Assembly: GCA_963787415.1 (NCBI GenBank)
Contig: CAWBCO010000002.1
Coordinates: forward strand, 84,962 to 148,961
DNA: 64,000 nucleotides
Source of the DNA: an uncultured Solirubrobacterales bacterium
Lineage (GTDB): Bacteria; Actinomycetota; Thermoleophilia; Solirubrobacterales; 70-9
Direction: 5' to 3'
Part shown: in pieces, positions 1-64,000 of the stretch
How the letters are laid out: each line of letters opens with the position of its first letter
Position numbering within the stretch: position 1 is the first letter of the stretch
Program-made: the position numbers and the translations under genes
Notes under the pieces: model-generated
Database searches by the model: none
Seen by the model: the letters and a program-made list of their open reading frames with translations, nothing else
What the model was told of the DNA's origin: nothing

Positions 1-429
1 AGCCCTGAACTTGCCGAGGACGCCGTCCAGGACGCCTTGGTCCTGTTCATGGAGCACTTTGATCCAACCAGCCAGGCCCCACCCCTTGCCTGGCTGAGCC
101 TAACCCTAAAGCGGCGGTGTTGGGCGATCGACCGCAATCAGCGAAGAGATCGGACCAAACAGCCCGACCAAGATATCGACCGTTGCACCCAACAACAGCT
201 GCAAACGACTCCGATCGGCCAGCCAGACAAGCTGCTCGACCTCGCGGAGGAGATCGCAACGACCCGCAGTCAGCTAGGCGGGATCAAGCGAGACGAGCGG
301 CGAGCCATTTCGCTGCTTGCCTTCGGCTACAGCTACAACGAGATTCGCGACCTCACCGGCTGGTCCCACAGAAAGGTGACCCGGTGTGTGACGGAGGGCC
401 GGGCGACGCTGCGGGATCTGCACCGCTAG
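1..429 (+). CDS. sigma-70 family (ECF-like) sigma factor, 5' end outside window
   Basis: The frame is open from base 1. Region-2-like AEDAVQDALVLFMEHF and a region-4 HTH LLAFGYSYNEIRDLTGWSHRKVTRCVTEGRATLRDL. Decayed paralogues lie at 24.6-26.3 kb. Confidence 0.7.
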   Translation, partial: SPELAEDAVQDALVLFMEHFDPTSQAPPLAWLSLTLKRRCWAIDRNQRRDRTKQPDQDIDRCTQQQLQTTPIGQPDKLLDLAEEIATTRSQLGGIKRDERRAISLLAFGYSYNEIRDLTGWSHRKVTRCVTEGRATLRDLHR

Positions 430-621
430 AAGGAGATAGGGAGCCGCGACTAGCGTCGCTGCCTTTACCCGGCGGATGACTTAACACGAACCCACCGTTA
501 ATTGAGATTCAAAGTCCGCCCCTGTTTTGCGAAGTAGCAACAGAGTCACCCGAGCAGCGAGCGGCCAGCGATGCTCCAGCAGCACACACGGAACGACGAC
601 CGGCGAGGAACGCCGGCCCTC

Positions 622-819
622 CTATGCCGGGACGCGCTCGCCAGCCGGAACATAGTGCTCCAGATCGGCATCGTGGCCAAGCGCGAACGGGATACCCTCC
701 CGGGCGAGCTTGGCGACCTCGGCGTAGCTGTCGCCAGCGGCGGACCATCCGTCGATATCGGGCGACTCGGCCCACCAGCCATCAGGCTCGTGGTGGTAGA
801 TGACACGAACGGGATTCAT
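622..819 (-). CDS. hicB: HicB-family antitoxin
   Basis: An internal Met at 819 gives MNPVRVIYHHEPDGWWAESPDIDGWSAAGDSYAEV, a UPF0150/HicB-like N-terminal fold motif. It starts 14 nt after the hicA stop. Confidence 0.65.
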   Translation of the reverse strand: MNPVRVIYHHEPDGWWAESPDIDGWSAAGDSYAEVAKLAREGIPFALGHDADLEHYVPAGERVPA

Positions 820-832
820 TTGGTCTTCTACG

Positions 833-1066
833 TCAGAGTAGCTTCCGGGCCTCCTGCTCGGCAAGTCCAACGTCCCTGGTGAGGATCTTCCGAACCAGCC
901 CGCTTGGGACAGTTGCGCTGTCATGGAAGGCAAAACACAGCGGCGGGAAGTGCGGCGACTCCATCCTTCGATGCGAACCGACCTGGCGCACGACCCGGTA
1001 GCTCAGCGACCGACGTTCGAGAGCAGCCAGCAGGCGCTTGGCCTTCACTGAGGGAAAATCGCTCAC
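833..1066 (-). CDS. hicA: HicA-family mRNA interferase toxin
   Basis: 77 aa with KRLLAALERRSLSYRVVRQVGSHRRM, the typical HicA/YcfA core. It lies directly upstream of a HicB-like ORF. Confidence 0.7.
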   Translation of the reverse strand: MSDFPSVKAKRLLAALERRSLSYRVVRQVGSHRRMESPHFPPLCFAFHDSATVPSGLVRKILTRDVGLAEQEARKLL

Positions 1067-1099
1067 CCGGACGAGCCTAAACTGTCAGGTGAAAATCAC

Positions 1100-2176
1100 T
1101 CACAGTCCTGGCGGATGGCTAGCCACAAACCCAGCCGTCGATTGAAGACCGAAGCCGGGGCCGTGGGCGAAATTCGAATCCGAGGTACCCCAGTCACGAC
1201 CGTCGATTTCGACGAACACGTGATCGACGTTGGACCAGATCGTCACGTGCTTTCCGCGGCCCGAGGGATAGGTACTGGCGAAATCCCCCGAGACCAACGG
1301 CCCAGGATCCTTATAGCCGGAGAGAACCAGCAGCCAGCGCACCGCCCCGGAGCAGTCCAGGCCCTTTTCGGGGGCGCCGAAGACCTGGCGGCCGGCTGCG
1401 CTCCAGCAGTAGCTACCCGTCGATGGCCCCGGCTTGGCCGCGTGCCCTCCACCCCAGCAATAGTGGATTCGCTGATCTTCGATCCAACGGGCCACGTATT
1501 GGATTCGGGCCAGCGGTTCGGTCGGGACTTCGCCGAGCTGAGTCGAGGCAACAGCGGTACACACCTCTCCCGCTCCGAAGCTCGAGGCAATCTGAAGGAC
1601 CTCTTCCACATACCAATCGGCGTGGTTGTAGGCGAAAATTGCGCCGCGCCAGTTACCAGGAGCACCCGAGGCGTGAAGGTAATTCGCGGTGGCAAAGATC
1701 GAGTCGGGAATGCTGTAGATGTCGGCGCGACCGCTACCGGTTGCATCGACCCCGTAGGTCGCCCAGGTGGAGAAGAGAAACTGTCCAGGACCGGCGGCCC
1801 CGGCTGAGTTCGTCCCCGAGTGCACTCCCGGCAACGACGAGCGGCCGAAGTCCGACTCGACTTTGTGGATCGCGGCGACGATTGAGAAGCCACGCGGTCC
1901 GAGGTGGTAGCGACTGGCAGCTTTCTCCAACCATGGCACGTAGTCGGCCGGGATTTCGTCGCCGCCCGAGCCTTTGACCACGCAGCTCTGCCCGCCACCG
2001 GCGGAGGAGTTGGCGGCGACGAAGAGACCGGTGACGAGGAGTAGGGGCAGGAGCGCCGCAGCTGCACCCAGAGCGATCTTCCAGCCCGCTACATCGCGAA
2101 CCGTCCCGCGAACGGCGATCAGCACCGTGCGAGCATCGAGTTCGTCGGCGGAGCTTCGATTCGGATCGTCACTCAC
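1100..2176 (-). CDS. conjugation-associated cell-wall hydrolase (lytic transglycosylase-like N-domain plus NlpC/P60-like C-domain)
   Basis: N-terminal TM helix. SLT-like region (IHKVESDFG, GAAGPGQFLFSTW, YNHADWYV). C-terminal Cys-peptidase-like GLDCSGAVRW ... HVFVEI. It lies in the T4SS operon. Confidence 0.7.
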   Translation of the reverse strand: MSDDPNRSSADELDARTVLIAVRGTVRDVAGWKIALGAAAALLPLLLVTGLFVAANSSAGGGQSCVVKGSGGDEIPADYVPWLEKAASRYHLGPRGFSIVAAIHKVESDFGRSSLPGVHSGTNSAGAAGPGQFLFSTWATYGVDATGSGRADIYSIPDSIFATANYLHASGAPGNWRGAIFAYNHADWYVEEVLQIASSFGAGEVCTAVASTQLGEVPTEPLARIQYVARWIEDQRIHYCWGGGHAAKPGPSTGSYCWSAAGRQVFGAPEKGLDCSGAVRWLLVLSGYKDPGPLVSGDFASTYPSGRGKHVTIWSNVDHVFVEIDGRDWGTSDSNFAHGPGFGLQSTAGFVASHPPGL

Positions 2177-2691
2177 TGCCCCGGACCGCTCGCAAGCCAG
2201 TCCCGGCCGCGACGTTCGAAGACGAAGGAGAACTGCTCAGAGGAGCGGCCTCGCCTAGCCGAGCCGCTGATCACGGCGCGCGGCGGGATCGCCGAGACAA
2301 AAGCAACGGCGATCTGGCCCAGCGCCGCCGAACGAGGGAATTCGCCGGCCGTCGGCTGAGGCCGGTTGGCAAGCAGTTCGCGACTGAAGCTCGCGGTCGC
2401 AAAGGCGCGAAGAGTGCTCGTGACCCCTGCATCCAGCTCGCCGACCTCGTAGCGCAGGAAGGCTGCGACGAAGCTGCGCGCGGCCGCCCTGACTTCCCTG
2501 TGCAAATGCTGGCTACGCTCGGCGAACGCGGCGGTTGCGGCCGCCGCCGTCCCCTCTCCATCTCGACGGTGCGAGGCCGAGGCGGGATCACCCAAGTCGT
2601 TGCCGCTCAAGCCAAAAGCAAGCGCGGAGCCGAGAAGTGCTGCGCAGACCAAAGCGAACAGCACAACCCTCGAGCGCCGTGGCCCATCCAC
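2173..2691 (-). CDS. membrane-anchored hypothetical protein of the transfer operon
   Basis: 172 aa with an N-terminal TM helix (VVLFALVCAALLGSALAFGL). Its stop overlaps the downstream gene's start (ATGA-type coupling). Confidence 0.5.
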   Translation of the reverse strand: MDGPRRSRVVLFALVCAALLGSALAFGLSGNDLGDPASASHRRDGEGTAAAATAAFAERSQHLHREVRAAARSFVAAFLRYEVGELDAGVTSTLRAFATASFSRELLANRPQPTAGEFPRSAALGQIAVAFVSAIPPRAVISGSARRGRSSEQFSFVFERRGRDWLASGPGQ

Positions 2692-2694
2692 CGC

Positions 2695-5130
2695 TCAACC
2701 CCCACGCGAGAGATTGCGCCGCTGCTCCGGGTGCGAGGCAAGATGGCGGTCGCGGCGAAGCCGGCGCAGCTGCTCGAGGCGCTCCGGGTTGGCGCCCTCC
2801 CGACGCTGGCGCAATCCCTCAGCTGCCTGACGGGGTCGCCCGATGACCCGACCCGGAATGCTGCCCGCAACATCGAGGCGCTGTCGATCGCGCTTGGTCG
2901 CTTTCTCGATCGCCACCTCGGCCGCCTCGCGATCCGGACCACGCAGGGCTTCGAACTGAGCCCGGTCATATCCGGCTCGGTGGGCATGGTCGGCCGGATC
3001 CTTCGAACGCAGCAGCAGCTCGCGGTCCTCGGCCGCAAAGCGCTGCAGGTCGCGCCCGCTCCAGCGCTCGCCAAGACGGCGCTGGTTGTGGGCGACGTGC
3101 GCTACCAGAGCCTCGGCCCGTTCGAAGCGCTCCCCTGGCGCGCCCTGCTTTCTATCCGCCCCCTGCTCGCTGCCAGACTCCCTTGCCGGCGCGGTTCCCA
3201 TTTCCGCGGGCTTCGCCTTTGTCGAAGGCCGCAGAGTTTTGGAGGACCGCTTGCTTCCTCGCTCCGCCTCCTGGGGCCCCGCTTCGGCCAGCGTCTGCTT
3301 GGCTTCCTGGTAGCGCTGATCGGCGAGAGCGCGAGCGCTGCTTTGCAGCGAGTCATTCGCCGTCTCCCGGGTCGCCGCACCGCCATCGGCGAGCCGCGTG
3401 CGGGCCAAATGCCAGCCGCGGCGACCGACACCCTTCAAGGTATTGCTGCCGCTCTGCGAGATCCGCCTCGCGATCGAGAAGCCAGCGAGGCCCGCGACGC
3501 TGAGGCCGTGGCCGGCGTGGCGGTCGGCTTCGCCGATGCTCATCCAGTCGATCAGCTGTGCCCGCTTTAGGAAAACCGCCCAGCTGAAGGCCGCTGAGAG
3601 CAGAAAGCCGGTGGCACTTCCCGCGGTCCCATCAACCTGGCCGAGGATCGAGATCCCTAGCAAAACGACCGAGAGGAAGGCCGCGTAGATCACCTTGGCG
3701 ACCGTGGCGCCGAGGAGCGTCAGACCCCAGGTCTTAAAGGCTCGCCGTCCAGAGTCACCGAGCAGCGGGAAGAAAAGGGCGAACGGCGCCGCGAGAAGGA
3801 GGACAAAAGCGATCGCCGCCTGGCTGAAGAGACGAATCGCGAGCCAAGCCAGGAGCAATATCGCCCCAGCCAGCGCAATCGCGAATAGCGCCAGCATCGA
3901 GAGCCGCGTCAGCACACCATTGCCGCCCTGGGCGGCAACTTTCGCCTTGTAGAGCTGATCGCCGTTGAAGTAGTTCCAAAGAGCTTCGCGGGCCGGACTG
4001 CCCGGCGAGGAGCGTAGGTAAAGGTCGATCACGCTCTTGGGCCGTCCGTAGCGCTTGCGGGCAAAGCCCGCGCAGGCTTCCTTGGCCTGGGTATTGCCAA
4101 GGTTGGAGAGCACCGCCAGCAGCGCCAGGGCGCCAAAGTCTGCGCAGAACTTTTCGTTTGACTTCTGGACTGCTTCTTCAGGCGGCGGCCCAAGCGCCCA
4201 CTTCACATCGGAGAAGTCGAGGCCGGCGAACGGCACTTCGACCAGACGCGACCAGGTGGACGACATCGTTTCGGCATAGGTGCCGCTGGGCCGCGAAACC
4301 GAGCCGGACTGGGGAGCGCTGATCGCGGCGAGGGCCACTTCGTCGGATAGGCCAGCGAGCTGGCCGACCGATTCGCGCGGCTGATGAATCACCCAGAGAC
4401 CGACGATCAGCATCGCGATGCCAGCCAGTGTCCCGGCCACCCCTGCGGCAAGCTCGCGGCGCAGGAGACCCCTGTAGGCGAACCAGATCCCGCCGGCTAC
4501 GACCGTCGCGGAGAGCCAGGGATCGGTGATCCCTTCATAGAGTCTCCCCAGCGCGGCAGAGATGTGGCTCATCGTCTGCCCGCTCGAGAAGGGGTTTAGG
4601 CCGAAGGCAAGCCCGAGCAGCTCCAGAACGAGCTTTAAGACAAAGATCAGCCCCAGCCAGATCCCGTTAAGGACGGTGGCGAAGCCATAGAGGATGTCGT
4701 CGACCGGATGTGTGATCCCGGTGGAGATGAAGATGTCAAAGCCGTAATTTGACGCTGGGTAGTTACTCTCCGGGGTGCCGTCCGTTTCGCAGGCAAGCCG
4801 GGTTTCGCGGCTGCGAATCTGAGCGAGCTGATCACAGACCGGATCGCGGATTCCCAGACCGCTGAGCGGATCGACCTGTCCGGTGGCACCGAGTTCCCGC
4901 GCCTCGGTATCGACGCCCACGCTGTCGGGGCTGAGCAGCTGACCGCCCTGGGGAGGAGGAGCGCTCGGCGACGGTTGGGCCCGGCCATGCTTGCCGTGCT
5001 CCACTGTTGTGCCGCCCGAGGCGTGAAGCGCGGCCGAGGCACCCGGTGCGTTGACGATCAGCCCTATACAGAGGCCCCCCAGGGCCATGCAGAGGCAACG
5101 AGCCTGGAGGCGCTCACGCCGCCGGCTCAT
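2695..5130 (-). CDS. polytopic membrane protein, TrbL/VirB6-like T4SS channel component with a long charged C-terminal tail
   Basis: Start moved to the internal Met at 5130 (MSRRRERLQARCLCMALGGLCIGLIV), which overlaps the VirB4 stop by 17 nt. Several hydrophobic helices are followed by an about 250-aa Arg/Glu/Ala-rich tail. Confidence 0.55.
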   Translation of the reverse strand: MSRRRERLQARCLCMALGGLCIGLIVNAPGASAALHASGGTTVEHGKHGRAQPSPSAPPPQGGQLLSPDSVGVDTEARELGATGQVDPLSGLGIRDPVCDQLAQIRSRETRLACETDGTPESNYPASNYGFDIFISTGITHPVDDILYGFATVLNGIWLGLIFVLKLVLELLGLAFGLNPFSSGQTMSHISAALGRLYEGITDPWLSATVVAGGIWFAYRGLLRRELAAGVAGTLAGIAMLIVGLWVIHQPRESVGQLAGLSDEVALAAISAPQSGSVSRPSGTYAETMSSTWSRLVEVPFAGLDFSDVKWALGPPPEEAVQKSNEKFCADFGALALLAVLSNLGNTQAKEACAGFARKRYGRPKSVIDLYLRSSPGSPAREALWNYFNGDQLYKAKVAAQGGNGVLTRLSMLALFAIALAGAILLLAWLAIRLFSQAAIAFVLLLAAPFALFFPLLGDSGRRAFKTWGLTLLGATVAKVIYAAFLSVVLLGISILGQVDGTAGSATGFLLSAAFSWAVFLKRAQLIDWMSIGEADRHAGHGLSVAGLAGFSIARRISQSGSNTLKGVGRRGWHLARTRLADGGAATRETANDSLQSSARALADQRYQEAKQTLAEAGPQEAERGSKRSSKTLRPSTKAKPAEMGTAPARESGSEQGADRKQGAPGERFERAEALVAHVAHNQRRLGERWSGRDLQRFAAEDRELLLRSKDPADHAHRAGYDRAQFEALRGPDREAAEVAIEKATKRDRQRLDVAGSIPGRVIGRPRQAAEGLRQRREGANPERLEQLRRLRRDRHLASHPEQRRNLSRGG

Positions 5131-7594
5131 CGCCGTGCCCCACGTCGGCCCCTTCGCCACTCGACCTGCGCGGGGAAGGGGGGCCCGCGCGTCGCGGCGT
5201 CGTATCCAGCTCGCTAAGCAACCAGCGCGGCGGGTCGATCTGGATCGGCGCGACCTGGCCTGAGAAGTCGCGAAAATAGCAGCGCCCCTCACGGTAGCCC
5301 AGCAGTCTCTGAGTCGCCGCTTCATCGTCGGGATCGAGGCGCAGGAGAGCGAGCGCCTTTTGCGCCTCGCTCTCCGTCTCTACACCGAAGGCAAAAAGCG
5401 CTCCGACCAAGGGCTCCAACTGCTCGGCGTCGCCCAGCATCTGGGTGGCGAGGATCGGGGTGATGTTTTGGCTACGCCCCATGCGGGCGATCCGCTCCAG
5501 GAGCGCCCGCCCCTGGCTATCGGAGGTAAGAGCCCAGGCCTCATCCATCGCCAGCACGGCGTGACGTCCTGGGTCTGTTCCACAGAGACGGAGCGCGTAG
5601 GAGGCGAGCAGCCGCAGCACCGCGAGGCTGATCCGCTCCTCCTCCAGGAGCTCAGAGCGCGCCGTTCCGGCAAGCGGCAGCGTCAGGTTTCGGATCCGCA
5701 GCGAGACCACCTGCGCGTCGCCGACCTCAGCCATGCTGCTCTCGCCGGAGCCGAGCCCAAGCTTGGCGAGGCCGCTGGAGGCGTGCGCCTCCACGGCGCG
5801 GGCGGCCTCTGCCGCCTCAGCGCTGGGTGAGGCGGCCATACGGGCCAGTACCTCTCCTGTGCTGCGCGCGCCCTCGCCCACCCCCTCCGAGATCGCCAGC
5901 CGAAGCTGGGTCTGCCACTCCGGCTTCACCGGCGCCGGCAGGATCGAGACCAAGAAGTTGTAGGTCAGGTCCTCGCGGGTCTGCTCGGTACCGATTCGCA
6001 TCGGATCGAGCAGACCGCGGTAGCGCTCATCGGGAGAGAGCTCGATCGTCTCGATTCGCTCCGAGACGCCCGGCAGGCGTTCAAGCGCATGGTCTCCCTT
6101 CGGGTCGATGTCGACAATCGGTCCCGAACCCTGCAGGAATGCCTGATAGACGGCCAGCTCCAAAAAGATCGTCTTGCCCGAGCCGAGGCTCCCAGTGAGT
6201 AGGCAGGTGGGTGGGCGATTTCGCTGACAGGCCTCAGCTAAATCGAACTGGATCGGGGAGCGCGCGCCACCAAGGGTGTGACCGATGTAGGGGCCAATCT
6301 CTGAGCCGGCATGACTGATCGCGTGCGGAACCATTGCGCCGAGCTGGTCGGGCAGCAGGTGCTCCTTGTACTCGGGTAATGGGAATCTGGTGGCGGGAAG
6401 CGAGGCTAGGAAGAGACGGTGCTGCTCCCCTCCTGGGCGATGCAGCTGGACACGTCCGTAGCTCTCACGCAGCCGCTCGACCCTTTCCTCGAGCTCCTCC
6501 TCGCTACGGCCCGCGACGGCAAGTGAAAGGGCGCTGCGAAGCAGTGGCGGACGATCGCCCCCGCCGAGCACCGCCTCCAATTCGCGTGCCGCCGCGGGTC
6601 GCTCGGCAGCTTCGATAGAGGGGCCATGATCGCCGGCTGACTCCTCGCGGGCGATCTGATCGGCATCAATTTTTCGCTTTGCGACCTGTTTTCGAGCCTC
6701 GGGGTTGGCGAGGAACTCAACCGAGAGGGTTGCGTCGACCGCGAAACCAAGCTCAAGTGGCGTGAACATCAGCTCCGCTGCCGGGCCAGGCACCAGGGCT
6801 TCCTCAGGCATCGCGCCCAAGACCAGAAGCGCCTGATGCGCACGGCCGCGCTCGGAGTCAATCGCCAGAGATCGACGCTCGACCGTAACGCGACTCTCGT
6901 GCAGGCGCAGAAGGTCATAGCCATAGGGCTGAAAGCGCTCCTCCCCACCGGAGTCGAGGAAGCTGAGCGCCTGCGGCGCGAAGCTCTGATCGGCGTCGGG
7001 CTCGCCGAGGCCGCGGGTGTAGGCGCGGCGAATCAGACCCGCCAATCGCTGGGATCCCACCCGGGTACATTCCAGATAGCCGAGCACCCGCTCAAATGCC
7101 GCCGCCTCCTCGCGACGAAGCGCCGCGATCTGGCGAAATCCCAATCCGCCTGCCTCCTCGAATCCGAACCGCTCGGCGACCGCGGTCCACATGGCGCTTA
7201 CTCCCTCGATCGCGGCCGCCAGCGCTCCGCCTCCACCAGGCGGCGCCAGACGCAGGGCGAGGTAGATCTCAGGGCGCAGCGCTTCGCGTTTTTCGAATTG
7301 GGAGCGATGCTCGACGATGTGATCCAAGAAGCGCTCCCGCTGTCCGTGGCGGGGGTCGAGCGTGCTGAGCGCACGGCGCTGATAGGCCTCCGCGTCAAAG
7401 GCACGCGCCACGCGGAGAATCTGAAAGTCGGCGCCGATCGAGTAGGCAAAGGCCTCCAGGCGTTCGCCTATCTCGATCTTTCGTGCAACCGAGAGCCCGG
7501 GGTAGCTTTGGCCCTCGAGCTCATAGACCGCCCAGGCCTCACTCGGGGTACGGAGCACCAGGTTTCCCCAGAAGAAGTAGTGCGGCGCTCTCAC
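5114..7594 (-). CDS. VirB4/TraC-like conjugative T4SS ATPase
   Basis: 826 aa with Walker A LLTGSLGSGKT and Walker B-like AVLAMDEAWAL. Size and operon position are typical of Gram-positive VirB4. Confidence 0.8.
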   Translation of the reverse strand: MRAPHYFFWGNLVLRTPSEAWAVYELEGQSYPGLSVARKIEIGERLEAFAYSIGADFQILRVARAFDAEAYQRRALSTLDPRHGQRERFLDHIVEHRSQFEKREALRPEIYLALRLAPPGGGGALAAAIEGVSAMWTAVAERFGFEEAGGLGFRQIAALRREEAAAFERVLGYLECTRVGSQRLAGLIRRAYTRGLGEPDADQSFAPQALSFLDSGGEERFQPYGYDLLRLHESRVTVERRSLAIDSERGRAHQALLVLGAMPEEALVPGPAAELMFTPLELGFAVDATLSVEFLANPEARKQVAKRKIDADQIAREESAGDHGPSIEAAERPAAARELEAVLGGGDRPPLLRSALSLAVAGRSEEELEERVERLRESYGRVQLHRPGGEQHRLFLASLPATRFPLPEYKEHLLPDQLGAMVPHAISHAGSEIGPYIGHTLGGARSPIQFDLAEACQRNRPPTCLLTGSLGSGKTIFLELAVYQAFLQGSGPIVDIDPKGDHALERLPGVSERIETIELSPDERYRGLLDPMRIGTEQTREDLTYNFLVSILPAPVKPEWQTQLRLAISEGVGEGARSTGEVLARMAASPSAEAAEAARAVEAHASSGLAKLGLGSGESSMAEVGDAQVVSLRIRNLTLPLAGTARSELLEEERISLAVLRLLASYALRLCGTDPGRHAVLAMDEAWALTSDSQGRALLERIARMGRSQNITPILATQMLGDAEQLEPLVGALFAFGVETESEAQKALALLRLDPDDEAATQRLLGYREGRCYFRDFSGQVAPIQIDPPRWLLSELDTTPRRAGPPSPRRSSGEGADVGHGDEPAA

Positions 7595-8250
7595 GAAGAC
7601 CCCGGCTCGGCCTCGAAGATCACGGTCCTCCCGGCAGGGATCTCCAGCGTCTTGCCTCGATTGAGCGGCGGACCGCCCAGCGGGCGAACCCGCCAGCGGC
7701 GGGCGCTTGCCGCCCGTTGCTGACTGTTTGCGCCGGCGAGCGGCGGAATCCCCTCCAAGCTCACCTCAACCGGGTAGCGAAGCAGTACCCGGGCCGGACC
7801 GTGGAGGCGACCGCGCGGGTAGTTGGGGCCGTAGAGGTCCGCTGCGACCGTGAGCGGACCGAGCGGCACCAACGAGCTGCCCTGTGGTGGGCAGCGGCGC
7901 AGACCGGCAATGATCCGAGGGCGCAGGCGCCAAACGGCGAGTGCTGCCAGCGCCCGGTGGGGCGAGCGCCCATCGAGCTCCCAGCGCGAGAGCGCCCAGG
8001 CGCCGGCGACCGGCAGCGCCAGCAGCCGCAGCGAGGCAGGCAGTGCACCCACGGCGAGGCCGATCAGCGGTAGGCGACCAAGCACAGCGAGCATCGCCAG
8101 GCAGGCCAGCCAGTAGCCGATGCTGCGCAGCTCCAGCCCTCCGGGCAGGGGCAGCCGCCAGTTCTGGATCCGGTAAATCCGCCAACGGCGGCGAAAGACG
8201 ACCCGGTAGGAGCGCACGATCTTGCGCGATGTCTGCTCGGACATCACCAA
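7591..8250 (-). CDS. small membrane protein preceding VirB4 (TcpE/PrgI-like position)
   Basis: 219 aa with two to three TM helices (IGYWLACLAMLAVLG, LPASLRLLALPVAGAWAL). A 4-nt overlap with the VirB4 start. Confidence 0.45.
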   Translation of the reverse strand: MVMSEQTSRKIVRSYRVVFRRRWRIYRIQNWRLPLPGGLELRSIGYWLACLAMLAVLGRLPLIGLAVGALPASLRLLALPVAGAWALSRWELDGRSPHRALAALAVWRLRPRIIAGLRRCPPQGSSLVPLGPLTVAADLYGPNYPRGRLHGPARVLLRYPVEVSLEGIPPLAGANSQQRAASARRWRVRPLGGPPLNRGKTLEIPAGRTVIFEAEPGSS

Positions 8251-8251
8251 C

Positions 8252-8632
8252 TCACAGAACCGTGTTGGCGATCTGCTTGGCGAGCGACTCGATCGAGGTC
8301 GGCGCCAGCAGGAAGATCAGCCCGATCAGGGTGATCAGAATGATCCCGAAGGAGGCACCCACATTGCGCGAGGCGAGTGCCCCGATCAATAAACAGCCCC
8401 CGAGCACGATCAGCACCGGCACCGCCCAGTTGGTGAGAAGTGTCCCGAGGCGATTTCCAGCGCCACTCACATTGCCCGCACCTTCGCTGGCGCTGAGCGA
8501 CTTGGTCACCGCTGCCTCGGCACTCGCCAAGGCGCCGAGCGGCGCTGAACCAGGCGGCGCGGTTGGGGCTGCGCCGAGCAGCGCCACCGCGAGGAGCGCC
8601 GATGCTCCCGTGGTAATGAGTCTTCCCTTCAT
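8252..8632 (-). CDS. VirB2/TrbC-like pilin candidate
   Basis: The internal Met at 8632 is preceded by GGAGG. Signal peptide MKGRLITTGASALLAVALLGAAP followed by two hydrophobic helices, about 126 aa in total. Confidence 0.5.
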   Translation of the reverse strand: MKGRLITTGASALLAVALLGAAPTAPPGSAPLGALASAEAAVTKSLSASEGAGNVSGAGNRLGTLLTNWAVPVLIVLGGCLLIGALASRNVGASFGIILITLIGLIFLLAPTSIESLAKQIANTVL

Positions 8633-8660
8633 CTCTTGCCTCCATTTCGTTTTTGCATGG

Positions 8661-9536
8661 TCAGCTCGAGGTCGGGATGACCTCGATGAAGTCGACGTAG
8701 GGCCGCTCGCGATAGGCAATGCCCAGTTCGTAGGTGAGCGTGTAGGTGGCGCCGCGGCGATCGGCGGCGCTGACGGTGATCAGCACGGCACCCGAGCCCG
8801 GAGCCCCGACCCAGGCGATCTGATCGACGCTGCGAAGCGCCAGGGTGATGGTGGGCAGGGTGACGACAGCTCCGCGAGTCAGGTCCGCCTTCAGGTTCTC
8901 AGCCGAGCCCGCCAGGTAGTTGCGGATCACCCGCTTGACAACTTCGGTCACGGCGGGATCGGAGACCTCCTCGCCGGTCGTTGCCGCAGAGGCTGTATCC
9001 ACCGAAGGGGCACCGACAAAGCTCGGGTAGCTGAGCAGTGAGAGCGGCTGCCCAGTGGGGTGGCGCACCGTCACCGCCAGGTACAGCGGCGTCCGCTGGG
9101 TGGAGACCTCTGCGGCGATCGTGATCACCCGGCCTCCGATCAGCGCCGGCTGATCGGAGGCGACCTCGGTCCAGAGCACCCGCTGGATGCCTGAGGCGGC
9201 GATGAAGCCGGCTCCCGATTCCAACCCGCTCGAAACGAAGGGAGCAAGCGCCCTGGCGCGGGCACCGGGTCGATCGGCGTCATATGTCAGGTAGGCACGA
9301 GCGAACTGAAGAGCGAAGTCCTGGCTGGGGAGATCGGCGCTGGCTGGGGCTCGTGGGCTCAAAGACGGAGGCGAGGAGAACAGCGAGCGCAGGCCGAGTG
9401 TGACCAATAGGCCAAGCGCAGCCATAGTGAGGTAGCGCGGCCCCAGCGCTCGCAGCCGGGCAAGGCGGAGGCTCTGACCGTCGCGACTGCCTAAAGCGGC
9501 GGGCAGGGGAATCCGCTTGTCGGCAGTCCCAGGCAT
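8661..9536 (-). CDS. membrane-anchored conjugal-transfer-associated protein, unknown function
   Basis: 291 aa with one N-terminal TM helix (MAALGLLVTLGLRSLF). It lies in the operon between the pilin-like gene and the Pro-rich protein. Confidence 0.45.
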   Translation of the reverse strand: MPGTADKRIPLPAALGSRDGQSLRLARLRALGPRYLTMAALGLLVTLGLRSLFSSPPSLSPRAPASADLPSQDFALQFARAYLTYDADRPGARARALAPFVSSGLESGAGFIAASGIQRVLWTEVASDQPALIGGRVITIAAEVSTQRTPLYLAVTVRHPTGQPLSLLSYPSFVGAPSVDTASAATTGEEVSDPAVTEVVKRVIRNYLAGSAENLKADLTRGAVVTLPTITLALRSVDQIAWVGAPGSGAVLITVSAADRRGATYTLTYELGIAYRERPYVDFIEVIPTSS

Positions 9537-9538
9537 CG

Positions 9539-10150
9539 CTAGCGCTCGAAGCCGAAGTCCTCCCGCCCGGCCGAGCCGCCCGCGCCGCGGGGGGACGGCG
9601 GGGGCGGGCTCGGGGGGAGGGCAGCCTGAGCCGGGCTGGCTTGGGGGGGCGGCTCTGGGGTTGCCACTGGCGAGCCAACCGGCGCCTGCGTTGCTGTGGG
9701 TTCGCGCTCGGACTCGCTTTGGTGGATCTCCCGCGGCCGCCGGCTTGCCTTTGTGGGGCGGGGCCGGGGCTCTGGCTTGAGGACGCGGGGACGGGGTGGC
9801 GCCGGTTGGGCGGTCGGCGCCGGTGCCTTCCTCGCTGGTCTCTTGACCAGCGAGGAGAGCGGGAATGTCTGATCGGGCTGGGGGCGTACCGAGGGTGAGC
9901 TGGAGAGCTCCAGCGCGCCCAGCGTGGCGGCGGTAACGGCGCCAAGGCCGAGAACCGCGAACCTACGGGCACCCACCGGGGATCCGATCGGACGCGCGGA
10001 GACCGCTGGTGGGGACTCATCATCTGGCTCCCGCGCGTTGGGTGCTGCCGTGGACTCTTGGTCCCCGGCAGCGATCGGCTCCTCGGCGGCGAGTGACTCC
10101 TCACCGAGCACGAAGACATCGTTTTGGTTTCGTCCTATCGTCCGTTTCAC
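9539..10150 (-). CDS. Pro-rich membrane-anchored protein
   Basis: 203 aa with a TM helix FAVLGLGAVTAATLGAL followed by a Pro/Ala-rich low-complexity tail. Confidence 0.4.
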   Translation of the reverse strand: MKRTIGRNQNDVFVLGEESLAAEEPIAAGDQESTAAPNAREPDDESPPAVSARPIGSPVGARRFAVLGLGAVTAATLGALELSSSPSVRPQPDQTFPLSSLVKRPARKAPAPTAQPAPPRPRVLKPEPRPRPTKASRRPREIHQSESEREPTATQAPVGSPVATPEPPPQASPAQAALPPSPPPPSPRGAGGSAGREDFGFER

Positions 10151-10207
10151 TTCGACGACAAGACGTGGGAGAGGGGAAATCGATACCCCCCCTTTGAACT
10201 TTTTTAG

Positions 10208-11323
10208 CTAGCCGTGAAAACCGAAGGACTCGGTACCGCTCTTGCCCGCAGCGGAGCCTGAGCTGGAGCCCGCGGAAGACGATGACGGAGAACTCCCTGT
10301 GGAGGCGGGAGCAGAGGCGGCAGTTTCGGTACTCGGCGGCGAGCTGCTCTCGATCCCAAACTGGGTCTCACCCTGTTGAGTCGGAGTTTCGCTCGGCGGG
10401 GATTCGGCAGGGGGAGCGGCCGGCGTTGATTGTGGGTGGCTCGATTCGTTGGCATGATCGGGGTTCGGTTCGGGAGCGGGAGAGGCCTTGCTTTCGGGGG
10501 CAGGCGTGGGACTCGGCGTCGACACCGGGGGTTGGGAGATCGGCTCAGAAACCGTCTTCACCTTCGGCGCCGGCGAATGGTGAGTCGGTGAGGGCGGCGG
10601 CGCGCTGATTCCGATTCCAGGCCCGACGATCCCGGTCGCGAGACAGGTTGCGGTGGTGGCGACACCAGCGGTGCAGACCGCAGCGATCTTCTGGGCGCTG
10701 CCGGCCAGCGCACCGGCACTTCCGCCGTCGCTGGGTTGAAGTGCGCCGGTTGATTTGAAGGCCGCAAGGCGAAGCTTTGCGGCAACCCCCTGCGCAGCGT
10801 GTGCCACCTCGCCTAACCAGCGCTGGAGATGATCGATGACTCCAACCCTGGCGGCGACCTGATCGGTTGCAAAACCCGCGAGCGCCAAAGCGCCGCCCAG
10901 CTCGTGCAGGTTTTCGTGAAACCGGGTCAGAAACGCGCGGCAGGAGCCGCAGTGTTGGAAGTGGGTATGGAGGATCCGTTCCTCGGCCTCGCTGGCCAGA
11001 CCGCTGGCCTCCCTGTCAAAGAGCGACCGACTGGCAAGCTGTTGCATCTCGGGACAGAACTCGGCGGCATCGATCGATTCGAGGCGAATTCTGACCTGCC
11101 GCGTGGCGCGCTGCAGCAGTTGTTTGGCCGCCGGAAGGCTGACCCCAAAGTGATCGGCGATCTCGCGAGCCTTAAACCCGCGACCGAAACGCAGGACGAT
11201 GACCTCGCGGTAGTTGCCACGCATTCGACCAAGCGCCTCGGTGAGGCGAACCGAATCCTCATGGATCTCGGCGAGCTCAGCGGGTGTCGGATTGAAGGTT
11301 GGAGCCTCCGCCACCGCCTGCAA
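10208..11323 (-). CDS. sigma region-4 HTH fused to a zinc-binding anti-sigma domain, TM helix and Pro/Ser-rich tail
   Basis: YREVIVLRFGRGFKAREIADHFGVSLPAAKQLLQRATRQVR is followed in the same ORF by HTHFQHCGSCRAF (HxxxCxxC), a TM helix (AAVCTAGVATTATCLATGIVG) and a P/S/T-rich tail. Only a TTG start is available. Confidence 0.6.
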   Translation of the reverse strand: MQAVAEAPTFNPTPAELAEIHEDSVRLTEALGRMRGNYREVIVLRFGRGFKAREIADHFGVSLPAAKQLLQRATRQVRIRLESIDAAEFCPEMQQLASRSLFDREASGLASEAEERILHTHFQHCGSCRAFLTRFHENLHELGGALALAGFATDQVAARVGVIDHLQRWLGEVAHAAQGVAAKLRLAAFKSTGALQPSDGGSAGALAGSAQKIAAVCTAGVATTATCLATGIVGPGIGISAPPPSPTHHSPAPKVKTVSEPISQPPVSTPSPTPAPESKASPAPEPNPDHANESSHPQSTPAAPPAESPPSETPTQQGETQFGIESSSPPSTETAASAPASTGSSPSSSSAGSSSGSAAGKSGTESFGFHG

Positions 11324-11618
11324 GCGGTACGGTCGGTCTCAGTGCCCGAGATCGCAGCTCATCAATCGCCGCATTTCGCACACTGGTGAAGAAGGCGGCG
11401 CGCAGGTTTCGCGGCCCCCGTCCGGCCTCGATCTGGCAATGAAGGCGGATCAATACATCCGAAACCGCATCCTCGACGTCGGCGCGAGACAGAGTGCCGT
11501 CGAAGTGCTTGGCAAGGTAGCGCTCGCCGAGTCCCCGTAACTCTTCGCATTCGCGTTCAAATCTGGCTGCCGCACGGCGGCTGGGCAGGCTACGAAGGAT
11601 GGCCGAGGCGGCCTCCAT
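11277..11618 (-). CDS. sigma-70 region-2 fragment of an ECF-like sigma factor
   Basis: DVEDAVSDVLIRLH ... FFTSVRNAAIDELRSR. It ends in a junk tail 47 nt into the next ORF, which is in another frame. Confidence 0.6.
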   Translation of the reverse strand: MEAASAILRSLPSRRAAARFERECEELRGLGERYLAKHFDGTLSRADVEDAVSDVLIRLHCQIEAGRGPRNLRAAFFTSVRNAAIDELRSRALRPTVPLAGGGGGSNLQSDTR

Positions 11619-11790
11619 TAGAGCTTGCCCCCTTTATCGAGTCGGCGGGTGGATATCGCCCCTTGATACAGACCGCTTCGGTTCATCAGCTCCAAGACGT
11701 TGGTAGAAGCGGTTTCGATACCCCATGACCAAAACTCTTTTAAATCCAAGGCGAACCTCCCGGTCCCTTGTTCGGATCTGAGAATAGCTC

Positions 11791-11826
11791 GGGGAGGGGC
11801 GAGCGACAACCGCGCTCACCCCTCCC
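11791..11826 (-). terminator. GC-rich hairpin downstream of ssb
   Basis: GGGGAGGGGCGAGCG / CGCGCTCACCCCTCCC imperfect inverted repeat, 14 nt after the ssb stop. No clear U-tract. Confidence 0.4.
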
Positions 11827-11839
11827 AAAGCGCCCGAGG

Positions 11840-12193
11840 CTAGGACGCCTCGGTCTCCAAAAGCGACTCGGGATCGCCGTTTGCAGAGCGGCGGCCTTTG
11901 CCGTCGGAGAGGAAGTCGACCCGATCTGCTGCGATCGAGTATTCGGAGCGCTTTGCTCCATCATCGGCCTCCCACTCGCGGAAACGCAGCTGGCCTGCGA
12001 CGGCCACCTGGCGACCCTTTGTGAGGTACTGGGTGCAGGTCTCGGCCTGGCGACCAAAGACCGAAACGTTGATGTAGAGGGGCGACCCGGTGCGACCGTT
12101 CTCCGCCATTCGAATGCGGCAGACCTTGGTCTTCTCGCCCTCTCGCAGGTCGGGATCCTTGGTCAAGGCACCAACCAGGGTTACTGAGTTCAT
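11840..12193 (-). CDS. ssb: single-stranded DNA-binding protein
   Basis: MNSVTLVGALTKDPDLRE ... VSVFGRQAETCTQYLTKGRQVAVAGQLRFREWE is an OB-fold SSB signature, followed by a short acidic-ish tail. Confidence 0.8.
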   Translation of the reverse strand: MNSVTLVGALTKDPDLREGEKTKVCRIRMAENGRTGSPLYINVSVFGRQAETCTQYLTKGRQVAVAGQLRFREWEADDGAKRSEYSIAADRVDFLSDGKGRRSANGDPESLLETEAS

Positions 12194-12211
12194 CTCACAC
12201 TTCTCCTTCCA

Positions 12212-12225
12212 AGCCCCGTGGGGCT
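12212..12225 (-). promoter_or_regulatory. short GC hairpin immediately 5' of the ssb RBS (copy 1 of 3)
   Basis: AGCCCC-GT-GGGGCT sits next to GGAAGGAG and the ATG. The same arrangement precedes both other ssb-like genes. Confidence 0.35.
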
Positions 12226-12280
12226 GCTTTGGCTTCTCGAAGCGGCTCGCTTCGATGCTTGGGACCGCATCCGTGGGTGG

Positions 12281-13978
12281 TCAAGAGGACTCCGGCATCT
12301 CGCGTAGCCGTTGCCAGGGGGGCACGACCTTGGCGCGGCGTGCTCTGGTTGTGCCGGTCTCATCGAGGCGGGCGACGAAGGCCTCACCGGAGGCAAGGCG
12401 CTGCAGCTCGGACGGGTTGACCTCGAAGCGGTAGCCGCGGGTGCGGGTTCCCTCCGAGGTGGGACGGCCGAGGCCGTCGGTACGAATTGTGCTCTGCCAG
12501 GTCGGAATCACTCCGATCAGCTGCCCCACCCACTCCGCATCGGCCTGCTCGCCGAGGCGATGACAGACGATCGCTGAAATCGTTGCGCCGATCCGCTCGC
12601 GGACCGCGGGCCCCGCAGCGTGCAGGTCGGCAAGAGTCTGGGTGCCGACCGCGACGCTGAAACCGGCCGCCCTGCCACGGGTATAGAGACGGTCGATCGC
12701 CGGTGCCTCCAGGGCGCCGAACTCATCGATGCCGACGAAGGTACCAACCCCCTTGCCCATCAATGCGCTCGCCGCAGCGCCGAGATCGAGCAGCACCATC
12801 TGGGCGATCGCACGTCCAACGTTTCCGGTCCGATCGGTGTCAAAGCGCAGGTAGACGACCTCGCGCCGCTCGATCGCCGCGCGCAGGTCGAAGGCGTTAA
12901 CGCTCGGACGCTCAGGATCGAGCCAGTCGCGGGCAAACCCTGAGGAGGCGAGGTTTTGCAGGCGAGCCGCGAGGCCGGCGATCGCGCGATGTTGATCGGA
13001 GCGAAGCCCCTTACAGGTCAGGCTGACCTCATCAGCGGTCCTGGGGTCCTCACACTCCTGCGCCAGGTTCGTCAGCTCATCTGGAGCGCAGTAGCGAGCA
13101 ACCGTTGAGAGTGTCACCGCCCGCCCGCTGGCGTCGAGAGTTCGCAGGACGAGGCGCAGGAAGGGCGAGGCTGCCTGGCGGTAGAAACCGGCATCGGTCG
13201 AGCCCCAGCTCTCGACCGCGATCAGACGCTCGGAGCGCTCATCGACTGAGCCATGGGCGAGAGGGTCATAGGTGCTCGGTCCGTCTGGGGAGAAGAGGTG
13301 AAAAGGGACGCCGCGGGCCGCCGCGGATGCCCGCGATGCCTCACAGAGGGCGGCATCGGTCTTGGCCTCCATGACCACAGCGCCAAACCCGGAGCGAACC
13401 ACATAGTCGACCAGCATCGAGGCCAAGGTGGTGGTCTTGCCGGCACCGGTTGCGCCTGGGATCAGCACGTGGCACCCCGAGCGCGCCGTGCCGCGCGGAA
13501 TCATCGCCAGCTCACCGCGAGCGGTGCGCCCGATTGGGACGCCCGCGGCAAGAATGCGCTCACGGAGTTTGCCGCGCTCCGCACGGCGGGTGCGCACCGC
13601 GTCCAGGGGCCCGCGGCGCTGCGAGGCACTGACGGCGCGATCGGCGCCGGCGCGACGATCCTCGAGGTGAGCACGGGCGCCGAGGCTGAGAATGCCCGCT
13701 GCAGCGCCGAGTGTGAGCCCGAGTGAAATCGTCGCGCCAGCGAGGTCGAGATCGCCGGCGCCGATCAGCTCGATCAGCAGTATGGGCGGCGCCACGCTCA
13801 GAAGCCCCCAGGTCCAGGCCAGTTGGCGATGGCGAAGGTAGAGCGCGCAGAGAGCGCCGAGGCAAGCTGCCACCGCAAGGCAACCGCCGCCGATCGCGAC
13901 CAGGTGGGCAAAGACGTTTAGGTTGTGAAGGGCGGGGAGATGAGGGGCAAGACTGGGACGAATCGCTGAGTTCTTCAC
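12281..13978 (-). CDS. type IV coupling protein (VirD4/TraG/TraD family)
   Basis: 565 aa with N-terminal TM helices, Walker A LIPGATGAGKTT and Walker B-like FVGIDEFGALE. Confidence 0.8.
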   Translation of the reverse strand: MKNSAIRPSLAPHLPALHNLNVFAHLVAIGGGCLAVAACLGALCALYLRHRQLAWTWGLLSVAPPILLIELIGAGDLDLAGATISLGLTLGAAAGILSLGARAHLEDRRAGADRAVSASQRRGPLDAVRTRRAERGKLRERILAAGVPIGRTARGELAMIPRGTARSGCHVLIPGATGAGKTTTLASMLVDYVVRSGFGAVVMEAKTDAALCEASRASAAARGVPFHLFSPDGPSTYDPLAHGSVDERSERLIAVESWGSTDAGFYRQAASPFLRLVLRTLDASGRAVTLSTVARYCAPDELTNLAQECEDPRTADEVSLTCKGLRSDQHRAIAGLAARLQNLASSGFARDWLDPERPSVNAFDLRAAIERREVVYLRFDTDRTGNVGRAIAQMVLLDLGAAASALMGKGVGTFVGIDEFGALEAPAIDRLYTRGRAAGFSVAVGTQTLADLHAAGPAVRERIGATISAIVCHRLGEQADAEWVGQLIGVIPTWQSTIRTDGLGRPTSEGTRTRGYRFEVNPSELQRLASGEAFVARLDETGTTRARRAKVVPPWQRLREMPESS

Positions 13979-14109
13979 AAAGGCAAGACGTGCACCAGCG
14001 AAAAAGGTGACCCCCTGCCAAGATCTATTTCATTTGGACCCTCGATTTGACTTCGCGCAAGCGCGATCCCTGGGTCGCTAGTCAGCCAGCTGAGGAGAGG
14101 CTGCGACTG

Positions 14110-14137
14110 GGGCTGGCTCGTTACTTGGAGCCAGCCC
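14110..14137 (-). terminator. perfect 10-bp stem hairpin after the decapeptide-repeat gene
   Basis: GGGCTGGCTC-N8-GAGCCAGCCC, 16 nt downstream of the TGA at 14153-14155. Confidence 0.45.
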
Positions 14138-14152
14138 GCAATCGCTTCGGCT

Positions 14153-14918
14153 TCAGCCGGTGGTCACCTCTCCGAAGACCACGCACCTTTCGGGCGCTTC
14201 CATGTTGAATGTCTGGTAGTCATACCCGAGCTGGCCGCTGATTACCGTCCCGGTGCTGAGCGCACCTGAGAATGTCGACTCGCCGTAGGAGTTTTCTTTG
14301 CCGCCTTCTTCATCGAGGCGGATCGAAGCTGCTTTTCCGGCTTTGGCCGACTGATAGCTAAAAATGCTGTTGACGGCGCCGTGTGCTTCTTCACCTTCGA
14401 CCCTCAGAGCTCAGGACTGAGCCAGCCGAGGAAGGAGAGGTCAACGTAACGTTGACGTTTTCTGCTTCACAGGTTGCGGTGATCGTGAAACCCGAAACCG
14501 CCGTCACCTGGACATTGCTCTGCCCTGGAGTGAGGATCTTGAAAATCTTGCTCGGCGTCTGGCCGTTGACCGAGTTCGCGCTGCTGGCGCTGTTGGCCGT
14601 GGTTGCGCTGGGAACTGTCCCGAGCGTGCTGAGGTTGATGTTGGCGCCGGTCAAGGAACCATTGGCTACCTTCACTCCCGTCACGGCGGCATTGGCGATC
14701 TTGGCGCCGCTGATCGCGTTGCTGTTGATCTTCGCTTCGGTGACAGCGTTGTTCTTGATCTTTGCCGTTGTGATCGCGTTCTTCTTGATCTGGTTGGAAC
14801 CGACGCTGTTCTTGGCGAGCTTTGTCGCGGCCAAGGCGGTGGCGCCGCCGAGGAGGAGGAAGACGGCGATCGTCGACATCACATTGGCATAGGTCAGCTT
14901 GCGGCGGATCGTTCTCAC
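14153..14918 (-). pseudogene. secreted decapeptide-repeat protein, apparent frameshift near 14393
   Basis: GTG start at 14918 after AAGGGAG. Signal anchor RKLTYANVMSTIAVFLLLGGATALAA. Six 10-residue repeats (KNAITTAKI / KNNAVTEAKI ...). The frame ends at 14391 and a protein-like frame (VEGEEAHGAVNSIF...VVFGEVTTG) continues to 14153. Confidence 0.55.
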
Positions 14919-15089
14919 TGGAACTCCCTTTCGTTTAGATGACGAGCGGAGCAGCCTATTTCGCGAGACCCGGACCACGTATGCCGGCTTCGAACAAACG
15001 CTGAGTGAGCAAGGAGAACAAAATCTGAATCCAGGTGAGCTACTAGGTCGGGCCTTTTGATTCAAAAAAGTCTGGGTCGTGGCAATGCA

Positions 15090-15380
15090 TTACTTGACCG
15101 CGACATTCACCTTTGGTCCAGCTGTAATCACAGTCCCCGGCTGGGCTTCTGAGTCCTCACCTTCGCCGGCTGTTCTTTTTGCCCTTGACCTTCCCCGAGC
15201 TTGCATTCGGCCTTTAGAAATGCCTTCTTCGGAGCCTTGAGCTTCCTGCCCTTCAGCTTGGGGACGGTGCGGGAGACTTTGGCGGGCAATGGCTGTGACA
15301 CCGGGGCCGCCGTTTACGTGAACCGATCGGCTGAGCTTGTCGCAGTCGTTCCAGTCGGAGTCGTGACGCTGGTATCGACT
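15090..15380 (-). pseudogene. decayed 3'-end remnant of an IPT/TIG-PASTA-like surface protein gene (copy of 63068-63362)
   Basis: Aligns by eye at roughly 80-85% identity to 63068-63362. It carries an in-frame TAA after ADRFT and a 1-nt insertion in the Lys-rich segment. Confidence 0.65.
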
Positions 15381-15545
15381 GCCCTGAAGTCGGGGTGGGC
15401 GGAGCCGCGATCTGACCGTCGGTCCAGCGGGTTTGCACTGGCGTAGAATTCGGCTTGATAACCACCGCTCAGCGAACAGCGTCCGCGCATCAGCTCTCGG
15501 GTCGTGGCCGCTGACAGCTTCGAGAACGGCGGCAAACAGCCGGCA

Positions 15546-15863
15546 TCAACTAGTTCGTCTCTGATGCGACCACCGACAGCTGGAGCCGTAGCCGACGATC
15601 TCCGAATCCAACACCGATGCGGCGTCACCACGTACTGCCATGTCCCGGCTCACCTCGAGTCGCTCGATCCGGCGCTCGGTGTAGCTGCTGGGGCGACGTT
15701 GTTTGAGGCGCTCGATCTCAGCCGAGGCCTCAACCCCGCTGCTGGGGTAGGCGAAGGACTCCCCGTGGACCATCGCCAGGTTGCGTAGATAGCGCAGTTG
15801 CTTGTCGGTGGGCGGTCGCCGTGACGCGGGGCCTGGCTGGGTCGAATCTGGGCTGGCACTCAT
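15546..15863 (-). CDS. hypothetical protein
   Basis: The Met at 15863 is preceded by GAGAGGAG. Contains PPTDKQLRYLRNLAMVHGESF. The C-terminus may continue in another frame (15314-15631). Confidence 0.35.
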   Translation of the reverse strand: MSASPDSTQPGPASRRPPTDKQLRYLRNLAMVHGESFAYPSSGVEASAEIERLKQRRPSSYTERRIERLEVSRDMAVRGDAASVLDSEIVGYGSSCRWSHQRRTS

Positions 15864-15925
15864 CGGTGACTCCTCTCGCTCTCGGTTCTGGCTTTCGCCG
15901 ACGAAGCGAGAAGGCCCGGCAAAGG

Positions 15926-16693
15926 TCAACGCCGCACCGCAGGGGAGGGGAGCGAGAGCTCCCTTGCGGCGGGGGCCGGTCGGGCAAAATCGAGCGAGGT
16001 GGCGAAGGCCGAGACCATGAGCGCAGCCTCCGATAGCTCCTGGACCTTGATCGCCCCGGCAGTTCGAGTCCGCTCTACCGCTGCCTCGACAAAGCGCCGG
16101 GTGCGCGGGGCGCAGTGGTAGATGACGCCGGTGAAACGGCGCTCAACGACCGCGCGGCGCCAGGACCGCAACAGCTCATCGAGGACGGCCGCACCCTTGG
16201 TACTCAGCTCAACCTCGATCGCCTCCCGCGGCTGACCCTGATCATCGATACGAACCAGATCGGGTCGGTGAAAGCCGCCGCCCGTGAGGGCCGCCGAGAG
16301 GATCCGGTCGCCCTCTGCGCGTTCGATTGCCATGATCTCCCGCTCAGAGAGCAGCGTCTCCCCGCAGCGCTCGATCCCTGCTCCGACTTCAGCAACGACC
16401 GTATCGTGGCTGAGTGCTGAAGCGGAGACCCGCGCGGGTCGCAGTTCTCGCCGGCCAGCTGCGGCCAATCCGCTCGCGGTGCAGGCCGAGAAGGGACCCG
16501 AATTTCCGAGTCCACGAAACACTCGAATCAGGCCGGCCTTTCGAAGCCGGCTCTCGCGCACGATCGTCACCGTGCGGGCGGTTCCTGCCCACGTCGCGAC
16601 AGCGCTGCGCGGAACGACTCCGTAGCGGGCGATGAACTCAAGTACCTCGAGGTCGCGCTCGCTGATTCGATCTGTTCTCTTGCCATCAGGCAT
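15926..16693 (-). CDS. replication-relaxation (Replic_Relax, PF13814-like) family protein
   Basis: N-terminal wHTH-like ISERDLEVLEFIARYGVVPRSAV, then HDTVVAEV ... HRPDLVRID ... IEVELSTKG, which resembles the family pattern. Confidence 0.6.
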   Translation of the reverse strand: MPDGKRTDRISERDLEVLEFIARYGVVPRSAVATWAGTARTVTIVRESRLRKAGLIRVFRGLGNSGPFSACTASGLAAAGRRELRPARVSASALSHDTVVAEVGAGIERCGETLLSEREIMAIERAEGDRILSAALTGGGFHRPDLVRIDDQGQPREAIEVELSTKGAAVLDELLRSWRRAVVERRFTGVIYHCAPRTRRFVEAAVERTRTAGAIKVQELSEAALMVSAFATSLDFARPAPAARELSLPSPAVRR

Positions 16694-16789
16694 CTCTCCT
16701 CCTAGACGTTTCAGCTTTGAAATGGGGACACCAAGAAGAGTCCGGCGCCAAATGTTGGCGCCGGACTCAGAGCTGCTTGAGAAGGAAGC

Positions 16790-17098
16790 TCAGGCAACTG
16801 CAACCAACTCGCGGGCGATCACGGAATGCTTGGAGCGCTTCTGAGCTTTGGCCTTGGACGAAGCCCTGGACTCCCACTCTGAGTAGCGAAGCGCCCCGCG
16901 GACCTCGACGCGAGAGCCCTTGCTGAAACCCTCGGCGCTGGTCTCGGCCAGCTGGTCGAAGGCGACGACGTCGATGAAGAGAGGCGGTGTGTTGCCCGGG
17001 CCGTTGACGGCGAGCCGCAGATCACAGACCTTGCGATCTCCTCGCTCGTTCAGCTCGGGGTCCTTGGTCAGCCGACCCTCCAGCTCTACTTTGTTCAT
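16790..17098 (-). CDS. SSB-like OB-fold protein (paralogue 2)
   Basis: Internal Met at 17098 after GGAAGGAAGAG. MNKVELEGRLTKDPELNE ... IDVVAFDQLAETSAEGFSKGSRVEVRGALRYSEWE. Confidence 0.65.
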   Translation of the reverse strand: MNKVELEGRLTKDPELNERGDRKVCDLRLAVNGPGNTPPLFIDVVAFDQLAETSAEGFSKGSRVEVRGALRYSEWESRASSKAKAQKRSKHSVIARELVAVA

Positions 17099-17114
17099 CT
17101 CTTCCTTCCTGTTG

Positions 17115-17127
17115 GCCCCGATGGGGC
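17115..17127 (-). promoter_or_regulatory. short GC hairpin 5' of the RBS of ssb-like paralogue 2
   Basis: GCCCC-GAT-GGGGC lies 17-29 nt upstream of the ATG. Confidence 0.35.
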
Positions 17128-17292
17128 TGGTGTTTGCTTGCGAAGCGACCAAGCCCCGGAAAGGCGAGGCGCGCACCGAAGGGGAAGGGAGCGAAGCGAC
17201 CTTGCGCGGTGAGCCGACGGGGCAAAATGGAGTGCAGCTGCAAACGCCCCCACCGGAGCCGAAGGGGAAGGCGGGGTGAACCCGCTGGATCG

Positions 17293-17475
17293 GCTGCCAG
17301 CTGCGACCGCGCTGACTGCGAGTCCTCAGCGACTTGCGGCCCAGCCAATTGCAACGTCACGGGCGATCACCGAGTGGAGTAGAGCCGGCGCGAACCGGGC
17401 CAGGGTTCGGAGCGGAGCTGGCCGCTGATCGCTAGGGGGTCGCCCTCGGAGAGCTCCTCTGCGAGTCGCATGGCG
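17293..17475. repeat. about 180-bp direct repeat, copy A (partner at 18301-18485)
   Basis: ctgccagctgcgaccgcgctgactgcgagtcctcagcgacttgcgg ... aligns to 18301 onward at roughly 85% identity by eye. Confidence 0.6.
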
Positions 17476-18140
17476 AGCCACCACAGCTCCTGCACCCAAA
17501 CCATTTCGCCAGTCCCGGTGCGCTCAATTGCTTTTTCGACATAGCACCGGCTGCGCGGGGTGCAGCGATAGGTGACCCGGATGATTCGCTGTTCGGCGAC
17601 CGCACGACACCAGGCGTCGAGCAACTCATCGAGTCGGGCGGCACCCTTGGCCGTCAGCACGACCTCGATCGCCTAACCGAGCTCTTCGTCGCGATCGACG
17701 CGAAGCAGATCGGCGCGGTGGAAGCGACCGCTGGAAAGACTGGCAGAGAGCATCCCCTTTCCCTCGGCGCGCTCGCGGGCGAGAATCTGACGCTTGGAGA
17801 GGACCCGGTGGCCGCCTCGCTCGAGCCCGGCGGCCACGTGTGCGACTGTGGATTCGGGGTGGATCGAGGCCAAGGAGATCCGGGCCGGACGGAGTTGGCC
17901 ATGACGGCTGGCGTGAAGGCCAGACTTGGTGGCGATCAGCAGCGGCTCACCCCTGACAAAGAACTGCTGGACGGTGATCAGGCCGTCCTTGTGCAGGCGC
18001 CTCTCGCGGGCGTAGGTGGTGCTACGCGCAGTCGCGGCCCAGCGAGCCACGGCGCTTCGGGGGACGACGCCAAAACGAGCGATGAATCCGAGCACCTCGA
18101 CGTCGCGCTCGCTGATCAGGTCTGTTCGCTTACCACCCAT
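17367..18140 (-). pseudogene. second Replic_Relax copy with an in-frame TAG, its 3' end fused to an SSB-like gene fragment
   Basis: MGGKRTDLISERDVEVLGFIARFGVVPRSAV is parallel to copy 1. TAG at 17673-17675 is in the same frame as the continuation AIEVVLTAKGAARLDELL. The tail AMRLAEELSEGDPLAISGQLRSEPWPGSRRLY matches the middle of the 18320-18631 gene. Confidence 0.65.
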
Positions 18141-18300
18141 CTGTGTCCTAGACGTCCGCCCTCGCAGAAAGGGACACCCGAGCAAGAGCCCGGCGCCGCT
18201 GGCGCCGGGCTCTTGAGGTTGAAAGTGCTGCTTGTCAGGCGGCAAGCTTGATCTCGCTGGCGATCATCGAGTGCCTGGAGCGCTTTTGAGCTTTGATCGA

Positions 18301-18485
18301 TTGCCAGCTGCAGCTGCGCTCACTGCGAGTCCTCAGCGACTTGCGAGCCGGCCAACTGCACATCGCGGGCGATCACCGAGTGGATGTAGAGCCGCCGCGA
18401 TCCGGGCCAACGTTCAGAGCGAAGGTGGCCGCTGATCGCCACCGAGTCGCCCTCGGAGAGCTCCTCCGCGAGTCGTACGGCGAGG
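18301..18485. repeat. about 180-bp direct repeat, copy B
   Basis: Covers the 3' half of the SSB-like gene 18320-18631. Confidence 0.6.
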
Positions 18486-18631
18486 ACGTTGAACGCGGTC
18501 ACCTTGACGTAGACCTTGTACTTGTCGCGTCGACCATGGACCACGAGCCAGAACTCACAGACATCGCGGCCAGGTACTCCCATCAGGGATGGTTCGCTAT
18601 CGAGGTGACCGAAGAAACTGACGTTGTTCAT
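18320..18631 (-). CDS. divergent SSB-like OB-fold protein (paralogue 3)
   Basis: MNNVSFFGHLDSEPSL ... KVTAFNVLAVRLAEELSEGDSVAISGHLRSERW. It has the same hairpin-RBS leader as the other two ssb genes. Confidence 0.5.
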   Translation of the reverse strand: MNNVSFFGHLDSEPSLMGVPGRDVCEFWLVVHGRRDKYKVYVKVTAFNVLAVRLAEELSEGDSVAISGHLRSERWPGSRRLYIHSVIARDVQLAGSQVAEDSQ

Positions 18632-18646
18632 CGCAATCTCCTTTCC

Positions 18647-18661
18647 AGGCCCGTCGGGCCT
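18647..18661 (-). promoter_or_regulatory. short GC hairpin 5' of the RBS of ssb-like paralogue 3
   Basis: AGGCCC-GTC-GGGCCT next to GGAAAGGAG and the ATG. Confidence 0.35.
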
Positions 18662-18825
18662 GCTGTTCGCTTGCGAGCAACCGCGCCCCGCCAGGGGCCA
18701 AATCGAGCGAGCAGCGAAGAAGCAGGCCCGCGGAATTCAACATTTGGAAGCAGGTCTGCATGCATCCGGGCGACGGCGGAGCCCCTCAAGGGCTCCGCCG
18801 TCATCCCGATTGTCCGCAGTTTCAA

Positions 18826-19161
18826 TCACCGACTCCACATCGCATCAAGCAGCCCGGCCACTTCCTCGCTCTCGGTGCTGTCGAGCACAGTCCCGATCGC
18901 CGCAGGGCTCATTGGGCACTGATCCAGGCATTCGGCCTGCTGGAGGTAGTCCCTGATGAAAGCCTCCAATATCACCGAGTCCTGCCAACCGCGGTCTACG
19001 TAATAGGCGGGGCCCTCGCCGCTCGCCGGTGTGTCGAGGAGCTCGGTGCCACCGCTCGCGCGGCGACCAATCACAACGCGCTCGCCGGCGGAGATTCGGT
19101 AGCGGGCGATTTCTGTGCCCTCGCGCTTGAGGCTGTCGATGTCGAGCTGTACTTCGGTCAT
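18826..19161 (-). CDS. hypothetical protein
   Basis: 111-aa protein-like ORF with no recognisable motif. Confidence 0.35.
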   Translation of the reverse strand: MTEVQLDIDSLKREGTEIARYRISAGERVVIGRRASGGTELLDTPASGEGPAYYVDRGWQDSVILEAFIRDYLQQAECLDQCPMSPAAIGTVLDSTESEEVAGLLDAMWSR

Positions 19162-19536
19162 GTTGAACCTCCCGTCTCGGTTGATCGAACGGGCGAGCGC
19201 ATCGCACCGGACAGCTGAGGGCGGAACCCCGAGCCGCAGGCGAGGGGCCGAAGGAGGCCCTTTTAGGGCCTTGAAGTACTCAGCGCCGGTGCCAGGATGG
19301 GTGAGCCTCGATCCACCGAGGAGGAAGAGCCGCAGAGAAAGCAGTCCGGCTTAAGACCCCAAGCCGAATGCACCTGGAACAGCCGACCCCGCCGCCCTGC
19401 GCCGGCTCGTCTCGACGACCAACTCGGTCGAGCACCTAAACCGCCGGATCCGCAAGAGGATCAAGACACGGGCCCACAACCGGAGGGTTGGCCGATGACC
19501 GCCGTCAAGACCTGCGACGCCCGCTGTCTTTCGAAT

Positions 19537-19851
19537 TCAGCAGACGCTGGCCGCGGCGAGCGCCCGACACAGCTCGTCGATTCGCTTCGGCCCGAGCATC
19601 GTGATCGGTTCGACCTGCAGCGCCTTCGGCACCGTCCGCAGGTTGTCGAGGCTGATAGCGCACTCCCGCGGCACCCCGCCGAGGTTGAGCTGCACCTCGC
19701 TGCGCAGGCCCCAGATGTGTTTGCAAACCGTCGCGATAACGACGTTGTCGAGGACGGGAATAGCCTCGTTGCGCGTGAGGATGCACACCGAGGTGCTCGC
19801 CCTCCCGCTCCATCGCGAGCCAGAGATGCCCCGGCGGACGGGGTTCACCAT
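19537..19851 (-). CDS. MazF/PemK-like toxin
   Basis: VCILTRNEAIPVL ... GVPRECAISLDNLRTVPKALQVEPITMLGPKRIDELCRAL resembles PemK-family C-terminal motifs. The N-terminal strand looks atypical. A 7-nt overlap with the upstream small ORF. Confidence 0.5.
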   Translation of the reverse strand: MVNPVRRGISGSRWSGRASTSVCILTRNEAIPVLDNVVIATVCKHIWGLRSEVQLNLGGVPRECAISLDNLRTVPKALQVEPITMLGPKRIDELCRALAAASVC

Positions 19852-20099
19852 GGTTCTTTGCGGATCAGGTTCCGCGCATTGGCCCTGGCCCAGCGTGCTT
19901 CGCGTTCCCGAACCTGCTCAGGCGGGAGCTTCGATTCGCGCTCGAACCACGCCTCGAGTTTGCTTTGCGCCTCAACGACGCGCAAGACGGCGGTTGCGGT
20001 CGCCTCGGTCCATTCGGGCGCCTCTTTAAGGACTTGCTCCTTCGCAGTCACGCTCTCAAGCGTAGAGCCAGCGGCTGAATGTCTTCCGGTCGCGTTCAT
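19845..20099 (-). CDS. putative MazE-type antitoxin
   Basis: Small ORF coupled to the toxin. It shares VTAKEQVLKE with the second antitoxin (MTAKEKLRE). The start could be the GTG at 20051. Confidence 0.45.
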   Translation of the reverse strand: MNATGRHSAAGSTLESVTAKEQVLKEAPEWTEATATAVLRVVEAQSKLEAWFERESKLPPEQVREREARWARANARNLIRKEPW

Positions 20100-20100
20100 C

Positions 20101-20497
20101 TACTCCCCTGAGATGGACGCCCGTGTCAAGGGGCGGTTGAATTCTTTGATGTGAGTGGGAGTTCGGGTGGTGGTCCTTGCACTGGGGTCGGGCGGCCGGC
20201 GCGATAGCAACGACAACTCGTCACTCTGAGATGCGCGGGTCGGAACCGCAGGACAGTGTCCGGTCGTGAGCTGCCTCGCACTAAGGTCGCGAGTCGGAAT
20301 CGCATAGGGGAAGACGAGGGTCTCCGGTAGGTCGTCGCCGGCCCCCAGCTCGACCTCGGTATCCAGGCCGCGGATCGTGACGGTCGCCGGGCAGACAATC
20401 AGGTCATAGAGGACCTCGATCGCCTCATCGCGGGTCAGAACCAGGACCGGGCGGCGCTTCGCATCCGACGGCTCGTGCCACCAGATCTCACCCCGTC
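20101..20497 (-). pseudogene. MazF/PemK-like toxin remnant
   Basis: The frame reads LRRGEIWWHEPSDAKRRPVLVLTRDEAIEVLYDLIVCPATVTIRG. There is no ATG/GTG/TTG after the upstream in-frame TGA, and the C-terminal half is not protein-like in any single frame. Confidence 0.55.
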
Positions 20498-20713
20498 TCA
20501 GCGGTACTTCTCCCAGGAGAAGCCGATCGCGTCCTCCTCTTCATCGAGGTGCCTGAACACCGACGCCGAGGATGCCCGCGCGAAGGCCGAGAGGTTCCCC
20601 CACGCGTCGATCACGTCACCGGGCTGCACGTCCTCCAGCGCCTCCAACAGCTGCTCAACCTGCTGGTCGGAGAGCGTCTCGACCCGCTCTCGCAGCTTCT
20701 CCTTCGCAGTCAT
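20498..20713 (-). CDS. putative MazE-type antitoxin (intact)
   Basis: MTAKEKLRERVETLSDQQVEQLLEALEDV. Its stop abuts the toxin remnant. Confidence 0.5.
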   Translation of the reverse strand: MTAKEKLRERVETLSDQQVEQLLEALEDVQPGDVIDAWGNLSAFARASSASVFRHLDEEEDAIGFSWEKYR

Positions 20714-21387
20714 GCAGCAAAGGGTAGCGCCCGCCTCGACGACCTTCCTCACCTCAAGCCGCGGCGCTGTCACCGCCGCGAGGTCGAGCGACCGACCGTC
20801 ACGATTCGGGAGGGAGCGAGGCCGAAGCATTCATGGCGAGCAAGCAGTCGAGATCTGATTCCTTCTGCGCCGCGAACGAAGGCGAAGCACGTGTTCGCGG
20901 CGAAAAACAAACCACGGCCAGGAGGCAGGGAGGTCGCATAGCGGCGCTATTGGGCCGACCGAGGAGCCGGCCGCGACCAAGCTGATCTACCTGGCGATCT
21001 GCCGGGCCCAGGCCAAGCGGCAGACGGTCCACAACTGGACCACTGCTGCCGGCCGCTGAAGATCCACTTCGGGGATCGGATCCCCGGGTGAGCACGACGA
21101 TCAGATCTGAAGCAAGCGTCCCGGTCTCAGACACAGTTCTTCGGACAACCTCCAGCAGACAGCCTGACCCGCTTGCCCGCTCGCACCGTCGCCCTCCGCC
21201 ACAGCCACGAAACACAAGCCGCCCAGATCAACCGACCCCTTGTTGCGCCCGTCCTCTCCTACCCCATCACCAACCCTCATACCCAAAAAATTCCTCTCCA
21301 TATCCCCATTCATCCCAACCCACTGACCTCCCGGTACCTGCAAACCCTTTCCAACTCAGCAGCCACCCACTACATCACCACCAACTG

Positions 21388-21455
21388 CCCAAGCAGTGCC
21401 CCTGACCCCGTCATCTCACAATAGTGTGGGGGCGGGGTCAGGGGCACTGCTTGGG
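21388..21455. repeat. perfect 23-bp inverted repeat with a 22-nt spacer
   Basis: cccaagcagtgcccctgaccccg (21388-21410) is the exact reverse complement of cggggtcaggggcactgcttggg (21433-21455). It lies in a 700-nt non-coding gap. Confidence 0.9.
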
Positions 21456-21483
21456 GGGAAACGGCTCTGGAGAGCGGGGTGGG

Positions 21484-21512
21484 TGCGAACGGCTGGTTCA
21501 AACCCCCGTTCG
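21484..21512. repeat. 8-bp stem hairpin adjacent to the 23-bp inverted repeat
   Basis: gcgaacgg-N13-ccgttcgc. Confidence 0.6.
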
Positions 21513-21616
21513 CAGGGTCAATCGCAGCAGTCCCGGGGGTGTCCCCTTTTGGCGCCGGCTTGCGTCTTACTTGAAAAGCAGCCAAGCTATGCGCTCAGAG
21601 TGCATGGCCATACATC

Positions 21617-23257
21617 GTGGGAGGCAGCAAAATGCGCTCAAAGAATTGGCAACGAAATGATGACAGCGGGGCCGGTCGCGGCCGGCGAACGGCTACTCGA
21701 CGACGGTCTCTGAAGGGCCGGTGGTGGTGGCTCGCCGCCGTGGCGATTGCGGTCGTGGGGTCGGCTCTGATCCCGGCGACCGCAAACGCCGGGCCGGCGC
21801 GCTACGTGTTTGAGATGTGCGACTCCTCGCTTCCGGGCGGTGGCGTCACCGGCGTCAGGTACGGGCAAAATCCGGGCCAGCCCTGGGAGGGGGTCGACAA
21901 CTGCGAAGAGCCCGGTGGATCGCTCGCAATCCATCTTCTTGGTTCGATTGGGCCTGGTGGATACGCGACCTGGGCGCTGCCGATCGAACCGCCGCCGGGG
22001 GGGACGATGGAATCGACATCCATTTCGGGCGCGGTTTGCCTAACGCCCGGCACCTATGGCTACATCCTCAACCCGGGTTGGCCACCCTCCCAATACTGCT
22101 TAGAGGAAGATCGTCCATTTCGCCTAGCGCAGAACTTTCGGGCGTTTGACGTCGTGCTCGCCTGCGATGAAGGCTGCCAACCGGGTGCGTGGATCTTTGC
22201 TCATTACTTCGCCACGATCGAGGTTGACCCGGTGCCGCCTACGCTCAAAAGTCCAGAAGGCTCGCTCCTGGCTGGCGGAGTGATCCGTGGTCACGCAACC
22301 CTTGGGACAGAAGCTCACGACGAAGGCGGCGGCGTCAGCAACGTCTCCGTCAATGTCAATGGTCTGCCGGCAGCCCAACCGCAGGTCTCCAACTGCGACG
22401 TCGCCCAGGTCAATAACGCCAGCGTGCAGGGGACTGTTGCGGCCGCGATCACCCCTTGCCCTACCAAAGTGAGCGCGAGCTGGACGCTGAGCACCGAAAC
22501 ATATCCGTTTCACAACGGCTCAAACTCCGTCCAGATCTGCGCTTCTGACTTCGCGACACTCGGGGAACCAAACACGACCTGCTCTGCGGTAAAAACAGTC
22601 GACGTCGATGACTCCTGCAACGAATCCGCTGTCGGCGGCGGGGAAGTGCTGAGCGCGCAGTTCGCGGAATCAAACGCAGAAACCGTCACCGTCCCCTACG
22701 GCAAGGGAGCTGAAGTGACCGGCCAGCTCGCCGACAACGCCGGCGATCCGGTGGCCGGCGCAACCCTCTGCGTGAAGATGCAAACCCAGGGGCTTGAACC
22801 CAGCGCCCTGCCGGTTGGCACCGTCAAGACCGATGCCAACGGAAACTACGCCTACAAGGTGCCGGCGGGACCGGATCGCAACGTGATCATCGGCTACCGT
22901 CACAACGCTTCGCAGGTTGCCCGGCAGGTGCGCTACTACTCCCGCGCCGAACCGACGCTGAAGCTGGCGCCGCAGAAACTGACCGACCATCACCGCGTCC
23001 ACCTCTGGGGGCAGGTGCCGGGACCCAATCCGGTCGGGCGCGTCGTCGTCCTGCAGGCGAATGTGCCGGGGTCGAAACGATGGATCACCTTCCGCCAGAC
23101 AACTACCGGCGCCCAGGGATCGTTCAGCAGCGGCTACAGGTTCTTCGCGACCACGAGGACGACGACCTATCGATTCCGAGCGCTGGTGCCAACCCAAGCG
23201 GGATACCCCTGGGTCGAAGGCGCAAGTCCGGCGGCGAAGGTTCGAGTCAAGGGCTGA
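21617..23257 (+). CDS. secreted protein with C-terminal carboxypeptidase-regulatory-like (Ig-like) domains
   Basis: Signal peptide WWWLAAVAIAVVGSALIPATANA. C-terminal GQLADNAGDPVAGATLCVKMQT ... TDANGNYAYKVPAG is CarboxypepD_reg-like. Confidence 0.55.
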   Translation: MGGSKMRSKNWQRNDDSGAGRGRRTATRRRSLKGRWWWLAAVAIAVVGSALIPATANAGPARYVFEMCDSSLPGGGVTGVRYGQNPGQPWEGVDNCEEPGGSLAIHLLGSIGPGGYATWALPIEPPPGGTMESTSISGAVCLTPGTYGYILNPGWPPSQYCLEEDRPFRLAQNFRAFDVVLACDEGCQPGAWIFAHYFATIEVDPVPPTLKSPEGSLLAGGVIRGHATLGTEAHDEGGGVSNVSVNVNGLPAAQPQVSNCDVAQVNNASVQGTVAAAITPCPTKVSASWTLSTETYPFHNGSNSVQICASDFATLGEPNTTCSAVKTVDVDDSCNESAVGGGEVLSAQFAESNAETVTVPYGKGAEVTGQLADNAGDPVAGATLCVKMQTQGLEPSALPVGTVKTDANGNYAYKVPAGPDRNVIIGYRHNASQVARQVRYYSRAEPTLKLAPQKLTDHHRVHLWGQVPGPNPVGRVVVLQANVPGSKRWITFRQTTTGAQGSFSSGYRFFATTRTTTYRFRALVPTQAGYPWVEGASPAAKVRVKG

Positions 23258-23268
23258 CTACACCGGGG

Positions 23269-23580
23269 CTACGCGGCACTCGTGGACGCGGGTTCCCGGA
23301 TCGTTCGTCGATTGATCCGAGCTCCGGAAGCGGGCTCGAATCGACCGTAGAGAACCTCAGGGTCAAAGTCCACTTCGCCTGGCCACTCAACCGTCCCTGT
23401 CTCCGGATTGACGCGGACCTGCTCAAAGACCTCGCGGCGTTCGCGGATTGGGGCAAACACCGGGCCCTTCGAAAACAGCTCGCTGAAATCAATTTCCTTT
23501 ACTGCACCGTCGGAAAAGGTCGCGCGAATCCACAGACCCTCCAGGGGCTGAACCTCAGTCACGTGGATCATCTCGGTCAT
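23269..23580 (-). CDS. DUF2442 domain protein
   Basis: The Met at 23580 overlaps the DUF4160 stop by 4 nt. IHVTEVQPLEGLWIRATFSDGAVKEIDFSELF is DUF2442-like. Confidence 0.65.
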   Translation of the reverse strand: MTEMIHVTEVQPLEGLWIRATFSDGAVKEIDFSELFSKGPVFAPIRERREVFEQVRVNPETGTVEWPGEVDFDPEVLYGRFEPASGARINRRTIREPASTSAA

Positions 23581-23837
23581 TGCAGTGGCTCGATTTTCTC
23601 CGGTCGGTCGTTGTTGACGGCTCGCTGCCAATTGGCTTCGAGCTCATCGCGGTGGCGCTCGACCCATTCTCGCACGAGTCGGAGAGCACGATTCGAAAGA
23701 GACCCTGCAAGTACCTCTGCGGTTGCGATCTCGATCTTGGCGTGTTCGCCGCCATAGCGTGCGTGGAAGTGTGGCGGTGGATGATCGCCGAAGTACATCT
23801 CGATCACGATCCCGTAGAAGCTGCTTATACGGGGCAT
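23577..23837 (-). CDS. DUF4160 domain protein
   Basis: MPRISSFYGIVIEMYFGDHPPPHFHARYGGEHAKIEI is the characteristic DUF4160 motif. Confidence 0.75.
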   Translation of the reverse strand: MPRISSFYGIVIEMYFGDHPPPHFHARYGGEHAKIEIATAEVLAGSLSNRALRLVREWVERHRDELEANWQRAVNNDRPEKIEPLQ

Positions 23838-23850
23838 CGGGCGAACTGCT

Positions 23851-24515
23851 CTATTTGAGGCAAATCGCCTCGACTTCGGCGGCGGCGGTGCCACCGGAGT
23901 TGCTGGTGATGCGGCCGATAATGCCACCGACATTCGCATTGCTGACTGGAAGGGACTCAATCACCCCGACTTCACGGTTGCCGGGGTTTGTGAAGACAAC
24001 ACCGCCGGTGAGCAAGCGTTCGCCGGGTTCACAGGAAGCGTTCTCGCTGCTCGAGGCAGTCCATGTCGGATTCGAAGGAACTTCCTCAAGGTCGGCGATC
24101 GGGGTGCTGTGGGTGGTCACCGGGCCCAAGGCGCCCCCGTAGACGGAGTTGGGAGCGAGAGCCGAGGCGGTGACGGCGTCGGGGGAGAGGGCTTCGGGGC
24201 CAACTGCTCCCTTGGCTACTGCCTTGGAGATACGGCGGCGCTGCCAGCGATGCGGAACTGACGGCACCGTTGGCGAGAGTTCTCGCATTGACGGCGGCCG
24301 TTGCCAATGCCTTGGAGTGGACGGCGTTCTTGCCCAGAGCCTTGGCGCGCACCGCCCCCGGAGCGATCGCGTTGGCCGTGACCGCGCCCTTGGCGATGTC
24401 GGCCTTGGTGATCTTGGTTCCGGTGCCGGCAAATGCTCCGATGTTGCCAGCGAGGGCGACGATCAGGGCGGGGTGCCAGTGCCCGGTGCGGGTCGCTTCA
24501 GCTTTGGTCTGCTCA
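23851..24515 (-). pseudogene. second secreted decapeptide-repeat protein, at least two frame changes
   Basis: The ATG at 24515 after AAGGAGG opens only an 18-codon frame. Signal plus repeats (ITKADIAKGAV / TANAIAPGAV / RAKALGKNAV ...) sit in frame 2. The C-terminal domain (ISKAVAKGAVGPEAL ... AAEVEAICLK) sits in frame 3, with the switch near 24240. Confidence 0.55.
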
Positions 24516-24630
24516 TCTCTGCCTCCTTGGCGCTTCCGGGGATCGGAAGGATTGAGTCTAGGTTTGAACACCGATGAGACGTTGAAGTGGCGACTTTGGG
24601 GACACCTCTCACCCCCACGCCGCACCACAG

Positions 24631-25439
24631 CTACCCATCGACGTCTTGTATGAGGATGCGGAGGGCGGCACGGCCCTCGCTAATGCAGCGGCTGACCTTT
24701 CGATGACTCCAGGCCTGGCGATCCATGACCTCGGCGTAGGAGTAGCCGAGGCCGAAGAAGCAGTAAGCCGTGCGCTCGTCGGGCTTGAGGCTGGCAAGGC
24801 CGGCGAAGAAAACTCTCACCTCCTCCCCACGCTCGGCGACTTCGACGGGATCGGGTCGCTCGGAGATCTTGTCCGACAGCGCCGCATCGGAGTCATAAAG
24901 CCGTGCCAAGGCTGAGCTCACCGCGGGCCTGGTACCGGTGATCCCGCTTGCCGATCGCCCAGGCTCGGTGCTTAATCGGCGAGCATGAGCCAGGCGATGG
25001 CATGCTCATCGGAATGTCCGTTGTAGTAGCGAAGAAACTGGACGCAACCCTCCTGGAGGGCATCCTCGGCGGCGTCGCGACTTGGAGCGTTCCGTAGGGC
25101 CTGGGCCCGGAGAAGACCTTGCTTGGCGGCCAGCAACCGCTCGAGGATTCGCGCTCGGGAATTGGCTGCGTCTCGGTTTCGTGTCGGCCGGGTCGCCACG
25201 CGGCCGTCGTTGCACGCGGAGCGTGCGATCCTGCGGGCGCTGGCGAAATCGGCCGCAGCTCGGGACCCAGGCGGGAGCCAGACGGTCTTCGTATGGTCTG
25301 CTGCACAGAGGCCCGGGGCATCATCGAAGTGCGCGGGAGGAACTCGAGAACCGGCATATGGGTCTGCTATTCGAACACGGCCTTGAGCCCCGGCCGGCAC
25401 GAGGTAACCATGCGTCGTCGCGGGGCCATGGCCAGCCAT
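24631..25439 (-). pseudogene. sigma-like gene (paralogue of 1-429) split over three frames
   Basis: The region-2 part SRDAAEDALQEGCVQFLRYY ... AIAWLMLAD stops at 24972. KHRAWAIGKRDHRYQ continues in a second frame. The region-4 part GLGYSYAEVMDRQAWSHRKVSRCISEGRAALRIL is in a third frame. Confidence 0.6.
24985..25300. repeat. about 320-bp direct repeat, copy A (partner at 26125-26445)
   Basis: The 5' part of the sigma-like gene is duplicated. Copy A has ttaatcggcg where copy B has ttgacggcg. Confidence 0.6.
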
Positions 25440-25614
25440 AGACTCGTTTAGCCTTGACTCGCAAGCGAGATGTCAAGCAGTTCCGCCAGGCTTGGGAGAT
25501 CGGACTGACCGTCGCGGAACGCCACGCGGCCAGCGAGGCCCTGCACGCGGACAAGGAAGCCTCTGGCAAGGCCGAGCACCTGAGCTATGGAGATCTGCTG
25601 GCTTGGCTGCGACA

Positions 25615-26037
25615 ATGGAGACAACGCTGATGACCACAGCCGCAGCCTTAGACGCTTCGCCCGTCAAGGTTCTGCGCTCGATGCGCGGGTCGATCGTCGA
25701 CGCCCGCCTCGCCTATCCGGGGGTGCTCCATGTGGACGTGCGCGACTCGGCGGGCGAGCTTTGGCGCCTCATCACCCAGGATGCCGAGTGGACTCCCTCC
25801 GATCCAGCGCAGCTAATCGGCCGCTCGGTCGAGAATGCCCAAATCGATGAGGAGAGTGGAACGCTTCACTGCAGGCTCTCAGACGGTTCTCGATTTGATG
25901 TTGTGCCGGCCCAACAAGAGGCCGACGACGATCCGCCGAATTGGGAGCTGATCGCACCAGACGGCCTGGTCTTGGAGTTCGGGCCAGGAATGCGTTGGCG
26001 CATCGGCAGCGCCGACGCGCGCGTGTCTTCGCCGTAA
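25615..26037 (+). CDS. hypothetical protein
   Basis: METTLMTTAAALD ... is protein-like, with no recognised domain. Confidence 0.4.
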   Translation: METTLMTTAAALDASPVKVLRSMRGSIVDARLAYPGVLHVDVRDSAGELWRLITQDAEWTPSDPAQLIGRSVENAQIDEESGTLHCRLSDGSRFDVVPAQQEADDDPPNWELIAPDGLVLEFGPGMRWRIGSADARVSSP

Positions 26038-26040
26038 GCA

Positions 26041-26286
26041 TTAATCATGCCGCTCGGCAAGGCTGGGCTCGCCACATGCCTGGCGACGGTGACCGCGCTT
26101 GCCGATCGCCCAACCTCGGTGCTTGACGGCGAGCATCAACCAGGCGATGGCATGGTCATCGGAATGTCCGTTGTAGTAGCGGAGAAACTGGACGCAACCC
26201 TCCTGGAGGGCATCCTCGGCGGCGTCGCGACTTGGAGCGTTCCGTAGGGCCTGGGCCCGGAGAAGACCTTGCTTGGCGGCCAGCAA
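26041..26286 (-). pseudogene. truncated sigma-like gene fragment (region 2 only)
   Basis: MLAAKQGLLRAQALRNAPSRDAAEDALQEGCVQFLRYYNGHSDDHAIAWLMLAVKHRGWAIGKR, then an abrupt end. No region 4. Confidence 0.6.
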
Positions 26287-26445
26287 CCGCTCGAAGGATT
26301 CGCGCTCGGGAATCGGCTGCGTCTCGGTTTCGTATCGGCCGGGACGTCATGCGGCCGTCGCCGCACGCGTAGCGTGCGATCCTGCGGCCGCTGGCGACTC
26401 GGCCGCAGCAAGGGACTCAGGCGGGAGTCAGACCGCCCTTCGTAT
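26125..26445. repeat. about 320-bp direct repeat, copy B
   Basis: See 24985-25300. Confidence 0.6.
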
Positions 26446-26494
26446 GCCCTCTTCTTCAGGTAGGAGGGCATCCTCAGGAAGGAACAGACCGCAG

Positions 26495-26779
26495 TCAGAC
26501 ACGGGTGAGGAGATCGAAGCGGAGAGCTGCGCGAGTCGGTTGGACGTAGTGGCCGTCGTGGCACAGGAGGCCGGCGTCGACCAGTTCGGTGACCGCGTTG
26601 ACAATCGCCTCTCGCTGGACGGCATCCTCGGGGTTGGCGGAGAGCACGCGGGTGAGCTCGCCCTGGGAGAGTCGGGTCGGGTCAATAGATAGGACGAATG
26701 TGAGCGCATTGCGTTGGAGCCTGGCTTCCTCCCCACTCGGCGGCGGTGGATCGCGGCGCGGGTTACGGTGCCCCTGCAT
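26495..26779 (-). CDS. small winged-helix-like protein
   Basis: Internal Met at 26779. LSQGELTRVLSANPEDAVQREAIVNAVTELVDAGLL is wHTH-like. It is preceded by the shared GGGGCGAA..CCGCCCC motif. Confidence 0.4.
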   Translation of the reverse strand: MQGHRNPRRDPPPPSGEEARLQRNALTFVLSIDPTRLSQGELTRVLSANPEDAVQREAIVNAVTELVDAGLLCHDGHYVQPTRAALRFDLLTRV

Positions 26780-26856
26780 AGGAGCTTGACCTCCTGCATC
26801 GGCCCCGGGTGCGTGTGCGCGCCGCGCAGGGCATTTTCTCGTTCGCTGCCTATAGA

Positions 26857-26881
26857 GCGGCGGGGAGAAAGTTCGCCCCCC
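26857..26881 (-). promoter_or_regulatory. shared upstream GC hairpin motif, occurrence 1 (most divergent)
   Basis: gcggcggggagaaagttcgcccccc, about 80 nt upstream of the start at 26779. Confidence 0.35.
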
Positions 26882-26924
26882 GAAACGCCCCACCCGGAGG
26901 CGATGGACCGAGCCTGTCGCTCTA

Positions 26925-27392
26925 TTAAGGGAGAGCCGCAGGTGGGGCGAGCGGGTCGAGCTGAGCCGCCGCCTCATCGATACCCTCGACGGCCAGCTCC
27001 CAGCCGGCCGTCTGGGCCAGATCCTGGAGGCGCTGCAGGTGGTCATAGAGGAGGTGGCGGCGGAGGTAGACCAGAGCTTCGGCGGGTTGAGCGACGCGGC
27101 GCGAGTCAAGCTCGGCCTCCTGCGCGCCGATCACGGCGCTCTCGGCGACGAGCACCTCCTCGCGCCCCTCGCCAGCCAGGTAGGCACTGCGCAGCTCGAG
27201 CCCCAGCTCGGCCGAGCAGCTGGTCAGGACCAAGACCGCAGCGCCGGCGTCGCATTGAAGCGTCTCGCCGCCGACCGGGCGGCCGTCGACCAAAAACCGA
27301 AGCGATAGCGGAGTCCGTGCCACCGACCTACCGTAGCGTTCTCGGAGGCGGGGAGTGCCTCGCCCGAGCTCAATCGAGGTCGGCATAACCAA
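26925..27392 (-). CDS. hypothetical protein
   Basis: 155 aa. Its start abuts the stop of the upstream ORF. Confidence 0.4.
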   Translation of the reverse strand: MVMPTSIELGRGTPRLRERYGRSVARTPLSLRFLVDGRPVGGETLQCDAGAAVLVLTSCSAELGLELRSAYLAGEGREEVLVAESAVIGAQEAELDSRRVAQPAEALVYLRRHLLYDHLQRLQDLAQTAGWELAVEGIDEAAAQLDPLAPPAALP

Positions 27393-27704
27393 TCATTCGG
27401 CATCAAGAGCAATCCATTCGATCTCGCCGTTGACGAGCGGGACCTCCATCGGGAAACGCGCGGCCCAGACGCTGCGCTCCCAGCGGGTGAAGCCGCCGTA
27501 GCGGGCGGCCCGCACCCGCTCCTCGTTACTCATTCGAGCAAGGCGCGCCAAGAAAGCATCGCGGCGATCGACGGGACTGAGGAAGTCCTCGCCGACCGAA
27601 GTCTCCTCGCTGAGCGGACGCTCAGCTGTTTTATTCGTCCTCGGATGGTCGCTCACCATTGCATCGTCGACCTCGCCACCGTTTGAAGCTCTGGGACGGT
27701 TCAT
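27393..27704 (-). CDS. hypothetical protein
   Basis: 103 aa with SNEERVRAARYGGFTRWERSVWAARFPMEVPLVNGEIEWI. A 4-nt overlap with the upstream gene. Confidence 0.4.
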   Translation of the reverse strand: MNRPRASNGGEVDDAMVSDHPRTNKTAERPLSEETSVGEDFLSPVDRRDAFLARLARMSNEERVRAARYGGFTRWERSVWAARFPMEVPLVNGEIEWIALDAE

Positions 27705-28129
27705 GGCGATGAGATCGAGCGGCTTTTATCGGCTCGGTATCTGCTCGTAAGCGCATTGGCCTTGCCGACCTGGGCCAGGGCGGAGAGGGTGAACTGGATT
27801 GGGCTCTCACCCTCACGCTGCAGCAAGGTCAAAGACAAGCGGTGCAAGTTGGGGCCGGTGCCCGGATCGACGGCGAGAAGCGGCCGGGGGTCGGTTCTCG
27901 ACAGCGAGCAGACGACGAGAGCGGCGTCTAGATGGCCGGGTTCGACAATGCCGGCAGAACGAGCATTGTCGAGCAGGGACCTCAACTCGTCGGCATCGCT
28001 TTGGGGACCGATTGTCGAGATTGGGCCTGAGTCGCTGGCCAGCTCAACCGCGGCCTTGACCCGATTGAGCTTGAACCGCCTTCGCGGTTTCGCCTGCGCG
28101 CTACGGCGGTCTGCGGATCGCGATTGCAT
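27701..28129 (-). CDS. paralogue of the zinc-ribbon family lacking the zinc ribbon
   Basis: SDADELRSLLDNA ... DPRPLLAVDPGTGPNLHRLSLTLLQREGESPIQFTLSALAQVGKANALTSRYRAD aligns with residues of the 28880-29569 product. Confidence 0.5.
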   Translation of the reverse strand: MQSRSADRRSAQAKPRRRFKLNRVKAAVELASDSGPISTIGPQSDADELRSLLDNARSAGIVEPGHLDAALVVCSLSRTDPRPLLAVDPGTGPNLHRLSLTLLQREGESPIQFTLSALAQVGKANALTSRYRADKSRSISSP

Positions 28130-28255
28130 CTGGTCCTCCTCTCTGCTGGTCCCCCCGCCCGATGCGGGAGCCGGTGCGACCGATCCGCACGCTCGGCGTG
28201 CGAAAGTCGGACGCCGGCGATTCGCAAATCGGACGGGTTGATCGGCGAGTTGAGA

Positions 28256-28280
28256 GCGGGGGGGGCGGAAATTCGCCCCC
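28256..28280 (-). promoter_or_regulatory. shared upstream GC hairpin motif, occurrence 2
   Basis: gcggggggggcggaaattcgccccc, about 130 nt upstream of the start at 28129. Confidence 0.45.
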
Positions 28281-28299
28281 TCATCAGAGAGGGGCGGGG

Positions 28300-28599
28300 T
28301 TACCCTGGGCGCGAAAGAATCTCGTGGCCTCCGACGCGAAGCCAGACAACATGGGTCTCGCCGGGCCTGCGCTCGCTGGCGTAGCGAAACGTGGCGCGGC
28401 CATCGCCTGAGTAGGACATCTCCCAGAGGTCCTTGGTGCCCTGCACGCGCTTGATGCGCAGAGAGCGTGGCGGCTCATTTCCAGCCCTGAGGGCATCCAC
28501 CAGTTTCGCGACGGCCTTGCGGAATGCCCGCCGTTGCTCGCAAGGAAGGCGTGTGAACTCGCGGGCGAAGCCCGCCGACAGCTCGTAAGTTGGGCTCAC
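28300..28599 (-). CDS. RelE/ParE-superfamily toxin-like protein
   Basis: 99 aa with F..L...QRRAFRKAV ... PRSLRIKRVQGTKDLWEMSYSGDGRATFRY ... VVWLRVGGHEIL. A 4-nt overlap with the upstream small ORF. Confidence 0.55.
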   Translation of the reverse strand: MSPTYELSAGFAREFTRLPCEQRRAFRKAVAKLVDALRAGNEPPRSLRIKRVQGTKDLWEMSYSGDGRATFRYASERRPGETHVVWLRVGGHEILSRPG

Positions 28600-28883
28600 C
28601 GCTGAGGCTGTTGCGAGGCGGCCGCGTCGAGACGATCAAGCGCGTCGAGAAACTCCTCACCGCTGAGCGGCCGCTCGACCTCTTCCGCGATCACCTCATC
28701 GGCGGACTCCGGAGCAAGCACGAGCGAACCGTCGCGGCGGTGCTCCAAGACCTTGTAGCGACCGAGGCGTGATTGCGAAGCGTCGGCCGCGGTGATGTCA
28801 ACAACGAGCATCTTCATTCCCTCCAGTGTCTCAGGCACGACAGGCAGCGGCAAGTCGAGCATCTCTACGTGGCATCTGGTCAC
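28596..28883 (-). CDS. putative antitoxin
   Basis: Small acidic ORF coupled to the RelE-like gene. The start is uncertain (28883, 28862 or 28817). It overlaps the stop of the zinc-ribbon gene. Confidence 0.4.
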   Translation of the reverse strand: MTRCHVEMLDLPLPVVPETLEGMKMLVVDITAADASQSRLGRYKVLEHRRDGSLVLAPESADEVIAEEVERPLSGEEFLDALDRLDAAASQQPQR

Positions 28884-29569
28884 CGTGCCAGGGCAGCGAG
28901 TCCCTCGGCCGTTTCCAGCTCGTCCGCGTTGTCGACCAGCTCGCGGCCGCTCTCCTGGAGCTCTGAGGCAACAACTTCACAGATGTCGGCGCCATTCCAC
29001 GGTCCCGGCCGGTTCATGTAGGAGGCGATGCGGTCGAGTCGAGCGCTGTCGGCCTGGTAGCTGCTGGCAAGCGCGTTGGCCTGCTCGACTATCTGGTCGA
29101 GGACGCGAACGGTGAAGTCGACAGGGTTCTCGCCGTTGTGCTGCTGGAGCTTCAGCGACCTGCCGAGAAGGGTCGGGCCGCTACTTGGATTGACAGCGAG
29201 GATCGGCTCGGGATCGCTCAGCGAGAGCGGATAGATGGCGAGGCAGACATCGGGGCGAGCACGCCGGATGACACGAGCAAAGAGTGCGTCGTCGACCAGA
29301 GCATTGAGCCTATCGGCGTCGCTGTGGGGGCTGACCGGTGAAACCGCGCCCTCCAGATTGCGCAAGTCAAAGGCGGCGCGGCGGCGATCGAGAGTGAACA
29401 ATTCCTGCGGAGGAGCAACCCCGCGAAGATCCCGCTCGCCTTCGGCGACCGTGATCAGGGCCCCCTCTCGGGCGAACTCCGTGCCGCAGTTGTCGCACTC
29501 GATGCGACTCCCGGGCTCGGTCAGAGTGTCGGCCTCGGCGCTGGAGCACTCAGGGCATCGCAATTTCAT
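28880..29569 (-). CDS. zinc-ribbon protein of unknown function (full-length family member)
   Basis: MKLRCPECSSAEADTLTEPGSRIECDNCGTEF (CxxC-N17-CxxC) followed by an about 190-aa uncharacterised domain. Confidence 0.6.
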   Translation of the reverse strand: MKLRCPECSSAEADTLTEPGSRIECDNCGTEFAREGALITVAEGERDLRGVAPPQELFTLDRRRAAFDLRNLEGAVSPVSPHSDADRLNALVDDALFARVIRRARPDVCLAIYPLSLSDPEPILAVNPSSGPTLLGRSLKLQQHNGENPVDFTVRVLDQIVEQANALASSYQADSARLDRIASYMNRPGPWNGADICEVVASELQESGRELVDNADELETAEGLAALAR

Positions 29570-29721
29570 TTCTTCCTCCCCCTTCTTGGCTCCGCCCAGT
29601 GCGGGAGCCGTCGCACCCGATTGGCGCGCTCAGCGTGCGAGGATCGGGGTGGCGGTGACCCGCGAATGAGCGAGAGTTGATCGGCATGGAGGTGTGAGAG
29701 CTGGGGGCGGGAATTCGCCCC
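29007..29721. repeat. about 715-bp direct repeat, copy A (partner at 31725-32435)
   Basis: Most of the zinc-ribbon gene plus its leader. Over 90% identity to copy B by eye. Confidence 0.8.
29700..29721 (-). promoter_or_regulatory. shared upstream GC hairpin motif, occurrence 3
   Basis: gctgggggcgggaattcgcccc, about 130 nt upstream of the start at 29569. Confidence 0.45.
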
Positions 29722-30002
29722 TCGATGCATTAGCTCGCTTTGTTGAGCGGCCCCTCAGGTGCGAGGGGAATTTAAAACCCCGCAGGCACCCCCTTCGCAA
29801 GTCGCACAACAAGCGATCTGAAGAGGACAAGCTAGGTCTGTGCCATGCTGGCGTGCCTAGGATGTGGATATGGCCAGCGAGCGCGGCCCGCTTGATTCGC
29901 TCCGATACCGGCATCGGAGCTTCTCGATCCCTATTCTCCTATCTCAGTACATATCGGGCAGGCGGAAATCCCGTCTGATCCAGCTTTTACCTTCGTGTCT
30001 AG

Positions 30003-31370
30003 ATGAGAGGCCATCGCAGCAGTCGAATCCTTGTCGCGGGCAAGGATGCCCGCACCGACGCCATCGCCGCCGCTTTGGCAGCTAGCCCTCTCACAGCCGA
30101 ACTCTACGCACTGTCAGAACTCCAAAACCCGCCTGGGCTTCTGCGGGCCTGCAAGGAATTACGGCTTGGGTCGCTCACTGATCTGGACTGGTTGGAGTCC
30201 GCGACCCGCGAGATCGCTCCCGACCTTGTCGTCGTCGGCCCTGAGGAGCCGCTCGCCGCTGGCTACGTCGACCGCCTTGATGAGATGGGCATTGCCGCCT
30301 TCGGACCTTCTAGCGAACTCGCCGAAATCGAGTCGAGCAAGACCTGGGCGCGTGAACTCTTGGAGAAATACGACATTGCTGGGAACCCGGACCACCGCGC
30401 CTTCGCAAGTGCTGAGTCGCTGCGAGAGTACATGGAGGAACTCGGTGATTTCGTCGTCAAGCCCGATGGCCTTACTGCAGGCAAGGGAGTCAAGGTCTTC
30501 GGCGAGCACCTGCACTCGATCGACGAGGCTCTCGCCTATGCGCTCGATGTGCTCCAGACCCACCCGCGGGTACTGATCGAGGAGCGACTCGAGGGCGAGG
30601 AGTTCAGCCTGCAGACGATCACCGACGGCGCCGCAGTAATCCACTGCCCGCTCGTGCAGGATCACAAGCGTGCCTTCGAGGGCGATCAGGGGCCGAACAC
30701 CGGCGGCATGGGGTCCTACTCATGCGCGGACTTCTCCTTGCCGTTCCTCAGCGACGCCGATGTGCTCCAGGCGCACACGATCTCCGAAAAGGTGGTCGCG
30801 GCCCTGGCTTCTGAGACCGGCAGGCCCTACAAGGGTGTTCTCTACGGCGGCTTCATCGCAACTTCTGACGGCGTTCGCCTGATCGAGTACAACGCTCGTT
30901 TCGGTGATCCCGAGGCGATGAATGTCCTCCCGATTCTCGACGCCGACTTTGCCGAGATCTGCTTCGCTGTCGCCGCAGGCGAGCTTGGCAAAGTTGACTG
31001 GTCCTTCCAGCCGCGAGCCACCGTTTGTAAGTACGTGGTCCCCGAGGCCTACCCAGAGAAGTCCGAGCCGACCAAGCTCGGAATCACCCCGACTGAGCTC
31101 GATCAGTTTGGTGCCACCTGGTATTGGGCGGCCTGCGAGCAGCACGGCGAGGACATCTTCATGACCTCCTCACGGACCGGTGCCTTCGTCGGCAGCGGGA
31201 ACTCTCTGCAAAAGGCCGAGGCCGCCGCCGAGCAGGCAGCCCAAGAGCTAGGACGCGGCCGCTCGATCCGCTACCGCGCTGACATAGGCACTGAACCGCT
31301 TATTCGTAAGCGGATCGAGCATATGCAGAAACTGCGCGGTTCGCAGTTTCGCCCGCACGCGTCTTTCTAG
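30003..31370 (+). CDS. phosphoribosylamine-glycine ligase (PurD)-like ATP-grasp enzyme, divergent and orphan
   Basis: PurD-type motifs are present: FVVKPDGLTAGKGV, EERLEGEEFSLQ, DHKRAFEGDQGPNTGGMGSYS, IEYNARFGDPEAMNVLPIL. The N-terminal loop reads GKDARTDA instead of the canonical GGREHA. No other pur genes are nearby. Confidence 0.7.
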   Translation: MRGHRSSRILVAGKDARTDAIAAALAASPLTAELYALSELQNPPGLLRACKELRLGSLTDLDWLESATREIAPDLVVVGPEEPLAAGYVDRLDEMGIAAFGPSSELAEIESSKTWARELLEKYDIAGNPDHRAFASAESLREYMEELGDFVVKPDGLTAGKGVKVFGEHLHSIDEALAYALDVLQTHPRVLIEERLEGEEFSLQTITDGAAVIHCPLVQDHKRAFEGDQGPNTGGMGSYSCADFSLPFLSDADVLQAHTISEKVVAALASETGRPYKGVLYGGFIATSDGVRLIEYNARFGDPEAMNVLPILDADFAEICFAVAAGELGKVDWSFQPRATVCKYVVPEAYPEKSEPTKLGITPTELDQFGATWYWAACEQHGEDIFMTSSRTGAFVGSGNSLQKAEAAAEQAAQELGRGRSIRYRADIGTEPLIRKRIEHMQKLRGSQFRPHASF

Positions 31371-31699
31371 TTGCGCCGTTCGCTGAGGTAGCGCTCGGCG
31401 CAGATGCTGCAGTTCAGCTCGTATCGCATCTGCTCGTCGACCTTGCGTTGAGGCTCCTTACAAGCCCACCAGACGAGCTTGGGATTGTCGCTCTCATCGT
31501 GCAGCTGGGGGTGGGTGCAGATGTGATGTAGGGCGATCCTTCCACACGGAAGGCGAAGCTCCCGGCAGTTGGGCACATTCGCCCCCGGTTCGGGCCCGTA
31601 GTAGGCGACGGTCTCGACCTCGACCTCGCCAGTATCAATCGCCTCGATCGTTCGGTGACAGCCGGGGCACTCCGCCGCTTCGCTCACGGACCCAAGCAT
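31367..31699 (-). CDS. Cys-rich small protein (putative zinc-binding)
   Basis: 110 aa with CPGC near the N-terminus, CSIC near the C-terminus and four further Cys. Convergent with the PurD-like gene, with a 4-nt overlap. Confidence 0.45.
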   Translation of the reverse strand: MLGSVSEAAECPGCHRTIEAIDTGEVEVETVAYYGPEPGANVPNCRELRLPCGRIALHHICTHPQLHDESDNPKLVWWACKEPQRKVDEQMRYELNCSICAERYLSERRN

Positions 31700-31705
31700 T
31701 GCTTG

Positions 31706-32286
31706 TCAGTCAATCGCTGGCTGCGGCCGATTCATGTAGGAGGCGATGCGGTCGAGGCGGGCGCTGTCGGCGTGGTAGCTGCCGGCAAGCGCGTTGGCCT
31801 GCTCGACTATCTGGTCGAGGACGCGAACGGTGAAGTCGACAGGGTTCTCGCCGTTGTGCTGTCGGAGCTTCAGCGAGCAGCCGAGCAGGGTCGGGCCGCT
31901 ACTTGGATTGACGGCAAGGATCGGCTCGGGATCGCTCAGCGAGAGCGGATAGATGGCGAGGCAGACATCGGGGCGAGCACGCCGGATGACACGAGCGAAG
32001 AGTGCGTCATCGACCAGAGCATTGAGCTCATCGGCGTCGCCGTGGGGGTTGACCGGTGAGACCGCGCCCTCCAGATTGCGCAAGTCAAAGGCGGCGCGGA
32101 GGCGCTCGAGCGTGAACAATCCTGCGGAGAGGCAACGCGGCGAAGGTCTCGCTCGCTTTCGGCGACCGTGATCAGGGCCTCCTCTCGGGCGAACTCGGCG
32201 CCGCAGTTGTCGCACTCGATGCGACTCCCAAGCTCGGTCAGACTGTCGACCTCAGTGCTGGAGCACTCAGGACATCGCAATTTCAT
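31706..32286 (-). pseudogene. third zinc-ribbon family copy, frameshifted and 3'-truncated
   Basis: MKLRCPECSSTEVDSLTELGSRIECDNCGAEF. Relative to copy 2 one T is missing (gaacaattcctgcgg versus gaacaatcctgcgg near 32120). The rest of the domain continues in the 31706-32215 frame and ends early at MNRPQPAID. Confidence 0.7.
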
Positions 32287-32435
32287 TTCTTCCTCCCCTT
32301 TGTGGCTCCGCCCAGTGCGGGAGCCGTCGCTGCCGATTGGCACGCTCTGCGTGCGAGGATCGGGGCGGCGGCGACCCGTAAGGGCGGGAGTTGGTCTGCG
32401 TGGAGGTGTGAGCGTTGGGGGGCGGGAATTCGCCC
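31725..32435. repeat. about 711-bp direct repeat, copy B
   Basis: See 29007-29721. Confidence 0.8.
32412..32435 (-). promoter_or_regulatory. shared upstream GC hairpin motif, occurrence 4
   Basis: gcgttggggggcgggaattcgcccc. Confidence 0.45.
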
Positions 32436-32610
32436 CGGGGCCGACTGTCGATTGCATCGACCCCCTGAGATCAGAGCATGAAGGGGTCCAATCAGGGTTG
32501 GGCCGGTTGGTGCCCCGTCGCTCCGATTATCTGGAGCTCTGCCAGAAACGAGCGCACGGCAAGGCCTCTCGGTGGCAGAAGTAATCGCGCTCTTACTGGC
32601 AGAGCGAGCG

Positions 32611-33143
32611 CTAATCCTCCGGAGGTGTCTCCCAAAGGGTCGTCGAAACCAGATCGAGACGCGAGGTGGGTAGCAAGCGCTCGAGAAATACCGCCACGAC
32701 TTCACCGGCGCCGGTTGCCGACGGAGCTCGCACCCCCTCACGGCCGAGGTGGTGGGCTGCCTCTCCGATCTGCTGACAGGCACTGGCTTTGGTCGAGTAA
32801 AGCTGACCAACGGTCAGCTCTAACGCGTCAAGTGCCAAAGGATCGGTCAGATCTAGGCACCCAGCTTCAGCTTGTACTCAAGTAAGTGACGCGGCATGAA
32901 GTCGATCGGTTCTCGGCCGGCCTGGCGAGCGAGACGATGGAACTCGGCCACCGCGACATCAACGGAAAGGCCAAGGTAGAGGGTTGCGAAGCTGTTCGGT
33001 GGATTCCAGCGTCCGCCGTTCGTACGCGCCCCAGCGCCGGGCTGCGAATAGCTCCACTCGACTGCCTGATGGCGGAATCCACGGCCCGAAATCGCGATCG
33101 GGGGCAGCCCATCAATAACCGTGGTTATGTGAGCTGGCGCCAC
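32611..33143 (-). pseudogene. RES-domain toxin, frameshifted near 32850
   Basis: N-part GRGFRHQAV ... GGRWNPPNSFATLYLGLSVDVAVAEF stops at 32853. The C-part LDLTDPLALDALELTVGQLY ... QQIGEAAHHLGREGVRAPSATGAGEVVAVF continues in another frame. Confidence 0.65.
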
Positions 33144-33163
33144 GAGACAACGAAATTCGCGGT

Positions 33164-33502
33164 TTAGACGAAGACGCCCTCGGCCAGCGCCTCAACCGCG
33201 CCGAGAACCCGGCGGTACTCCCCCCTTGTTAGAAGATCGATGGGCTTGTTGTGATCGAGCATCTGATTCGGAGCTAGGAGCCAATCGTGAGCGGCCTGCG
33301 GCTGTAGAACATTCGATAAGCGGTCGAACACGTAGATGATCTCAAGCAGGCGTTCACGAGCCTCGGCACGCGGAGCCGTCTCTCGGTGCAGCCACCGAGA
33401 GACCGTTCTCGGCGTGGTTTCAAGAACACGCGCAAAGTCTGAGTAGTCAAAGCCGACTCCCTCGCTAGCAACCTCAAGCCTCTCGACAAGATCCTGCAAC
33501 AT
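33164..33502 (-). CDS. Xre/MbcA/ParS-type antitoxin (DUF2384-like) of RES toxins
   Basis: FARVLETTPRTVSRWL ... AAHDWLLAPNQMLDHNKPIDLLTRGEYRRVLGAVEALAEGVF is the typical DUF2384 C-terminal motif. Confidence 0.7.
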   Translation of the reverse strand: MLQDLVERLEVASEGVGFDYSDFARVLETTPRTVSRWLHRETAPRAEARERLLEIIYVFDRLSNVLQPQAAHDWLLAPNQMLDHNKPIDLLTRGEYRRVLGAVEALAEGVFV

Positions 33503-33512
33503 ATCCCCTTTC

Positions 33513-34798
33513 GTGTCGTCCGATCTGTCCTCTAGTTTGTCAGATGCAATGGATGGTGCTCTGAACGCCCTAACGACGGTGCCCGAGTTCTTGCAAGACG
33601 CAAGTTATTTGCCGCGGGTGACCCGCCACGGGGGAAGAGTGTTTGAGGAGGCGCTTGCCCCAAGCACTCTGTTTGATGAAGGCATTCATCTCCGCGGCTG
33701 CATCGTTGAGGCCACTTATGCCGCTGAGGAGCCGCCAATCCTGCGACGACTCGGGGATGACTCAGTGCCGATTCTGGTCGACCCTCAAACCCTTCGATTT
33801 ACTGACGAAAGTTTTCTTGAAACGGGGGAGTTTCTCCACATTGCCCTATACCCCCCGCGAGCTGATCACGTCGGAGAGCGTCGCTTGCGTCGATGCCGAT
33901 GCGTTTGCCCGGGCGGTTCTCGAATTCGAGCAAGCGAAGGGCTGCGCGGCATTTATTTCCCCGACTTGGCCTCTGCATAACCAGAAGCTCGACTCGTGGA
34001 TTAGGGCGAGTCGGCGGTTGTGGCAGGCAACCTGTGACGCAAACGGAAGCGGCGATATCGAGGCTCGACCGCTGCTTGCTCAGGTGGCGCCAGGAAGAGC
34101 GGCAATCGAAGCCCCCGACTCACTCGTTGAGGGACTGATGGATTTGCCGGTTGACGGCGTATATGTTCAACCGCTGGCCCTCGATCCTGTCAATGACAGC
34201 GTCGAGAAGCTCCTTCGCTACGTGCGACTGTTGGAGGCCTTTGAGGAGGCGGGGCTGTCGGTGATCGCATCGAGGGTTGGCGCGTTTGGAGTTGTCCTTG
34301 CGGCGCTTGGCATTTCTGCGTTCGATTCTGGACTCGGCCTTGCCGAGGCTTCCAATTTGGCAAGCTTGAATCGGAAGAAACGCCAGAGCGAGCAATCTAA
34401 GAAAGGCCCAAAGGGCAGCCGTCGCATATATCTGAATCCGCTCAGAACCACGCTGGCCGCTCGGCAGGCTGAATTGATCCTCGGTCACACCGGCCTGGCG
34501 AGACGATTCGCCTGCAACCCTCGGTTGTCGCCGGTTTCAGAGGCTGGACGAGTTGCCACAGCGCGTTCGGCAGCACTTCCTCTGGACGCGTAATGAGGAG
34601 GTCCGAGCAATCCGTGACCTCGAAACACGATCGATGAAGCTTGGCCTAATTCACGAGGAGCTTCGCAGTGCGCGGGAGGTTGGACGACTTGTGCGCAGGA
34701 CTCTGATGAGCAACTTGCCTGATTTGCCTTCGTTCGATCACACAGATCGGTGGATCCGGGTGCTCGGCCGTGAGGCCGAAGCTCGCGCTGTCGCCTGA
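33513..34798 (+). pseudogene. about 425-aa gene of unknown function read across three frames
   Basis: Protein-like segments run in frame 1 (33513 to about 33835, VPILVDPQTLRFTDESFLETG), frame 2 (to about 34540, STLPYTPRELIT ... VYVQPLALDP ... ASRVGAFGVVLAALGISAFDSGLG) and frame 3 (HFLWTRNEEVRAIRDLETRS ... to 34798). Confidence 0.45.
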
Positions 34799-35291
34799 GT
34801 GTTGGGCTTCCCAATCATCGGGTTGAGCCGGACTAGGTTCCACAGAGTTTCGGTGAAAACCGGCCTGATTCAGTTTCTAAGATGGGAAAGGGTTTGGGCC
34901 GTTTTAAGCTGTGGATCCGTGAGCATTCTGTGTCACATCATGGGTAGAGTTCGCCCGGATGCCGCGGTTCATGGTTACGTGGCTGGGCGTGTTCGACGAT
35001 GAGATGGGTGCCGCGCTCGAAGCCGAGGGCATCTACTGGCAGGCGGGGATCCCGATCGAAGCCCGCTCAAAGCGCATGCACCACCATTTGATGATCGCTA
35101 CCACGAGCGTCTTTGCAGGAAGCTCTGCGTTCACCAGGTCCATCGAACAACCTCCCTCGGTAGAGAAAGAGAAAGACCCTCCACGACCGGCGTAGAGGGC
35201 CTTATCTCAGGCCGGTTGTTCGACTGCTATCAGTCAGCGGTGGCGATCAGGACCGAGCCGAACTAACGTCTAGCCGGTCAGAGGTCGTTGA

Positions 35292-36377
35292 GTGAAGGTT
35301 CGACGGGAAACCCGGCGAACAGATCGGTGGTATAACGAGCACATGGGTTCCCGGCTTCCCAGGGGAGTGGTCCCTAGACGTTGGCCTTCCCCCGCTATGG
35401 CTCTCGCGATGGTTGCGTTGCTCGTCGCCTTGGGCGGCACCGGCTATGCGGCTTCTGCCGGAAACTCACCCGCAGCCAAGCACTCTCCCCTGATGCTGAA
35501 GCTCGGACACCGGGGACCACGCGGCTTGCCGGGAGCTCCAGGGCCGCGCGGTCCCTCCGGGCCGCAGGGTGTTCGGGGGTCACTGGGCGTTCCCGGAGCA
35601 GCCGGACCAACTGGAGGCCAGGGTCCGCAAGGGGTTCCAGGTGACGCTCGCGCATACGCTTACGTGGAACCTCCTTGCAACGGATGTGGAGAACTTCCCG
35701 CCAACTTCACGGCGCTGCAGGCAGCCCAAAGCAAGAATGTCGCCCTTGCGGGGCATAGCAATGCCTACGGGACCGACGTCCAGGGCACTGCCCCCGGCAC
35801 GTGGTGCTTCATTCTGGAAGGCGGGGTAGAACCGGGCAGCGCCACGGTTGTAACCAGCGCCGTACACACGGAAGACGAGCGGTCCTCCGACGTAAGCGCG
35901 GAGTGGGTTCCGCATGCCCCTGACTGTTCGTCGAGCCAGATCGAGATAAGAACCTTTGCCACCGCGATTAAGGAAGGCAACATAGTCACGGAACCCGCCT
36001 ACGCCGTTTCGTTCTCCTTCGTGGTCTTGTCTGCTGCTCAGCCACCGTCCGGCGGCGGGACGCCACCCAGCTTCGAAGGGCTGCAGAGCGCGTTCGCCTG
36101 CTCCCCAATCCCGCGGGCGTTGCCGTACGGACTCACCTGGAAGGCTGCCACGGACAAGGTCACGCCGAGTTCGCAGATCGTCTACGACATCTACCTTTCT
36201 CACACTAGCGGCGGCGAGGACTTCTCCCACCCAACCTGGACGACCGCACCAGGCGTCACCAGCTTCGAAACTCCGCCCCTGAATGAACCCTCTTACTTCG
36301 TAGTGCGAGCGCGAGACCAGGCAGGCAACGAGGACCAGAATACGGTTGAGCGCGTAGGCGAAGATCCCTGCGAATAG
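35292..36377 (+). CDS. secreted collagen-like (G-X-Y repeat) protein
   Basis: Signal anchor [22 protein letters not shown], then [43 protein letters not shown], then a globular C-terminal region with an FN3-like end. Confidence 0.7.
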
Positions 36378-36569
36378 GTCTTGACCTTCGTTTGGGATCC
36401 CCAGTTAAGTTAGCGGGCACGGCAGGTGCGGACGGTTTCTGCTTTCGGCTCTGGGCTTTCGGCGGGTTCAAAATTGGCGGAGGCAAGGAAGAGGGGCCCG
36501 AGGTGGAGCTCGGTGGGAGCCGGCAGGAGATGCTGAGTCAGATGTAGACCTTGCCTCCCCTGCGCTCGT

Positions 36570-37160
36570 TCACTCATATCTCGAGAGTTTGAATCTGCAG
36601 TGGTTAAAGTCGAGGGCGATCACCTCGTCGTTTGCGAGGTGTCCATTTTTGATGAAGCGCGCGGTGAGTCGCTGCACTGCAATGGCGTAGCGGGCGCGCA
36701 GCTGGGCCGTGATCGTCTTGAGCAGGGACTGTTGGCGGCCGAGGTAGACGAACCATTTGGCGAGCCTTGTTGTATCGGTCGGCGGTCGAGGGATGGTGGA
36801 TATTTCGCGCACGGTCGCATCGAAAAGCGTCGTTGCACGGGAGAATTTGGCCGCGGCAGGCCCGAAGCGTTCTGCTCTGACCAGAGGCTTAATGCCATTC
36901 ATGGTGCGCTGGGTGGCCAATGCATGGGGCTTGCATATCCCCTCCAGATGGGCGACGTATTGAGGCTGGGTCGGAGTTGCTTCGGCGGCAGCTACGGTAC
37001 AAATTAAAACCACCCCACGAACACCGTGAGCAGCGATAATGTCGCGGTGCACGCGGCCTCCGGTCAGTGCGCTGCTGCATTGGCTTATTTCGGTTGGATG
37101 AGCGCATCGATCACCGTTCTGTGAAAGCTGAACTGAGGCGCATGAGAGCGAGATCTTCAA
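36570..37160 (-). CDS. hypothetical protein
   Basis: 196-aa ORF in a locally lower-GC stretch. The start is uncertain. Confidence 0.3.
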   Translation of the reverse strand: MKISLSCASVQLSQNGDRCAHPTEISQCSSALTGGRVHRDIIAAHGVRGVVLICTVAAAEATPTQPQYVAHLEGICKPHALATQRTMNGIKPLVRAERFGPAAAKFSRATTLFDATVREISTIPRPPTDTTRLAKWFVYLGRQQSLLKTITAQLRARYAIAVQRLTARFIKNGHLANDEVIALDFNHCRFKLSRYE

Positions 37161-37218
37161 GACGCTGATGCGCTAAGACGGGCGACTGTGGTCGGGGCTC
37201 CCGCCGTGAGAACTCGAC

Positions 37219-37623
37219 TCAACCACCGGCATCGCCGTGCTCGTATAGCTCCAGAGAGCCGAGCACGGCGCTGACGCGCTTGAAGTCGGAATCAAGACCC
37301 CACAAGGCGTGACCGGCGCGAGCTGCAGCAACGGCGATCGCGAGGTCGGTGAGTGGAAGAGTCTCCCCCGCCCGGTGCAGGCGACGGGCGGTCGCGCCGA
37401 CCTCGCGCCAGGCCGCAGGGTCCAGCTGCGCCCAGGGTAGCGACGACAGCGTCTCCCACAACCTCTCTGCAACCTCGCCGTCGGCGCCGGCGAGTAGCTC
37501 CGCAACGACGGGGCCGCAGGTGGCCACCTCGCCAGCGTCGAGGAGCGTGCGCATGCCCGCAGCACGGCCGCGGACCCCGCGGCGAGAGAAGTCGACCCAA
37601 ACCGAGGTATCGGGTAAGACCAC
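37219..37623 (-). CDS. vapC: PIN-domain toxin VapC
   Basis: MVLPDTSVWVDF ... TCGPVVAELL ... LPLTDLAIAVAAARAGHALWGLDSDF carries the PIN acidic residues in the usual order. Confidence 0.75.
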   Translation of the reverse strand: MVLPDTSVWVDFSRRGVRGRAAGMRTLLDAGEVATCGPVVAELLAGADGEVAERLWETLSSLPWAQLDPAAWREVGATARRLHRAGETLPLTDLAIAVAAARAGHALWGLDSDFKRVSAVLGSLELYEHGDAGG

Positions 37624-37827
37624 TCAGATCCGCCGGTCGATCGCGCGCATCTCCGTGGAGACATCGTCGATCTCGATCGAACCAGCGTTCTCGAGCAGCC
37701 AGTCCACCGCGCCACGGCGGACATGGTCGGCGATTGCAGCCTCCACAGCCTTGGTTTTGGACTCGCCGGGGTGACGAGCCATGAGCGAACTCATAAGGTG
37801 CTCGTCAAGATCGAGCGTAGTTCTCAT
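37624..37827 (-). CDS. vapB: VapB-family antitoxin (DUF2191-like)
   Basis: MRTTLDLDEHLMSSLMA ... SKTKAVEAAIADHV. It abuts the vapC start. Confidence 0.7.
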   Translation of the reverse strand: MRTTLDLDEHLMSSLMARHPGESKTKAVEAAIADHVRRGAVDWLLENAGSIEIDDVSTEMRAIDRRI

Positions 37828-37970
37828 GGCATAAGTATGCCATATCGCTTACTTCTCATGAGATCAGCGGCGGACCTCTCCTCCCACGGATAGAGGAGGA
37901 CCGTCAGATCGGGGTTGGGACCTGACGGCGGCGGACATTGGAGGTAGCGACTACCGTGACGTCTGTGGCG

Positions 37971-38211
37971 ATGATCCCCCAAAAAGAGCTGCGCAACAAC
38001 ATCGGCGAGGTATTACGCCGGGCTGAGGCCGGTGAGGAGATCACGATCACAGTCTCGGGGCGCCCGGTGGCGTCTCTGGGGCCGGTGCGGACTCGTCAAT
38101 GGGTGAGAGGCTCTGAGCTTGCCGGTCTGCAGGCCCTGCCGCCCGACCCGACACTCGCCAGCGACATCGAGGACTTCGGTGCAGAGTTGCGCGATCCCTG
38201 GGCCGCAGAGT
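37971..38211 (+). CDS. Phd/YefM-type antitoxin domain (reads through into the PIN remnant)
   Basis: MIPQKELRNNIGEVLRRAEAGEEITITVSGRPVASLGPV. There is no stop before the PIN N-terminus LLLDTSVLIAGD. Confidence 0.6.
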
Positions 38212-38657
38212 CAGGGCCCTGGTTGCGGCTCCTGCTTGATACATCGGTCCTAATAGCGGGCGATGTCCCGGCAGAGCCCGAAACGGCGATCAGCACAGTC
38301 TCGATTGCGGAGTTGCACTTCGGGCTGCTCGTCGCAGCCGGTGAGGAGGAGCGAGCGCTTCGCACCTCGCGCCTCGGCCTTCTCGAGGCCCGCTTCCCCC
38401 GACCCGCTGGCGCTCGATGACCGGGTTGCCCGCAGTGGGGTCGCTTACTTGCGGCCGTCGCCAAGCGGGGCGGTCGGCCCCGCAGGCGCATGGCCGACCT
38501 CGCGATCGCGGCTACGGCAACCGTCCACGGTGTCGCCCTGCTCACCCACAACGCCAAGGATTTCAAGTTCATCGAGGACTTGGTTGACGTTCGCGCCCCC
38601 GAGAAGCCGTCTCCAAGAGGCTTGGGCAGGCACCCTGCGGCTTCGATCAGCTCCTAG
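38212..38657 (+). pseudogene. PIN-domain (VapC) toxin remnant spread over three frames
   Basis: LLLDTSVLIA ... ISTVSIAELHFG (frame 1), FPDPLALDDRVA (frame 2) and MADLAIAATATVHGVALLTHNAKDFKFIEDLVDV (frame 3, TAG at 38655-38657). Confidence 0.65.
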
Positions 38658-38676
38658 CGCGCTCTACCGCGAAGCC

Positions 38677-39186
38677 TCAGAACGCGCGGTAGGAACTCTT
38701 CGTGATCGTGAAGCCGTGATGGGAGCGGTTTTCGCAGCGAACCGCTCGTGAGCTGATCGTGCAGGTCACGCCGATCGGACCGATGCTCCAATTGCCCCCT
38801 TCGCTGAGCGCCACCGGCTTTGTGCCGACAAAGGTGTCTTGGCTGAGCCGCGCAAGCGACGGATGTCCAGTCGACCCCAGAAAGACGAAGCCGGGGTCAC
38901 CGATGCCCTTGGTCTTCGGAGCCGGCACCGGCTTGGCGCTACAGAGCAGCTGCATCGGCGGCGAGTTGGCCGGGTGGATCGCAACGCCACAGGTGACGTT
39001 CCTGCCCAGAGCCGTCCACAGCTGTGCGCTCGACATCGAGCTCTTGGATCCGAGCACGGCCGCTCCCGCCCTAGGCGCCGCCAGTGAGTCGGCTACTGGT
39101 CCGTACCCCACTGTCGAAACAACCGCGACGATGGTCAGTAGCCCACATCCGGCTACGCAAGGTGAACGCCGCTTGCGTGCAGTCAT
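38677..39186 (-). CDS. secreted or lipoprotein-like hypothetical protein
   Basis: MTARKRRSPCVAGCGLLTIVAVVSTV signal-like N-terminus. Confidence 0.4.
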   Translation of the reverse strand: MTARKRRSPCVAGCGLLTIVAVVSTVGYGPVADSLAAPRAGAAVLGSKSSMSSAQLWTALGRNVTCGVAIHPANSPPMQLLCSAKPVPAPKTKGIGDPGFVFLGSTGHPSLARLSQDTFVGTKPVALSEGGNWSIGPIGVTCTISSRAVRCENRSHHGFTITKSSYRAF

Positions 39187-39501
39187 TGGGGCGACGTTAC
39201 CAGGCTCAGCGGCTGCGAACAATCAAGCACGAGTGAGACCTTCGCGTGGGTCCCGGTGATCGCGTGGACCAGAAGAAGTGCAATGCCATAGGTCAAGCCG
39301 GCCACGAAGCCGCGGCCGGCCGCCCCACCCGTTTCGGTGCTCGAAGCCGGCCACGATGGCACCAATCGCGGCAAGCGCACCAAATGCCCAGTAGGCGCCG
39401 CTGGATACTCCGACCAGCACACCGGTTATCGCACCAGCCAGCGCGGGAACGACTCCAGCGACCACGACTTGCGCGAGACGCGTGCGGTCGCGAAACATCA
39501 T
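39183..39501 (-). pseudogene. small multi-TM membrane protein, apparent frameshift near 39335
   Basis: MMFRDRTRLAQVVVAGVVPALAGAITGVLVGVSSGAYWAFGALAAIGAIVAGFEH is followed by junk. A second frame gives GRGFVAGLTYGIALLLVHAITGTHAKV down to 39183. Confidence 0.4.
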
Positions 39502-39708
39502 CGGGTGATACACCGAACTCCTCCTAGAGTGTGGCTATCGGCCTATCGTCCGCGATATCCAAGTTTCTCATCCTTCCGGTGGCCATGTCGGCGAGGTCGG
39601 CCTGCGCGGGACCCGTGTCCTCCAAGGATCAGTCGCTCGACGGCGACGTTCGTCTTTGTGATGTCCAGATCTAGGACCGTGATTCGCTCGTTGTCTATCT
39701 CGCTCAGC

Positions 39709-42524
39709 TCAGCGCTTCCCACGTCGGCGCCGGCTATGGCGTGTCGCCCTCTTTGACCCCTTTGCCTTGCAGGCGGTCTTGGTCTTCACCTGCTGGGTGA
39801 GAGTTGCGCCATTTTGCCCGCTGAATTCGACGGTCGAGACAGTTGGAGCGCTGCAGAGACTCTGGGTGTTTGAGAGATAGCCCTGCTTCCCGCCAAAGAG
39901 CGTAAAGCGGAAGTTTCCGATGGGAGCGTCGGGGACGACAGGAACAACGGTCTTCAGGCGGCCGTTTTGCACCGAGGAGGATTCTGCCTCGGGGGTGAGC
40001 ATCACCTGCCCGCCAAGGATGAAGGCGAGGTGGGGCAGGACGCCGTAGCCAGAGACAGCGTAGACGGGGCCTTTGAGAGGTGTTTCGAGCAGGGGCGTGG
40101 TGGTGGTTGCTTCGCCAATCGGTTGACGGCCGGCGCACTGATCAGCGGCCAGTTCGGTCCTGTCGCAGAGATTGCCAAGGTGGCGCTGGTCGATCTCAAA
40201 TGCTTTCGGAAAGCGTGACGGAAAGCGTTTTGATGTTGGCGTCGCCGGCTCTGGTGTTGAGTTCGATCGCGAGGCTCGGGTCCTTGCTCCGAGCGGTCGC
40301 TTTGCGGCCGCCGAGCTGGGTGATCGTCATCTTCGGCTTGAATCCAAGAGTTCCACAATTGACCGCATGAAAGTAGGAACTGAAGTTCGCCACCGTACCC
40401 TGATCACCGACTCCCTGCGAGGCAACCGAGAGAGGCGAACAGTTGGTCGGATTGATCATGAAGTTGGGTTTATCGATATTGACCTGGATCGAGCGCAACC
40501 GCAGCGGGATGCCGCCGATGATCTCGGGGACGGTTTCAGAGTCAGCGATCACGTGGGCGTCTAGCGGGTCGATGTGCAGGGCGACTCGGACGACGACCGT
40601 GCCGTAGTCATAGGGACCGGCGAGGGCAGGCGTGACCGCCACCAGTGACAGCGGGGCACCCTGGAAAGGTCCGGCCATGTAGATCCTTCCGACTGCATGA
40701 AAGGGGTGGGATCCGGGACCGGCAGCGACGTTGGAGGTGCCAATTTCTGAAGAAGCCGGGCAGCTTGGGCTTTCTTGCTCGATACGCCCCAGAGTCTGCG
40801 CCGCCTCTGCGATCGATGCCTCGGGGCAGTAGCTGACGCCGTGGAGGTTTGCGGTCAGGCCGGGCGGCATCGTGAAGTTCAGCTTGCCGAGAAACTGATC
40901 GCCGTCTTCGCGGTTGAGTTTCAGGGTGAAGGAGCTGTAAGCACCGGCCGTCGGGGTCGAGGTGCCCGCTTCCAAGCTCGGATTGAATGGGCGAATCTGA
41001 CCGGGGCACTGACTGCCGTTAGGACCCGATTCCAAACCAAAGACCTGATTTGACTGCTGGTCGGCAATTGCTTCATTCCAGGGAAAGAAGTCGGCATTGA
41101 CCGTGTAAATCGTGCATACAGTCGGGGTCGCCATCAGGCTTCGTTCTCCGGCAAATAGATGAATGTCAAATTCATCGACCGGAACCTGCGGAAGTTCTTC
41201 GAAACTCACGGTCAGCTGTCCAGTCTGCGGGTTGGGGTGAACTGATCCGACAAACTTGGCGTTAATTCCAAACCCTGATGCAACCATGAACAGCCGGTAC
41301 TGGTCGCTCGGTAGCGGTTCGCCAATGTAGACTGCACCTTCGAGAGTGCCATCTAGGGCAACAGTATGTAGTGCAAACGTTCCAATCTTTGAATTATTTG
41401 GACATTCCGCAGGCCCCTCCGAGCTGAACCTCGCCTCGGCCTCGGTGCACTTCGACTGTCCGTCCGCGGCGTCCGGATTAATCGTCAAACCAGGCGGCAA
41501 GTTGACAAGTGCGGATTTGATCTCAGATGGAGATACCGCAAAACCCTCAAATTGGGGATCACTCAAGTCGACGTTCAGCCCTGAAGGCGAATCGGTTTCC
41601 GTCGTCGTCGGGCCGGAGTAAAGCACCGGTTTGAATACCTCCTTTTCACACCCAGTCGTTGCGGGGTAGCTGGCTTCTTTGCTGGAGTGGTGTTCAGGGT
41701 CCTCGTAGGTTTCGACTTCGAGCGTCGTGGGCAAAGGTTCATCGGTGCAGGTCGTCGGGTTATCGGTGAGAGGGTGGACCGGGAGATCCGCCGAAATGGC
41801 TTCACTGATGCAGCCCGTCCCCGCCAGGCCTGCGCAACCCGGAGGATTCCCAGGAGTTCCCTTGGGGAAGCGCTGGGAATCGTGGCTCGCCTCAGCCGGA
41901 AAACCCCACAGCGTCATCGCCACTCCAGCGAGGGGGAACGGCCTGTGTAATCTCGGCGACGGTGAAGCGAAGGCCATAGTCTGAGGAGGTCCGCACGCCA
42001 ACGGGGATCGAGATCGGTATGCCGAGGGTCGGTATGATGAACGAGAAGCGGGCGGTTTCTTCGGCTCCCGTTTCCATGTCATAGATCGGCGCGGTGCCGA
42101 GAAGCAAATCTGGCTCGTGGTCGTAATTGGCCCGAATCGTGATCAGCCCCGCCTGGGAGCTGACGGGGCATTCGTCCAACGCGAACAGAGATGCAGTACA
42201 GCGGGAGATAGCGTTCGGGTTGCCAAATACGCCACGCGGAGCGTCGAAAACCACGTTTCGGGCGGCTTCCGGCGCTCCAGGTTCACTGAGTGTGAAAGCA
42301 GTTTCGAGGTCAGGATGGCCGCCGGCCTGGGTGGTCGAGGTGTTTGTTGAGAACGATTCAATGTTCTCGCTCGCTCGTGCCGACGATGCGCCGATCACCC
42401 CGATTAGTAGGAGAATTGCACCGAAACAGGCGGCGGCCGTGCTCTGAAAGCGGAGACAGTCACGATCAGAGCCGCGCATCGAGGTAATCGGCGCGTTGCT
42501 CGTAGTATGGCTTGGTGTGCTCAT
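39709..42524 (-). pseudogene. about 940-aa secreted Cys-rich partner protein A (unknown family), two apparent frameshifts
   Basis: Signal peptide AACFGAILLLIGVIGASSARA and the motif STTQAGGHPDL. Frames switch near 41935 (FTVAEITQAVP / LAGVAMTLWGFPAEASHD) and near 40196 (TLSVTLSE / AFEIDQRHLGNLC). Basic C-terminal tail KAKGSKRATRHSRRRRGKR. Confidence 0.55.
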
Positions 42525-42534
42525 CTCAGGCTGA

Positions 42535-45500
42535 TCATCGGCTTCGACGGTGGTGCCTCGGACTGCCATGGTGGCGGTTCGTCTTGCGATGCTTTTTCAG
42601 ACACTTACCGTGCCTTCTGAGGAAATCGTGCTTGCATTTGGACTGAGCCTGTGATGGAGCGTTACCGCTGTTGCCCGGATTGACGTGGACATTGGGCTGC
42701 GGAGGCGCCGGGGTGCCGGGTCCATGACACTCATCAGATGCCTGGCACGGCACCGGTGGCGGCGTGTATGCAAAGCCGCCAAATTCGCGGGCGTCATAGA
42801 CCTTGACGACCGGCCCGCTCTGGTCCTGAGGGGCAAGGGAGTCGCGGGTGAAGAAATAAACGTCGGTCCCAGTCGCACTCGCGGAGAGTAGGCTCGAATC
42901 GAAGGCGCTAGCGCCGGAGGAGATCAGCTGGACGGTGCCATTCTCCCACTCATATACATCCTGTTTGTTGTCGGTGTCGCGAAGCACAAGAGCGTCACCT
43001 GAGTTGAAAAAGACGCGGCCATCGTTGGTCAGGCTGAGGCCATTTGAAGCCAAAGTGGCGGGACCGCTGGGGGCCACACCGGTCGATTTGCACGAGACGC
43101 AATCCAGCTTCCCGCTCAGCGCTCCATACCGATAGACCTCCGAATGACCGGTATTTTCGTATTCGTCTAGCTTCTGGGTGGTGTCAAAGGCGGCGTATTC
43201 CCCGCTCGGCGTCACCTGGAAGTCGGCGGTGTGCCGGGTTCCCGCTTCCTTGACGCCGTCGACCACGGTCGGATCGTTGGGCGCCAGGGTGGCGACGAAC
43301 TGAGGAGCAGAGCCGGGGCGAACCACGTAGAGGTTGGGCTGATTGGCGGTGCCGTTTGAGGTACCGTCGAGGAGCTCTGGGGAGAGGAAGTAAACCGTGC
43401 CGTCTTCAGAGGCCACTCCCCCACCCCCGCCGATCGCAACCACGCCGCAGTTGGGGCTCGCTTCGAGGCTATTCCAATGAGCGCCTGCTTCATTTGCAAC
43501 CGGATCGCAGGCATTGGAGTTGCCGGCACCTTCGGTGCCGGTTGAGAGCAGCTGCAGCTTGAGGTTGCCTTCGGGGCTGACTTCTGCCTGATAGAGGTCG
43601 GCGCTTTCATCGGTGTCTTGGGCCAGCAGTTTGTCCTTGGTCGTGAAGAAGACCTTGGAGCCGTCTTCGCTCATCCCGTCATAAAGGACGCCAGAGGTGG
43701 ATCCGGGAGCGAGGTCGATCGTTTTGGAGGAATCACCGATGTCCATGTAGGGATGCCAGTAGACGTTGTGATCGGCGTCTTCAGAGACCTTCTGGGCGAC
43801 GATGATGCGCGAGCCGTCCTTGGAGATGTCCAGCTCTGCGATCCCGTTGGGATCACCTGGGGAGTGGCAGCTGCCCGATCCCTGCAGGCAGGGGAGGTTT
43901 TCTCCTTGAGGGGTCTTTGAGACGACGTGGGTCTGCCCCGTGGAGAGATCTCGGTCATAGATCGAAACGTCGCCATTGTTATTGGCGTCTGGCTCAAACT
44001 GGGAGACCGAGCCAAAGATGAAGTGGGAGCCGTCGGCAGAGAAGTACTTGGCGATGTGGCCGTCTGGCTTCGCGCTGATGGGCGGTTGGATCGAGCCGGC
44101 CATTCCCTGCACCAGGGAGCCGCTTGGCAGGTGCAGGGGGATGCCGGTTTCTATTCCTTCGCCAAAGCAGGGGGCGCAGAGCGCTTCTCCAGAGAAGGCG
44201 AAGGTTTCCAGGTTGGGGGTGGCTTCGGCCACGGTTGAGGAGAAGGGGTCAGAGGCGGGATCGATGTTTGAGGGGATGCCGACGTATTCGGTCGACCAGC
44301 CTTCGGCCGTACGGGTGGCGACGTAGGGGTCGACGCCATCGTTGGTCGGATGACCGGTACCCGAGATGCCACCGTCGTGGACTCCGTAGAGAATGCGCGG
44401 CGGGCTTTCGGCTTGGGAGAATCCACCAAATGGGGCTTCACCAGGCACGAGATCAGACTCAACATCGTAGCCGCCGGCATTGGGCGAGGAGACGCGCTCA
44501 TAGGCCCGACAGTCGAGCAGTCCCGCGGCCCCGGTCTGCTGGCGCTGGTGGGCGTTGGGGCAGGGATCATGGCCCAGTTCGACAAACGGGAAGGTGGTGA
44601 AGGTCTCGTCTGGACCAAACGTCGGAGTCAGTTTGTTCGTATTAACTGCCGCAACGCGCCAATGGTAGGTCGTCCCGGGGGTGAGGTTTTCCAAATCACC
44701 GGTTACGCTCTCAAACGTCGTGCCACGTCCCATCGTCGTCTTCGGAGTTGACAGACATTGGCTGATCGCACAGTTATTGGAACCGTATTCAAAATAATAT
44801 TCCGTGTACTTTGCACCAGGTTCATTGAAGTTGGTCGCGTTGCTTTCACCCGGATAAATTTCGGCGGCGACAGTAGCCACATCAGTATGAACTTCTGCTG
44901 TAGCGATCTTGCGGAATTCTGGCGGCGCGGGGGGTGTCTTGAAAGATTTTGCCGGCCCGACGCTCGTGCCGAGACTGTTGGAAGCAACGATCGAGACACT
45001 GTATTCCGCATCGGGTTCAAGACCCGTCACCGGTAGGCTGACTTTTGTCGGACCGCTCGGAACACCCGCGTCCGCCCCTCCGACGGGGGCTTCGAGAGTG
45101 GGCCCGCTTCCACATGTCTCGAGTTCGGGGGGCGTTGATTCAGACCACTGACACGAGTAATAGCTATATGAGAAGTAGTAGTGAGTATCGAGTGGTTCGG
45201 CATTGAACGAACCGTGGAACGTTGCCGTAGTCCCGTCGAGTTCAGTCGGTTCTTCGGTTTCCAGTTCGCCGACCGCACCCGTGGTCGTAAAAGTCTGATC
45301 GCTGCCATAAGTGGTTCCGATCCCGTTGGTGGCGACGAATCGGTAGTGGTAGGCCGTTTCTGTGTGCAGGCCGGTGAGCGTCGCTGCCTCCGCCGTCGGG
45401 GTTGGACCACTCGGCGACCCAGCATCTTCGCCTGGGGGAGTGGCTGTCGTCTGTCCGTAGCTTTCTGATTCGCCCCATTCGAAATAGTAATCGGTGTCTT

Positions 45501-47265
45501 CGTTGTTACCGACGAATGAGCCGTGCAGCTGGGCGCCGCCTGCTTTGATCATCGTCGCGGCTTCTGTGCTTAACCCTTCGACGGCTGGCCCGAGGGTCGT
45601 AAACCTAACGTCTTCACCGACGCTCGTACCCAGCCCATTGGTGGCGACCACTCGATAGTGATAGGTGATTTCTGCGCTAAGACCGAGGAGATCAAAATGT
45701 ACTTGGGTTGGGCTCGGACCGGCGGGAGAACCGGCGTCTTCTCCCGGCGGGATCGCAGTTTTGTGACCGTAGCCTTCTGTTTCGCCCCATTCAAAGTAGT
45801 AGTGGGTGTCTTCGCCATCTCCCACAAAGGATGCATTCAGCGTTGCCGCCGTTTTCGCAAGCCCAGTCGCCCCTTCGGTCGTAATCTGCGAGACGTAGTG
45901 TGGAATGAACGTTTGATCCCGGCCCTTCTTGACACCGTTCGCGTTGCTGACCACGATGCGATAGTGATATCGAGTCTCGGTCGAAAGGCCGCTGATCGTT
46001 GCGCTGGCTTCCGTCGTAGCGTCGTAGGGCGTCGCGGGTCCGCAAGGGACTTTCGATCCATATGAGGTCGTCGGTCCGTATTCGAAACTGCAGGACTCCA
46101 CGTCTCCGCCTTCATTGGGATCTACCGTCGCCGACAATGTGGCGGTGGTTGGGGTTATGCCGGTCACGGTCTCGTTACTGATCTTCGGGATGACGACGTT
46201 TGGGGTGAAGATGTCGACCGCCCCTTTCCCAGCGTCCGCCACATAAACGTAGCCTTCCGAATTGACTGCGATGCCACCGGTGAGTCCGGTAAAGTTTTCC
46301 CCTTCAGAGGGTCCGGTGAGTTGATCCAGGTATTCCCCAGAGGAGGAGAACTCATCAACGACTTGGTTTCCGCTGTCGATGATGAGTACGTTTCCGTTTG
46401 TTGGATCCACCGCGACGCCAGTCAGGTCGCTGCTGAAGGCGGTGGGTGCCCCAGCGCCGGTGAATTCTTGGACGAACGTCCCGCTTTCGTCGAACTCATC
46501 AACTACGCTTTTCGCCTGATCGACTACATAAAGATTCCCTTGGGTATCGGTCGCAACATTCTGAATGCCCCCGAAGTTCCCGCTTGGCGTCCCGGTAAGT
46601 TCGTTTCCACTTATATAGGTCTTTCCCGGCTGCCCGGATGCACTAAACGGGGCTTCCGTGTGGTTTCCGACGAATGCCGTAACGCCGTCACAGCTGCGGG
46701 CGATGTAGACGCGGCCATTCGAAGGGCCGGATGAATTGTCGACCGCAACTCGATCTGTCCCGCAGCTATTTTTCGTTTTCCATTCTTCCGTGAAACTACC
46801 CAGGCCGCTTTCGTACACGTCAACCACCACTGGACCAGAGTCGGCAACGTAGAGGTGGCCATTTGCATTATTTAGGGCGATGCTCAGTATGTATCCGCCA
46901 TGGTGGCCACCACCATTCTGGGTTCCGAGCAGTGTTTGTGATGGGTACGCATTGTACTCAGAGATCAAACCCCCACTTCCGTAATCATCAATCCAGACGT
47001 CGCCACCTCCATCGATGGCGAGGCCCTGGGGGTTTCCAAAACCCGTGATCTGGGAGTCAAACGTCCGATCGGCGAAAGCGGGAGAAGCGGTGATTGCAAC
47101 GATGACCAGAGACGCGAAAGCGGCGAGGAGCGCGCTAATACCCAAGGGAATCCTCCGGCACTCTGATGGCGTGGACGACCAGTCTCTGCTGCGGGCATTC
47201 AATGAGCTTAGGGTTGGAAGCAGGCCCTGCAGCGCCCCCCGCCTTGTGCTGCCGCGCCTGATCAT
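42535..47265 (-). CDS. giant secreted protein: NHL-repeat propeller, five FN3-like repeats, PD40/TolB-like repeats, Cys motif and poly-basic tail
   Basis: 1576-aa intact ORF with signal peptide GISALLAAFASLVIVAITASPAFA. NHL-like GHLYVADSG, GNLYVVDQAKSVVDEF, NVLIIDSGNQVVDEF, GYVYVADAGKGAVDIF. FN3-like repeats with Y(Y/F)FE(Y/W)G ... YHYR.VA.N. PD40-like SADGSHFIF, SKDGSRIIV, SEDGSKVFF, TNDGRVFF. Tail KCLKKHRKTNRHHGSPRHHRRSR. Confidence 0.75.
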   Translation of the reverse strand: MIRRGSTRRGALQGLLPTLSSLNARSRDWSSTPSECRRIPLGISALLAAFASLVIVAITASPAFADRTFDSQITGFGNPQGLAIDGGGDVWIDDYGSGGLISEYNAYPSQTLLGTQNGGGHHGGYILSIALNNANGHLYVADSGPVVVDVYESGLGSFTEEWKTKNSCGTDRVAVDNSSGPSNGRVYIARSCDGVTAFVGNHTEAPFSASGQPGKTYISGNELTGTPSGNFGGIQNVATDTQGNLYVVDQAKSVVDEFDESGTFVQEFTGAGAPTAFSSDLTGVAVDPTNGNVLIIDSGNQVVDEFSSSGEYLDQLTGPSEGENFTGLTGGIAVNSEGYVYVADAGKGAVDIFTPNVVIPKISNETVTGITPTTATLSATVDPNEGGDVESCSFEYGPTTSYGSKVPCGPATPYDATTEASATISGLSTETRYHYRIVVSNANGVKKGRDQTFIPHYVSQITTEGATGLAKTAATLNASFVGDGEDTHYYFEWGETEGYGHKTAIPPGEDAGSPAGPSPTQVHFDLLGLSAEITYHYRVVATNGLGTSVGEDVRFTTLGPAVEGLSTEAATMIKAGGAQLHGSFVGNNEDTDYYFEWGESESYGQTTATPPGEDAGSPSGPTPTAEAATLTGLHTETAYHYRFVATNGIGTTYGSDQTFTTTGAVGELETEEPTELDGTTATFHGSFNAEPLDTHYYFSYSYYSCQWSESTPPELETCGSGPTLEAPVGGADAGVPSGPTKVSLPVTGLEPDAEYSVSIVASNSLGTSVGPAKSFKTPPAPPEFRKIATAEVHTDVATVAAEIYPGESNATNFNEPGAKYTEYYFEYGSNNCAISQCLSTPKTTMGRGTTFESVTGDLENLTPGTTYHWRVAAVNTNKLTPTFGPDETFTTFPFVELGHDPCPNAHQRQQTGAAGLLDCRAYERVSSPNAGGYDVESDLVPGEAPFGGFSQAESPPRILYGVHDGGISGTGHPTNDGVDPYVATRTAEGWSTEYVGIPSNIDPASDPFSSTVAEATPNLETFAFSGEALCAPCFGEGIETGIPLHLPSGSLVQGMAGSIQPPISAKPDGHIAKYFSADGSHFIFGSVSQFEPDANNNGDVSIYDRDLSTGQTHVVSKTPQGENLPCLQGSGSCHSPGDPNGIAELDISKDGSRIIVAQKVSEDADHNVYWHPYMDIGDSSKTIDLAPGSTSGVLYDGMSEDGSKVFFTTKDKLLAQDTDESADLYQAEVSPEGNLKLQLLSTGTEGAGNSNACDPVANEAGAHWNSLEASPNCGVVAIGGGGGVASEDGTVYFLSPELLDGTSNGTANQPNLYVVRPGSAPQFVATLAPNDPTVVDGVKEAGTRHTADFQVTPSGEYAAFDTTQKLDEYENTGHSEVYRYGALSGKLDCVSCKSTGVAPSGPATLASNGLSLTNDGRVFFNSGDALVLRDTDNKQDVYEWENGTVQLISSGASAFDSSLLSASATGTDVYFFTRDSLAPQDQSGPVVKVYDAREFGGFAYTPPPVPCQASDECHGPGTPAPPQPNVHVNPGNSGNAPSQAQSKCKHDFLRRHGKCLKKHRKTNRHHGSPRHHRRSR

Positions 47266-47298
47266 TGCCCCACGACCCGCGCCCGCTTCAGGTGGCGC

Positions 47299-50077
47299 TT
47301 AGCCGTGTTCGCACGGCAGGGTGTCGCCAGCTTCTGATTCTGGTTGTCGCTTGCCCCGATTTTGGCCAACGATTTGCGCCAGCGCCCCCAGCGGCGCCTT
47401 GCAGATGTTGGCACTGTTGACAAGGAGGCCCTTCTTGCCGCCGTCGAGGCGAAGATTGAACCTAGAGATGGGCGCATCGGGTACCGTTTTGAAGGAGGTA
47501 CGCAGGTGACCATCGATCGTTTCGATCTTGCCGTCCAGGTCGATGTCGATCTGACCGTCCAGGGCGGCAACGACGTCGGGCAGTCCGCTCTTGTTTTCTG
47601 GAGCAGAGCGCAGATACACCGGGCCCTCAAGCGGCTTTTCAAGCAACGGGGTTTCCGCCATGGCGGTACCGATGATCGAGCCCGCTGGGCATTTGTTGGC
47701 GGCGAATTGGACCCCGGTGCAGGGGTCTTTGATGTGTGCGTTGTCGATCAACTCCGATTGAGGCAGGGTGACCGCGGTTGAGGCTATATTCGCTTCGCCG
47801 GGCTTGGCGCTCAGGTTGGCGTCGAGGCGGGATTACCGCTGTGCTTGGTCGATCCGGAGAGCTTCAGCGCAAGCTTGGGGGCGAAGGGGAGGGTGAAACA
47901 GTTGGTGGCCTGGAAATGCTCGCTCGGGGTCGCCAAGCCTCCTTCTTCGCCGACCAATTCGGCGTCGACTGAAAGTGGGCTGCAGTTGGTCGGTTGAGGG
48001 TGAAGCCAGGACGATTCAGATCTATTTGGAGCGATCGCAGCCGCAGGGAACTCCGTCAAGGATCCTGGGCAACGGGCCGAACATCGCGGTGATCTGTGCG
48101 GTCTCGGGGTTGACGTCCAGAGCGGCTCGAACGACGACATTTCCGAGATCATATGGACCCGAGATCGCCGGCGTGATCACCGCGAGGGAGAGCGGAGCCC
48201 CATTGTATGGTCCCGCCAGATAGACGCGCCCCTCAAGATAGACGGGATGGGCGCCGGCCCCAGCGCCGGTAGCTGCGGTTCCAATCAGCGAAGATCCCGG
48301 ACAGACGGGGGCTGATTCCTCTTCCCTCCCCGTGTAGCCGGTACTGGCCGCTTTTGCCAAAGCGGAATCCGAACAGTATTCAGTTCCGGCCAACTTCGCA
48401 GCGAATCCAGGCGGAGTCGTGACCTTAACAACACTCAAATTCTGGTCACCGTCCTTGCGGGCGATTTCGACAGTGAACGGGGAGTGAGCACCACCGGTAC
48501 TATTTAGCGCTGACGCCGTAAAGCTCGGGTCAAATGGTCGACGCGGTCCAGGACAGGGCGTTTCGTCAGGGCCGATTCCAAGGTAAAGTACTGAACCGAG
48601 GTCTGATCGGACAGCTGGGCATCCAAAGGCATGAACTACTAGTGACCGGAAAGGTTCCGCACTGAGTCGGTGTAGCCAGCAGCCCACGTTCAGATCCGAA
48701 AAAATGAGAATTAAATTCTGAAACTGGACTCTGAGGAAGATTTTCAAAGGAAACGGTTAGCTGCCCGGTTTGGGGGTCGGATACACCGATCCAATAAGCT
48801 TCACGTGAGTAGCGATCGATCAGCCGTCAACAAATAAGCCGATAGCGATCGTTGGGTTCAGGCGTACCGAGATAGATATAGCCGGGAATCGGCCCTGGAA
48901 GCGCACTGCTGGTCAGTGTTACCGATCCTACCTTCGAGAATTCTGGGCACAAAGCTGCTTCCATGGTCCCCAGCCTGGCTTCTGCGTTTGTGCAGGAGGT
49001 CTTTCCGTCGGCGGCATTAGGGTTGATCGAAAACCCACGCGGAAGCGTCAACGGTAAGAGATCAATCTCCGACGGAGACGGCGACGAGGCGCTCTGCTCC
49101 TGGGGAACACTGAGGTCCACGGCAAGGCCCGAAGCCGAATCTGCCTGCGTAGTCGTTGGCTGGGCGTAAAGGCTCGGATTAAAGCTGAGCTGGTCACAGC
49201 CAGTAGTCGCAGGATAGGTCTGTTCGTCTTGGGTAACGCTTAAGTCATAGCCAAGGATTTCCAGTGAAACAGGAAGCGGACCCGTGCAGGTAGTGGGACC
49301 GTCGAGAAATGGAATTGCGGGACTACTCGAACGGCGTCGGCGAGAAACAAGGCCAAGTGTCCGGAGAGGGCGGATAATAATTACCGCAGGTCTGGTCCTT
49401 TCCTTGGGAATTAAACGGTGCCCGTTCTGCGTCATGACTCGAACTATCGGGCACGCCCCACAGCGCAATACGAACACCTTCTGGCGGAATTGCGCGTGCT
49501 CAAGTCCCGGCGCTATGGTCGCATCAAGACCATAGTCACTATTGGTTCGCGCGCTGAGAACAATAAACGCCGGGGTGCTCGTAAAGGGGATGTAGAACCC
49601 CACAAGCCCCGCCTGTTCGATATGGGCACGAGATTGTAGAGGGCAGCTGGAAAATAGGAATTAAACAGAATGCTATGTACAACTCCGACCTGTGAATCGG
49701 GAGGGCAAGTATGCTCACCTCGAACTCAACGGCCTGCGGGCATCGTGGAGTCGCGTGCGGATTGCCAATTACGCCTGTGGGCAGATGGGTCGTTATGTTC
49801 TCAGCGTCCTGGCAGAAGCAGCTGGTTGGAAAGTTTTGCAGATCTCGATTCTTGAACTTGAATTCCGTGACGTAGATCTGGATGACCGCCGGCCTGAGTA
49901 GTAGAGGGGGTCGCGGAAAAGCTGATTATCGAGAATTTCCGCCTGAGCCGAAGCCGCAAAGCAAGCGAGCCCAAGGACCGGCCCCAAGATGAGTCCGACA
50001 TACCTGATGGCAATACGCGCCCACCGGCCCGAGCCCGCGAATCCACCGTTCTTGCGCTCCGCGGTCGATTGGCTCAT
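47299..50077 (-). pseudogene. partner protein B, heavily decayed paralogue of 39709-42524
   Basis: Homologous pieces lie in at least five frames or ORFs (49793-50077, 48827-49603, 48022-48747, 47811-48152, 47299-47751), including STTQAGGHPDL, PATTGCDQLSFNP and GPYNGAPLSLAVITPAISGPYDLGNVVVRAAL. AT-richer patches occur near 48.6-48.8 and 49.6-49.7 kb. Confidence 0.7.
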
Positions 50078-53000
50078 CGATAGCCTCCAAAGACCGACGC
50101 GCTTCCGTGCCTATGGGTCCGCACTCTCCCCCGCGGGGACCGCTTTCGTGAATGTCCCCTGCGGTGCTTGACGCGATGGGGTCTGCGCCGAACACGTTTC
50201 GAAGATCCGTTTTTCAGCACGTTACCGCCGGAGCCGACAAAGGCTCCGGTTCCATTGGAGCTCGGTGTCGGAGCCGAACTGCCAGAGCCGTGACACTCGT
50301 CTGCCGCCGCACACGGAGCCGCAGGGGGGACGAAGGGAAAGCCACCGTCAACTCGGGCGTCGTAGAACTTCAAGGAGTTGCCGTTGTGGTCCTGCCCGAC
50401 CAGCGAATCATAGGTTGAGAAGTAAGCGTCGGTTCCATTCGCGCTTACTCCGACCAAACCCGCAGTTGACAGTACTTCGTCTCCCAATATGCTGAGTCCG
50501 CTGTCGTTTTCGCCGGTTCCGGCGGAAATGAGCTGGGGTCGGCCGTCGACGTACTCATAAACATCGCGTACTTCATCGGTGTCCTGAGGTACGAGAGCAT
50601 CACCGGTCGAAAAGAACGCACGACCATCGCTTGTCATGAATCGACCGTTGAGACTCGCCTCAACATCGGTGGTGGGAGAAGCGCCATCGGGAAGGCATGA
50701 GACGCACACCAGGGCTTGGGTAGAAGGATCATATGTATACATCTCAAGATATCCCGCGTTTTCGTAGGAGGTGACCTTATCGGCCGTAAGAAACGCCATA
50801 GGGCTTCATCAGGAGAGACCTGCATCCTCACGATCGGACCCGCACTGCATGACGACGAGCCATTAAGGCAATAGGTCCCCGGGGTGAAGGTAGTCACATA
50901 CTGATCCACGCCATCGCGATAGGCATAGAGATTTTGAGCCCCTTCAGACCCCCGATTGCCATCGAGCTTCTGCGGTGAGTAAAAATAGACATCGCCACTT
51001 TCTTCTGCGACCGAGTTGTCCGAGATCCCGTTTCCGCCAAGGCCATCTTGGAAATCCTCATAATTTGCATCGCGGCCCGTTTCATACGGAACCACGCCGC
51101 ACTTAGTGGTCCAGGACGCGTCGCACGCATCGGAGTTGCCAGCCTGATTTTCTCCCAAAGAAACCAGGGAAATCTTGTTGGTCGCTTCGCTCCACATGTA
51201 GAGATCGGTGCTTGAGTCCGTATCGGAGGAAGTAAGCTGTTCTTCAGAGGTAAAGTACACCTTTGAACCATCGTTGGTCATGCCTACGAACTTGACATCA
51301 TGGCCCTGGGATACGTCATAGGTAACCGCGTCGTTGACCCGCATATAGAGCTTGCGTTCCACCGGTTCCCGATTCGGGTCTGAGCATCCCGAGAGGACGC
51401 ACGTTGCCGAGTTCTTCGTCGACATAAGGATGCGTGAGCCATCTGTCGACACAGCCGGAAACGAGATGAAGTCGTATTGGTCGCCCAAGTCGCCTGACTC
51501 CTGCGGAATGTTCGCGCCACTTTCCGTTTTGGAGATCAGAGTGACCGTTCCGGTCTGAAGGTTATTGTCGTAGGCGGAACCTGGAGCGCTCGTCAAGCTT
51601 TCAGGTGCAAAGGCTGGGCCCGGTGTGCTACCGCCTGAAAACTGATCGAAGTGCGTGAGCGCCGCGGACGAAAAGAAGTAATGAGTGAAATCCGGAGAGG
51701 CCTGGGTGGCGCCATAGAGGTTTTCTCCTTCTTCAACCGTGCTCACATTGGTCGGTAGGCGACCGAGTTCGTCCCCATTGGCGTCCCAGAGATATGGGGC
51801 ATAGGAGCCAACATCTTCTGGCCCTTCAGGTCCTGAGAATCCACCTCCGTCTCCGTCATTCCAATCGATGAATTGGTCCATGTTGAGGTCGGTCAGCTCA
51901 CCGCCAGGGGCAGAGAGAATAAAGCCGCTCTGCGCGGGAGGCCGACCCGCCTCGTTTGTTTGATTTCCGTGAATCCCGACATAGTGCGTGACCCATCCTG
52001 TGTTGGTGCGGGTCGCGACATAGAGGTCGCCGAGGTTGTTGATCGCATCCCCAGCGCCGGGAACCGTCCCCAACAGCCCGCCAAAGGAGAGGCGGGACGG
52101 ATTGGTCGCAACGGATGAATTTGGTCCTTCCGGAAAGAGGGCGGTCCCTCCGGCGTATTCTGGAGAGACAAGCTCATAGGCTCGACAGTCGGGTAGGTAC
52201 TGGGCGCCGGTCTGCTGTCGAATGTATTCATTTGGACATGGCGGCGGAAAGAAGCCGAAAGTCTGATCTTCGCTCGCAGTCGTCCCCAAGGCGTTGGTGG
52301 CCACGATTCGGAAGTGGTAGGTGGCGCCCTTGGTCAGCCCGGCGATCTCGACGCCGACGGGATGGGCCACGTCTGCCGATCCGATTTCGACATCGGGGAT
52401 TGGGGCGCTGAATCCGTAGGTTGCGGTAGTTCCGTATTCGAAGTGATAATGCGTGTCGAGGCCCTCGGGGTCGACCTTTGCGTTCAAGTGAGCGCTTTCT
52501 GCGGCAAGTCCTGACGAGGAGACACCTTCAACGGAGGGCGGCTGGAACTTGAAACTTGGAGCCGCCACGTTGGGGGTTCCTGCTGCATTTGAGACGGCGA
52601 GCCGGTACCTGTATGTCGTTTCAGGAGGCAATCCCGATATGTCGGCGCTGACGGCGGACGGTCCAGTCCCGGAAGGCGTCGGATTACACGGGACGCCATG
52701 GCCAAGGTTGAATGGATTGTGGGCGGCCGGTTGATAGCTGGCTTCGTCCACGTATTCGAACATGCAGGTCGTGATCGGGCCGCCACCATTGGGATCGACC
52801 GTCGCATTCAGGGTCGCGCTGGTCTCGGCCGCGGTTCCATTTGTCACACCTTCATATGTCACCTTGGGCAAACTGAAGGTGGGACTGAAGATGTCGACAA
52901 GGTGGTGAGTGACATCCGGAACATAGAGATATCCGCTGCTACTCACGCCGACTCCCCCCGGGTCAAAGCTATCGTAGCCAAGGGAGCCCGCGGGGGTTTC

Positions 53001-53900
53001 AGCGCCTGTGATCTTTGTCTGGTAAGTGCCCGATGAATTGAATTCATCGACGACAGCCGGTTCTTCATCTTCGCCGGCGTGTTCTCCTCGGTCAACCGCA
53101 AGGATGTCGCCCGTCGTCGGATCCGTCGTAACGGCGGTCACATCTCCGAACGGTTCACCCGGGGGGCCGGTGATTTCACGAATGAATACGCCAGAGGGTT
53201 CGAACTCATCGATCACATTGCGTCCCTGCTCTCCGAACTGCCCCTGCTTGGCGTCTACAACAAGAATATCTCCGCTTGTGGCGACCGCGACTCCCACTGG
53301 TGCGCCAAAATGGGCGCTAGGCGTCCCGGTCAGCTGATTGCCAGAGATATAGCTAGCAGAGGCAGTGAATTCGACAGGGTTTCCGCTTGAATCCACCGAG
53401 TTCACGGTGGCCCCTTCGGTTTCAGCCGCGTAGACGCGTCCTTTATTGGGTCCACTCGTGTTATCAACAGCAACGAAGACATTTCCGTTACCGAAGGGAC
53501 CGAGGGTATTGAGGAGGGTCCCCGTCGATGAGAAGCGGTCGACTGTGTCTCCGCAGGAAGTCGCGGCATAGAGATCGTCATCTGATTCATCAACCGCCAA
53601 GCTGTAAACCCTTTCCCCGTTACAGCTAAAGCTTGAACCGGTGATGTGCTCAGCTAGTCGTTCGTTGGCGGAGTTGAATTTGTATATGCCGCCTCCAGCG
53701 TCTCCGATCCAGGCGTTGTTAGCTGAGTCGGTGGCAGCGGCCAACGGGGTTGCGAGTTCGGTGGTCAGTTGAGATTCATAGGTGCGCCCGGCGAAAGCCG
53801 GGGCGGCAGTGAGAGCCAATGCGCCGAGTGAAACAATGAGGGCAGCAAGAGCAATGCACGGGCCTCTGCGTTGGACCGGGGCAATTGGACAGGTGATCGC
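50074..53900 (-). pseudogene. second giant NHL / FN3-like / PD40-like secreted protein, frameshift near 50800 and no start codon ahead of its signal peptide
   Basis: The 1061-aa ORF (50634-53819) ends in junk. The homologous C-terminus (MAFLTADKVTSYEN ... PCAAADECHGSG ... basic tail) continues in the 50074-50799 frame. In-frame upstream codons read VQRRGPCIALAALIVSLGALALTAAPAFA, but only the TTG at 53819 is available as a start. Confidence 0.65.
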
Positions 53901-54670
53901 GCGCCCAACTCGGTCTCGATTGACCTTTTGCAGCTGTCAAGGCGTCCGAGATCTCGATCCTAGGTCTCTCACCCTCTGCCCCACTTGGGCGCACCGCCCG
54001 TAGGTGGGAGCCCCGAAACTCGGGTCACTGCGATGGAATCTGGTTCCACTCTTGGAGGGAAAGCTGCATCACAGACGCCGCCCGAACGGCCGAAGAAACC
54101 AGCAATGATGTTTGCGGTTGAGCGGCTTCTCACCCGTTCAAGCGCTAATCCCTCTAGTCCCATAACTCCCTGACTCAGCCCTCATATCGTTGGCTCAGAA
54201 AGCCCGGATCCCTGCAGACCCCTCCAATTTCGGGGATCAGGAGTGAGTTTATATGAGTAGGAAAGGATTTGTCAAGTAAGAAACTGTCCTACTGGCTTGG
54301 TGCGTACGGGTTGACTCCAACGCACGGGATGCCGCCTTGTGCTGGCGATCGGGCGGGATCTCTCGCCAAGAACGCCTATAGAAGCCGCGGGTGCGGCTGT
54401 GACGCCGCCACCGGGCAACAGACCGCGCGATGTCGGTTCCGATCATTTGGAGCTAACGGGTCCGCACCGCTGGCTTAGGACCGGGTCGATGGCCTGGCCG
54501 CACTGTCAACGGTTGGCCCGGTTCCACGAGAGAGCCCTCGGTCTGCTCATCGCTCCATTCTTGGCGCCCCTCCGAACGTACTCGATCTGATGTTTCGAGG
54601 AGCTCTGTATTGACAATCTGCTCAGCGGGTCGCGCCCGCAGCGGGAGAAGCGTGGGATCGCACCCTCGTG

Positions 54671-56179
54671 TTAAGGCACGCCGGCCGCCTCGGGCCGGTT
54701 CGTGGAGCTCGGAGTGCGGGCAGGTGAGCGAGAAAACCGCATCGTGCCGTCGTCGACGGCACCGAACCGCATCGTCCTGATGTCGATTGCGTAGTTCATT
54801 CCGAGGCGCCAAGGATCCCGGTTGCCCTGTTTGGGAAGCTGGTCCAGGGAGCGGAGAACGTAGCCAGCCGAGAAGTCCAAGAGGGGCTGCTCGGTGATCG
54901 AGGCGCCGCTGATCTCCGGCACGCACTTGTCAAAACCGCGAGCGTCCATGTGGTTTAGGACTCGGCAGGCGTATTCGGCGCTGAGGTCGGCTTTCAGCGT
55001 CCAGGAGGCGTTTGTATAGCCGACCGTGAAGGCGAGATTGGGGACGCCGCTCAGCATCATCCCTTTGTAGGCCAGGGTCTCAGAGAGATCCACAACGCTG
55101 CCGTCAACCGCCACCTCCATCCCACCCAAGAAGAGCAGGTTGAGCCCGGTGGCGGTGACGATCAGATCGGCTTTCAGCTCGGTGCCGGAGGCGAGCTTGA
55201 TCCCCTCCTCGGTGAAGGTGTCGACCTGATCGGTGACGACTGCGGCTCGCCCGCTTGAGATCTCCTTGAACAGATCGCCGTCTGGCACGACGCAAAGGCG
55301 CTGATCCCAGGGGTCATAGCGAGGCTTGAAATGGGTGTCGAGGTCATAGCCTTCGGGCAGTGCTCGCTCGAGGCCCCGGCGAATCAATGCCTTCATCAAG
55401 TGCGGGCGTCTTCTGCTCAGCTGATAGCTGAGCATCTGCAGCAAGACGTTCTTCCAGCGCACGATTGGGTAGGCGGCCCGATCGGGAAGCCGGCGTCGAA
55501 GGGCAGCTGCAATCGGATCCTCGGCTGGTAGCGAGACGACGTATGTAGGCGAGCGCTGCAGCATGGTCACCCCTGCGGCGCGCTTTGCCAGTGCCGGCAC
55601 CAGAGTCACGGCGGTAGCGCCGCTGCCGATCACCACCACCTCTTTGTCGGCGTACTCGACATCCTCGCCCCAGTGCTGAGGGTGCACGATTTGGCCGTGG
55701 AAGCGCTCGACTCCCTCGAAATCGGGAACGTAGCCCTGGTCATAGCTGTAATAGCCACTGCAGACCATCAGGAAGCCACAGCTGAGGCGCTCGGTTTCCC
55801 CGCTGTCGGAGCACTCCACCTCCAGGGTCCACCTAGACTCCGCCGTGGACCACGCTGCGCGAACAACCCGTCGCTGGAAGCGGATCTTCTCCTCGATCCC
55901 GTGATCGCGAGCGGTCTGGCGGACGTAGCCAAGGACGGATGACCCATCGGCGATCGACTTGGCCTCGGTCCAGGGCCGGAACCTGTAGCCGAGGGTGTGC
56001 ATGTCGGAGTCAGAGCGAATACCCGGGTAGCGGAACAGGTCCCAGGTCCCACCGAGCCGATCGCGTGCCTCGAGGATTGCGTAGGTCTTGCCCGGGCAGC
56101 GCTCCTGCAGGTGGTAGGCGGCGCCGACGCCGGAGATGCCTGCTCCAACGATGACAACGTCAAGATGCTCAAGCGACAT
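54671..56179 (-). CDS. flavin-dependent Baeyer-Villiger-type monooxygenase (EthA-like)
   Basis: DVVIVGAGISGVGAAYHL (FAD GxGxxG), FHGQIVHPQHW (the FxGxxxHxxxW fingerprint) and VVVIGSGATAV (NADPH GxGxxA). Confidence 0.8.
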   Translation of the reverse strand: MSLEHLDVVIVGAGISGVGAAYHLQERCPGKTYAILEARDRLGGTWDLFRYPGIRSDSDMHTLGYRFRPWTEAKSIADGSSVLGYVRQTARDHGIEEKIRFQRRVVRAAWSTAESRWTLEVECSDSGETERLSCGFLMVCSGYYSYDQGYVPDFEGVERFHGQIVHPQHWGEDVEYADKEVVVIGSGATAVTLVPALAKRAAGVTMLQRSPTYVVSLPAEDPIAAALRRRLPDRAAYPIVRWKNVLLQMLSYQLSRRRPHLMKALIRRGLERALPEGYDLDTHFKPRYDPWDQRLCVVPDGDLFKEISSGRAAVVTDQVDTFTEEGIKLASGTELKADLIVTATGLNLLFLGGMEVAVDGSVVDLSETLAYKGMMLSGVPNLAFTVGYTNASWTLKADLSAEYACRVLNHMDARGFDKCVPEISGASITEQPLLDFSAGYVLRSLDQLPKQGNRDPWRLGMNYAIDIRTMRFGAVDDGTMRFSRSPARTPSSTNRPEAAGVP

Positions 56180-56202
56180 TTCTCAACTCCATGCGTAGGG
56201 GT

Positions 56203-57636
56203 TCATCGCAGACGCCCACGAAGGACCACACGGCCCCCGCGGCTTGGGATCATCGTCACGTTGCGATGCTTGGGGCGCTCGGGCTCGGGATCATCGGCCT
56301 TGAGATCGAGATGGGCGGCCATCGTGCGCAACACGACCCGCTGCTCAGCCATCGCCAGCGCGGCGCCGAGGCAGCGACGGGTGCCCCCACCGAAGGGCAG
56401 CCACTCATAGGTCCCAGGCTTGTGCTCGAGCCAGCGCTCGGGTCGGAAGGCGAATGGATCGGGGTAGACGTCCTCGCGGTGATGGACGAGGAGGATGCTG
56501 ATCGCCACCGCGGTATCGGCGGGGATGCCGTAGGGACCCAGCTGCCAGGGAACCGTGATTCGCCGTCCCGTCATCGGCACCACCGGACGCGAGCGCATCG
56601 TCTCGATGATCGTCGCCTCCACCTGCTGATCGGCATCCTCCTCAGAGCGCACCGCCGCAAGCAGCCGCTCATGCGCCGCCGGGGTGCGGAGGAGACGCTC
56701 CCACGCCCAGGCGAGCTGGTTGGCGGTCGTCTCGTGACCGGCGAGGACCAGGGTGAGCAGATCGTCGCGCAGCTCCCGGTCAGTAAGGGCCTCGCCATCC
56801 TCGGTTCGGGCGCTGAGCAGGAGCGAGAGAATGTCGCGCCGCTCGCCGAGGTCGTCGGCTTGGCGCCGTTTGGCGATGATCGAGTACACGCAGCGATCGG
56901 GTACCGCCAGCCCGAGCCTCGTCAGCCCGATGGGTTGATCACGACCAAGGTTGATCAGCTCGGCGAGCCGGGCGGCCGGCAGAGTCGATGACCAAAGCAG
57001 TCTGCGGATCGAAAAGCGCAGGGAGTGCTCAAGGGTTCCCGGGCGTGGACGCTTCTCGATGCCGAAGATCCCACCCATGATCACGTCGAGCGTGATCGCC
57101 TGCATCCGCGGGGCCAGGGAGAACGCACGTCCGCTCGGCCAGGCGGCGATCTCGCGCTCAACAGCAGCTGCGATCAACTCCTCATAGCGAGCGATCGCCT
57201 CTCCATGAAAGGGCGGCAGCAGCAGTTTGCGCTGGCGCAGGTGGCGCTCGCCATTGGCGATCAGGACAGAGTTCGGGCCCAGCACCGGGCGCAGCGGCGA
57301 CTCGGCTGCGAGCGTTGGAACCAGCTCGGGCGAGGCGGTGAAGAGCGAGCGGATGTGATCGGGGTGACAGGTGAGAACCGGGGTGCCCCTGACGTAGCCG
57401 TGAGCGCTCCAGACATCGCCAAGCTTCTTGCGGAAATGGAAGACGTAGTCTGCTTGGCGCAGGTTGAACCAGAGCACCTGGAGCGCGGCCGGCAAGCCGA
57501 TTGAGGGTGGTTGAGGCAACTGAGTGAGATCAGCGGGTTCGATCGGCCCTGCCGCTGAAAGCGGGGCACTGCGGACCAATTCAGCATCGAAGGCATCGCG
57601 CTGGATCGGCGGTTCTGGGAGCGTCAGCAGTCTCAT
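56203..57636 (-). CDS. cytochrome P450
   Basis: Heme-binding loop FGGGTRRCLGAALA, ExxR in ETMRSRP, and I-helix-like LAGHETT. Confidence 0.85.
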   Translation of the reverse strand: MRLLTLPEPPIQRDAFDAELVRSAPLSAAGPIEPADLTQLPQPPSIGLPAALQVLWFNLRQADYVFHFRKKLGDVWSAHGYVRGTPVLTCHPDHIRSLFTASPELVPTLAAESPLRPVLGPNSVLIANGERHLRQRKLLLPPFHGEAIARYEELIAAAVEREIAAWPSGRAFSLAPRMQAITLDVIMGGIFGIEKRPRPGTLEHSLRFSIRRLLWSSTLPAARLAELINLGRDQPIGLTRLGLAVPDRCVYSIIAKRRQADDLGERRDILSLLLSARTEDGEALTDRELRDDLLTLVLAGHETTANQLAWAWERLLRTPAAHERLLAAVRSEEDADQQVEATIIETMRSRPVVPMTGRRITVPWQLGPYGIPADTAVAISILLVHHREDVYPDPFAFRPERWLEHKPGTYEWLPFGGGTRRCLGAALAMAEQRVVLRTMAAHLDLKADDPEPERPKHRNVTMIPSRGGRVVLRGRLR

Positions 57637-57806
57637 CGATGGGAAACTGTCTGTAAGCAGGTCGTCCCGGCGCGGGGCATACGGTCGAAATCGATCGGAG
57701 GCGGTAATTCGATGATGCCGATCACTCGGCGGTCCCCGGGGTCACCCGGGTGCTGGGGAAAGCAAGGCCGACCCAAGTGGAAGTGCTCGGCGAGGCATCG
57801 ACTTCA

Positions 57807-58253
57807 TCAGACGGTTAGAGGAGCCCGAACAAAACGATCTCGTGCGTCGGCATCCAGGCCCCAGGGGGCGACGATGAGGAGCTTCCAGGTGCGCTCCAGG
57901 TGACGGAGCAAGACGGTGGATCTCGAGGTCTGCGCGAAGGGGGCCTCGCCGTCGCCCGAGCGCATCGTCCAATGCTGTGCGCTCAAGGCGATCTCCCCGG
58001 CGATGATCATGCTCTGGCCCTCGACGTCAATCTGGGATTCACTGCCGACGAGCTGAACGAGGACGTCGCGAATCTCCTCGCGGCCGCGGATCGCCGTCGC
58101 GTCGGGGGTGAGAAAGCAGGCGTCCCTGGTAAAGAAGGACGCCGCGCGATCGGTGTCGCCCGCATTGAGCGCGGCGGCGAAGGCGAGGGTGACTCGCTCG
58201 GGGGTGGCCGTCAGAGAGGGGTTTCTAAGAACTGGAGCCATTGACGAACTCAT
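57807..58253 (-). CDS. SnoaL/NTF2-like (DUF4440-type) protein
   Basis: FAAALNAGDTDRAASFFTRDACFLTPDATAIRGREEI. About 148 aa. Confidence 0.6.
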   Translation of the reverse strand: MSSSMAPVLRNPSLTATPERVTLAFAAALNAGDTDRAASFFTRDACFLTPDATAIRGREEIRDVLVQLVGSESQIDVEGQSMIIAGEIALSAQHWTMRSGDGEAPFAQTSRSTVLLRHLERTWKLLIVAPWGLDADARDRFVRAPLTV

Positions 58254-58275
58254 CGCCTGATCCCGCCCTGGGCGG

Positions 58276-59057
58276 TTACTTTCGCACCGAGCAGGGCTTG
58301 GCGAAGGTGCCGGAGAGGAAGGTCCCGTTAGAAAAGGTGAATTCGCCCCGGGCCTGGAGGCGGCCGGTTTCGCAGCGAGCGTTGATGTAGGAGTAGCTGC
58401 GGCCCTTGTAGGTCCATTTGCGTCCGATCTTCAGGTTGCCCGAGATCGGCACCCCGGCACCGCCGGCGATCGGGGGGATCGTGCCTTTGGTGCGGTAGCC
58501 ATAGACCCCCTTGTGGATTTTTTCGATCACTATGGAGACGATGTAGGTGCTCGGCACGGGGACCGTGAGGTAGGCGTGGGCGAGAACGGTGGGATCGCCG
58601 TTCTTCGGGGGGCCGTTGAAGAGGGTGAGCGGTGAGGAGACCGGGATCGGCCTTGATTCGGGGAACTGGACGATCGCCTTGCCCTCCCCCTCTCCGACGA
58701 TCGCTTCGGGGCAGGCGCGTCGGGCCTGCCGGTGGTGGTCGCGGAGATCTTGCCCATCGTGCACCTTTCCAGGCCGGTGGTTTGGACCGAGCCGTGCTTG
58801 TCGAACTCGATCGTCAGCGTCTTTAGGATCGGAGGTAGGGCGCCGGAGACGGTCGAGATACTGCCGCCGCCGTGCAGGGTGATCGGGGCGTTTTCGTGCT
58901 TGGGCAGCGCCTTGGGAGCGAAGCCGCCTTCGGCGATGATCAGGATGTCGCCGGCATGGAGTTCCACGGCAGCGTAGGCGGTGGCAGCGAGGCCGAACAG
59001 GGTCAGGCCCAGGATGATTGCTACCAGCACCTTCTTGGGCATCGAGATTTTCCTCAT
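58276..59057 (-). pseudogene. secreted protein of unknown function, apparent frameshift near 58730
   Basis: MRKISMPKKVLVAIILGLTLFGLAATAYA ... CTMGKISATTT in one frame. ACPEAIVGEGEGKAIVQF ... FAKPCSVRK in the 58276-59355 frame. Its start overlaps the TetR stop (ATGA). Confidence 0.5.
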
Positions 59058-59710
59058 CCGATCTGGGTAGCCGGTTTGCTGGGCTCGCCGGCGTGGGAAT
59101 CGGCCAAGGCACCACGGATGATCGTCCCCATCGCGTCGGTGAGATCGCTGGTGTCGCGACGCCCGGTGGCAAGCCACTGCACGCCGATGCCGGTGACCAT
59201 CGCGACCACGGTATGGGCATAGCGACCCGGCTCAGGAATGCCCATCGCTTCGAAGGCCGCCTCTGCGAGGCCTTCATAGGCGGCGAAGCACCGTTGCGAA
59301 GCTTGTTGAAGGGCCGGATCGCGCGCCGCCTGCAAGTAGAGCTCCAACTCGGCAAGGGGCTGGGGCCGAAGGATTGACTCGGCTGCGATCCGCTGGATTT
59401 CCGCTGCCAGGCGCCTCGGACTGGGAGCCGGGCGACGAGAATGCAGCTCTGCGGTGATCGCCTCCAGACGAGCCACCTCCTCGGTCACGTAGAGATTGAG
59501 GCTCTCGCGCAGCAACACCGCCTGAGCGGGGAAGTGGTAGGTCAGCGAGCCCAGCGATACCCCGGCGGCGGCGGCGATGCGGCGGTTGCTGAGTGCCCCG
59601 ACGCCGTCTCGACCGACGAGTTCGAAGGTCGTGCGCAGGATGCGCTGTTTGGTCTCTGGCGCTTCGCGCTTGTCATTGGTGGCGGGTGTAGTGGCTGCGG
59701 CAATGGGCAT
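59054..59710 (-). CDS. TetR-family transcriptional regulator
   Basis: KQRILRTTFELVGRDGVGALSNRRIAAAAGVSLGSLTYHFP is the N-terminal TetR HTH. Confidence 0.8.
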   Translation of the reverse strand: MPIAAATTPATNDKREAPETKQRILRTTFELVGRDGVGALSNRRIAAAAGVSLGSLTYHFPAQAVLLRESLNLYVTEEVARLEAITAELHSRRPAPSPRRLAAEIQRIAAESILRPQPLAELELYLQAARDPALQQASQRCFAAYEGLAEAAFEAMGIPEPGRYAHTVVAMVTGIGVQWLATGRRDTSDLTDAMGTIIRGALADSHAGEPSKPATQIG

Positions 59711-59764
59711 AGCAAAGAACCTTGAGTTCTTGTTCGTTCGAACGAACAAGTATCCTAGCCGATC

Positions 59765-60583
59765 ATGCCGACTGCTATTTGCGCCTCAACGTCCAACGAT
59801 TCCGACCGCAACCTCAGCTACGTGCGCAGGGGCAGGGGAGAGCCGTTACTGATGATCCAGGGGATGAGCGCCACCCACCTCGCCTGGGGCCAGCCCTTCT
59901 CCTCCCTGCTGGAGGAGAGCTTCGACTGTATTGCCTTCGACAATCGGGGAATCGGGCACTCGGGACCGGCCGCAGAGCAATTCACGATCGCCGACCTCGC
60001 CGGCGATGCACTCGGCCTCCTCGATGCGCTCGAAGTCGAGCGGGCGCATGTGCTCGGGGTCTCGATGGGAGGGATGATCGCCCAGGAGCTGGCGCTCGGA
60101 GACCCTGACCGGGTCAGCTCCCTCACACTCGGCGCGACCTACTGCGGTGGGCCCGGGTCCCGGCTGATGGACCCTGCCGACTTCAGAGGGCTCGTCGAGG
60201 CGATGGCCTCCGGGGATCGAGGCCGGGTGATCGCGGCGATGTGGGAGCTGAACCTCTCCCCCACCTTTCGCGAGGATGAGAGCCGCTTCGGCGCCTTCGC
60301 TGAGATGGCGAAAGCCCTCTCATCTCCGCGGAAGACGACCGCCTTCCAGGTGCAGGCCGTCACCCGCCATGACACCAGCGCGCGCTTGGCCGACCTCAAG
60401 CCTGCGACCCTGGTCATCCACGGCAGCGAGGATCGCGTGCTGAACGTCGTTAACGGGCGATTGGTGGCATCGCTGATCGCGGCCCGGCTGGAGCTGTTGG
60501 AGGGCATCGGCCACATGTTCTGGTGGGAGCAATCCGAGCACTCCGCTGCTTTGGTCCGAGACCACGCAATGGCCCACGCTTGA
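59765..60583 (+). CDS. alpha/beta-fold hydrolase
   Basis: Nucleophile elbow GVSMGGMIAQE and a C-terminal GHMFWWE histidine motif. Confidence 0.75.
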   Translation: MPTAICASTSNDSDRNLSYVRRGRGEPLLMIQGMSATHLAWGQPFSSLLEESFDCIAFDNRGIGHSGPAAEQFTIADLAGDALGLLDALEVERAHVLGVSMGGMIAQELALGDPDRVSSLTLGATYCGGPGSRLMDPADFRGLVEAMASGDRGRVIAAMWELNLSPTFREDESRFGAFAEMAKALSSPRKTTAFQVQAVTRHDTSARLADLKPATLVIHGSEDRVLNVVNGRLVASLIAARLELLEGIGHMFWWEQSEHSAALVRDHAMAHA

Positions 60584-60593
60584 GACAAGACAT

Positions 60594-61517
60594 ATGACTC
60601 AGGTCACTACCAGATCGGCGCAGAACGCCCACTACTTTCCTCCCCGCCGCTCGATGGCGCGCCGGGTCCACGGTGAGCGCTCGGTCGGGCTGCTTTACGG
60701 GCAGCGAGCGCTTTTGATCGGAGCGCTGGAACCGCTCACCTACACCGCCACCATGCTGAGCACCCGCTCTGCCGAGCGCCCCTTCGAGCGGCTCGCCCGC
60801 ACGGCGAAGATTCAGGAGACGGTGCTGCTCGGAAGTTGCGAGGAAGCAGACGCGGCGCTGGCCGCAGTCCATCGCGTCCATGAACGAGTCAAGGGCAAGC
60901 TGCCAGAGGCAGCGGGCTCCCATGTCGCGGGCACCCCCTACTCGGCCGTTGATCCGGAGTTGATGCTATGGACGTTGGCGGTGATCGCCGACTCGGGGCG
61001 AGCGATATATGAAACTCTCGTCGGAGCCTTGAGCGAAAGCGAGCGCGAGGATCTCTGGCAGGACTACGTGCGCTTTGGCGAGTTGTTCGGATTAGCGAGT
61101 ACCGAGGTGCCGGGGAGCCACCGCGAGTTCGAGGCGTGGTGGAAGGGAAAGCTGGCTTCGCCCGAGTTACATGCGACGCCCCACGCCTTGGAGATGGCAC
61201 CCCTGGTCGCCTTCCACCAGCCGGTGCCGGCGGCGGGTCGCGCCAACCTCCTCGCCATAAACCACATCATCAAGGGAACGCTGCCGCCACAAGTGCGCGA
61301 GATCTTCGGGATCCGCTGGAGTGGCGCACACGAGGCAAGCTTTCGCTCGCTCAGCGCCGCCCATCGCCGCGCCCGCCATCTCTTCCCTCATCGGGTGCGT
61401 CGTGGCCGCAATGACACCTTCTTCGACGTGGTGAGCCGCACCGAGCGACGGCGGGGGGGAACGGTCACGCCGAAGATGGGAGCCAACGGACCTCCGAACC
61501 ACACCGCCCTGAAGTGA
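60594..61517 (+). CDS. MpaB/DUF2236-family oxygenase-like protein
   Basis: RRVHGERSVGLLYGQRALLIGALEPL ... HRVHERVKG ... DPELMLWTLAVI is typical of DUF2236. Confidence 0.6.
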   Translation: MTQVTTRSAQNAHYFPPRRSMARRVHGERSVGLLYGQRALLIGALEPLTYTATMLSTRSAERPFERLARTAKIQETVLLGSCEEADAALAAVHRVHERVKGKLPEAAGSHVAGTPYSAVDPELMLWTLAVIADSGRAIYETLVGALSESEREDLWQDYVRFGELFGLASTEVPGSHREFEAWWKGKLASPELHATPHALEMAPLVAFHQPVPAAGRANLLAINHIIKGTLPPQVREIFGIRWSGAHEASFRSLSAAHRRARHLFPHRVRRGRNDTFFDVVSRTERRRGGTVTPKMGANGPPNHTALK

Positions 61518-61908
61518 AAAGCATGATTCGTCCCGAAGGGGCGAATGTTCCTTGCTGCCCTGCTCGAGCAGCTGGTCATAGGGGACGCAGAAGGCAGGCA
61601 GTCGAGAAGCCCAGGACTGTTTGCTTCGGTAATCGAGGTGCCGGCGATCTCTGGCACGCACTTGCTGTGACCGTGGGCGTCCATGTGGGGTGGAGTCAGC
61701 AGACGCATTCGGGCGAATGGCGGCGGTCAGTTCTCCCGATGCGGTGCCTGCGTTGCCCACCCGAACGCATGTTCGCATAGGAGCCGTTCTGAGGGCGCGA
61801 GGCCTGAGGAGGAGGGATTGGCCGTATTCGGGGCGAATAGGCGCCAAGAGGACTATCAGGGCTCACGGCTCTCGCCGATGGGCGACGCGACCTCTACTCT
61901 CCAACCCA

Positions 61909-62535
61909 ATGGCCTTCCCGGTCCCAATTGCAAGCGTCCTAACCGGTGCAAGCCCGAGGCAACTCGGCTACTGGCGCAGGGCTACGGCAACAGACGAGCC
62001 GTTGCTCGTCCCTACTGCCAAGCGCAGCGGGCGCTATCTCTACAGCTGGGCAGATATCGTGGCGCTTCGGACGATTGTGTATCTGAGAGAGCAGAAGTCA
62101 CTCCCGAAGATTCGGCGTGCTGTGAAAACCCTACGCGAGCTTGAGGCACGCGAGTGGGGTCACTTGGGCCGATATCGCCTTGTACGGACCGCAGAGACAA
62201 TCATCGTCCGAACCCCAAAGGGGGAAATCCTCGACTTGGAACGATCTCCAGCGACGATCTTGGATGAGACCTTGATGGCCGACGTGCTCGGCCCCTTTGA
62301 GTCCCAGGGGCGAAACGTCCCGGCGCTGGAGAGGCCGCGCCCGTTCCTTATCGTCAATCCCGCGATCTTGGACGGCTACCCGGTGATTGCCGGCAGCCGG
62401 GTGCCGTTCCACCTTGTGGCAGCACTAGCCGACGAGGGTGCGGCAGCGAGTGAGATTTTGGAGGCTTATCCTTCGGTCGATGCCCGTGGCATCCCAGATT
62501 CGCAGTGGTTCGCGGATCAGGTGGCCGCGGCATAA
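61909..62535 (+). CDS. MerR-like HTH plus DUF433 domain protein (antitoxin-like)
   Basis: IASVLTGASPRQLGYWRR ... YSWADIVALRTIVYLRE, then NPAILDGYPVIAGSRVPFHLV ... ILEAYPSV (DUF433). Confidence 0.65.
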   Translation: MAFPVPIASVLTGASPRQLGYWRRATATDEPLLVPTAKRSGRYLYSWADIVALRTIVYLREQKSLPKIRRAVKTLRELEAREWGHLGRYRLVRTAETIIVRTPKGEILDLERSPATILDETLMADVLGPFESQGRNVPALERPRPFLIVNPAILDGYPVIAGSRVPFHLVAALADEGAAASEILEAYPSVDARGIPDSQWFADQVAAA

Positions 62536-62548
62536 AGCAGGCACGCTC

Positions 62549-62992
62549 GTGAAGCTTCTCTTAGACGAGGGGCTTCCCGTGCAACTACTGGAGCCGCTCA
62601 GGAGAAACCATGAGCACACATTTGCCCACGTCGAGGAGTTGGGATGGAAGGGGAAGCTAGATCACTTCCTGTTCGCCGATGCGGCCAAATAAGGTTTCGA
62701 CGCGATCATCGCACTCGACCTCGATCAGCTTTCGGATCGCACGGAGTGGAAAGCTCTCCGAAAATCGAAGCTCCATCACATCGGGGTCAAGCAGGGACGC
62801 ACGGTGAAGGGCACCAAGGGACTTGCTCGGATAATGGCCTCGATCATCGCAGCAATCCCCTACGTGATCGAGGAACTCGGAAGCGTGGAACAGCAAAGAA
62901 TCGTCGAAGTTGCACTTCTGAGCGGTGGTGTTCGTCATCAGAGCTTTGTCGCAAACCGTGAGAATGGCCCCTACCCATATTGGCGCCCGTAG
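62549..62992 (+). pseudogene. DUF5615 (PIN-like) family gene with an in-frame TAA
   Basis: GTG start VKLLLDEGLPVQLLEPL. TAA at 62690-62692. The same frame continues GFDAIIALDLDQL ... to 62992. Confidence 0.55.
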
Positions 62993-63067
62993 CCTAGATC
63001 CGCTGGACTCCCTAGAGCAATTCGCTTCTGGCGCAGATTCTGTAATGACGAGAGCCTAATGTAGGTT

Positions 63068-64000
63068 CTAGCGTAGTGTGACGTTCACCTTCGAGCCCGG
63101 GGTTAGAACAGTCCCCGGCTTGGGCTTCTGAGTCTTCACCTTCGCTGAGGCGCTCTTTTTGCCCTTCACCTTGCCGAGCTTGCATTGGGCCTTTAGAAGT
63201 GCCTTCTTGGCAGCCTTCAGCTTCTTGCCCGTGAGCTTGGGGACGGTGCAGGAGACTTTGGCGGGCAATGGCTGGGGTACCGGTGGCGCTGTATAGGTGA
63301 ACCGATCGGCTGAGCTGGTCGCAGTCGTTCCAGCCGCAGTCGTGACGCTGGTATCGACTGGCCCTGGCGTCGAGTTGGCCGGGGCCATCGCGGTTATCTG
63401 GGTTTCGGAGTTGACGGTGTAGGTCGTGGCCGCAACCCCGCCAAAGGTCACCCTACTGGCTCCCTCCAAGCCTGTGCCGGTGATCGTGACTGATGTGCCG
63501 CCATTGGTCGAGCCGGATGGAGGATTGACCGCGGTGATCGCAGGTGCCGGTTGAACTTCTGCGTTGAAGGCAAACTCACCGGGTGCTTGCAGGTTGAGGG
63601 GACCGCTTCCGGTTTCCGGTAGCGCGGGCTGAGCTCCTTCAATCTCGGCGCCAACGACACCAAAATATCCAATCTCGACGCTGGTGCTCGAGTTTTCGAG
63701 GGTCACAAGTTCACCAGCCTCGATCGCCAAGTCGGTCGTGAACGTCTGTAGCCCGGTGCTCGTCGGGGTTTCGAAGCTGCTTTGTGCAGTGCCTTCGTAT
63801 TTACCACCCCCAATTGCGTGCAGGACACGCACTCTCAGAGCTCCACCGGAGGCGTCAAGGACATGCCAGCGAACGACCTTTCCGCTTATTGGGGAGCTTG
63901 TATGCGTACCAGCCTCCGGCAGCGTGGCATCAAATGCAGTGCATACGGGGCTGCACATGTTCACAGAGGCAAATGTCGCAGTCAGCGGACTCCCAACGAC
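63068..64000 (-). CDS. IPT/TIG-domain surface protein with a Lys-rich PASTA-like C-terminus (5' end may lie outside the window)
   Basis: PAITAVNPPSGSTNGGTSVTITGTGLEGASRVTFGGVAATTYTV ... ADRFTY (IPT/TIG), then CTVPKLTGKKLKAAKKALLKAQCKLGKVKGK ... PGTVLTPGSKVNVTL. Confidence 0.6.
   Translation of the reverse strand, partial: VVGSPLTATFASVNMCSPVCTAFDATLPEAGTHTSSPISGKVVRWHVLDASGGALRVRVLHAIGGGKYEGTAQSSFETPTSTGLQTFTTDLAIEAGELVTLENSSTSVEIGYFGVVGAEIEGAQPALPETGSGPLNLQAPGEFAFNAEVQPAPAITAVNPPSGSTNGGTSVTITGTGLEGASRVTFGGVAATTYTVNSETQITAMAPANSTPGPVDTSVTTAAGTTATSSADRFTYTAPPVPQPLPAKVSCTVPKLTGKKLKAAKKALLKAQCKLGKVKGKKSASAKVKTQKPKPGTVLTPGSKVNVTLR

Follow-up and report, generated by a model that had tools for sequence, protein, structure and literature searches.

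The window, a 64,000-nt stretch of contig CAWBCO010000002.1, comes from the 3.35-Mb genome of an uncultured soil actinobacterium of the order Solirubrobacterales. Three proteins encoded on its minus strand, Giant 1, Giant 2 and Partner A, end in strongly basic tails, and translation reproduced the three C-termini given by the earlier sequence-only reading: positions 42535–42810 yield VVKVYDAREFGGFAYTPPPVPCQASDECHGPGTPAPPQPNVHVNPGNSGNAPSQAQSKCKHDFLRRHGKCLKKHRKTNRHHGSPRHHRRSR (Giant 1), 50074–50301 yield DECHGSGSS...KRVRRRPHRVKHRRGHSRKRSPRGRVRTHRHGSASVFGGYR (Giant 2), and 39709–39792 yield QVKTKTACKAKGSKRATRHSRRRRGKR (Partner A), each followed by a stop. As assembled, Giant 1 is the only one of the three with its tail in an intact gene. 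A frameshift near position 50805 divides Giant 2 into open reading frames at 50634–53936 and 50074–50805, Partner A is spread over three frames, and Partner B is also frameshifted in the assembly. The features are:

42535 to 47265, minus strand: Giant 1, an intact open reading frame of 1576 aa
47071 to 47157, minus strand: predicted signal peptide of Giant 1, RRIPLGISALLAAFASLVIVAITASPAFA, then D (own heuristic)
42721 to 42750, minus strand: PCQASDECHG, the acidic Cys-x5-Cys loop closing the propeller of Giant 1 (from conservation and AF2)
42637 to 42720, minus strand: Pro/Gly/Ser/Thr spacer of Giant 1, PGTPAPPQPNVHVNPGNSGNAPSQAQSK, predicted to be disordered
42595 to 42636, minus strand: Cys-x10-Cys "knuckle" of Giant 1, CKHDFLRRHGKCLK, a predicted β-hairpin
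42538 to 42594, minus strand: polybasic tail of Giant 1, KHRKTNRHHGSPRHHRRSR
50074 to 50805, minus strand: C-terminal piece of Giant 2, in a different frame from 50634–53936, with the motif PCAAADECHG at 50287–50316 and a hairpin-free tail at 50077–50199
39709 to 40326, minus strand: final frame piece of Partner A, with the domain end ...LCSAPTVSTVEFSGQNGATLTQQVKTKTAC and the basic tail KAKGSKRATRHSRRRRGKR directly after it (39712–39768)

From N- to C-terminus, Giant 1 is composed of a signal peptide, an NHL propeller, Fn3-like repeats, a TolB/PD40-like propeller, the Cys loop, the spacer, the hairpin and the polybasic tail. Its family matches are fn3, NHL and Pur_ac_phosph_N, and the architecture is based on an AF2 model (pLDDT 87.6) with Foldseek matches to TolB and S9-peptidase propellers. 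Giant and partner genes come in pairs, with tails on both products, and the ending of Partner A, a domain and then a basic tail, is conserved among partners in other MAGs.

The shared C-terminal signature proposed earlier is real and far beyond chance, but it is not one unit. It consists of two separable things, a Cys loop belonging to the giants' propeller and a portable C-terminal module. PCxASDECHG occurs only in giants, as a family-specific end-piece of their C-terminal TolB-like propeller, is missing from non-giant carriers, and does not belong to the portable tag. C-x5-C-[HR]-G is kept in 120 of the 121 best database homologues (119 with C-x5-C-H-G and one with CAAADECRG), and the motif together with the basic tail is retained at 72 of 79 loci, in keeping with the earlier expectation that related homologues preserve their tails. 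Within the loop, C, E, C and G never vary, A, S, D and H reach ≥ 90% conservation, and identity is 71% vs 61% for the propeller; AF2 models it as a short helix (pLDDT about 57–67). About 22 open reading frames in the genome combine the motif with a basic tail. A Zn(Cys)4 site linking the motif to an upstream CVSC was considered, given the invariance of all four cysteines (C233/C236 and C351/C357), and was rejected on account of paralogue C7 254278, which has the Cys loop and the knuckle and no other Cys within its last 260 residues. On the evidence of this paralogue, the most likely partner of each loop cysteine is the other, which would close the loop by a disulfide.

The portable module consists of a 23–33-residue Pro/Gly/Ser/Thr spacer, an optional Cys-x10-Cys β-hairpin and a basic tail of ∼20 residues. 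The sequence-only reading had noticed the tail without singling out the hairpin, and its description of the linker as plain low complexity does not hold, as the spacer (P 19%, G 14%, AF2 pLDDT below 50) retains the family pattern PPxIxTxxGxxGN. The knuckle has the consensus C[KR]xGF[VI][KR][KR]HG[KR]C[VI][KR]K. Both of its Cys are invariant; conservation of the consensus Gly, Phe, His and Gly lies above 50% but below 90%, the His in the turn being about 80% conserved. AF2 places its strands at residues 392–395 and 398–401 (pLDDT about 86). Across 120 homologues, two Cys follow the loop motif in 105, none in 14 and one in a single protein, and the spacing is exactly 10 in 101 of the 105. On this count and spacing the knuckle cysteines look paired, presumably in a disulfide.

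The last 25 residues are 62% K/R/H (Lys + Arg 41%, His 21%, with runs such as HHHHHHH) and only 1.3% D + E, and the last 30 residues of tail proteins contain 13–22 K/R/H compared with 4.6 ± 2.6 on average for genes of the genome. Tail identity is 28%, and merging K, R and H lowers column entropy from 2.27 to 1.50 bits, a pattern that indicates selection for charge rather than for sequence. The bodies of tail proteins carry a mean of −5.0 charges per 100 aa vs −0.45 for the genome, and the Giant 1 ectodomain has a net charge of about −116. Tail charge is about the same (+8 to +15) whatever the body charge (about +9 to −119), making the tail a fixed-size unit that does not scale with the protein it ends. 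The absence of LPXTG and of a hydrophobic C-terminal helix, asserted earlier, was borne out among 121 homologues by hydropathy and pattern scans, which rule out an overlooked transmembrane helix or LPXTG: downstream of the motif, the 17-residue Kyte–Doolittle mean peaks at −0.8 in Giant 1 and never exceeds 0.92 among 120 homologues, and a pattern scan for LPxT[GAS] found none in the last 100 residues of the 121.

Using our own heuristics for gene calls and signal peptides, we counted 39 predicted genes with a tail in the genome, about 35 of them encoding predicted secreted proteins. The giant/partner/Fn3 superfamily accounts for 29 of the 39, and at least seven are unrelated secreted proteins. 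With the strict version of the signal-peptide heuristic, 23 of the 39 tail genes have a signal peptide, against 410 of 2732 others (OR 8.1, p = 5.5e-10), the enrichment among secreted proteins that the anchoring idea had called for; the loose version finds 26 of 39, and the remainder are mostly frameshift fragments or two ribosomal proteins. Among secreted proteins of ≥ 800 aa, 16 of 36 bear the tail. The motif model suggested earlier could be built: in the own genome, an HMM covering the Cys-x10-Cys hairpin and the tail separates true matches (≥ 17.7 bits) from noise (≤ 8.8 bits), and all 12 matches end 10–38 residues before the stop. In a search of 1.84 billion proteins, 54 of 57 single- or double-copy matches lie ≤ 40 residues from the C-terminus.

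The distribution is patchy, all-or-none, and nearly confined to one family, in which 41 of 151 genomes and 22 of 58 genera have the tail, with almost none outside. Four giant-free genomes from other genera of the same family (G201, G221, G223 and G232) each contain 14–41 hairpin tails, almost pure Lys and without His (KKCKKGRKLKKGKCVKKKRKK), on choice-of-anchor Q/CSLREA β-helix proteins (NF041518, 77–89 bits), a TSP3-repeat protein and P-domain proteins. The tail directly follows choice-of-anchor Q domains, the position that sorting signals occupy in other bacteria, and the N-terminus of the CSLREA proteins hits TIGR04212, the model for the GlyGly-CTERM protein rhombotarget A. Family genomes without any knuckle encode choice-of-anchor Q proteins that have, past the domain, either nothing or a basic stub of 4–7 residues. 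Replacement of the tail by another anchor in tail-free relatives was rejected, as these have only shorter proteins or short basic stubs and no LPXTG.

The combination of Cys hairpin and polybasic tail is described in no database. The earlier statement that the tail matches no recognised sorting or anchoring signal agrees with Pfam and NCBIfam, which have no model for the module and returned nothing credible for whole proteins, 87-aa ends or 29–32-aa tails even at E-values as permissive as 10, the TIL and Toxin_2 matches being at chance level. Under the same limit, neither the tails nor the small carriers in full length matched LysM, SLH, GW, CWB, WxL, T9SS CTD or similar models, and a literature search found no paper on a knuckle/polybasic tag. 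Neighbourhood clustering recovered no recurrent enzyme beside the cassettes: its clusters were limited to TetR-like proteins (24 members), a serine recombinase and small secreted families. In G221, ORF inspection alone revealed no obvious machinery across 33 kb surrounding five tail genes. The own genome encodes one sortase with about one LPxTG-type substrate (LPFTG, elsewhere in the genome). Omp85 was not found in it, so the host is probably monoderm, and the outer membrane or LPS was rejected as a target on the same ground.

Haft's eight criteria for C-terminal sorting signals (10.1101/2023.06.07.544157, section 5) offer a frame for comparison, and of the eight features the hydrophobic transmembrane segment is the one plainly missing, the conserved motif being less clear-cut. 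The tag is C-terminal in the HMM matches above and is present in many copies per genome (about 35 tails here, up to 41 knuckles per family genome). Its conserved motif, the knuckle, has two invariant Cys and otherwise consensus residues below 90%, the invariant PCxASDECHG being restricted to giants. The basic cluster is terminal and far longer than the usual 2–5 Arg, most carriers have a predicted signal peptide, and the carriers are unrelated to each other, with homologues elsewhere that are tail-less or otherwise signalled. Like LPXTG/sortase, PEP-CTERM/exosortase, GlyGly-CTERM/rhombosortase and MYXO-CTERM/myxosortase signals, the tag sits at the extreme C-terminus in multiple copies, with a conserved motif first (containing cysteines, as in MYXO-CTERM) and a basic cluster last, on otherwise unrelated signal-peptide carriers and after choice-of-anchor Q/CSLREA domains whose relatives bear such signals. 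It differs from these tripartite signals in having ∼20 K/R/H, a hydrophilic Pro/Gly spacer instead of a helix and no cognate enzyme that we could find, and from sortase substrates in lacking both an LPXTG-like pentapeptide and the helix.

Charge-based attachment has precedents of other kinds. Basic regions of Lactobacillus S-layer proteins and of Listeria InlB bind teichoic acid, and in eukaryotes the polybasic tails of K-Ras4B and MARCKS target membranes from the cytoplasmic face together with lipid modification. The proposed tag would resemble the latter as a short, disordered, terminal Lys/Arg run that binds an anionic lipid surface by charge, although it has no homology to them. Catalogued non-covalent wall-binding modules of monoderms are LysM, SLH, GW/SH3_8, CWB1/CWB2, WxL and PG_binding, and the review listing them has no polybasic-tail anchor among its entries (PMC5817068). 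As with these modules, a secreted protein would be kept by reversible binding to envelope polymers, partly by charge; unlike them (folded, 40–90 residues, usually tandem and covered by Pfam models), the tag is a 12-residue hairpin with a disordered tail.

Charge-based surface retention of very acidic proteins is the most likely function of the module, and we give about an even chance to its specific form, in which the C-terminus is a modular, non-covalent surface-retention tag that acts as an electrostatic anchor for strongly acidic ectodomains. Carriers would be exported via the N-terminal signal peptide, after which a disulfide between the two knuckle cysteines would hold a small basic β-hairpin together. 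The hairpin and ∼20 acid-free Lys/Arg/His residues could then bind anionic envelope material by charge, the candidate partners being LCP-attached wall glycopolymers, anionic membrane lipids and matrix polyanions. The Pro/Gly-rich spacer (∼27 residues) may serve as a stalk, the strongly acidic ectodomain would be repelled outward, and the His content might strengthen binding at acid pH. The earlier suggestion that the cationic tail is a non-covalent anchoring or sorting signal gains support from the enrichment on secreted proteins, the conservation and the position after choice-of-anchor Q domains, and for the function itself it stays at the level of what we infer. Several points stand against a charge anchor. 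Two LCP ligases are present in the genome, but TagF and pyruvyl transferase are absent and no known anionic wall-polymer pathway was found there; the patchy, all-or-none distribution resembles dedicated sorting systems; a generic electrostatic anchor would need neither the tight Cys-x10-Cys constraint nor the invariant Cys loop; and Sec export of about 15 positive charges is energetically awkward.

Part of this evidence fits other explanations. The tail could instead be a self-assembly or matrix tag, binding the acidic bodies of neighbours, extracellular DNA or acidic exopolysaccharide to build a lattice or biofilm rather than anchoring to the wall. Extremely acidic bodies with basic tails, giant/partner gene pairs tailed on both members, a superfamily that occupies 4.7% of the genome DNA and a composition like that of nucleic-acid-binding tails would all suit this reading. 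We consider it unlikely, given that small carriers with near-neutral bodies (−4) bear the same tail, that tail and body charge do not scale, and that many unrelated enzyme-like carriers occur in giant-free genomes. Also unlikely is a sorting signal of a novel, helix-less kind whose processing enzyme would recognise either the Cys loop or the knuckle, cut off the tail and link the protein covalently to wall or lipid. This reading draws on the large agreement with Haft's criteria, the invariant cysteines as in MYXO-CTERM-type signals, the all-or-none distribution in many copies per genome and a Cys motif better conserved than its domain, but there is no transmembrane segment to present the tail to a membrane enzyme, no candidate enzyme recurs beside the genes, the tail drifts freely except in charge, and the loop is lacking in non-giant carriers, as is the knuckle in 14 of 120 giants. 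Equally doubtful is the broader proposal that the knuckle and polybasic tail represent a new prokaryotic class of sorting signal without a membrane helix, recognised by a factor in some Solirubrobacterales genera; such a signal might involve a His-based pH switch, or perhaps processing at the cysteine elements.

Capture of Zn, Ni or Cu by a Cys/His-rich end is quite improbable. The D-E-C-H run provides four adjacent potential ligands, and the conserved knuckle-turn His and the poly-His runs in the tail would add to them; yet the Lys + Arg content would repel cations, the near-pure Lys tails of giant-free genomes have no His, and Cys parity fits disulfides. Functionless low-complexity drift or a translated assembly or frameshift artefact is more improbable still, to the point of being negligible. 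This concern had been raised by the frameshifted genes of Giant 2, Partner A and Partner B and by the out-of-frame-looking ends of homologues P0034 and P0051; it is refuted by conservation in nearly all homologues and loci across many MAGs, by exact Cys spacing with D/E excluded, and by enrichment on signal-peptide proteins.

If electrostatic anchoring is correct, the known C-terminal anchoring signals would gain a helix-less, probably enzyme-free member. Members of the Solirubrobacterales abound in soil and are almost uncultured, and related genomes place the tag on dozens of enzyme-like proteins. A defined tag would permit surface-proteome prediction for the lineage and, at about 35 residues, could serve as a very small display tag in actinobacterial hosts. 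It also flags a family now left as "hypothetical protein" in curated databases.

The knuckle itself recalls other Cys hairpins. Its C-x2-G-[FY]-x6-C shape with a Gly turn is that of the C-terminal β-hairpin of EGF/TIL/EB modules, and its profile picks out TIL and EB proteins, with tails matching TIL weakly (E 0.02–0.04; 14.5–15 bits vs a cut-off of 24–24.5). Unlike those modules, which have six to ten Cys, the knuckle stands alone with two, is extremely basic and is always terminal. The same Arg/His-rich hairpin (CPPGTVRRHGQCVR) forms tandem arrays at the C-terminal end of bacterial PG_binding_1/DUF11 proteins (P0126 and P0140), which differ in having 6–11 copies and no long polybasic tail; the likeness established is that of the motif, and these same proteins also hold a peptidoglycan-binding domain.

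The C-termini of two large predicted secreted proteins (Giant 1 and Giant 2) and of a paired neighbour (Partner A), as written in the sequence-only reading, match the translation exactly. The source genome comprises 3.35 Mb in nine contigs at 63.6% GC, and the window corresponds to C2:84962-148961. Within the window, the giants and partners lie as follows:

42535-47265, minus strand: Giant 1, intact, 1576 aa
50074-53936, minus strand: Giant 2, one frame break (50634-50805), a frameshift near 50805 that splits the gene into ORFs 50634-53936 and 50074-50805
39709-42596, minus strand: Partner A, three frames, two frame breaks
47299-49925: Partner B, at least five frames, at least five frame breaks

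As assembled, Giant 1 is the only open gene with a tail among the window's examples. No long homopolymer was found at the Giant 2 indel site, and the frame breaks in this paralogue family represent either real decay of a fast-turning family or assembly indel errors. Short fragments make up about 6 of the 22 motif-bearing ORFs genome-wide. The best choice-of-anchor Q ORF of this genome (C1:16000-17100, minus strand) is apparently another frameshifted secreted gene, since its downstream continuation, which reaches an Ig-like domain, is spread over two further frames.

We examined the C-terminal anatomy in 121 homologous proteins and an alignment of 77. The propeller closes at ...YDARxxGGF, followed by a Cys loop, P-C-x-A-S-D-E-C-H-G, whose C, E, C, and G do not vary. 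The loop is the most conserved stretch, with 71% identity to Giant 1 vs 61% for the propeller, and is modelled by AF2 as a short helix at a pLDDT of only 57-67. Distant giants and paralogues carry variants of it (CEGGEACHG, CEGDACQ, CQGEACQ, and CSGDACR), and the parts that come after it are the same ones. Because one paralogue has no cysteine in its last 260 residues other than those of the loop and the downstream knuckle, a bond between the two cysteines of the loop is the most likely pairing. The spacer that follows is 23-33 residues long and rich in P (19%) and G (14%), with A, T, and S besides; the pattern PPxIxTxxGxxGN is maintained in it, and disorder is predicted.

The knuckle, a Cys-x10-Cys element with the consensus C-[KR]-x-G-[FY]-[VI]-[KR]-[KR]-H-G-[KR]-C-[VI]-[KR]-K, is predicted by AF2 to form a beta-hairpin (pLDDT about 86), and 101 of 105 proteins have exactly 10 residues between its cysteines. 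Downstream of the motif, cysteines number two in 105 proteins, none in 14, and one in a single protein, a two-or-none count that argues for a knuckle disulfide. Its tandem duplication in the database proteins P0130, P0131, P0136, and P0139 (CRKGFVLRKGKCVRKKCRKNFVKRNGKCVKK) shows the predicted hairpin behaving as a discrete structural unit. The terminal tail of ∼20 residues (R 21%, H 21%, K 20%, G 10%, D+E 1.3%) has just 28% identity, and merging K, R, and H lowers its column entropy from 2.27 to 1.50 bits; as read from the alignment, charge is conserved, not sequence. In the partners, which lack spacer and knuckle, a Cys closes the last domain and 8-20 basic residues follow directly. The sequence-only reading had reported neither LPXTG nor a hydrophobic C-terminal helix at these termini, and both statements hold: a pattern scan found no LPxTG, and the top 17-residue hydropathy past the motif is -0.8 in Giant 1 and ≤0.92 across 120 homologues.

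We then defined tail genes as those with ≥13 K/R/H and ≥5 K/H within the last 30 residues, using our own gene calls (codon-usage scoring with greedy non-overlapping choice; 2771 genes) and a strict home-made signal-peptide heuristic. The genome mean is 4.6 ± 2.6 K/R/H in this stretch, and 39 genes pass: 29 of the giant superfamily (giants, partners, and adjacent Fn3-ending proteins), two ribosomal proteins, one small membrane protein, and seven unrelated secreted proteins. Among these seven are three small beta-sandwich proteins whose linkers read GGSGGS or PTPTP, a propeller protein built of repeats, one protein with an Ig-like end, and one in which GxYT(I/V)xxLPxGxYT(V/I)EFW units recur; the polybasic tail is thus portable across unrelated proteins. 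The enrichment on secreted proteins on which the earlier anchoring proposal turned is borne out, with signal peptides in 23/39 tail genes vs 410/2732 others (odds ratio 8.1, p = 5.5e-10). Signal-peptide-negative tail genes are mostly pieces of frameshifted genes, and 16 of the 36 secreted proteins of ≥800 aa carry the tail. Carrier bodies are very acidic (mean charge -5.0 per 100 aa vs -0.45 genome-wide; Giant 1, -116), and tail charge is roughly constant at +8 to +15, independent of body size.

A 30-column knuckle profile separates 12 true C-terminal matches in the source genome (≥17.7 bits) from noise (≤8.8 bits). Across 201 genomes sampled class-wide, it recovered the source genome and five weak cases only; within the same GTDB family, it matched 41/151 genomes and 22/58 genera, with up to 41 copies per genome. 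Giants occur in 31 of these 151 genomes. Four giant-free genomes (G201, G221, G223, and G232) hold 14-41 knuckles, and in them the tail KKCKKG[RKQ]KLKKGKCVKKKRKK terminates unrelated families with signal-like N-termini. These carriers have choice-of-anchor Q domains (NF041518, 77-89 bits, cut-off 25) with CSLREA N-termini, TSP3 repeats, or P-domains; choice-of-anchor domains are named for their position before alternative anchors, such as LPXTG, PEP-CTERM, and T9SS tails (10.1101/2023.03.06.531300). In one giant-free genome, five to six consecutive unrelated secreted-protein genes all bear polylysine Cys tails (L116:11862-17247, about 1475.8-1481.2 kb of G221:C1, and L117:4899-6773), with variants including KKKCKKKKGKKSSAAAAKKKCKKKKKR.

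Where genomes of the family have no knuckle, their choice-of-anchor Q proteins stop with the domain itself or carry a basic stub of 4-7 residues behind it. Very short basic ends were seen there (ERKAR, LKRKRSR, LVKRKRRR, and GGKAKKRKR; loci L121, L123, L126, L130, and L135), so polybasic C-termini may extend more widely than the profile detects. A search of 1.84 billion representative proteins gave 57 knuckle matches in single or double copy, of which 54 lie ≤40 residues from the C-terminus. A further 18 matches repeat the hairpin in tandem and fall in TIL/EB proteins and in bacterial PG_binding_1/DUF11 proteins. Two bacterial DUF11 + PG_binding_1 proteins, P0126 and P0140, finish with an array of 6-11 basic Cys hairpins in tandem (CPPGTVRRHGQCVR); this array may be related and may likewise bind the envelope, in a different lineage.

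Pfam and NCBIfam hold no model for the tail, and a broad review of monoderm surface display (PMC5817068) includes no polybasic-tail anchor. Compared with the eight attributes of C-terminal sorting signals set out by Haft (10.1101/2023.06.07.544157), the knuckle-tail feature agrees or nearly agrees in up to seven, but unlike tripartite sorting signals it clearly lacks a transmembrane segment; we therefore classify it as a predicted C-terminal anchor-like tag outside the tripartite class. The genome encodes one sortase and about one LPFTG substrate (…SLPFTGFLAIPVLIVGVGLLGAGVAMRLRLRSG…; C3:867909-868265 and C3:398595-399281), and sortase appears to contribute little to anchoring in the organism. 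Two LCP ligases are present; the search for a known anionic wall-polymer pathway found neither TagF nor pyruvyl transferase in the genome, and Omp85 was not found. By this inventory the organism is probably monoderm.

The best-supported reading, to which we give an even chance, is a non-covalent, charge-based retention tag: the disulfide-stapled basic hairpin and disordered K/R/H tail would adhere to anionic envelope material, and the Pro/Gly stalk would keep the acidic ectodomain off the surface. A real processed sorting signal with undiscovered machinery has two points in its favor, cysteines that do not vary and a distribution that is patchy and all-or-none; we consider it unlikely. That the tag serves self-assembly or binds a matrix is likewise improbable, and a metal-binding tail is very unlikely.

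Giant 1 consists of a signal peptide, an NHL propeller, Fn3-like repeats, and a C-terminal propeller (AF2 pLDDT 87.6; Foldseek hits among TolB and S9-peptidase propellers). Its last 427 residues have >2000 homologues, the named ones being Solirubrobacterales and one Actinobacteria, and the best 80 of 479 relatives in species-representative genomes all come from uncultured Solirubrobacterales or Thermoleophilia MAGs. The giant superfamily is the genome's largest paralogue group (68 ORF pieces, 157 kb, 4.7% of the genome). No enzyme was found to recur beside giant/partner cassettes, where TetR-like regulators alone recur: members of a 24-member TetR-like family lie ≤4 genes from cassettes 11 times (e.g. 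C6:215302-216363, C6:196108-197427, C2:700032-701420, and C7:259109-260555), suggesting that each cassette has its own regulator. Small tail-less signal-peptide proteins (150-355 aa; a 25-member family) sometimes adjoin cassettes (e.g. C2:495311 and C7:298145).
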